This document shows, piece by piece, positions 1 through 64,000 of a stretch of 64,000 nucleotides of DNA. The stretch covers positions 1,612,001 to 1,676,000 of the forward strand of contig CM039002.1 of NCBI GenBank assembly GCA_017499595.2, given 5' to 3'. Each line of letters opens with the position of its first letter. The stretch's first letter is position 1. This DNA is from Psilocybe cubensis. Taxonomy: Eukaryota. The notes beneath the pieces were generated by a model. That model was not told the origin of the DNA and did no database searches. It worked only from the letters and a program-made list of their open reading frames with translations. Both the position numbers and the translations under genes were made by a program.

Positions 1-2797
1 GTGCTTTTATTAGAACAATTAAGGAAAACGAAAGGCGTCATACTCTGATTATAAAGAGCAACAGGTCTTTTCGTAGCCATGACTGTTCTCTGATTGTTTG
101 CGGAGAAGAAAAAACAGCATTGCGACTGTTCACCACGCTGTGTTTTAAGTGGAGGTTAATACATGCAACTATTGTCCAGAAGCTCAAACATGAAGAAGCA
201 AAAGTCCTGTAAAAAATCCAAAGATTGACGATATTTAATCCATGAGGAAGAGGAATCCCTGCCAATATTATTGAACACGGGGTTTTTGTTGCATAGAGGA
301 AGACTACGGCGGAACTCTTCCACCTGCTATCCATTTGTGTGTTTGAGTCTTTCGAGCTGGTCGAGAAAAGCAGTGCAATCTGCGTAGCTCGGATTCGTAG
401 TTTGAAATCTTGCGCGTGTGACAGAGAAGATTTGTTTTGCAATCGCAGGATTCTACAGTCATCATGGTAATTTCGAGGTACGTGTACTAGTCTACTCGTC
501 AATGACGGAGGAATTACTGACATGAGAGCGAATATCTCCCTTTGTCGCCAGTTGTGTGTTTTTCATTTGTAAACGAGGTCTTTATTTACCGGGCGCTTCT
601 TATAAGGTTGCGATCATCATGGAAAACTAAATGGGCAAGCCTGATTCTTAACATACATTTCAAACTACGTTGCGCTTCACCAGGTCGGGAAATATATTTT
701 ATTTACATGTTATTCTGCAAAGCAGTCTATTATTTCTTCAAGACCTATCTATATATATACGCTCAAAAATAGAACATGATTTCCTGCAAACTTCATGTTC
801 GATTCTCAAGGTAGTTGGAAGCATGCTGCTGCTCCACGACCGGACTCATTAGATAGAAACTGACTGTGCAAATCATATTGGGCAGAATGCACTGCCATGT
901 TTACAGTGTCATTCATTACGTCGTCACGGTGCCCTGCACAGTAGTTCGAGACTAGATGCTGGAAAGCAGTCTAATTTGCAAAGCAAAATAAGTTCAGAAG
1001 ATCGATACGAGGCCAGTAGCCAACGGCCATTTTAGCTCTTATCTTTCCGTTTCAATGGCCCAAATTTTTTTAATTCATTCACTACATGTTCAAACTCGTG
1101 CAATGGAATAAACAGTTCACTGCCTCTCGGATCACAAGACACAAGAGTAGGCTCCGAGTCGGAAGGATTCTCTGCACGACCATTCTTCTAGTTTACGGGG
1201 TACAAACATTTTCAGAGTCACTGCCTTCAAGTTATTTCATTGCTTTGGAATGAATCGTAGGAGCTTGACTCAAGGACTCTTCTGATAGAACAAGCGTTCA
1301 TTCAAACTCCAATTCATTTGAACGTTTTTAAAGTTGCAAGTTCTTCAAGAAATTTCAAGTTGATGCACGTTCATCGCATAGAATTAAAATCACGTTGGCT
1401 GAATTTGTACTTGATTCCTTGGCTGGCTTGGACAAACTAATGCGGGTTTACAGCGGTTTTCGTGATGTGTTATGGCTGTACTTCATTGCATTTCAGTCGA
1501 CTTCATGTTTGGCCAAGAATGACCTTTGACATACCTGGCTATTGCCAGGCTGAAAGGTTGTGGAAGACCGACGTGTCGTATCAAATGCAGTGTCTCCGTT
1601 CTATTGGATGACACGCACCAGCTGAGCTTGTTTGTATAGTCAGCTTCCATTTTCGAAGGCGAGAGAGCAATGCGTAATGTCTAATACAGCTTTTGCGGCT
1701 TTTCTAAAAGTCTTAAGAAGAATTTGAGGGCAATACGATGTACTGGCAAGCATGGTTAGAGTGGCAGCAAGCCATGAGGTAAACCGATTCCAAAAACACG
1801 GACAATGCACAAAACTAATGGACGTGACATGCTCCAGAAAATTCAGCCAGAGTCCTCGTGTAATTATATTCCATGGTCATATCTCCTGAAGGTTCCAAAA
1901 CTGCGGCACGGTCAAGGCTGTGCTCATTGATCTTGCCGCAAAAACGGACCGTGCAAATGCCCGTTATAGCCTCTATTTCGCTCATTCCCCAGTCCGTCTG
2001 AGCCTCCCCAAAATTCCACGGAGAATGCACCAGATTTCATTTTGCATAATATCGTTACTTTAGTTGACAGAGTGCACTACAGGGTGCATCTGGATATCCT
2101 TATGCGGCAACCGTGTCGCCTAAATGGGAAATTGTCAACGTGAAATGCCCATTTGCATTCATCTTCCCACTCTGGAGTCTGTCATTCGAAGCGATCCGAG
2201 CGGCCCGATCAAGAACATGTTTACACGCTGTTCGCTGGCTAAGTTGTGTGCCGAAATAAGTCGCTGAGAAAGTGAACAAATTTACTTTTCTGTCAGATCT
2301 TGTGTTTTACCTTTCGTATTCCAGCCCTTGAGCCTCAAGTATTTCATCCCTGCCGGAAAATTTCCGTGATGATAACTGTAGTTTAATGTTAGGTTTCCCC
2401 TTTTTCAGCAGTCGAATTATTTAGAATCGGCATTCGGAACGCCATATCATAACAGATGGCACTCGGCCCTCTAAGTGAAGTCGTACCACAGAGAAAATAC
2501 GTGGACAATAGGCCTTGCCCTGAGATGTTCGAGTATTATTTTGAGACATATGGACTCGTATATACCATAAGAATCTACAATCAGTCGCAACCCATCCGTA
2601 TATAATAAATGAAGGAAGAATGGAGCATTACTGGGTCTGACAAAGGTAAGGGCGTAGCGCGGGATCGTATATATAAGAAGCTCTATGCGGCCAAGTGGAC
2701 GGTGCACCAAACCTTCTACAAAGAAAAAAAAGAAATAAGTCATACCCCAAACCTTTCCCTACTGTAATTTTACACTTTGGTGTACATCGTGATAGAG

Positions 2798-4669
2798 TTA
2801 TACAGACAACGGCACGGAGCCATTGACAATAACGCTCCCCGAGCCTGCAATATCCTCAGGTTTTACCGAGAGCTCTGCCTGACCCTCTGGCGCGACATCA
2901 GTCGCTTCAATTTTGCTCATCTCTTTGATGAAACTGCTCCCCCAAAACGCCGCACTGTACTTGTTGACGTACTTGAAGAGCTTGCGGTGGTTTTCCGCAC
3001 GGACAGACGCATCCATTGTGACGGCCTCATGGATAGCATCAGCCACCTGCTGCGAGTCCCAAGGGTTGACAATAATAGATCCATTCAGACTCTGCGCTGC
3101 ACCTGCAAACTCAGAGAGGATCATGACGCCTTGACGCGCTTGTTGACAGGCAATATATTCGTATGACACCTATGAACGAGGGCGCCTCGTTGAGTGAACA
3201 GATGTATAGAAGATAATTGTGCACGTACAAGGTTCATACCGTCTCGCGTACTGGAGACAAGGCACACATCACTGACGGCATATAAAGCACAAAGTTCATC
3301 GAAAGCCAAACTCTTGTGCATAAAGTGGATAGGCATGAATTCCACGGTCCCAAAACGACCATTAATACGGCCCACGAGTTCGTTGACAGTCGACCTCAAG
3401 TTTTGGTATTCCTCAACATCTTGTCGTGATGGGACAGCCAACTGGACGAGAACGACCTGAAACAAGATGAGCTAAATCTCACAACCAAAATATAATTAAA
3501 ACATACCTTTCCAATCCACTCCGGATGCTGAGATAGGAACAACTCAAGTGCATGTAATTTTTGAGGGACACCCTTGATATAATCCAGACGGTCGACGCCA
3601 ACGATAACTTTGACGCCCCCAAACCGCTGTTCGAGTTGCTTGATTCGGTTGATAACGGACGGCTTTTGAAGATTCTGTGGCACGACTATGATGAACACAG
3701 GACTGGATGCACCAAGTGAAGTCAACGTACGTCTATGAAACTGCTCGGTTCTATGCCGATGGGGAAAGTCCCCACATGAGCAAGTCTGCCTTCAAATTCC
3801 ACACCGTTGGGCATGGTAGGCAAACCCAAAATACGGGTACAGGACGACAAGAAATGACGAGCGTAGTCATAGGTGTGGAAGCCAATCAAGTCACAATACA
3901 GAACACCGAGAAGAATCTCCCTGCGGACTGGAAGAATTCTAAAAGTGCATCAGCAATGATACAATAAAGTACGTAGACGCTGGTACCTGTAGATTTCACT
4001 ACTCGGGAAGGGAGTATGAAGGAAGAAGCCGATTTTGACGCCGGGTGTCGGAGCCTGGGTAGTTGAGAAAGCGGTGACGTCAATGCCTTCTGTGATTTTG
4101 GTGAGCTCATCATTGGTGAATGTGCCGACATTCTTTTTGCCGTCGAGAATACCACGCAGAAGCATGGGAAGCAGCATGAGATGGTAGTCCTGGACCCAAA
4201 CCATGGCGCCTGGGGTAATTTGCTTGCGAACTGCCTCGGCGAACTGCATGTTAGCCTGACGGTATGCAAGCCAGTTCTCTTCATCAAAGTTCATCTCGCC
4301 AGGGTGATAGTGGAAGAGGGGCCAGAGGATGGAATTTGAGAAACCGTTGTAGTGACGATCAGCTACGTCATCGTCGAGGTAGACTGCCTGGCATGAGTAC
4401 TCCTCCATGAGCCGTTTGTCGACGAGCGGACGATCCTTGGGGGGAATGAAGAACCCTGGCCATCCGATCCAGGTAAAGTTGAGGGATTTCTTGAACCCAG
4501 AGAGAGCAGAGACGAGACCTCCCGAGGACATCTTAAAGTGGTACTCGCCATGGGCATCCTTGTTTATGGTGATGGGGAGTCTGTTTGAGACAACAATGAG
4601 GTGGCCGCCCTTGCCAAAGTCCATGGCTGGCTGCTCTGTGGAAGAAGAATGGGGGACTTCGGAAGCCAT
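2798..4669 (-). CDS. TPS1: Trehalose-6-phosphate synthase (glycosyltransferase family 20), multi-exon
   Basis: Motifs VVSNRLP, SSGGLVSAL, WIGWPG, YNGFSNSILWPLFHY, WVQDYHLMLLP, GFFLHTPFPSSEIYR, VGVDRLDYIKGVPQKL, RDGMNLV, LSEFAGAAQSL across ORFs 3950-4747, 3396-3725, 3121-3465 and 2798-3169; ATG at 4669. Confidence 0.96.
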
Positions 4670-4963
4670 ATGCAAGGCAGAGTATAAGTATCGCAGAGAA
4701 AGATAGAGTCGAGAGAATAGATGGCAAAAGCTCGCTGTATACGCCAAATTGGGAAAGATAATCGGATCGCTTAAGAGGCGACGCCCGGGGAACGTTCGAG
4801 CATCTCCATGTCTATAATAATCTCTGCCTCCGTCGTCATACCCAGATCACTTCTTATTTCCTATTTCGTCCGATCCCGCTCTTTACGTGCAACATCACTC
4901 TTTGTATTTTTGTACACACTACACATCTCGTATATATTACGGTACAACCCCGGAGTACTACAC

Positions 4964-6181
4964 TTAGTCGAACAGTCCGAAGCCCTGTATTGCAAACGTG
5001 CTTCAGTCCTCTAAACCTCTTTCTTTCGTTTCTGCAATCACTTACCATGTCGTCGTCAGACTCCTCCTTCTCTTCCTCTTTCTCCTCCGCAGCGGCAGCG
5101 GCAGCAGGAGCGGCCTCAGAAGCAGCAGGCGCAGCAGCGACGGCAAACGCCTCAGGGTTGGCAAGGTATTCCTTGATCTGTAGAGAAACAGAGTTAGCAT
5201 CTATGTGGTAAGGACGCATGCAAAGTAGTAAATAAAAAGTCAGAATATGTGTTTTCCGCCAGATTGAGCTCGGAATTTTCAGTGTGTGTTTTAAAAGTAT
5301 TAATCTTCCAGGCTCGTATGGCATATGACTCTCACCTTATCGGCAGCCTCGAAAGAGTACTCAGTCTCGAGAGCAATGGCAAGCAAGTTCTTGTAGGCGT
5401 TGACAAGGGAGTGGGTAACCGACACAATAGTGGGGTAGTTGAGGGCAAGGGAAATGGCGGCAATGGTCTTGATGCCGGACAAGAAGCGGTCAACGAGCTC
5501 TTGCTCGTCAATGTCAAGGACGGTGGGGGAGAAGATGTTGCCGTTGTCAAAGATGTAGTCAACAGTCATTCCGTAGGTGAAGGGAGAGATGTTGAGCATG
5601 TTGAGGAGGGTGGCTTCGGAGGATCCGACACGGGTTCCAGCAGTGACGACCTTGACATCGGACACAATTTCAATAGTACCACGAGCAATCTTGGTGGGGA
5701 TACCGAGGGCCTGGAAGAAAGAGGTCTTGCCGGGTTCCATTCCGGTGTTGCTGGCAGGAACGATAACGTCCTTGGGGGCGAAAGCACCAGCACGGGCGGG
5801 GGCAGCGACCTTGTTGGCAACAATGAGGTCACGGACTTCCTTGAGGTCGTCGTTGGTGAAAACGAAGCCAATGTTGCCCTTGACGTAGGGGAGGAGGCGC
5901 TCGAATTGGGGGCTGTCCGCGAGGATGGTGCGGAGAGCACGGCGAACCATGGTGTTCTTTCCCATCAAGACAACACCTTTGCCACGGAGGGCAACACGAA
6001 TTTGATGCATCTGGTTGGAGCCGACATTGTCAACGTTGACCAAGAAGATCGAGGCTGTAAACCAATGATATAAGGACATTTTGATTAAATGGCAGTAAAG
6101 GACATGGTGCTCACAGTACTTGGACAAGAGCTCCTTGAGCTTAGCGAAGTAAAGCTCCTTATCAGCACGAGTAGCACCCAT
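4964..6181 (-). CDS. RPP0: 60S acidic ribosomal protein P0 (uL10), multi-exon
   Basis: [38 protein letters not shown], Ala-rich hinge, and the spliced C-terminal EESDDDM|GFGLFD* P-protein signature; strong codon bias. Confidence 0.98.
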
Positions 6182-6724
6182 TGTTAGATTCGGTAATCTG
6201 AGAGGTTTTGTTGAGTCCCAAAATCTCCAGACGATTCAATTAACGAGAACGCACAAGTTTTTGGAAAGTTGTTACTGTAAGATGCCTCCCGATTGACCTC
6301 TGCTCCTAAAGAAAGAATGCATGAGCAAGATACCGATATGATTGCAAGGTTGGAGACCAACCTGGTAGTGCCAATGGATTTTTCAAGGCAACTTGGTGTA
6401 AGGACGAGCTTTCGACGCGACAACTTGTGTGGATAAAGGCACCGTGGGAACTATAATTAAGGTTTGAGTTCAGATTCCGATTTCGGCACAATCCGAATTG
6501 CACACTCGGCCTGCAGTCATTGGCCAGCTCGAGGAACTTCAACTTGTTCGAACCTATCAGAAGCTTCCCTACACACCAGATAGTCTGTATACCCCAGTCT
6601 CTCAGGCACTATCTAGGAGTAGGTTAATTGGGCACACTTCTGTGCGGATTTTATCCGTCATCTCTTGTGTGTTGAAGCGACCCTGAAGTCACATACTGGT
6701 AGAAACTCGATCCTATGCAATGGA

Positions 6725-9700
6725 ATGTCGCGATGGTGTCAATCGACTCTATACACCTTGGTCGAACAAAGTTGTGACGCGTCGAATATACGGTGGGATA
6801 TCCTGTACTTGAATCTATCCTTGTTAAGCAGGCCACTTATATCATCTGTGAACCAGGCGTTTGTGTCCAGGATATGCAACCTTAGCGTCAACGACCCGTT
6901 CAATCCGTCGACATCACGCTAAAGAACGGCACTCGGAATGTTCAGAAGCTAAAATTCCTCAAGCTTCTCACAGACGCTTGGAACAACGCGTCCTTGGGCC
7001 TTCTTCTCAAGGTCAGAGGCCTGGCGTCCGTAATACACGCTTTGGTGCACCTGCTTCAACATTACCAAAAGCCGACTTGCTTGCCGCCTCCTCTGTGTCT
7101 ACGCCGACGCCAAACCATCCGAAATCTGCATCAGAAATTCGTCCCTCCTTGTCAAATATATCCAAATCTCCCTCCAACGCTCGTATCTGTAAAACCACCC
7201 ATCACACCATTTCCGCAATTGAAGGACTGCTGACTCCTAACACTCCTGCAAAGAAATTATCGACCCGTCTACTCACTTCCCTATATGAGGATGCCTCGAA
7301 ACAATTGGGTGTCCGTTTCTTAGGATCAGAACGGTTGTCGGCCATTTTAAGCCTATGTGGATCACTTGCTTCCAGCCCTCACCCGACGCTATATTTTAAT
7401 ATTCTTGCTTCACGGTATCATTCAGACTTGCCCAAAGCACAGTTATGGTCTTTTGTTGCCAATGTAGGGGCCGACAAAGCGAAGTCAGGTTTTGAGCTCA
7501 CAGTGGAAGATCGGTATTGGGTTATGCAGGCGCATCTGGCAAAGGCTCGAGTTGCAGCGAAGAACCGCCTGAAACCATGTGAGTATTGTTTACCTTGAAG
7601 GTGGAAATGCGTTTGACCCATTTTTTTACCAGATTTGGATAACTTGCGCCTTCAGTATGAACAACTCCAGAACGCGAGTGATGCACCTGAAGCTCACCTA
7701 CCTTATCTTCGGCTCTTGGTGTCTACGCGCAACGTCACTGAGGCGATTCAACACCTCTGCCGTGTTTTACAACGGGTTGAGCATCCTGACCCTCAGTTCC
7801 CCCAGTTTCTTTGGGATGTTATCCTTATGCATGGTGCTGACATTTCTATCACCTCAAAAGAGCTCATCTGCTCGACTGTCTCCCATCGCATCAATGCGAT
7901 CTCGAGCCACTGGGTACCACGTTCATCTGGCATTTTAACAACACCCCCATTGATCGCGGGTGTTGCTAGCCAAGGCGCCATTGGAATTCCTCATATGACG
8001 GCGGCGCTTGCTGCTGCGTTGTTTCCTTGCTACAATTACTCGGGTCATTTTCTATACCACTGGGCAATTCAACAGGCTGGCCAAGCATTTGCTTCTCACC
8101 TTCCTATAGAAGATCGATGGAACAATATCCTCCTACTAGCAACAGCGATTCATCCAAAGATGCGGCCGGCTTCGTATTCATCTGCGACTACAGTTCCACT
8201 TAATTCTGGAAACATACTATGGAGGACGGCTTTAGCATTGGAGAACATGAACAGAAGTTTTCCAATTACCGGATCTGATTATGGGTCGTTGTGCGCAAAG
8301 GTACAGGCGATCACAAGACCTCTTTGGACAAGTTACTCGAGCATCAAGAAAGGGATGCAGCATGTGGACATCACTCGCGCATATATTTCAGCATTTCTCC
8401 AGGTTGCTGAGAGATCATTCGACGAACAGCTAAAAGGAGAGTGCTATCGTTTTTCGAAGGAGTCAAATCTCTGGACCTTCAGCCAGAACGACGATCGGCC
8501 TACAAAGGCACAAGCTATCGACTTAATAGTGGCCTATGCAAAGGCGCATATATCTTGTAAAGGGCGCGATTGGGTGGGGTGTTTCTCTGCAATCTCTGCT
8601 TTGGTACCTAATTTGGCCTGGCAAGAAGAGGTTACGACTCAGCTCATACAACAGTACTCTCAACGCAAGGTGGAAATTGCTTATGATCTCTATGTGCAGT
8701 GCTTGGAGGTTGGAATCCCCATACGACCTGAAGCGGTCAACAACCTTTTCGTGGGACTTGTCAAAGGTCATCGCTGGGATATCATCACCCTGTTCTTGAA
8801 ACATTCGTCGACTACCCATCATCAACGACAATTTCTTTTTGGTGAAAGTTTGCGTGTATTTCAAGTGGAAAGGTATCGATATGTTGACACGGAATTCATG
8901 AAGCTATTGGCCCAGACTTCTCTTAAGTTATTTGAACATCAGTCACCTCCACGATCGCTCAAATATCCGATACGTTATTTTCTGTCCATGATGATCTGGT
9001 CACGCCTTGGCTGGGACATGGTCAAACTCGTCGAACTTCTTCACCGCCAGGTCCCAGATTTCTTCACGCAGAATTTGTTGCGTGCTTTAATCGTTCAGCT
9101 GGTTCGCCACCGTCAATCTTCACAGGCACTCCAGTTATTTCGCATCTTTGAGCGTGGTTCAAACGAAGTTTCATCTCAGTCTCTTGAGCGTATACGACAT
9201 GCTCTTATGTTCAAATTATTCAAGCAAGGTGCTTATTCGATGGCTCGGAAGGCGATACGAGGTGAAACTCGGGCAGTTTCACTGACTAAACGTGAAGCTT
9301 TAGTTCGTCGTAGACTCTCCATGCCGACACTTCCAGCCTCGTTCTATCAACGCGTGCGAAAGGTAGCTCTTAATGCTCTTGCCGAAGGTTCAACAGTCAA
9401 GGAGGCCGTTTCAATGCTGGTAAATGGTAACCGGCTACTTACTGCAAGGAAGCTATACGCCAAATGTCGTTCAACACTGGACGTCAAGATTCGTACGACG
9501 ATTGGCAATATGATTATTCACGGCGCACTCCAAAACTCTGGATTTCGAAATGCTCGCCTGGTCCGTCGCGTCGTCCGCATGAAAGACCTCTTCATTAAAC
9601 AGTACGGGTTTGTGCCCGACCGGGCGACCCTAAACATCATTGTCAAAGCTATTCTGAATTGGAGGACGATCCTGGACGCTCCGAAAGTGCGACGTCTATT

Positions 9701-10049
9701 CGATACCATGGTACATGGAGGTTATCCCGTTCCAGAACAATTCCGGCAAGAAAATGGGGTGCCGTTTGGCTCGCCCAAAAGACCGTTCAATTCCTTGCCT
9801 CTTGCGTCGCTTCCTGCAGGATACTCTTTCGCCAAGCATATCAGGCCCATGTACAAGATGTTTATCAAAGCATTTTATGTGCGGAAAGATGTGACGGCTG
9901 CGAAGACGGTTGTTGGCATTTTAAAGGAGGTGGAGGCTGCATCGCTGAGGGAGTTGGAAAAGCGGGATAAAGCTAGGCGAGATGGAATCATTAAAAAGAA
10001 GCTTAGGTTACGAAGGGAGGTTGAAGTTGCGCGGAAGGACGTGAAATAA
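6725..10049 (+). CDS. Large helical, probably mitochondrial PPR/TPR-like protein (~1070 aa), 3 exons
   Basis: Model: ATG 6725, introns ~6793-6855 and ~7580-7632, then the 804-codon ORF. R/S-rich N-terminus; PPR-like segments (GFVPDRATLNIIVKAIL...VRRLFDTMVHGGYP; YKMFIKAFYVRKDVTAAKTVV). Divergent from RPP0. Confidence 0.7.
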
Positions 10050-10328
10050 AGCAAAATGTCAATGTTACATAGTTTTGTTGTGTTTATGACTTGTCACTAA
10101 AAAGGTAGAATGGTAATTCCGGAGGCTGGATGTGAGGTAAAAATATTAAGAATGTCCTAGTAACTTTAATGGGTGACTTGTGACGCATTTGAAGTCAACT
10201 GTCAAATCAGACAGGTAGTGAGATCGTTATATTGTCGTACAGTCAGAAATAATCGTAACAGAAGTGTATAGATATTATAGTATAACAACAGATTGACCCT
10301 TTTTTGAGGTCGCAGAATAAAGGCGAAA

Positions 10329-12665
10329 TTACTGTTTACTTTCAGGGATTACATCGCCATGTTTGTCGTGGGTAGCATCCCAGTGAGCTAGCTCATCATT
10401 GGGGACCTTAACGAGCACGGTCGTCTGTGCACCGTCAGGAAGTCGCTCCAGAAGTTGGCGGATGGAATAGTTCCCAAGTTTGGGAAGAACCTGGATAATC
10501 AAAACATACGCAAAGCCCGAGATACCGAGGCTGTAAAGAAAAATGTCAACATCTATTATACTGGTCAAACAAAGGACATACATTGCAAGACCGACGATGC
10601 AATAGGTAGCGTAGAAGAAGCTGACATCTCCGGCGTAGATGCCTCCTTCAGGCGGGACCCAAGGAAGGATAAGGAGGTAAATGTTTACGAGGATTGCAAA
10701 GATAAGGACAACGTTCCACGCTCTGAATTCGGTGGGCGGTGCACCGATGCTAGCCCGTCGCTTCCGCACAAAGAAAAGGCCCAAGGTCATCAAGAAACTG
10801 AAGACATTTCCGGGGTATGATTGCAGGTCAACGACTTGCGAAAAGTATCAGCAGGAGAAGATAATATTAAAATAGAGTAATTGACGCACTGAAATTGAAC
10901 GCATCTCCAGCTGGCGGGGCGATAATGACAATGACTGTCAGAATCCACTTCAACAAATATGGGCCCAGAGGGGTGTTGAAAGGGCGCGTAGAGGCCCAGA
11001 ATTTGGGATATGGCAAAACGCCTTGTCTATTTTGGTCTTAGATTGATAGCAGAAAGAAAAAAGTGACAGCGTGTGCATACCTTCCGCATTCTCGGATGAT
11101 CCTCGATGAACCTATGATCACGGCCAGAAGGTTGCCAAAACTACTGACTGCGATGAGTGCACTCATGGCAGTGACAGCTTTGCTGCTCCCGAATACAGCC
11201 GTGAAGAAGAGACTGGCGGTCAGTACATTTGATGACTCGATCTTCTCCTTGGGAATAGCCGCAAAGTAGGCAATATTGGCGAAGAAGTAGAGAATGAAAA
11301 CAATGGTGAGCGATATGGGAGCATATCGCTTTACTGTCTTCACTGGGTTCTTGACATAAATTTAGCAATAAAACACATGATATGCACACGCATTGACTTA
11401 CTCTGACTTCATTCAAAACATTAAAAGCATTCTTTGACACTGATGAGCATCAACACCAAAGTCACGTAAAATTGAACGAGTACCTCAAATCCTGCATACG
11501 CAAAGTTGACCTTGACAAGTGCAGTTGCTAACCCGTTTCCGTTCGAAGATGTACCCGCAAATGCATCTCTAAAGTTAGCAGTCGGATCTTCAACCCGAGT
11601 ATTTCCACCAAGTACCACAAGTCCTGTAATGGCAATACTATATGCACACTAAATGAGCGTACTGTGCATCGGGATAAGTTCGCTCTAAAAACGTACAAAA
11701 CAAGGGTAATGACTTTGACAACGCCGATAGCATTTGAGAGACGAAGGGACCACTTGGTACTTAGTATGCAAACTAAACAAGAAGTCAATCATTTGACGTT
11801 TAATGAGTCTTCTTCAAGGTCACTCACTGATAACTATTATTGTAAACATGCCGACGGCCAACCCCCTGATATTCCAAGTCGTAGCTTGTGCGCCCCCAGC
11901 CACTAGAAGGTACCTAGCAAGAACTGCGCAAGCTCAGATTGTGGAACCTAATCAAGAACCATGAGATCCGTACCAATTGCATTGCTACTGCTGAACGACA
12001 GGAGGACGGATTGGACAGCGAAGGCTGTAGGAATGAGGAACCTCGGCCTGGGGTAAGCCTGAGAAAAGAGTTAATTTCGTTATGTGCTATTAAATTCTGA
12101 AACATCAAGACGATCCAACCTTCTCGAGATATGCAACTTCTGCTCCAGAACGATGCGGGAAATAAGATGCGTATTCAAGGTAAACAGCCAAAGACGCTGG
12201 AGATGAAAAGGTTGAAATGTGGTTCATTATCAATAATAATAATTCATACCTCCAGCAAAAAGATAACCTATGACCCAGAAAATGAGACTAAGCCCTACCG
12301 ATCCAACTGCCGACAGAATGGCACCAGCTATTCCGCAGAAATTTTGAGCTAGAGTCGACTTAAAACGTCCAATTACGCACGAGTTGAGAAAACTCCAGTT
12401 CCAATCATTTTGCTGATATTCTGGAAATGTCAAATAGTAATGAGCTATAGATATATTAACATTGAAGAACGATACGTACCAGAAAGATGACACTAAGGGC
12501 GTCGACATGATAACCCAGTGGACTGATCCTCTCCACTGGTGCACCAGAGGTGACCGCGGCATCTTCATATTCAGCGAGATACTCGTCAGAGGAAGATACA
12601 GTCTGGACACCGTACGTTGCCTTCTCGTCGCTGGCGGCGCGGTGTTTCTCGTCTTCCGAAGACAT
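10329..12665 (-). CDS. MUP1: High-affinity methionine permease-like APC/LAT amino-acid transporter, multi-exon
   Basis: GAPVERISPLGYHV, GSVGLSLIFWVIG, FPRSGAEV, NFAYAGF, FFANIAYFAAIPK, SSFGNL, LILPWVPP...GDVSFFYATY; many hydrophobic segments. Confidence 0.85.
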
Positions 12666-13943
12666 GTCACCTCAAGTTGAACGCCTGGGGATCAGTGAAG
12701 TTAGCGGGACTTACTACCCTTTAAAAAGCTGCCTAGAATATATAGAATCTCTAGATTGCTTCAAGTCAAAAGTGATTGCGCCATATCAAAGAAGAATGGC
12801 CGGATTGGCACTTTGATGCCAATGAAAGAAGCATAGGTGTTTCATGGCGCAATCTAGTTCAGATCCTCAACGTCGGTGACGGTTTGAGCAGTTGACAAAA
12901 GCGGATATTCCAATGGTAGTCCATGAGGTTCAATAAGGACGCGGATAATTGGCCCTCACCACGGAGCATATACTTATCTTTATTCAAGAAAAAGTCTATG
13001 AATATATACACGGCGGGGGTTTTAAAGCCGATAAAACCCCAAACTGGAAGGAATTTGGACTTGAGCCCCTCTTTAGTTTGGGTGCAGGTCGTTATTTTTT
13101 TTTTTGGCAGAAATAGAGTCTCTGGACTTCAGATGGTTTCGTACGCTGCCCCGCCTAGATGAGCGCATTTGACGTCTACGTGACAGAACATAAATGTTGG
13201 CCTGAAGTCACCAGGGAGAATACGCCAAACGGCTTGACCCCATGAGGGCTTTTGGAGCAAAGAGACAGTCGTGAGTGGGTGTAACTGAAACCAAAGGGTG
13301 TTGTAGGCTCAGAGAGTTCCAGTGGAAAGTTGTATACTCATCGGTAGGCGCAGACGTTTGAGCAAAGATTCATTGAGATAAGACCTTTCTCTTCTCCGAG
13401 GCGAATCACCATGAAAGACATTAATATTGAGGAGAGCCTACTCTCACGCTTATATTTTTGTCGAATGCTTGCTTGAACACTTTTGGGAGACAGCTCGGAA
13501 ATGTCAGAAAAACTTTGGTCAATTAACCCAGGTTAAGAGTCAAAGTGCCTGAGCTTGGTTTCACGATAGACGGATGTCACGATGACACGTACAAGATCGA
13601 AGTCGAAATAATTCGTGCTTCTATCGACACATGGGCTAGAGTAACAATGCGTCCCTGGGGCGAGTCTTGTGGTGTTACAGAGTAGTGTAAACTTGCTGAA
13701 AAAATGGTATATGGAGAACACATGAAAGCCTAAAATGCCCAGACTAACAGAGCCACAGAGGCTCCGGATCGCATGGTCGATGATTGAGAGTTGGAGATAT
13801 AGTTGATTACGCGAACGAGGAAGTAGTTAATCACAAGAAAAGGTTGGCGAGTGAATTAACTGTGAGAATGACTAAGCAGAACGCGGCATACCAACTCAGC
13901 ATTGGCCGGCACTGGGCGCGCTCTTGTCTTCAAGCACACCTCC

Positions 13944-15974
13944 ATGACAGAATCATCTTCTCTCTCTCCTATATCTGAATCATCTTCATCCAACGAAACA
14001 AGAATTAGATCCACCAAGGTTTCTATATTTCTTATGTGATGGAAAGGACATACATTCATCCCATTCACAGCGTAAACTCGACGATGCTTTCCAAGTCTTG
14101 GACAGTGCGGTGTCCCCAAGTCGCGCACTAGACGGACCGCCCCCACCAAAAAGAAGCAACACAATACGTTCTTTGTACTCAACCCTTTCGAAGTATGGCA
14201 TCAAGTCAGGAACTGCTCCGAACAAGAGGCATGCCTACTTAAATCCCTTTCATCACTGGAAAGTACTAATGCACACTCAGTTTCGGTATCCCGAACGCGA
14301 AGAGTACACCACATTTAACCGCTATACTATCACGAGCTGCATCAAAGACTAAAAGCACGTTTACATTCAAGTTCTCGGCGCCAACACCTACCCCAGGGCC
14401 TGTTCTCCCTCCCACTGCTGAATACAGGCCTTCATCTCTTACATCATTTCTTTCTCGTCTTGCAACATTCAAACTCGCTACGTACGCGAACAAACCCTCT
14501 GCAATTGATGCTGTAGCTGCATCGAAATGTGGCTGGGTAAATGACGGCAAAGACCGTCTAGTCTGTGGTCTGTGCAATGCGTCATGGGTCCTAGCAGGCA
14601 GGGAAGGGTTGAGCCGTGATGCTGGTAAGAAAGGTGCGTTAAAGAAGTAGCTTGGGCTAACATTTTGCTTCAGCAAACAGCCTCATTGAAAAGCAGAGAA
14701 TTGGCTTGGTTGAGTCTCATAAGGCGGGATGCCCTTGGAGAACACGTCAATGCGATGGTGAATACTTTTTTTCATTCTATGCGCAATACGCATTAATCTC
14801 CTGCAGAATCTATTTACTGTGTTCCATTGAGCTCTCCTACAATGATGATTAAAGATATTAAGACCAAAGCAATCGCGATGGATCAACTTATCAAAGACAT
14901 TTCAATTAAACACCCTCTGGTATGGGCAGTAATTTCCAGCGCTTGGATTGTGGTTTAACTTGCTTTGCAGACAGCATCACAACTCAGCTCTCTTCGCGCT
15001 GCTGTTATTTCCTATACCCTGCCGGTCAACGAATCCTCAGAAAGTACAAACGAACAAGAGGTCCAACCGCCACCGCCGCCATCAGAACCTTCAGACAATG
15101 CCATGCTCGCGTCACTATTTGGCTGGAATCTTGTCTCACCATCTCTTCCTGAACCACCCCGTCGTGTATCCCTTTCTCGTGCCAATTCAAGCGTGCCTTC
15201 TGTGCCTGCTAGCCCAGCTCTATCACGCGCCTCCTCTGTGTCTCTTCCCCAAACACCACCACCAAAGCGCCCAAGACAATCTATATCTACTGATATTGCT
15301 TTACGATTACCCATTAATCTTAATAAGGCGGAAAACGCACTGCTTCAGTGCGATTTGTGTCAAAGGCGAATTGGGCTTTGGGCCTTTTCATTGCGGAGTA
15401 CAGAGGACGACGCAAATATGAACATCGGCTCGCCGTCGAGTCAGCAGGCATCTGATGATGTAAACAACACACCAGGGCCAGTGTCGCGTCCCAAAAAACC
15501 GCTGCCGCGACGGTCTTTGGACTTGCTCAAAGAGCATCGCTCATACTGTCCTTACGTTGTTCGGTCGACTGTGGTTCCCACTTTCCCTAATTCTCAGACC
15601 CCCTCGACGCCAGGAAAATCTTCTGTCGCTTCATCAAATGGACATGGATCCAGCCTATCGCTGTCCCAGTTCAATTCGCGTAATGGGGTGCCTGGAGCAC
15701 TAGAAGGTTGGAGAGCTGTCTTGACTGTCGTTCTACGGTATGGGATGGTGCAAAAACAAAGGATTGAATATTCTTTCCTTGCCCCGAAGGATTCTACTGA
15801 AGAATCTGGGGATAATTCGGACAAGATGGACGTGGACAACGTTAAGGCTATGGTCACTGGTGTGAAAACCCGGGGTGTAAGTTTGGTTCTGTCAATCTAT
15901 GCATGCTTCTTTGTTGCTAATAACAATTATAGGGGAAAGATCTTCTTAAATACGTGAAGGGACTCCTCGGGTGA
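13944..15974 (+). CDS. C3HC zinc finger / Rsm1-like (NIPA/Pml39 family) protein, multi-exon
   Basis: Spliced SFLSRLATFK...KCGW...LVCGLC...HKAGCPW (zf-C3HC) and a second module CDLCQRRIGLW...EHRSYCPY; ends GKDLLKYVKGLLG*. Confidence 0.85.
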
Positions 15975-16037
15975 CTGACTTTTAGATGTATGTATGTATG
16001 TGTACTTGATGGGGCAGGGTATTGCAGCATTTCGCGG

Positions 16038-18599
16038 CTAGCTCTGGCGTGTATACACCTCTTTCAGGTTGTTGAGAGCGGCCTAAAACAACGATTAGCT
16101 AACCGCTATAGCAAAACTGAATATGCAAAGTTACTTCATAATGCGGCAAAAGCGGGGCCAAATCTTTCGCGTTGATCCTGACCCTTTTGACCAATTCCAA
16201 GTGACCTGCATTCTTCAGCATCTGCTTGAAATACCGCGCCTAATCGTATTTCTTTAGTTATATATACCCAGCTTACGCGAAAGAATTTTACGACATACCT
16301 CCTGCTGTTCAACTAAAGTCCAAGCATCTCCTGTTCTCCCAGCACGCGCCGTCCTCCCGACGCGGTGCACGTACTTGCGCATGTCTACAGGCACATCGTA
16401 ACTGACGACGTGAGATACATGACTGATATCTATCCCACGGGATATCAAGTCAGAACACACAAGTCTGGCGTCATACAATGTCAACAAAGGCGTTCCTATC
16501 TCAATTGAACGAAACAAAACTAAAGGAACTGACATGTTAATTTTCTGTTCCTTGAACTGTTCAAGTATAGACTTTCGTTCCTGGCTCGGCAGATCACTCG
16601 AATAAGCGCGCAGAACAAGAGGTGCTGAAGATTCATTATCTGTTCGCTTGGCCTCGAAAAATTCGAAAAGGCGTACGAGACGGATGGTGGATTCAGTAGA
16701 TTTGGTGAAGACGAGAGCGTTGGTGATATTTTGCGTGTGAACAAGGTGGAAAAAGACTAGTGGTTTTTCTGAAGGGTCGGAAACAATCATATGTTCCTGA
16801 ACAGGACAAAATAGAATAAGCATTGTGTGCTATGTTCTGACCGAGAACACGCACATTTAGGGTCGCGGGCATTGAGAATTTCTCGGTAACGACGTCCAAT
16901 AAGTTCGACTCCGTATGATTCGCGTCACTTCCTTGTACGATAAAATATTTAGGGTTTCTCAATTCCAATGTGGATATTTTTCCCGGATCTCGAGTAAGCG
17001 TTGCAGAAAAGAGTAGTTTTTGGCAGGATGTTGATCTATGTTCGGTGAAGAAGGACGGCATAGAATATGATGTAAGATTACCCAAAACTGTGGGAGAGAG
17101 ACCATCTGGAAGTAAAGAATCCAACGGGTGTAATTGCGGGACCATTACATTTTGTTCGGATTCGGATTGTGGTTGTTGGGCGACCAATGTGGTAGGCCGT
17201 ACGCGAGTCGCTGCCAGAACTTGAGCAAGCCAGCCTTGAAATGATTGTGCAAGTAACCTGTCGGCCTCATCAACAACCTGATAGTAATGAGTGCCACGAA
17301 AGCAACGCCATCAAGGTGCTGAAACCCACCAAAAATCGAAGATGTTGCAAGGAAAAATTTGGCGTTCCAACTAGGTGATCTATCAGTCTTCCAGGGGTGC
17401 AAATCAAGATATCAACTTTGCTTGATCCACCCAACAAACTGCCAAGCACTGAATTCATTTCTAAATGGTGGGTGTAAAAAAACATACTCGATATTTTTAT
17501 CTTGAACTAGTTGGGATTGCTCATGGGCAAAAGAATGCTGACCAGTGGCAGTTCCAACCTATCCAAAGAATAATCAAATTGTCGCTATGCCTTAGCAATC
17601 ACAACTTACTTTCAATTTAGTTCCTTTACTCAGAACCTCAATTGTCTCCCTTACCTGAGCCACCAGGTCGCGTGTAGGTAACACAATCAAAGCTCGTAAA
17701 CGAGTAACAACTCGGGAAGAAAGGGTCTAAAGACATCAGACGCATTGAAGTAGTGTTTACGCAAAATAATGCACACCTCGATGATAGGTAATACGTATGC
17801 CAAAGTCTTACCGCTCCCAGTGGGCGCAGATACGCAGACATCTCGAGGAGGACTGTAGGGAAGATACAAACTGTGTTGCTGCGACGGTAGCAGAAAGGGT
17901 AGAAGGGCCGTTTGCACTGCACGATGTCAGTTATTCAAAACAGCTTATGAAATTGGATAGGCGACGTACCAGCAAATAACTCGGTGATGCCAATGTCTCT
18001 CAGCCGCATCCTCGTTCGTTCAGAGAGGCGCGTGCCTCCATCGTCCTTCCCGATGGGTATGGGCAACACAGTGGTTGGTGAGACCCATTCAGCACCGATC
18101 AATGCCTGGTCTAATCCTTGAAGAGCGAGGTCGGATTTTGAGGGTGCATTCGGTAGCGCAGGTAGGGGAAATGAAGGTAAAGCCGAGACTAGCTCTGGCG
18201 ATTGGCTTCTGCGGCTAGGAGAAATATCTCGTTCCTCCGTTGCCATTAAAACATCTTCATCTTCCTGATCTTCCTCTCGTGAACGTTTTTTCGACCGCTG
18301 AAGGGTTTTTTCTTGGATTAGACCGTTCCTTTCTTCTGGCAGAGTTAAAGAAATGCTCTTAGGTGCATCTTCCATTTCTTCATCTTCGGATTCGTCTTTA
18401 TCGTCACCTTTACTTTTGAGAGATGATTTTGTTCTGATCTTTCTCCGTTCTTTCTTGCGCTTCAGATACCTTTGCTTCGATTTTGTTTTCTCCTGGTATT
18501 CTGGAGTAAGATTTATATATCATAACGCAATGAATAACGTGCAAGTCATTGACTCACTTTGGTGATTGGTGCGACATTGGCACTAGCTGTTCCCGACAT
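16038..18599 (-). CDS. DBP6: DEAD-box RNA helicase, DBP6/DDX51 type, multi-exon
   Basis: RDVCVSAPTGSGKTLAY, PTRDL, SKVDILICTPGRLIDH, DEADRLL, QKLLFSATL, CSDLISRGID, YVHRVGRTARAG. Confidence 0.9.
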
Positions 18600-18808
18600 A
18601 TTAAGAGCCAAGAAAGTGGCTTGCTAGTAGATTTATAGAGAGTATACACGGACGTCTATTACTTGGTTGATTATGGAAATGATCGAAACCCACAAACTGA
18701 AGCAATTGTGGCTGTGCCATAAATTGATCTCAGCCGCCTCCTAATGTTATCATCACAAACGTATGTACGACACACTGTCAACCGATTCAAGCGTCACATT
18801 CGTCCACC

Positions 18809-19363
18809 ATGCCATGGTCTGAAGCTATTATTGAACAGTTTGCAATTGTCGACTTTGATACTACTGAAGAAAGAGACTTTTATGGTCCATTCAACTCACT
18901 TCTGGTCGACATTTTCCCCAGCTCAGAACATTACCAAGTCTCCCCACAGCCCAAGCTCAACGACGGGACACTAGACCTCGCTGTTCAATTTATTGTATAT
19001 CACCGTGCCACTCCAATTTTTTTCCTAGATATCAAAGCATTTCGCTCCCTTACCCTGTCATCCACCCGTGCCAGTGCAGACGATCAAATGCGCCAGACAT
19101 TTCGCCACTTTTCTTCGGCGACAATCCCGTCAGCCACATTCTATGGTCTCAGTGCATTCGGTCCGCAGTTCTGTGTTTATTCGTTGGACACCGTTACTCG
19201 CAGTATCGATCCGCCAGGAGTTGCTCGCGATTTGACAATAGTCAACGACATAGCACCTGAGAATCGATGGGCATACAATTTATTCGAACCCTCTGGGGAG
19301 GCCAAATTGCGAGAGGTTGTGAATGCAGTTAAAGAAATGACAAAAAATTGTGATAACTCCTAA
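18809..19363 (+). CDS. Intronless 184-aa hypothetical protein, possible PD-(D/E)xK-like fold
   Basis: Clean ATG-to-TAA ORF with CCACCATG context; globular composition; D...FFLDIK motif; resembles a recurrent Agaricomycete hypothetical family (from recall, not searched). Confidence 0.7.
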   Translation: MPWSEAIIEQFAIVDFDTTEERDFYGPFNSLLVDIFPSSEHYQVSPQPKLNDGTLDLAVQFIVYHRATPIFFLDIKAFRSLTLSSTRASADDQMRQTFRHFSSATIPSATFYGLSAFGPQFCVYSLDTVTRSIDPPGVARDLTIVNDIAPENRWAYNLFEPSGEAKLREVVNAVKEMTKNCDNS

Positions 19364-19447
19364 ATTGACATGATCCCGAATGCGTACAAAAGTTATATTC
19401 TACGAGTCAGGCGCAGACATCTACGTGTATCTACAGTCCTTCTACAA

Positions 19448-22400
19448 TCAGGCGAGGAAATCTTTTTCTGTGATACTGCTATTGTCACAGAGAGCACGGA
19501 AAATCCCATCTGCGTTTTGAAACAAAGAAAGGGGGGTATCAAATTCCTTCAGATGTAAGTGGTCAGTGTGTCATGTGTTGCAGGCAGAGCGATGCCGATG
19601 CACTAACCACTATATTTCCGCTATCAAGAACCAAAATCCGGTCGTAGTTGAGAATTGTTCTTAGTCGATCTAAAGCAGGGTCGTGAATATAAAACATTCA
19701 CGATACGATAAACACTTACGGGCAATGCATATCAATGTCCTGTCTTTAAACTCTGTTTGAATAGTATGTTGGATCTTTTTGTCCGTTTCTAGATCGACTG
19801 ATGCACTGCAAGAAGTCAGATGAATTCAGAAAAAATATTGTTAAATAACGTACGTAGCTTCATCTAAAATAACGACTTTTGTTTCCCTGACAAGGGCACG
19901 AGCAAGGCTGAGAAGAGAACGTTGGCCAACACTGAGGTTTGATCCTTCTGATTCCAGCACGGTATCGAGACTGATTCGCCCTGTGGCTGTAGCGGACTCT
20001 TCGCTCTCTTCACCAGATGATCGAGTTTTGGTATCTTCCACTAGGAATGATCGACGAAGTGCATCCCATAAGTGGGCGTCATCATACAAGGAAAATGGGT
20101 CCAGTGCAGTTCTCACAGTGCCTGATGCATAAAGTGAGTAAAAATTGCTGTTGCAAGTCAGCCTCTTACCGCTGAATATTGTTGGCTGGTCATGAAATGA
20201 AATATTCTAAGAAATAGCTCTGGCTAAGATCGAGACGCGCTACTTACCTCTTGCGGAATTATTGCAATTTTGGTGCGCAGGTCTTTCAACCCAATCTTTG
20301 AAATGTCAACACTGAACCGTCCCATTATACTTTAACCATATTTTGGTATGACAGAGCTTAAACAACTGACCCATCGATAGTGATTTTGCCGACATATTCA
20401 ACAATGCGTAAAAGGGCCAAGGTTATGGACGATTTTCCAGCGCCAGTTCGTCCAACGATGCCAATTTTCTCACCTCCCCGAATTGACATGGATATTCCAT
20501 GAAGAACATTTGGAAGGCCAGGGCGATACTTCATAGAGAGGTCCTTAAACTCTATTGCACCTTTTTGTGGCCATTCGGCTGGAGGTTTGTTTTCAGGGAT
20601 CTCGTGGGGGGCTTCTTGCCTCATGACGTCGGTTTGACTGTAGTGGACGACTGCAGAAGGGCGTAAACTACTGATAAACGGGTTGAAATTGAGGCGTACT
20701 TCTCTCTACTGAATTTAGATAGTTCTATAGCCAGCATTAGCAACTAATATGCCATAAAACACGAATGACGTACTTCAACTTCCGCGGTTTGTCGGGTCAG
20801 CATCCCACAGGCTTGTGTGAGTGAAGCTGTAAAAGGTATTACGCTCAGCAATGTCGAGTGAGATGATATCAAAAGTACGCATACTTGTGTAAGTTAGAAT
20901 CAACCCCACCTGGGCCGCCGATGATCCCGATGCTCCAGTTACAGCAAATATAGCAACCTGAGCCATGCGATTCAGGACGAATTATATTCGTATTAAAATC
21001 AGGGAGACACACAAAAAAGACAAGCAAAGCTCCACAAAAGTCCAGACGTATGGAAAGCCACCTGACAAGGAAATAAGTTCGAACCAATATTGTGTTTCAA
21101 TTCAATGGTCCTCACCTTTGGTTGCTCACGGTTAGTATCAATGCGCGGTTCTCAAGGTCGATATAATACGCATTTTCCTTCAGAAAACGTGGAATCTCTC
21201 CGTATGTGCGCAAAGTTGATAGGCCTTCAAGTCCAAATAAACGTTAGGCAATACTATGATTCGGTAACGCATTGACTGTCACTGACCTGTCAACGATTCT
21301 GAGAAATGAGAGTATAGCAAAGATCGTAACATGGAATCTGTGCATTGCGTCTGGTCAACACTTCTACATAGTAGGGATAATACATAGATGATACCTAAAC
21401 GTTTCACTTCTCTTGCACTTGCACGATAGAAAGCAGCAAAATATTGGTAACCAAGCGATATCACAATTGCTGCAATGACTACAGAAAGGTCCAATCCCGT
21501 GAGATCGATTTCAATATTACGGTCGAAAAATAGCACTAACTGAAGTAATGTTCGACGACGGTGATGATAACCACAGATCCGAGAACATTGGAGACGGTCA
21601 AAGTAACTAGAAGCTGGGATGAGAATGACGTTTCATTTTGCAAGGTGTCAATGACGTACGCATTCGTAAAGACACTGAGCACACATCATTAGAAATGAAA
21701 TGTAATCAGAATAAATGAGTCTATACCTGGAAGTTGATTGTCGATGTCTGCAGAAGCTGTCAGTCAGCTTAGATCATGTAAAGCTTTTCCAGATGTACTG
21801 ACTATCAATATCTTTTCCAAAGACACCTATGATGCGTCCCATTGGCTATCACGTCAAACATGTAAGATTGAGCATGTATATGGTTCGAAGCTTCTTACAG
21901 TGGTATCGAAGAACGCCATGGGGGCATAAAAAATATTTGTTATCCCTTCATGGTGAAGATTTTGAGAAACAAAGTAGGAAAAAATATCAGTGCAGCAGCC
22001 CCTGCATTCAAATACGTTTCAATTCTTCAAAATAGCACCGAAGCCAAACTGCTTACGATAAAAACGTTGAGATAGCCTGCGAAATTCCCAGGATGGCATA
22101 CAGTGTTTGGTAGAAAGAAAATGCTCGGTGGAATGAACTAGGCAAAGTCGATTAGATCAATATTGACAGCTACAATTACAGGCCCACCAGAAAACTCACT
22201 TCGCTTGCCACCAGACCAGCGTGTAAGAACTGGTGAGTTGGCTACCTTGCATCATAAGGACGGACAAAACTAAGATAGGGGCAGTAAACCATCCTCGCCC
22301 TGCTACAAACCATGCCTTGTATACTGCCAGAGAGTGTTAGTCTGACGCCCAAGTTCAATGACACCAACTGGAAGCAATAAAGCATACCGGCTTTTGAAAT

Positions 22401-25400
22401 GGAGCCCGTAGAACGCTGTTCTTTCACAATGAGTTTCCCCTCCAGTTTACCGGTTCCAGCACCACGACGATTTGAAGAAGTTAATTGCTGCATAATATCT
22501 TCCTTATTCGCTTCGACCTTTTGTGTCTCTTGGTCTGAGGTTTGCTCCGTTTCATTTCCACCGAACTCCTTGTCAAGTCTAGCGAATTCGCCATTAGCTT
22601 GAATGAGTTCTTCGTATGTTCCTTTCTCGGCCACCCGGCCGTCGCGAAGCGTGTAGATATAGTCGCATTGGGACAGAAAATGCAAGGCATGGGTGACGAA
22701 AATCACAGTTTTCCCCTCATTGCGGAGAGCGCCAAGTATAGCATCATGGAACAGGGCCTTTCCAACATGGGCATCGACTGGTTGTACAATTTTTGAGTCA
22801 TTGTCCTTCAAAAAGAGAATCGTAGACTAACCTGCAGATAAAGGGTCATCCATTATTACGACATCTGCGTCGTAGTAAAGAGCCCTGGCGACATTAATCT
22901 ACAAAATCATAATAAGATATCAAGATAGAGACAATTGGCAAAACGCCAAACCCTTTGTTTTTGACCACCACTAAGGTTAACTCCCTTTTCACCGATCTGT
23001 TTGATTTGAAGATTTGAAAGATGTTAAACGTTAAAGTTGAACAAAGCACTTGCCTCTGTTAAGTCACCATCGGCCAGCAATTGTAGATCATGAAGAAGAG
23101 ATGCCTGTTCGATGACCTTCCAGTACCTTTCTTCGTTAAATGGCTGTCCGAAGATGATGTTATCTCGCTGAGTATCGTTAGCGAGGCTATTAGGCGGAAT
23201 GCACAAACCGGCTTACAACAGAAGCGTTTTGGATCCATGCAGTCTGTGGACAGTAGGCCACTCGTCCACCGAAAGCGACAGTGCCAGATACCTTCCTCAT
23301 CTCTCCGATGAGACCCAAAAGTAAACTAGATTTCCCTGAACCAACGCGGCCGACTACTGCCACCAGAGACCCGCGAGGTACGTGCATATCGATATCTTCG
23401 ACTCTAAAGGGTGTCAATGATTGGTGCGGTACTGCAGCATCTTGGTTTGAAAGAGATTCTTCCCATTCAAATGTGGCTTTTTCCACTCGGACTGCCCATT
23501 TCAATCCATGGTCCACAAACAAGCTGTCAAAATCCCGAGTTTCTGCATTGAAAACGCGACGAAGCCGAGAAATGGCACTTCGAGCGTCCGATGTAGCAGA
23601 AAGCGCTCTTGGAAGGAACATCATTGGCTGACGTAGAAGCTATTCGCCGATTGTCAACAAGATCCTACGGTGCGGATGTTCGATGAATACCTGGAATAAA
23701 CTAAGAGACGCAAAAATTATGGCAACGTCAAAGCCAGGTTTTACATGAGTATAGGTAACGAATGCAAGCGTAGCTGCGAGAACTGGGATAGAAAATGCAA
23801 ATGCCACGCTGTCGCAAGGTCTCAGACTGAGCGCAGGGTAGAAGGCAGATGTACACACTTTGCAGACTGAGAAACGAGGATATTTTTGACACCTCGAAGT
23901 TCATTTCTTCTAATTGTGTAAATGCCTGTAACATTATGAAAACACTAGTGCTTTCATCACAAAAGGTTGATACTCTTACGATTGAGGAAAGGCATCTCAT
24001 ATGAAAAGTATTTTACTACACGCATCGACCCTATTAATGATGCATCGTGAGTTACACACCTACGAAAGTCATCTCTGAATTATTGAGATCTTACCTAGCA
24101 CCTCAAGGAGGGTTTTAGCTCGCTGATCCGTGTATTTCATAGACCTCTTTCGAATTGAGAATTGCTGAGCCATGGCACGTTCTTGAAGAGGTGCAATTGC
24201 AAGGAAAAGACCAAAGCCAGCTAATGCTGAAGGCCCCAGCTATTGTGAAGTTAATTATCCTATAGCAAAACACAACTTGACGTGGCACCTACCTGAAACA
24301 GTAGGATTGTCAGACATACTGTGATTTGAATAGGTGCTGTCCAGGCTAAATACACGTAGTTAATAGCGAGAGCAAATTAAGACAGAGGGTGCTTACTGGC
24401 ATGCTGGTCATGGAGAAATAAGTTATATGATACTACGCAGCGACTAGGCAAAACGAATACTTACAAACCACTGTGCGCATGCGTCGATTCGACTGACCTA
24501 TTGCATATGGTTAATAAGTTCGATCTTTACATCTTGACCGCAGCAGTTGGGCGCTTACATCTGTTGAGATGTGATTTACGAGATCGGAGTTGGTTATCTG
24601 CGTTCTAGCCTTGCCAGTGAGAGTCACTCCTCGTTTATAGATAGATTTGATTAGGGCTGCACGGGCAAGCACGCCGGTCACCATCGAACGCCAAAAAAAC
24701 TGTATTTTTTATCAGAATATTTGCATAATGAGTATTCGAAGGAACACAAATGTACCTGATGTTGCCCTATACTGGCGGATATGGTGAGTAGGAAAAGGCC
24801 AATGGCCATTGCTATTCCGATTCCAACGTTAGGTTCTGGTAAGCCGTGTTCTCTTGCGGCCTCCCTCTTTTTCGCAAAATTGATGATGGCCTGGTATTTG
24901 ACTGTCAAAAATTAGTCCCGTCGACATAATCAACCATGGACTACCTTGATTACTATTGGGCCCATGAGTTGCGACGTGTCTCCAAAGACCTATTCAAGTA
25001 ATTTATCATTTTGAAAAACTTGTCAGGTATACGATGTGTGAAGACTTGCCTTGAACATCCCGCCTGTCCAGAAAAAAAGTCCTACGGTGTCATTGAGGGC
25101 AAGAGCTAAACTAGCAGTTTTCCTCCCGTCCACATCTCTCCATTTCTTTTCAAACTCTCTATATTTGTTCGTACAGTTTGTACCTGCAAAAATAGACCGA
25201 GAAACCCAAACAGAACGTCGAACAGGACCTGGGCCGATTATACCTCTGTCTAAATTGTCATTCCAGGCATCTGCTTCAGCTTTTCTTCGCGCCCAAGACT
25301 CATCAAGCTTTTTTGACAATGTCTCAGACGAATGAGATTCACCCAACTTCCACAAGTCGGTTGCTTGCAGAGTTCTTTGGTATCCAAGGGTCTAAATTGA

Positions 25401-25869
25401 AAAATTGTAAGGAAATAATTTGAGTTGGACAGTAAGTGGCGAAATAACCATCAATGGCGTAACCCAGGCGAACGTAAGGATGGACGGAATTGAAGCAGTA
25501 TAGAGTGGAATATCCTAAGATCCTGTTAGTTCTGCACCGTCATATAATCATGAAACTTGTACAGGTGCGTTTGATAATGAGCTCCGGGGCGGCGGCGGCA
25601 TTCCATTAGGAATCCTAGAAAGTGTTGTTAGTTGTTTAATGTGATGTAATATTTCTATGAGTAGCATACCATATTTTCCACCAACTCGTTCTGGATCTAA
25701 TTTGCACTTCGCCAAAATCAAGGTCGATCTTCACCTCGTCAGACGTATTTTGTTGTTGCTGGCCTTTTTCGTGGTGTAGAGAGGATTTTTCACTGACGGT
25801 GGTGGATTGAGAAGGTTCGCCTTTCTCGTCACCTAACCGGCCTTCGAAATTGCCGTTTCCTGAAGCCAT
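19448..25869 (-). CDS. Full-length ABCC/MRP (YOR1-like) ABC transporter, more than 25 exons
   Basis: NBD1 GRVGSGKSS, AYCPQTAWIQN, DLTE|IGEKGVNLSGGQKQR, MDDPLSA|VDAHVG; NBD2 GRTGAGKSS, NLSVGQRSLLSLARAL, LDEATASVD; two TM domains; N-terminal GYQRTLQATDLW. Confidence 0.93.
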
Positions 25870-27528
25870 TTCTAAGAAGCGACAACAGGTTTGGCCATGC
25901 AATGACCTCAGTTATATGGACCCGGGGAATACGGGACAGGGGGATTTCCCCTTGGACGGCCGAAAGGAACAAATTTCCAACATGACAGCATTCCTGGATA
26001 TTTCTGGCCCAGATATGCATAATTGTAAGATCGTGCGAGCCTTGAGCTCAAAATTAGAAAAAGTCGAACTAAAAGCAGAGCAGATAACACCTACCATGCA
26101 ATGCCGACCATACACAAATCTAAAATCAGAGACGGCTTTTCGGCTAAGCGGAAGGGTATCCGGTTTTGCTAATTGATACGGACATCCACTGGCATGTTGC
26201 ATCTGGCCCCGCAAGAGTAGCCAGAAGACCGTTGTCCTCGAATTTGACTAAAGATAATCATTACATCCTCTATAGCGCATTGTGGAGAGGGATTTCTGAC
26301 TGAAAGGAAGGGAAGTGTAGAGTTGAGTATGACCGCAAGCAGGGGTTTTGCGTGGATTAGAATTAATAGAAACGAAAGGAGAGCATCATGGAGTCAGGGT
26401 CAATGGCACCATATATACATACCTACGTCATGTCTCGTGATCTTCGTGGTCGCGCGACACGCATCGCGTCACAGGGACTCGAACTTGGTCTTCAATTCAC
26501 TATTAATTATTCGAGTTGATACATGAGTCTGCCATCTCGAATTGATTACTATTAGACATAACACTCTTCCACCTCGAGCTCAATAAAGGTTGTAACCATA
26601 ACAACGAGTCGGTGTCGAATGTGTCGAGACAGTCAGATGCCACTTTACGTTAGTATGGCCAAAACGCACCGTATCTCTTAAGCCCGTTCTGTTGATGAAA
26701 AAAAGGGCTACTCAATCGTAACGCCGGAATTGTGAGAGTCATATATGAAAGAACTGATTCGGCCATCCATGGATAGGAATGTAGCCGAAGCATACTGCAA
26801 TGATATCTTTCAAAAGGGAATTAAATTATTGGGCGATTGCGGAATATATGATTCGATGCCACGAGAATGTTACCAGGTCGCGTCAGGTCGCGTAATGTAG
26901 AACTACAACCTTTGCAAAAAACAAAAAAAAAACTATTGTTCCCAAGCGTCCTGAACCTGAAGAGACGACTCAATGCGACCTTTCGGTATTCTGCATACTC
27001 ATGCCCTCACTGATTCGACGTGTGAGTGATGTGCCTCTGTAGCGCAATATGTAGTTTTTCAGTCGGATGAAAACAGTACTCAGCACTTGGGTGACTGGAA
27101 CGAGATAAAGGGTTGGATGAGTCCCACTCGTGGTCATTGGTGATGCAAGGGATGATCATGGCACTGGCAGCGAGGCCGGCAAGTCCCCTTTGGTTGTTGA
27201 ACAATCAACGATTGTTCATCTACCTCAGTGTTAATTCTCACTCTGATGATGTCCCACACATCAGTCGCTAAAGGCAATCAAATCGACCAGACCCCAACCT
27301 GAAGCCCTCAGGCCAGCTCAGGCCTCAAGCCTCATGAGCTAAGTAACGACATGAGCGCGGGACGACGGAACGGGACTCTATTTTTGACTGCGACTTTGTC
27401 TGATGATTGGCAATGCTCGTCAACATTCTGAATTGGATGAAAGCTTGAAGGTATAGACTATAGAGGGGATAGACGGAAGAGATTGGTAAATCAGGAGCCG
27501 ACATAGTATCTGAGTGAGAGCTACAGAG

Positions 27529-27537
27529 ATCTGATAA
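27529..27537 (+). promoter_or_regulatory. ATCTGATAA: SreA/Sre1/Urbs1-type iron-repressor GATA motif
   Basis: Exact match to the ATCWGATAA consensus, ~50 nt upstream of the first NIS synthetase ATG. Confidence 0.55.
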
Positions 27538-27585
27538 AGGTTCGATACTTGATCACTCTTTGATCTTTCCTGTCCTGAACTCTCA

Positions 27586-29773
27586 ATGACCAAAAGTCCT
27601 ATACCTCAAGATCGCGCCCAATTCGCGACTACTGCCCGTCTTTTATCATGCCTTGTGACGGAATCTCTCACTCCAGCCTTTTATATACCTCAAAGAAATC
27701 CTACACATGGAGGATTTGCTGTCATTTTGAAAGGCGGACGCTCTTTCAATAAATCATTGGCCGCCAATGATATTCTTGCTCTCGTTCCTCTTCACCACCC
27801 CCCAATCATAAATCCAGAAACAAAAACTGATGTGGCTGCAGCTGAGATCGGCTTACTCGACCCTCTGGATATGATGCCCATGGTTTTCGAAACAGAAGAA
27901 TTCCCCCCAGAGGAACCTCAGCAGGACAGGTGCCTCTCCAATCCAGTAAGAGTCTTCGATGCCATGCGTGATTATTTCTGATATGTTTCAGTGCATCGCA
28001 ATTATGTCTTCTCTTTTGGAGATGCTTAAGTATGTCTGCGCTATTCATCTCGAAGAATACCAGATACGTCTATCGTCAGATGCCCTGTCTATCTGGAACA
28101 AGTTCGCAATTAGCCAAAATCTCGATCGTGAAATCCAAATGGATATTGCTCAAGAACTATCGAGTTCTGTTAAATGGCAAGGTATGCTGGTTGATATTTC
28201 ACTCACTGACAAGAAGTTCTAACTATCTTTTGTTTTTAAGCTCATTCGTACGAGAATCCTCCAAATGCCCCTTCGTTTTTGTCTCCTAGCATTCAGTGGG
28301 AACAATCCATCGTCGAAGGCCATCCTACTCACCCTGTGAATGCAGTTTTGAAAATTTCCTAGATATATTGCTGAATAATCATTTGTCAAGATGCACAAGA
28401 CACGTCGATTTCTACCTCCACTAAAAGACTATTCCCCCGGCTCATACGATCTACTCCATCCAAGATTACGCTTCGTATCGATACCCCGCGAAAATTTAAA
28501 AGTTACGTACGATTTCGAAGGACTGACTCTTCCGGTTCTCAAACTTGCATCCCAACGAGCCGGAAAGGATTTGTCCGTTGAGGAACATTGTATTGCTATC
28601 CCGGTACATGAACTTCAAATCGCGCATATTCGAGATAAATTTCCAGAAGCGTACATCTACCCTGAAGAGTTTAGCCTTCCTTTGTTGGCCCAACAAAGCT
28701 TGAGGTATACCATCGGTTGCCAATAGTCTTCCAGATGAACTGATTATTGAGCTAGATCTGTTATCGTACCTGATGCATATCGTGGGCTGCATCTCAAACT
28801 GGGAGTGGGAGTCAAGCTCACTTCTGCAGTTCGAACCATTTCACCCGAATCAGCATATCTGGGGCCTCGTTTTTCTGCCCAAGTTGTTCCCAAATTGACA
28901 ATGGATCGAAATATCGTCACGGTAGCAAGAGAATTGGCCAGTGTGGTGCATGCGCATCCTAACGGGGAGATAGCAAAGCACTGCGCTGCCATCGTCAGAG
29001 AGTGCCACGAGGACACAAGCGATACTCGAGGGGAACGGTTAATCGTCTGCACTTCCCTAGTGGAAAGTGGTCATGCTGGAAAGGACGGTCATCTTCCCTC
29101 CGTGGTCCGCGTGTTTGGATTAGATACAGAAGAAAAGTGTGCTCAGTGGTTCGAGAAGTGAATTTCCTTCTTTGTGGCCTGGCGATTTTGTTGACGCATC
29201 ATGTGCAGATTCGCCGCACTCTTCCTTCAAGCTTTCTTGCCTCCAATGCTTCACAATGGGGTGGCTTTCGAATGCCATCCACAGAATTGTGTTGCCAGGT
29301 TTGACCTCGAAACCAAAGAATTAAAAGGTTTCATTGTTCGCGACTTTGGTGGTCTTCGTGTGCACCCCGAGACGCTCAAGGCAACTGCAGGAGTAGAAAT
29401 TGATTTCATGGCAGGCCACTCAATTATCGCGTCAACTTTGGATGGTGTGTATACGAGAATGTATCACACGATAATTCACAATCATTTCCAGCAACTCATT
29501 CGCGTTCTCGGACTTCACTACAGTGGTCGCGGTTGGGCCATTGTTCGCGAACAATTAAAGATCCAGATACCTCCAGACCACCCGCTATACGAATCGTGGC
29601 TCTCACCAGAAAGAAGGACACTCCCAGGGAAATGCTTTATGCGAATGAGAATGTCCTCCATGTACCGTTTCGTGAGTTCTTTCTAAATCTTTTTATCTGC
29701 TTTTGTTAAAATTGGCCTTTAGCATCTCCACGGGCCATTCCCGAATCTTATTCACTATACGGGCTCAACCTAA
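27586..29773 (+). CDS. IucA/IucC family NRPS-independent siderophore synthetase (copy 1), multi-exon
   Basis: FATTARLLSCLVTE, WEQSIVEGHPTHP|MHKTR, PVHELQ, AQQSLR|SV, LKLGVGVKLTSAVRTIS, GVAFECHPQN, RDFGGLRVH, LPGKCFMRMRM. Confidence 0.92.
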
Positions 29774-29928
29774 ACCGAGAAACCGCCGTACGGTCAGGAA
29801 AGAAGAAGTGCTTACTCATGTATTATATTTCTGTGATCATAAACTCGGAGCTGGGAAATATACAGAACAACTGTGCATAAGGCAAACATAGAAGCTTCGC
29901 GGAGTTCGAATTGCATTGGCCATGAACG

Positions 29929-29946
29929 CTCATGAACGTTCATGAG
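29929..29946. repeat. Perfect 18-bp palindrome CTCATGAACGTTCATGAG within a CATGAACG tandem
   Basis: Read directly from the sequence; the reverse complement is identical. Confidence 0.8.
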
Positions 29947-30553
29947 TTTACACCCACAGTTAACCGTGCTCCTTCTCTTTCAGCATTTACACCAGTTTCA
30001 ACAGTCCCCATTCTCGAGTCTAGGAATGCAAATAGGATCTCACAGGTGTTGGAAGTGAATCCTCCAATGTGCATGCCGAATTTCCAATACAATGTCATTG
30101 AACCAATGGAATGAAATTTACACAGATGTGTGATTTTTGCGTGGGTACCATCCAGCCTGAAGTATATGGGGCTTGTCATACTGAGATTCGGAGAACAGAA
30201 TCCCCAAAATGATCATCGACATCGATTGGACCCAGGTCGCTGCCCATTGTAACTTGATGCTTGATGCAGATGTCCCGCTGCTTAGTACTTGTCACTAAAC
30301 CGCAGCGGCTCCGGGGACATCCCCCCTTTGAAGTTTGTATCGACATATTGTGTACTCTCCTTCAGCACTTCAGGCAATACCTACCTTATGATTTGGTCAA
30401 GTTCTTACACTTTGCAATGCATGGCGCCTTTCGGGTTTTGTCTGGTTTTGTGCACTACCGTAGGCACCGTGGAACTCTCCAACACGTTTCGTTACAAGCC
30501 GAGGCTCGGCTTGTGAACATCACGTTTAGTCATGAGAGATGTCTACATCTTCT

Positions 30554-30564
30554 TTATCAGATAA
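30554..30564. promoter_or_regulatory. TTATCAGATAA palindromic double-GATA site (ATCWGATAA on both strands)
   Basis: Inverted TTATC-W-GATAA ~520 nt upstream of the second NIS synthetase ATG. Confidence 0.6.
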
Positions 30565-31083
30565 CGACAATCTCGCCTTACTCATGCCCGTCCCAAAGAC
30601 GTGCTCGCATCTAGTCTGCCATTTTCGAATTTTGCCCGCGCAGGCCAATATATATATATTACAGTGATTTACTGAATAAAAGGGACACTCCATTTCTGCT
30701 GTGCCTAACCCCCTAATCAGCAAAAATTTCAAAAACTTCACAAACAGACTTCCAAAGTGAGTTTTTTGAACCTTGTTACTCCAAATTTAATCCCAAGACA
30801 AATTGCTTTAACGTCGAACTATCTAGATCAATAACTGTGCCAAAATACCAGAGAGTCCCCCGTCGATTCCACAGTGGTCTTCATCTTGGAGAGATCGCCA
30901 TCGGTGTATCCGTACAATTGAATTCCAATTGGTATGCACCTGTTCTTCATTCGCGCCAGATAAACTTTGAACGGGCCGCGACTCCAGTAGCTGCGAAACA
31001 ATCGCACATAACTTTCAAAACACCAAAGCTCGACGACATAAATTTCTCAAATCCAATAAACTCCTTCGTCAATCATCCCTCAG

Positions 31084-33345
31084 ATGTCTTCAGAACCTCC
31101 TCGCGATCGCGCGTCGTTTGCGGTAATGTCGCGCCTTATATCATGCCTTGTCACGGAACAAATTCTTCGGGCCTTTTACGTGCCAATGAAGAAACCTACC
31201 CATGAGGTTGCTGGCCTCCTTGTTGTACTTTCTACGCACACTATCTCGGAGGACTTCAAAGTCTCTCGCACGTTCCACACCCGCGACATTTTTGTCATTG
31301 TGCAGCTGAACCATAAACCAGTGCTCAAGGATGTTCAAATACACAGAGGTAGTCAGCTTGTTGGCCTCGTGGACCCGATGGATATGATTTCACCCATCTA
31401 TGAGTTCCAAGATGATCGGAATGTAAATGATAATGTATGTTTCATCTCTTCTGGACATACTATGTTCACAGCGCCTCATGATATGTTCAGGATATTTTTG
31501 TCGAATCTGTTCTGGAAAGCCTTAGTTCTCCTCCTTGGGATATAGAGACATGCGGGTCCTTATATCTGGTTTCCGATCCCGTAGCTCTGTGGAAGAAATT
31601 CGTAGAAACTGTCATCATAGCAGACGAGCTCCGAGACATTATCGCCCTTGAACTCCAGAGTTCACTTGATTGGCAAAGTTAGTGCATTACCAACGTATTT
31701 GCTTACTGTATCTGATGTCTGGGACAGCAATATCATACGAAAATCCTCCCTTGTGTCCAAGTCTACAATCAGCTTCTATTGATTGGGAACAAAGTCTAGT
31801 TGCTGGACATCCAACACACCCGGTATAGTCGCTTTTGTCACTTCAAACTTATTTGAGCATGCACTAAAATCTTGCGAAAAGATGCATAGGGCAAGAATGT
31901 TTCTTAACAATGACGAATCGTCCTTGGAATACGATTGGTATCATCCCCACGTTCGATTTGTCCGAGTACCGGCTCGAAGCCTAGACGTCCTTGGTCAATT
32001 TCGAGACATAAGCAACGCAATGGTCACAAAGGCTGCCACCAAAGCTGGAAGATCAATATTGATCGACAACGACTATATTTATATGCCCGTCCATGAGTTG
32101 CAGATTATCAATATCACTTCGAAGTTTAAAGATGTTGATGTTCTTGACGAAGACATCTTCCTTCCTGCTCTTGCTCAATCAAGCATCAGGCGAGTCAATC
32201 AGCTGGCTCAATGATGTCACAGAAACTCACATAGACCAACAGGACTGTGGTGATACCTGATTTTCCCGCTATTGCCCTCAAGCTGGCAGTAGGAGTCAAG
32301 ATATCATCTTCACTGCGTACAATCTCTCACTTTACCGCCAACTTCGGGCCTCGATTTTCCGAGGAGATTGTTCCGAAATTAGCTGTAAACCCAGCCATTC
32401 TGGCAGTGGAGCTTGAATCGAGCAGCGCAGTTTATCGCTGTGATGATCCGGAACTTTCCAAACATTTCACAGCAGTCATCAGGGATGAATATAAACCAAG
32501 GGAAGGCGAAACGGTTATAGTATGTGCGGCCTTATTGGAAGCCGGCCACGCCAACGTGCCTACCGGTATCTCTGCCGTTCAACATACATTTCAACTCGAC
32601 ACGGAAGAAAAAAGGGCATCGTTTTTAGATAGGTGGGCATGTTTTTGACCATTCAGAATCTCTAAAAATTGACTAAAGAGACAGATACATCCGGATTGCC
32701 TGCGAAGCCTTGTTACCTGCTCTCGTCAAAAACGGTGTCGCCTTTGAAGCCCACGCGCAAAATATTCTTGCTCGGTTTGATCTTGAAACCGGACAACTAC
32801 AAGGCTTCATTTTTCGAGACCTGGGAGGCCTGCGCATTCACCCCGAAACACTTCGCAATTCCACTGGTGTTGACTTCCAGTTTCTTCCCGGGCATTGCGT
32901 CGCAACTAAGTCTCTCGAAGAGATATATCCTAAATTTTATCATACCTTCGTGCACAACCACATTCAGCGGTTGTCGAGATTGCTTGGTCTTCACCACAAT
33001 GGGCGGGGATACGAGATGCTCAGGAAACACATGGGCTCAGTTATCCCTGAGAACCACCCAGTTTGGAAAGTATGGATGGATCCAACAAGCACTACCGTTG
33101 ACTCCAAATGTTTAATGCGGATGCGGATGCGTGATTCGTATCGAGATGTGAGATTTCAAAGTAACGTTTCTATGAACAAATTTCACTGAGCTTTATGATA
33201 GATGGTTTACAGCCCGTATCCCAACATGATCCAATACCGACCCACGCCAGAAGTGTCTACAGCGGACAAAAGCTACTGGTCAATCACCAAGCTGTTGGTG
33301 GATTATATGTCTTTTATTCGAGCCAGCCTCTTTGGCGGCAAGTAA
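31084..33345 (+). CDS. IucA/IucC family NRPS-independent siderophore synthetase (copy 2), multi-exon
   Basis: FAVMSRLISCLVTE, WEQSLVAGHPTHP|MHRAR, PVHELQ, AQSSIR|TV, LKLAVGVKISSSLRTIS, GVAFEAHAQN, RDLGGLRIH, KCLMRMRM; intron positions match copy 1. Confidence 0.92.
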
Positions 33346-33647
33346 TTAAAGCATTCACCTATATCTTTTGCAAATGTATATCCCACTACTGTTGTAGACT
33401 TTATAACTATTTCAAAACGTATATCCAATGACACTTGGTGTTGTATAACTTGCAAGTTGTGGTCAAATTGCTGACTGTGAGAGAGTTCATGTCACTGTGA
33501 AATAACGTGAGAAGAAGTATGTACATGAACGATTGACCGCATCCAACACAGGTCTGTTGTCATAATGATTCGACATTTCTCTGCGGTCTCCACAGGGGTA
33601 ACAAGGGTGCCCACACAGCTTTAGTGGTAATTTCGCTGCTTCCACCC

Positions 33648-33654
33648 TATATAA
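33648..33654 (+). promoter_or_regulatory. TATA box candidate (TATATAA)
   Basis: ~95 nt upstream of the C2-protein ATG at 33750. Confidence 0.4.
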
Positions 33655-33749
33655 GCCACCAGATCCGGTCCATGGTTGCTTTTGAATAAAGGTTATCTCG
33701 CATTCCGCATTCTATTTACGACCCCTCACGGACATCATCGTGCTATCCG

Positions 33750-35697
33750 ATGAACAAAACCAAATCCCCGATCGATTTGAACGATAAAATCAACAAAGAA
33801 GACGAAATCGGCACACTTATCGTCGTTCTTCTTAAAGCTAGGAATCTCAACGACAAGCATTCGTTCCGGAAATCTGATGTCTTTGCGCAAGCAACTCTAA
33901 ATGGTGCATTTCCATTCTCCATAAGCTCATCGTCGCTTTATATCTGATCATATCGACATTTTCATGTTTTTCTATGTTAAGGCATTCAGAAACGTACTCA
34001 TGTGGACATCAAGGGCGGTCAGCGCCCTGAGTGGGATGGGGAAGTCAGATTTACAATTGTAAAGCATAAAGCAGAAAAGTATAGGAAGCTGGAAGTGGCC
34101 TGCTATTCTCAAGAGCCACGATCGGAGGATCTTATGGGACAAGGGTTTGTCGATATCTCAGAGACGCTACGAACAGGCGAATTCGACGGCGAGTTCATTG
34201 TTCTTTTATGTTATCATTCTGCGCCGATACTAACTGCAGAGGAATTTGATAGACTGGGTGCCTCTAGAAGTTGATGGAGTCCAACGAGGAGAGTTGTATC
34301 TGGAGATGACCTATTATGCAAACAAGGCAGCTCCGACGGGACCTCCGGTGCCCAACAAACAACTTGCTGCTGTGCAGGCTCAAAACAATCTTACTAGACG
34401 TCCCTCAAAATTGTCACCTGCGGATCGACTATCACGTCCACAGCAGACAGCAGCGGCGGTGCAATACGCCCAAGTACACTCTGTACCTGGGCCAACTTCG
34501 GGTGCTCCTTCCTCCCGACCTCATCAACAACACTACCCATCTCAAGCCATCAATAACCAAGGCTTCAACCCCCAAGCAAATGCACTGCCTACAAGCCTTG
34601 TACCGACACATCCTGCAAGTACCGGATCATCACCCAAGGGCAAGCAAGATGCCCTGCCCTCCCCCTTTCCCGAGCATAGAAGGGCTGAAAGCCTAGGTAT
34701 CACTCAGCAGCCCCAAAGTGCTGTGCCTTTGCCGACTATTCTCCGTCCGGGAGCGAATGGCAGCACAACTCCACCATCAGCGTCGGGAGGTCCTCGTCCT
34801 ATTGGTCAAGGACACGTTCGTCACCATTCACAAGGGCAAGGTGAATCGTCCGCTCCTAATGCATATATCCCCGGGACCAGCGCCACTTCGCAGAATCCTT
34901 ACATCGGAGGTGCTACCACACCTCCAAGAAATCATGGCAACACATACGTAGGAGGGAATACAACTTCTGGGTCTACCAATCCATATGTTGCGAAGAATGG
35001 CTCTCCTCCCAGCAGCCATGCTAATCCTTATGTGGGTAGCAATATTCTACCCAGCTCAGGCTTGGGACCGGGTCGGGCACAATCTGTTTTAGGATACGGA
35101 TCACCTCCTCCCAGTGGCCCTCCGCTTCTCTGGCAGCAAAGTACTTCATGCCAGTCCGATGGATCGTTCTCGTTCCCAATGCCCATGATCGTACCACCTT
35201 CACAGGAGCAAATTCCTCATCAGTCGTTCTCCACATTTAGTGAGCATAACGGGGACCATACTGGTGGTAGGGCAGGGCAGCATTATCATCATCGACCTAC
35301 CCATCGAGTTTCGTCGTCTCGCGAGGAACAATTTGACCCGTATCTACAAGCGAGGTATCAGTCTCCGTTGCCATTGCCTCCTGGGGTATCTGCTTCCTCA
35401 TCCTCTATCGCGCCAACTCGGCCAGCACCCCCTACTCCAGCACCCACAACCACTGCGCCAGCACCAGCACCATCAACCCGGGTACCTACGCCTCCACCAA
35501 AGACTGACGTTACTCCCGGACCAGATAAACGGCGACTTGAGGCACTACGCAGGGCTGAGGAAGAGGCAGCACGACGGCGAGAACAGGAACTGAAAGACTT
35601 GGAGCTCGCCATGCAATTGGACCGAGAATTGAATTTAACAGAAGAAAGGGCGAGTGGCGCTAATGGCGACCCGCCAATTCCTGGAAGGTGGCAATAA
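33750..35697 (+). CDS. N-terminal C2-domain protein with Pro-rich tail (Fic1/Inn1-like cytokinesis protein), 3 exons
   Basis: IGTLIVVLLKARNL, DIKGGQRPEWDGEVRF, GEFD|DWVPL...RGELYLEMTYY; long PxxP-rich disordered tail; C-terminal UIM-like DLELAMQL. Confidence 0.8.
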
Positions 35698-36188
35698 CAA
35701 TCTAATTCATCTATACCACGGTGCTAGAACTGGAAAACAGGAGGGATTGTTTATCTGTGATTTAATGTTATTTTTAAAGACCCATTTAGTGGAGTTATGA
35801 TATACAAGTAACATATTTATACAGATGTATTTTTTATTTTTATTTTTTTTTATTTTGTGTTATAGCCTCTGAGGGGGGGGGGGCCTCCCTTGGCTTAGTA
35901 CAGTTTTTCTACCTAATACGCCCCTTTGCGTTTTCCCTCATCGATCCTCCTCTGCGCCATGGAGGGCCCTCACGTCCCTCCTCAAGGCCCAGCCTATCCA
36001 GACTGTTTGAGGTGGCATCTCCGGATACAGATGTATTAGATGTAATAACGCAGTGTAGTCCACATACAAACTACTAAAGCAAATCAGTACAGAAAGCGAG
36101 AAAGCAACGCTAATAAAAATCCCGTTGTGGTGATGGATGTACAATTGGTAGATACATGCAGAAAATAAGTGTGTAGGTTTCGAACATC

Positions 36189-37216
36189 TCAAATAACTTG
36201 GGCCATTTGGTTGTCATTTTGTATGTTAGTTCGGCTGGGGTGTGCAAGTGCCTTCAATTCTCCTTTTTCGACGTTTTTGGACAGACGGAGATCGTAGAAG
36301 AAAGTAAGGAGATAAAACGTGAACCCGAATGCAATGATCCATTCTAATACCGCTGAATACGGATTTCAGTAGACGGAAATGACAATTTTTAATAAGAAAA
36401 TACCTCCAGCGTCGGGGGCATGAAATAGCGTTATACCAAATGCGATAGCGAGGATAATTAGAGTGATGGCTATGATTGCTTTAGCGAAGTATGCGATCCG
36501 GAGCCTTGATTGGTCCACAAAGTCTTTGCTGACCCATCGGTACTGTATTGAATAAAATTACGTTAATTTACGGAATGGGGTAGAGGAACCTTGAAAATTA
36601 TAAGCGCATACCTCCATAATGGAGAAGATGGCGCTTAACGCAACGCCAACAATAAAGACCAAAAGGAATACACGATGGGCCCTCGAAAAGCGCTTGGTAT
36701 CGAATATGGAAAGAAACAGGAGCCCCACGGCGCCAATGAGCGAGCCTATAATGGCAAGTATGCTGAACACGCGCTCGCGTCTGCGCATATTGGGCATCAA
36801 TCTGGAGAAAAGACGCAGTCCGCATTAGTCAATTTCGACCGGGAATGCTTGTGTGGCGCACAGGAGTCCCTGTCGGCTGCAGTTTGACGCCATCACGACA
36901 GCGAAGCCCTTGTGCGGGACCGAACTTGAGCTTGCTTTGCTTACCTCCCTGTGTGCCGCAATAGGCGCCCAGTCACGAGTGTCAAGAAAAAACCGACGCC
37001 TGTAATCGCGCATCCGGTTATGAAGAGGGGCTTGAGCTTGTCCGCACCGACGTCTGAGATGTACGCGATCGAGCCCTCCTGTGAGACGTACTTGGGGCGC
37101 CCCGACGCGAGCCACACGATGAGCATCGCGAGCAGCGTGGAGAACCACATGGCGGCGGCGGCGACGGGGATCCAGACATAGGCCCAGTGTTGGTAGCGCA
37201 GTGGTATGTGTGTCAT
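36189..37216 (-). CDS. Frag1/DRAM/Sfk1 family membrane protein, multi-exon
   Basis: IAYISDVGADKLKPLFI, LSIFDTKRFSRAH, VLEWIIAFGFTFYLLTFFYDL; about 6 TM segments. Confidence 0.88.
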
Positions 37217-38672
37217 AAAGGTCACTTTTTGTGAGGGGCTGGTGGATGGGCTACCCTGACTAAAGCACCCCTAGCGATCGAGAGATATTTCGTTCGCGTC
37301 CGTGATGTCATGGTTTCTCACGACAATTGTGGGTGCTACTTACAGCATTCATGCATCATGGTACTCTCTACACCATTGATTATAATTAAACACGATTACC
37401 TACGAAACTCTATAATGACTATTGGGGCTGACCTAAATACAACACTCTATGCCGCCTGCCGATGAACACTATGAATACTCTGGGTCGCATATCATCCATC
37501 ATCAAAAGCACAGGGCAGGAGCACGGTAAGGCATTTATGTAAGATATGGGCATACGATTGTTCCACCAGAACACCGAACGTTCGCAAACAGTATAGGCTG
37601 TAGGACTAATGTTCCTGTCGAATCGTAGTCCTGAAGACACTCAACGTCAATCTAAGAACCCCCTTTCCACTATGACATACAGAACTCTTCACGGTAAGGC
37701 TAATTGTTGATATATTTGCTTCATCTTATCCGGTGGATACTTTTTCCTGAGAAAAAGTGCCAGGAACACCTTCGCGACATCGATGCGTTTCTCCCACATA
37801 CGCATGAGGCATAAATGCTAGATTACAAAATGGCTCGACCGGGAGCCCCGGGAGCGCATCCATTCCCAAAAGGCATTAGAAACGGTAAAAAGGGAGTTAT
37901 TTACGAAAAGAATCATGTGTAATGTAGAAAACAATTGCAGGATGGTATCGAGATCCAGAGCAAAAAAATGTTCTGAATGAAAATGCTGGCATGAGGGAGT
38001 CATCAAGTGACCTTAGTCATATAGGGTTTTTTATATTAATAAGATTTTATGTCTGAAAAACAGTCCTAATTTAGTAAGAAGTTGACACAATCGTATCACT
38101 GGACTTGCCTTATAAAATTAACAAAGCTTATGTATCATCGCGTCACAAACGGACAAATCGGAGTTTCGGGTTTTGGAACAAAAACTTCTAAGGAAAAATT
38201 AACCAAATAAGTACAGAGCTTGATGAGATTACCCGCCTAAAAAATGACCAGTGCTTACCGAAGGGGGTCATACAAGTGCGGCAAAGCATGTCAGCGAGTT
38301 GTAAGCAGGGAAAACCTAAGAGCGGTAAACCCGAGTACAGGTGGTGGAGTTTGATGGTCAAATGGCATTGTAGCGAATTCAAAGCAAGCAAGTGGAGGAT
38401 AGTAGCATAGCAAGGAAAGGCTTTGCAACTAACGGCTAAAGAATTACAAGCACTGAGCAGCTGAGAGAAAACATAGAAGAGGAAAAAGAGGATATACAGC
38501 CTACAAGAAAAGAGGAAAACATAAGAAGAGAAAGAGGAGATGACGCAGATGATCAAGAGGGGTAAAATGGATAACGAGACGAAGAAAGAAAGTAATAAGT
38601 TGATGCAATCCAAACAAAAGTCACTTAAGCTTCGTAACTAGAATAGAGGGGCCATGTAGGGAGGTGGTCGAA

Positions 38673-39654
38673 TCAAGCAACAAGGACTGTGTCGGCGACA
38701 GGACCTGAGAATGGAGATGAAGGATTATGCGATCCAGCGACAGCAAGTTTCTTGAAAATCTGTGATAGCGAGCGGGCTTTGGCTTGAGCGAACAATACGG
38801 GAACTTGAAAATACGCATTTCTTACCTGTACAAACACATCCGAAGATTGACCGCCACTGACAGCCCATTTGCCGTCGATAATCGTCATTGGGACTCCAGT
38901 GATGCCTTTCGAACGCGCCTCATTGGTCATAGAGTCAACTTCCTTCTCGAGTTCGTCCGACTCCAAGAACTTGATAGCCTGGTTAAAAAAAACAAACCAT
39001 CAGTAACCAACAACAATCAGCACAAGACAATAGTAACACACTTCTTCTTTGGACATGGTTCCAGTGCTTTCAGCAAGTCCAGCCAGGACATTGATATCGG
39101 CAATGTCTTGCCCTTCTTCCATGTACGCCTTGAAAACGGCACACATGAGAGGGATTTGTTTCGATTGTCTGCCGAGTTTGTACGCCTTCTGGCACAGGCG
39201 ATGGGCCCGGGTGGTCTGGCTCATGACACCGCGGAATGATCTGTAACAGACGATGAGCAAGACGACGAGAATGAAGAACTGAACGGTGCGCACATAGGAA
39301 TGCCCTTTTCCTCAGCCCATTTAGACACGGCATCGGACATCTTGGTGAATTTTTCCTTGCCGATATGGGTCATCAAGAAATCGGCCTTGTCGACTTTGGT
39401 GCAGTCATCTGGGAGGATGCTGGGGTTTATGAGACGGAATGGGAGGTGCTCAATCTCAAATTGAAGAGGAAGATGAAGGGTATCCTGGCAGTAGGAAACA
39501 GCATTTAAAAGTTCATGTTGGCCGACACAGCAGTTTGCACAAGTCTAAATGCGAACCGAGCGTAAGCGAGACATCCTAGAAGGGCGATTATGGGCATATC
39601 CGGAATACTCACGAAATCGGTGAGGACAGTCAATTTAACAAGGCGGGTAGCCAT
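38673..39654 (-). CDS. DSBA-like thioredoxin (FrnE-type) protein, multi-exon
   Basis: Spliced LTDF|TCANCCVGQHEL, FEIEHLPFRLI, TTRAHRL, GITGVPMTIIDGKWAVSGGQ. Confidence 0.88.
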
Positions 39655-40220
39655 GGTTGTAGACGACGTTGATGTTGATAAGTCAAGGGAGGGAAAGCGA
39701 AGATATATAGTGGTGTTATGAGAGGGATTTCACAGAGAGGAGGAACATGGATTATGAAAGGGGTACACAACAGCCGCTGACTGTGCTTATAGATCGACAA
39801 ACGGATCGGAGCGCATTCAATTCCATCTTAGTCACAGTCACACACGATGACAAACCCCCACATTCCTACTTTCTTGTCCTTTCTCACGCTTTCCGCCCGT
39901 ATCCTTGTCTCTTTCCGGTCAATTTCTTACCAAGGACCCCCTCCTCTAGCCATCCCCATCGGCCACATTCCATCTCCTTCACTCGGTCTCCCGCCCCGCC
40001 GACAATCCAGTGCACGAATCGCTTCATTATCCAGCCTAGTCTAATACTTCTAGCATCGCACACAGTTAACCCGGATTCACCTTTTGCTTGTCTAAGCTGC
40101 TCTCACCGAGCCTGCTCTCGCCCGCTGCCGGTCCCACACACCGCCACAGAACCACCTCGTATGACCAAGATAATCCACCAAAAATGCAAAATCGGGCAAA
40201 AAGGTCACGCTATCCAGAAA

Positions 40221-64000: not shown

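Follow-up and report, generated by a model that had tools for sequence, protein, structure and literature searches.

A tandem pair of NIS synthetase genes beside a divergent ABCC transporter gene: a putative citrate-amide siderophore locus in Psilocybe cubensis

We describe here a locus of Psilocybe cubensis in which an ABCC transporter gene faces two genes for NRPS-independent siderophore (NIS) synthetases, NIS1 and NIS2, all three of them intact. The window analysed is 64,000 nucleotides long, and all positions refer to it. The ABCC gene (19448..25869, minus strand) encodes a short MRP-type protein of 1,421 residues in 39 exon blocks and carries the deposited name 'Multidrug resistance protein fer6'; the deposited protein P0215 (1,421 aa) agrees exactly with the locus at 1,410 of 1,421 residues, the remaining 11 falling at block junctions. 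A head-to-head spacer of 1,716 nt (25870..27585) separates it from NIS1 (27586..29773, plus strand; 624 aa), whose seven exons (27586-27945, 27992-28181, 28241-28335, 28391-28704, 28756-29157, 29209-29671, and 29723-29773) give a model identical to the deposited P0004. NIS2 (31084..33345, plus strand; 645 aa) follows after a further 1,310 nt (29774..31083); it also has seven exons (31084-31434, 31491-31677, 31728-31822, 31882-32189, 32243-32632, 32685-33147, and 33202-33345), with a GC-AG fourth intron. An alignment of the two NIS proteins over 633 columns shows 41% identity, and all six intron positions are common to both. These models, together with the Pfam matches and fold given below, confirm the first-pass annotation in its recognition of two complete, diverged NIS synthetases in tandem, and of an MRP-type ABC gene head-to-head with them across about 1.7 kb. 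Beyond NIS2 lie genes for a C2-domain protein (33750..35697, plus strand) and a Frag1/DRAM/Sfk1 protein (36230..37270, minus strand), both with approximate ends, which are syntenic neighbours and are also present in the Armillaria cluster discussed below.

Spliced forms of ABCC, NIS1 and NIS2 are present in RNA-like contigs, and the proteins are those of Psilocybe cubensis records. These contigs (of runs X1 and X2) derive from one study and are taken as RNA solely from their intron-skipping joints, none of the sequencing runs that contain the locus being recorded as RNA; among the joints listed, at least six ABC, three NIS1 and one NIS2 introns are skipped, and none of those is skipped in contigs of runs X3 and X4. 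The NIS1–NIS2 spacer, which holds the NIS2 promoter and a spliced 5' leader, is partly covered by spliced X1/X2 contigs, and an X2 contig and the splice signals suggest two 5'-UTR introns (about 30757-30826 and 30932-30987, spanning 30757..30987, plus strand) that would flank an exon of about 105 nt. Much of the ABC–NIS1 spacer has no X1/X2 cover, which proves nothing. Dicistronic transcripts are reported from mushrooms (PMC4503453), and the contigs do not distinguish a dicistronic NIS1–NIS2 transcript from two whose UTRs overlap. A true NIS1–NIS2 fusion protein can be rejected. Deposited models that join the two (Psilocybe cyanescens, Panaeolus cyanescens, and Amanita phalloides) have unrelated linkers, the final exon of NIS1 is missing from two of them, and part of the P. 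cyanescens linker corresponds to a different frame of this exon and to 3' sequence that includes a stop. An Rfam search of 25800-33500 gave no match.

NIS synthetases activate citrate with ATP to form a citryl adenylate, from which the citryl group is transferred to an amine. NIS1 and NIS2 each contain PF04183 and PF06276 above the curated cut-offs and are the only PF04183 matches in the whole 46.6-Mb genome. Their predicted structures (pLDDT 92.9 and 89.0) have the three-domain NIS fold, with Foldseek matches to AsbB, SbnC, AcsD, IucA, and DesD at E values of 1e-18 to 1e-23; among NCBIfam models NIS1 matches FslA alone, which is also the top match of NIS2, in both cases far below the cut-off. 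The equivalents of AcsD H170, R305, E442, H444, Q446, N447, D464, and K563 are present in all 64 proteins of the orthologue group of NIS1 (group A) and in 65–66 of the 66 in that of NIS2 (group B), and both P. cubensis enzymes keep the catalytic His/Arg/His, the ExHxQN and RD motifs, and the citrate-contacting Lys. Functional roles have been reported in AcsD for H170, H444, R305, E442, R501, and K563. We propose that both NIS1 and NIS2 are active ligases of citrate and amines, related to Rfs, and reject the notion that one paralogue is a dead pseudoenzyme, the catalytic residues being intact in both groups.

A FastTree phylogeny pairs group A with group B as sister clades (SH-like support 100), with Phallomycetidae, Russulales, and Agaricales all present within each, and the pair is the product of one duplication that is older than the split of these lineages and has been retained since. 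The sister group of the combined A and B clade consists of Mucoromycota Rfs-like enzymes and Calocera (support 96, in a tree that does not include Rfs, SfaB, SfaD, or FslA themselves), and both groups are about 41–42% identical to the Umbelopsis and Phycomyces homologues. The A/B split falls inside the fungal clade, which argues against orthology to SfaB and SfaD, and bacterial transfer into the lineage is not supported, because of the six shared introns and the fungal sister groups. Among 117 named species, both A and B are listed for 59, only A for 30, and only B for 28; the two are on equally long contigs in 50 of the 59 and on unequal ones in nine. The single listings are not evidence of loss, because B went unlisted in a Laccaria-like locus, where it is adjacent to A, and in Arthromyces, where it is concealed inside a longer gene model. 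In Coprinopsis cinerea the orthologues are the adjacent CC1G_07067 and CC1G_07068.

Loci of this type have already been published in silico, and we found no product in print. Adjacent NIS pairs are described in Hypholoma, Coprinopsis, and Termitomyces (PMC8874372, PMC11455885), the Agaricales two-core 'NI-siderophore' cluster resembling the locus here in having two IucA/IucC + FhuF genes side by side in Hypholoma and Coprinopsis. This cluster family is reported in 21 of 21 Termitomyces species and is expressed in mycelium of Stropharia, where A and B are split between separate scaffolds; the accessible text of the two papers names no product or promoter motif, compares no active sites, and includes no deep phylogeny. 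An ABC-NIS-C2-Frag1 block is described in Armillaria (Physalacriaceae 'NIS Cluster 1'; Narh Mensah et al. 2023, PMC10700112), bringing together ABC, NIS, C2, and Frag/DRAM/Sfk1 genes as here, with a similar region in Agaricus bisporus; its NIS is typed A' and groups with Rfs in the published tree. The Armillaria cluster has one NIS (of type B), duplicated ABC genes, a SAM methyltransferase, and a P450, whereas the P. cubensis locus has two NIS genes and, by Pfam scan, neither a methyltransferase nor a P450. NIS proteins were not detected in an Armillaria proteome with or without iron, and iron repression of Armillaria CAS activity was not clear. The accessible portions of PMC10282164, PMC12617850, and PMC13136457 do not mention the locus. 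The first-pass annotation had missed these descriptions of the pair and its neighbourhood (PMC8874372, PMC10700112, PMC11455885), although its statement that no characterised product was known for mushroom NIS pairs agrees with the literature searched, which covered few subscription journals. What is new here is the age of the duplication, the Mucoromycota sister group, the comparison of the A and B active sites, and the conserved box before NIS2.

Groups A and B differ at 14 positions that are each at least 90% fixed. One of them, the equivalent of the AcsD acceptor-site residue R501, is Arg in 60 of 64 group-A proteins and Lys in 64 of 66 group-B proteins, and in the Mucoromycota homologues it is Leu, Ala, or Phe instead; in AcsD itself, R501K reduces activity with L-serine 14-fold and retains that with diamines. 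Elsewhere in the pocket of both groups the K563 and R576 equivalents are kept, Y504 is replaced by His, and N565 by Phe or Leu, as in the Mucoromycota homologues. The lid motif YRD..Y of the single-copy Mucoromycota enzymes is kept in B and altered in A, and an HNH motif common to A and B is absent from the Mucoromycota enzymes. The idea that the residue at the R501 site, Arg or Lys, marks the first or second step is weakened by fused double-NIS proteins, four of the five examined having Lys in both halves, so it is no clean discriminator of steps; a genome scan for such fusions found only two loci, in one uncultured Burkholderiales assembly.

The NIS2 promoter contains a palindromic SreA/Urbs1-type GATA box, TTATCAGATAA (30554..30564), which is a perfect palindrome conserved in position before NIS2 orthologues, and a CCAAT followed by a TATA-like run (30645..30659, plus strand) that is probably the core promoter. 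TTATCWGATAA is found 398–573 nt before B in nine of 13 non-redundant spacers, with about 0.01 expected per 250 nt, and is kept in spacers that are otherwise unalignable. ATCWGATAA is the SreA consensus, with which Urbs1 sites comply, and an SreA-type element is reported in the Mucor rfs promoter (PMC9226013, PMC10700112, PMC7857480); by title, the literature searched held no mushroom study of this box. Elsewhere in the genome there are four copies at the FET3/FTR1 promoter, four at NRPS/SidA (0.03 expected), and two palindromic boxes before a siderophore-iron transporter gene. The NIS2 promoter thus likely belongs to an SreA/Urbs1-type iron regulon and would be bound by its repressor. NIS1 has a single ATCWGATAA box (27529..27537, plus strand) starting 57 nt before its ATG, similarly placed in one of ten other ABC–NIS1 spacers. 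Since the box is missing in four of 13 B spacers and is present before A in only two of 11 ABC–A spacers, it is not established that A is co-regulated.

Pfam scans of 227 reading frames in the window (17 + 137 + 73) found no monooxygenase, acyltransferase, or decarboxylase, although exons shorter than 75 codons could escape, and the earlier remark that no N-monooxygenase, acyltransferase, or decarboxylase lies nearby therefore stands with that limit. The same scans found no racemase, methyltransferase, P450, or linked tailoring enzyme for the NIS pair. The genome has NRPS and reductive iron systems as well: its ornithine monooxygenase (SidA) gene adjoins the NRPS on another contig, its single ornithine decarboxylase match is about 1.45 Mb from the locus, and one weak PF01168 (racemase) match lies more than 1 Mb away.

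We consider it probable that the locus yields an iron-repressed citrate-amide siderophore. The polycarboxylate metallophore proposed at first pass is supported by the Rfs-like sister enzymes, the intact active sites, the lack of hydroxamate genes nearby, and the conserved box before NIS2. It would constitute a second, citrate-based siderophore system across much of the class, beside the NRPS-made hydroxamates basidioferrin and coprinoferrin that have been characterised in mushroom-forming fungi, in species ranging from litter decayers and ectomycorrhizal fungi to mushrooms in cultivation and fungi farmed by insects. A product serving other ends, a citrate amide or ester that binds another metal, acts as an intracellular buffer, or is the precursor of a modified metabolite, is very improbable; it could draw on the lack of a detected product in the literature searched, on the NRPS and reductive systems already in the genome, and on the 2OG-Fe(II) dioxygenase and transcription factor genes that adjoin Russula-like A genes, yet it does not sit easily with an iron-regulon box conserved before B across unalignable spacers.

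How the two enzymes divide the work is less clear, and the best single reading, which we hold at somewhat short of even confidence, is a two-step route by NIS1 and NIS2 to one unsymmetrical product. When iron is replete an SreA/Urbs1-type GATA repressor would occupy the palindrome before NIS2, to be released on iron shortage, and the two enzymes would share the work on a dicitryl, hexadentate polycarboxylate of the rhizoferrin/staphyloferrin A class. NIS2, with Lys at the R501 position and the ancestral lid, may acylate an unhindered terminal amine, and NIS1, with Arg there and a derived lid, an amine beside a carboxylate or on a mono-citryl intermediate; these acceptor-site and lid differences suggest that the backbone is unsymmetrical, as ornithine and lysine are, with citrate and amine presumably supplied by unlinked primary metabolism. 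Rfs of Rhizopus delemar and Mucor lusitanicus has the same domain layout as NIS1 and NIS2 (PMC7857480, PMC10700112, PMC9226013), although it is one enzyme performing both condensations on putrescine, whereas here there are two paralogues. Two citrates are placed on an unsymmetrical amino acid by two NIS in the staphyloferrin A (SfaB/SfaD) and corynebactin (CiuE) pathways (PMC7857480, PMC10700112), and Li et al. (PMC7857480) argue that unsymmetrical backbones such as these require two NIS components. The staphyloferrin A pathway resembles the locus in its two separate synthetases; however, it is bacterial and needs a PLP-dependent racemase, none being linked here, and because the fungal genes duplicated independently, they are no more than an analogue of the bacterial pair. 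That the product is an undescribed dicitryl siderophore, for example dicitryl-L-ornithine or -lysine, of an iron-repressed two-enzyme pathway kept since early Agaricomycetes, a eukaryotic route derived by Rfs duplication and not by transfer, and convergent on staphyloferrin A and corynebactin, is a bolder and rather doubtful proposal. If true, it would place a second, non-hydroxamate siderophore across much of Agaricales and Russulales, and the two-step route would show how evolution can turn a symmetric pathway of one enzyme into an unsymmetric one of two.

The two steps suggested at first pass are thus plausible from the ancient paralogues, their acceptor-site differences, and the precedents in PMC7857480, but Armillaria has a single NIS in its cluster, an enzyme of the NIS2 type, and with no group-A protein among the Armillaria records listed, B seems useful alone. 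The two-step reading also has against it the separate scaffolds in Stropharia, the unequal contigs in nine of 59 species, the spacers that lack the box, the Lys shared by both halves of most fused proteins examined, the absence of a linked racemase or tailoring enzyme in the scans, and the Armillaria proteome and CAS results. The lone Armillaria B favours a tentative alternative of two products, in which NIS2 alone is an iron-repressed Rfs equivalent making rhizoferrin (dicitryl-putrescine) or a homologue, and NIS1 has neofunctionalised to make another citrate amide under other control, the two being linked as tandem duplicates in a slowly rearranging region. The ancestral lid of B, the box conserved before B and rare before A in Agaricineae-like loci, and the sufficiency of one Rfs for rhizoferrin (PMC7857480) are all consistent with it, as is the observation that synteny is kept no less by the NuBaID, DEAD helicase, C2, Frag1, and DSBA genes than by the NIS pair. 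However, several Russula-like loci have the box before A instead (six of 11 examined, partly redundant), which ties A to iron also; conservation in A equals or exceeds that in B (mean column identity of 53% and 46%, respectively); and in both groups the R501 site differs from that of the Mucoromycota enzymes, which also lack the HNH motif common to A and B. An unlikely third division would be a split of the ancestral iterative Rfs reaction on putrescine, with N-citrylputrescine formed by one paralogue and its second citrate joined by the other, to give plain rhizoferrin, which is what the closest characterised relative in the published tree (PMC10700112) makes; the genome has an ornithine decarboxylase gene and no tailoring gene was found linked to the pair, but there is no clear reason for two genes where one enzyme does the reaction, and lineages listed with one type are left unexplained. 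The two-step route and its rivals are open to test, given two intact enzymes with diagnostic residues, the C. cinerea orthologues, and an 11-nt element that predicts a response to iron limitation.

Export by ABCC is the weakest step of the two-step scheme. The protein is a full TMD-NBD-TMD-NBD transporter of the MRP type (PF00664 and PF00005), and its best NCBIfam model is TIGR00957 (E 1e-291; 970.8 bits, below the cut-off of 1470). Linkage to the NIS genes does recur: locus tags are one or two numbers apart in eight named genomes, ABC genes flank the Armillaria cluster (PMC10700112), and an ABC gene lies head-to-head in 20 of 36 metagenome loci, although 16 of the 20 are Leucocoprinus-like and largely redundant. 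The deposited name comes from Ustilago maydis Fer6, likewise an MRP-type transporter beside siderophore genes, but fer6 is iron-co-regulated within the NRPS (ferrichrome A) cluster (PMC5561558), whereas no iron box was found near the ABCC start, nor in nine of 11 ABC–A spacers. The housekeeping neighbours are equally syntenic, and 16 of the 36 metagenome loci, all with at least 1.5 kb upstream, have no ABC gene there. Homologues 57–64% identical to ABCC are found in Polyporales, Boletales, Hymenochaetales, and Gloeophyllales, four orders for which the 117 named species give no record of A or B. Because the box is absent, the housekeeping genes are equally syntenic, and close homologues are present in orders where no NIS was found, a dedicated export role is unsupported, and the export proposed at first pass is, adjacency aside, not supported either. 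We judge the chances evenly balanced that ABCC plays no dedicated part in the NIS pathway, being instead a bystander or an exporter of general or hydroxamate-siderophore function, a matter separate from the identity of the product. In keeping with this, no transporter was found in the roughly 40 kb around NRPS/SidA (81 of 154 frames scanned), and an ABCB gene elsewhere in the genome carries the palindromic box about 690 nt upstream.

The locus is real and intact, and antiSMASH catalogues already hold it as an 'NI-siderophore' cluster. Gene models built by three-frame reading of the window place NIS1 at 27586–29773 (+ strand; seven exons, 624 aa) and NIS2 at 31084–33345 (+ strand; seven exons, 645 aa), with the MRP-type transporter gene ABCC (25869–19448, − strand; 1,421 aa, deposited as P0215) head-to-head with NIS1 across a divergent spacer of 1,716 nt. 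The two synthetases are 41% identical, IucA_IucC and FhuF domains score above the Pfam cut-off in each, and their six introns are matched at every position; the NIS1 model is an exact match of the deposited Psilocybe cubensis protein P0004, and the NIS2 model shares 99% identity with P0121. The ABCC protein P0215, whose record is named 'Multidrug resistance protein fer6', maps onto the window in 39 blocks, and 1,410 of its 1,421 residues match exactly. The two intact tandem synthetases and the divergent transporter about 1.7 kb away proposed in the first-pass annotation are thus borne out, as is the absence of an N-monooxygenase, acyltransferase or decarboxylase: none of these, nor a racemase, was found in 227 window frames scanned with Pfam. 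The window occupies positions 1,612,001–1,676,000 of contig C5, and in the whole genome (46.6 Mb, 21 contigs) PF04183 matches only NIS1 and NIS2. To one side of the locus lie genes for trehalose-phosphate synthase, ribosomal P0, an amino-acid permease, NuBaID and a DEAD helicase; those to the other side encode C2, Frag1, DSBA, a kinase, 6PF2K and Sir2. In two runs of a single study, contigs skip introns of ABCC, NIS1 and NIS2 at canonical ends (10 joints shown, 39 more not shown), and the three genes are therefore spliced; contigs of two other runs had no such skipping.

Intron 4 of NIS2 (32190–32242) is of the GC-AG type, and P0121 uses other splice sites there, with a four-residue insertion within the conserved SxRT motif; a contig piece from X1, one of the intron-skipping sets, starts at 32240 and agrees with the GC-AG model. 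Spliced contigs cover much of the NIS1–NIS2 spacer (29774–31083), including 30199–30756, a stretch with ten upstream ATGs and a GATA palindrome, and this could reflect read-through, overlapping UTRs or a long leader isoform. Between the DEAD helicase gene and ABCC sits a single-exon ORF of about 200 aa (18761–19363, + strand) from an unnamed basidiomycete family structurally weakly like HSDR_N restriction-nuclease domains, and none was seen in Leucocoprinus-like syntenic loci. A polymorphic insertion or repeat site at 35950–35995 is marked by loose ends in both DNA runs.

Sequence comparison indicates that the pair is old. In a FastTree tree of 88 rows (SH-like support only, midpoint root), groups A (NIS1-type) and B (NIS2-type) are sister clades with support of 100, and Phallomycetidae, Russulales and Agaricales are all present in each. 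Support is 99 for A, and for B is 85 with Hysterangium and 100 without it; the sister of A and B together comprises Mucoromycota enzymes like the rhizoferrin synthetase Rfs, together with Calocera (support 96). The phylogeny proposed by the first-pass annotation is thereby realised in part, in that the sister clades fall next to Rfs-like enzymes, but Rfs itself and the typed bacterial enzymes are absent from the tree. Among the matches listed, 59 of 117 named species have both types, on equal-length contigs in 50 and on differing contigs in nine, and the A and B locus tags follow one another directly in Agrocybe pediades, Leucoagaricus, Termitomyces, Hohenbuehelia and Coprinopsis cinerea, in the last as CC1G_07067 and CC1G_07068. 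Those 117 include no member of Polyporales, Boletales, Hymenochaetales or Gloeophyllales. Linkage is not obligatory, since contigs differ in those nine species, A and B are apart in Stropharia according to the available text of PMC8874372, and the Armillaria cluster has a single NIS gene, of type B.

Five Russula-like loci (L035, L055, L071, L076 and L080) have an A gene without an adjacent B, with a fungal transcription factor upstream in L055, L076 and L080 and a 2OG-Fe(II) dioxygenase, possibly a tailoring enzyme, downstream in L035, L071 and L080. Rfs-related NIS homologues are on record for the lycophyte Selaginella moellendorffii, and a fused double-NIS of the ascomycete Orbilia brochopaga is like bacterial fused forms (P0352 and P0463). 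P0039 and P0117, named Ceratobasidium sp. AG-I, are 63% and 54% identical to the window proteins, as close as Agaricales orthologues, and this label may be wrong.

Both enzymes look active, to judge from residues and predicted fold. The AlphaFold models (pLDDT 92.9 for NIS1 and 89.0 for NIS2) match solved NIS synthetases with Foldseek E-values of 1e-18 to 1e-23. We located the catalytic and pocket residues of AcsD, with roles as described in the accessible portions of PMC3323832 and bioRxiv 10.1101/2025.11.03.685623, through profile alignment in 64 A and 66 B full-length proteins picked from 214 listed matches, and all 64 A and 65–66 of the 66 B proteins have the equivalents of H170, R305, E442, H444, Q446, N447, D464 and K563. 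At fourteen positions each group is at least 90% fixed, yet the two differ. One of the fourteen is the R501 position, to which the same portions assign recognition of the acceptor carboxylate; it is Arg in 60 of the 64 A and Lys in 64 of the 66 B proteins (R537 in NIS1, and in NIS2 K527, which is K531 in P0121), a contrast not to be over-read because Lys occupies this site in both halves of four of five fused double-NIS proteins. Five Mucoromycota homologues have Leu, Ala or Phe there. In most A proteins the C-terminal lid is YRFHLH and in most B proteins YRDMVY, and the YRDYIY of most outgroups places B nearer the ancestral state.

The locus can be likened, from its sequence, to the Rfs and staphyloferrin A class within the NIS family, but it does not belong to the staphyloferrin A pathway, because there is no linked racemase and the duplication is fungal. 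The available sections of Li et al. (PMC7857480) argue that two NIS components are necessary for staphyloferrin A and corynebactin because the backbone is unsymmetrical, and that one NIS is enough for rhizoferrin. Our best reading, which we hold at a little short of even confidence, is an iron-repressed pathway in which iron shortage would lift repression and A and B would each attach a single citrate to an amine backbone that is unsymmetrical. The two-step polycarboxylate synthesis suggested by the first-pass annotation gains from the argument of Li et al. and from the fixed site differences between the paralogues, and loses from the B-only Armillaria cluster. The main rival, which we consider a serious but somewhat weaker contender, is that a rhizoferrin-type siderophore comes from B alone, as the sufficiency of one NIS for rhizoferrin would permit, and A makes something else. 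Division of rhizoferrin synthesis itself between A and B is improbable. Rhizoferrin has m/z 437.1 and N-citrylornithine 307.1, and the value calculated for dicitryl-ornithine, a possible product under the unsymmetrical reading, is about 481.1. That mushrooms make an undescribed, unsymmetrical siderophore by a fungal pathway of two enzymes is less likely than not.

The SreA consensus ATCWGATAA, to which Ustilago Urbs1 sites conform (PMC2610380, in the part available), occurs at two places only in the 64-kb window. One is 57 nt upstream of the NIS1 ATG, and the other is a perfect palindrome, TTATCAGATAA, at 30554–30564, about 520 nt upstream of the NIS2 ATG and preceding a CCAAT/TATA run by about 80 nt. 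The 11-mer occurs 72 times in the host genome, against 18 for the reversed control. Genes whose purpose is known served to calibrate the motif: four iron boxes lie in the FET3/FTR1 divergent promoter; the NRPS/ornithine-monooxygenase promoter has four with the motif relaxed to ATCNGATAA (0.03 expected) and contains the same palindrome as NIS2, and a siderophore-iron transporter promoter has two palindromes. The palindrome alone is no proof, since six of eight annotated sites have no recognisable iron gene nearby; one lies inside a GATA-factor gene.

Conservation of the box is a stronger test than mere presence of the motif. A metagenome scan gave 78 loci, from the best 80 of 156, and the 27 with A followed by B form, together with the window, 13 spacer groups. 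In nine of these groups the full palindrome lies 398–573 nt upstream of the first base aligned to B, against a background of five in 127 kb, or about 0.01 per 250 nt, and the flanks are mostly unalignable, with two Leucocoprinus-like groups partly similar. It was not found in the other four groups, whose best matches are Lyophyllaceae-like and Amylostereum-like. A box before A is rare in Agaricales-like loci (two of 11 ABC–A spacers) and is present in six of 11 Russula-like loci, which are partly redundant. The regulatory claim is tempered for Armillaria, in which, in the sections available, NIS proteins were undetected with or without iron (PMC12973365) and CAS activity showed no clear iron repression (PMC10700112). 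A non-iron role of the product, against which the conserved box before B speaks, is the least probable alternative, and we regard it as quite unlikely. A second GATA palindrome often follows soon after the end of A (L021:6077, L028:1991, L029:3784, L051:1232 and L062:710).

Export of the NIS product by the adjacent ABCC, as the first-pass annotation had it, is possible but unsupported, in that there is no iron box at the ABCC start in the window and housekeeping neighbours are equally syntenic. The ABC and NIS locus tags are at most two numbers apart in eight named genomes, the two are joined in one Arthromyces gene model, and the ABC gene is head-to-head in 20 of 36 metagenome loci having at least 1.5 kb upstream, 16 of the 20 being Leucocoprinus-like and largely redundant. 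NuBaID, DEAD helicase, C2, Frag1 and DSBA are no less conserved than ABC in the head-to-head loci, and the adjacency is thus ordinary microsynteny. ABCC homologues of 57–64% identity occur in orders for which neither A nor B was listed, and Ustilago fer6 is described in the available text of PMC5561558 as iron co-regulated and uncharacterised. In Arthromyces matolae the consecutive models P0038 and P0334 have A fused with ABCC in the same direction, an orientation different from that of the window, followed by B plus extra sequence. The nearest ABCC paralogue (L011–L012, host contig C5 at about 2,120.8–2,126.6 kb; segments about 50% identical) has no iron box upstream. An MDR-type ABCB gene (L117:2604–8100, host contig C3 at about 316–322 kb), a candidate rival siderophore exporter, has a palindrome about 690 nt upstream of its start.

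Adjacent NIS pairs have been published from Hypholoma and Coprinopsis (PMC8874372) and from 21 Termitomyces species (PMC11455885), and an ABC-NIS-C2-Frag1 block is in print for Armillaria, whose NIS was typed A' and placed near Rfs (PMC10700112), all in the portions available. The first-pass annotation knew of no characterised product for mushroom NIS pairs, and our literature search, which covered few subscription journals, likewise found none for this locus; judged by title, mushroom work is absent among the papers found with ATCWGATAA. Relative to the published descriptions found, as far as their available text extends, three points are added here: how old the pair is, which active-site differences are fixed, and the conservation of the iron box. 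They make the question of the product testable.

Iron boxes also mark other genes of the host genome. At L007–L008 (contig C3, about 3,073–3,083 kb) an NRPS siderophore synthetase gene is head-to-head with an ornithine monooxygenase gene, with four iron boxes between them, and no transporter was seen in the frames scanned around this pair. An MFS siderophore-iron transporter gene (L111:2382–4479, contig C1 at about 905–907.5 kb), a candidate uptake route, has two GATA palindromes about 350–390 nt upstream. The GATA-factor gene at L110:4350 (contig C7, about 3,157.8 kb) has a palindrome just beyond its zinc-finger exon and could be an autoregulated SreA/Urbs1 homologue.
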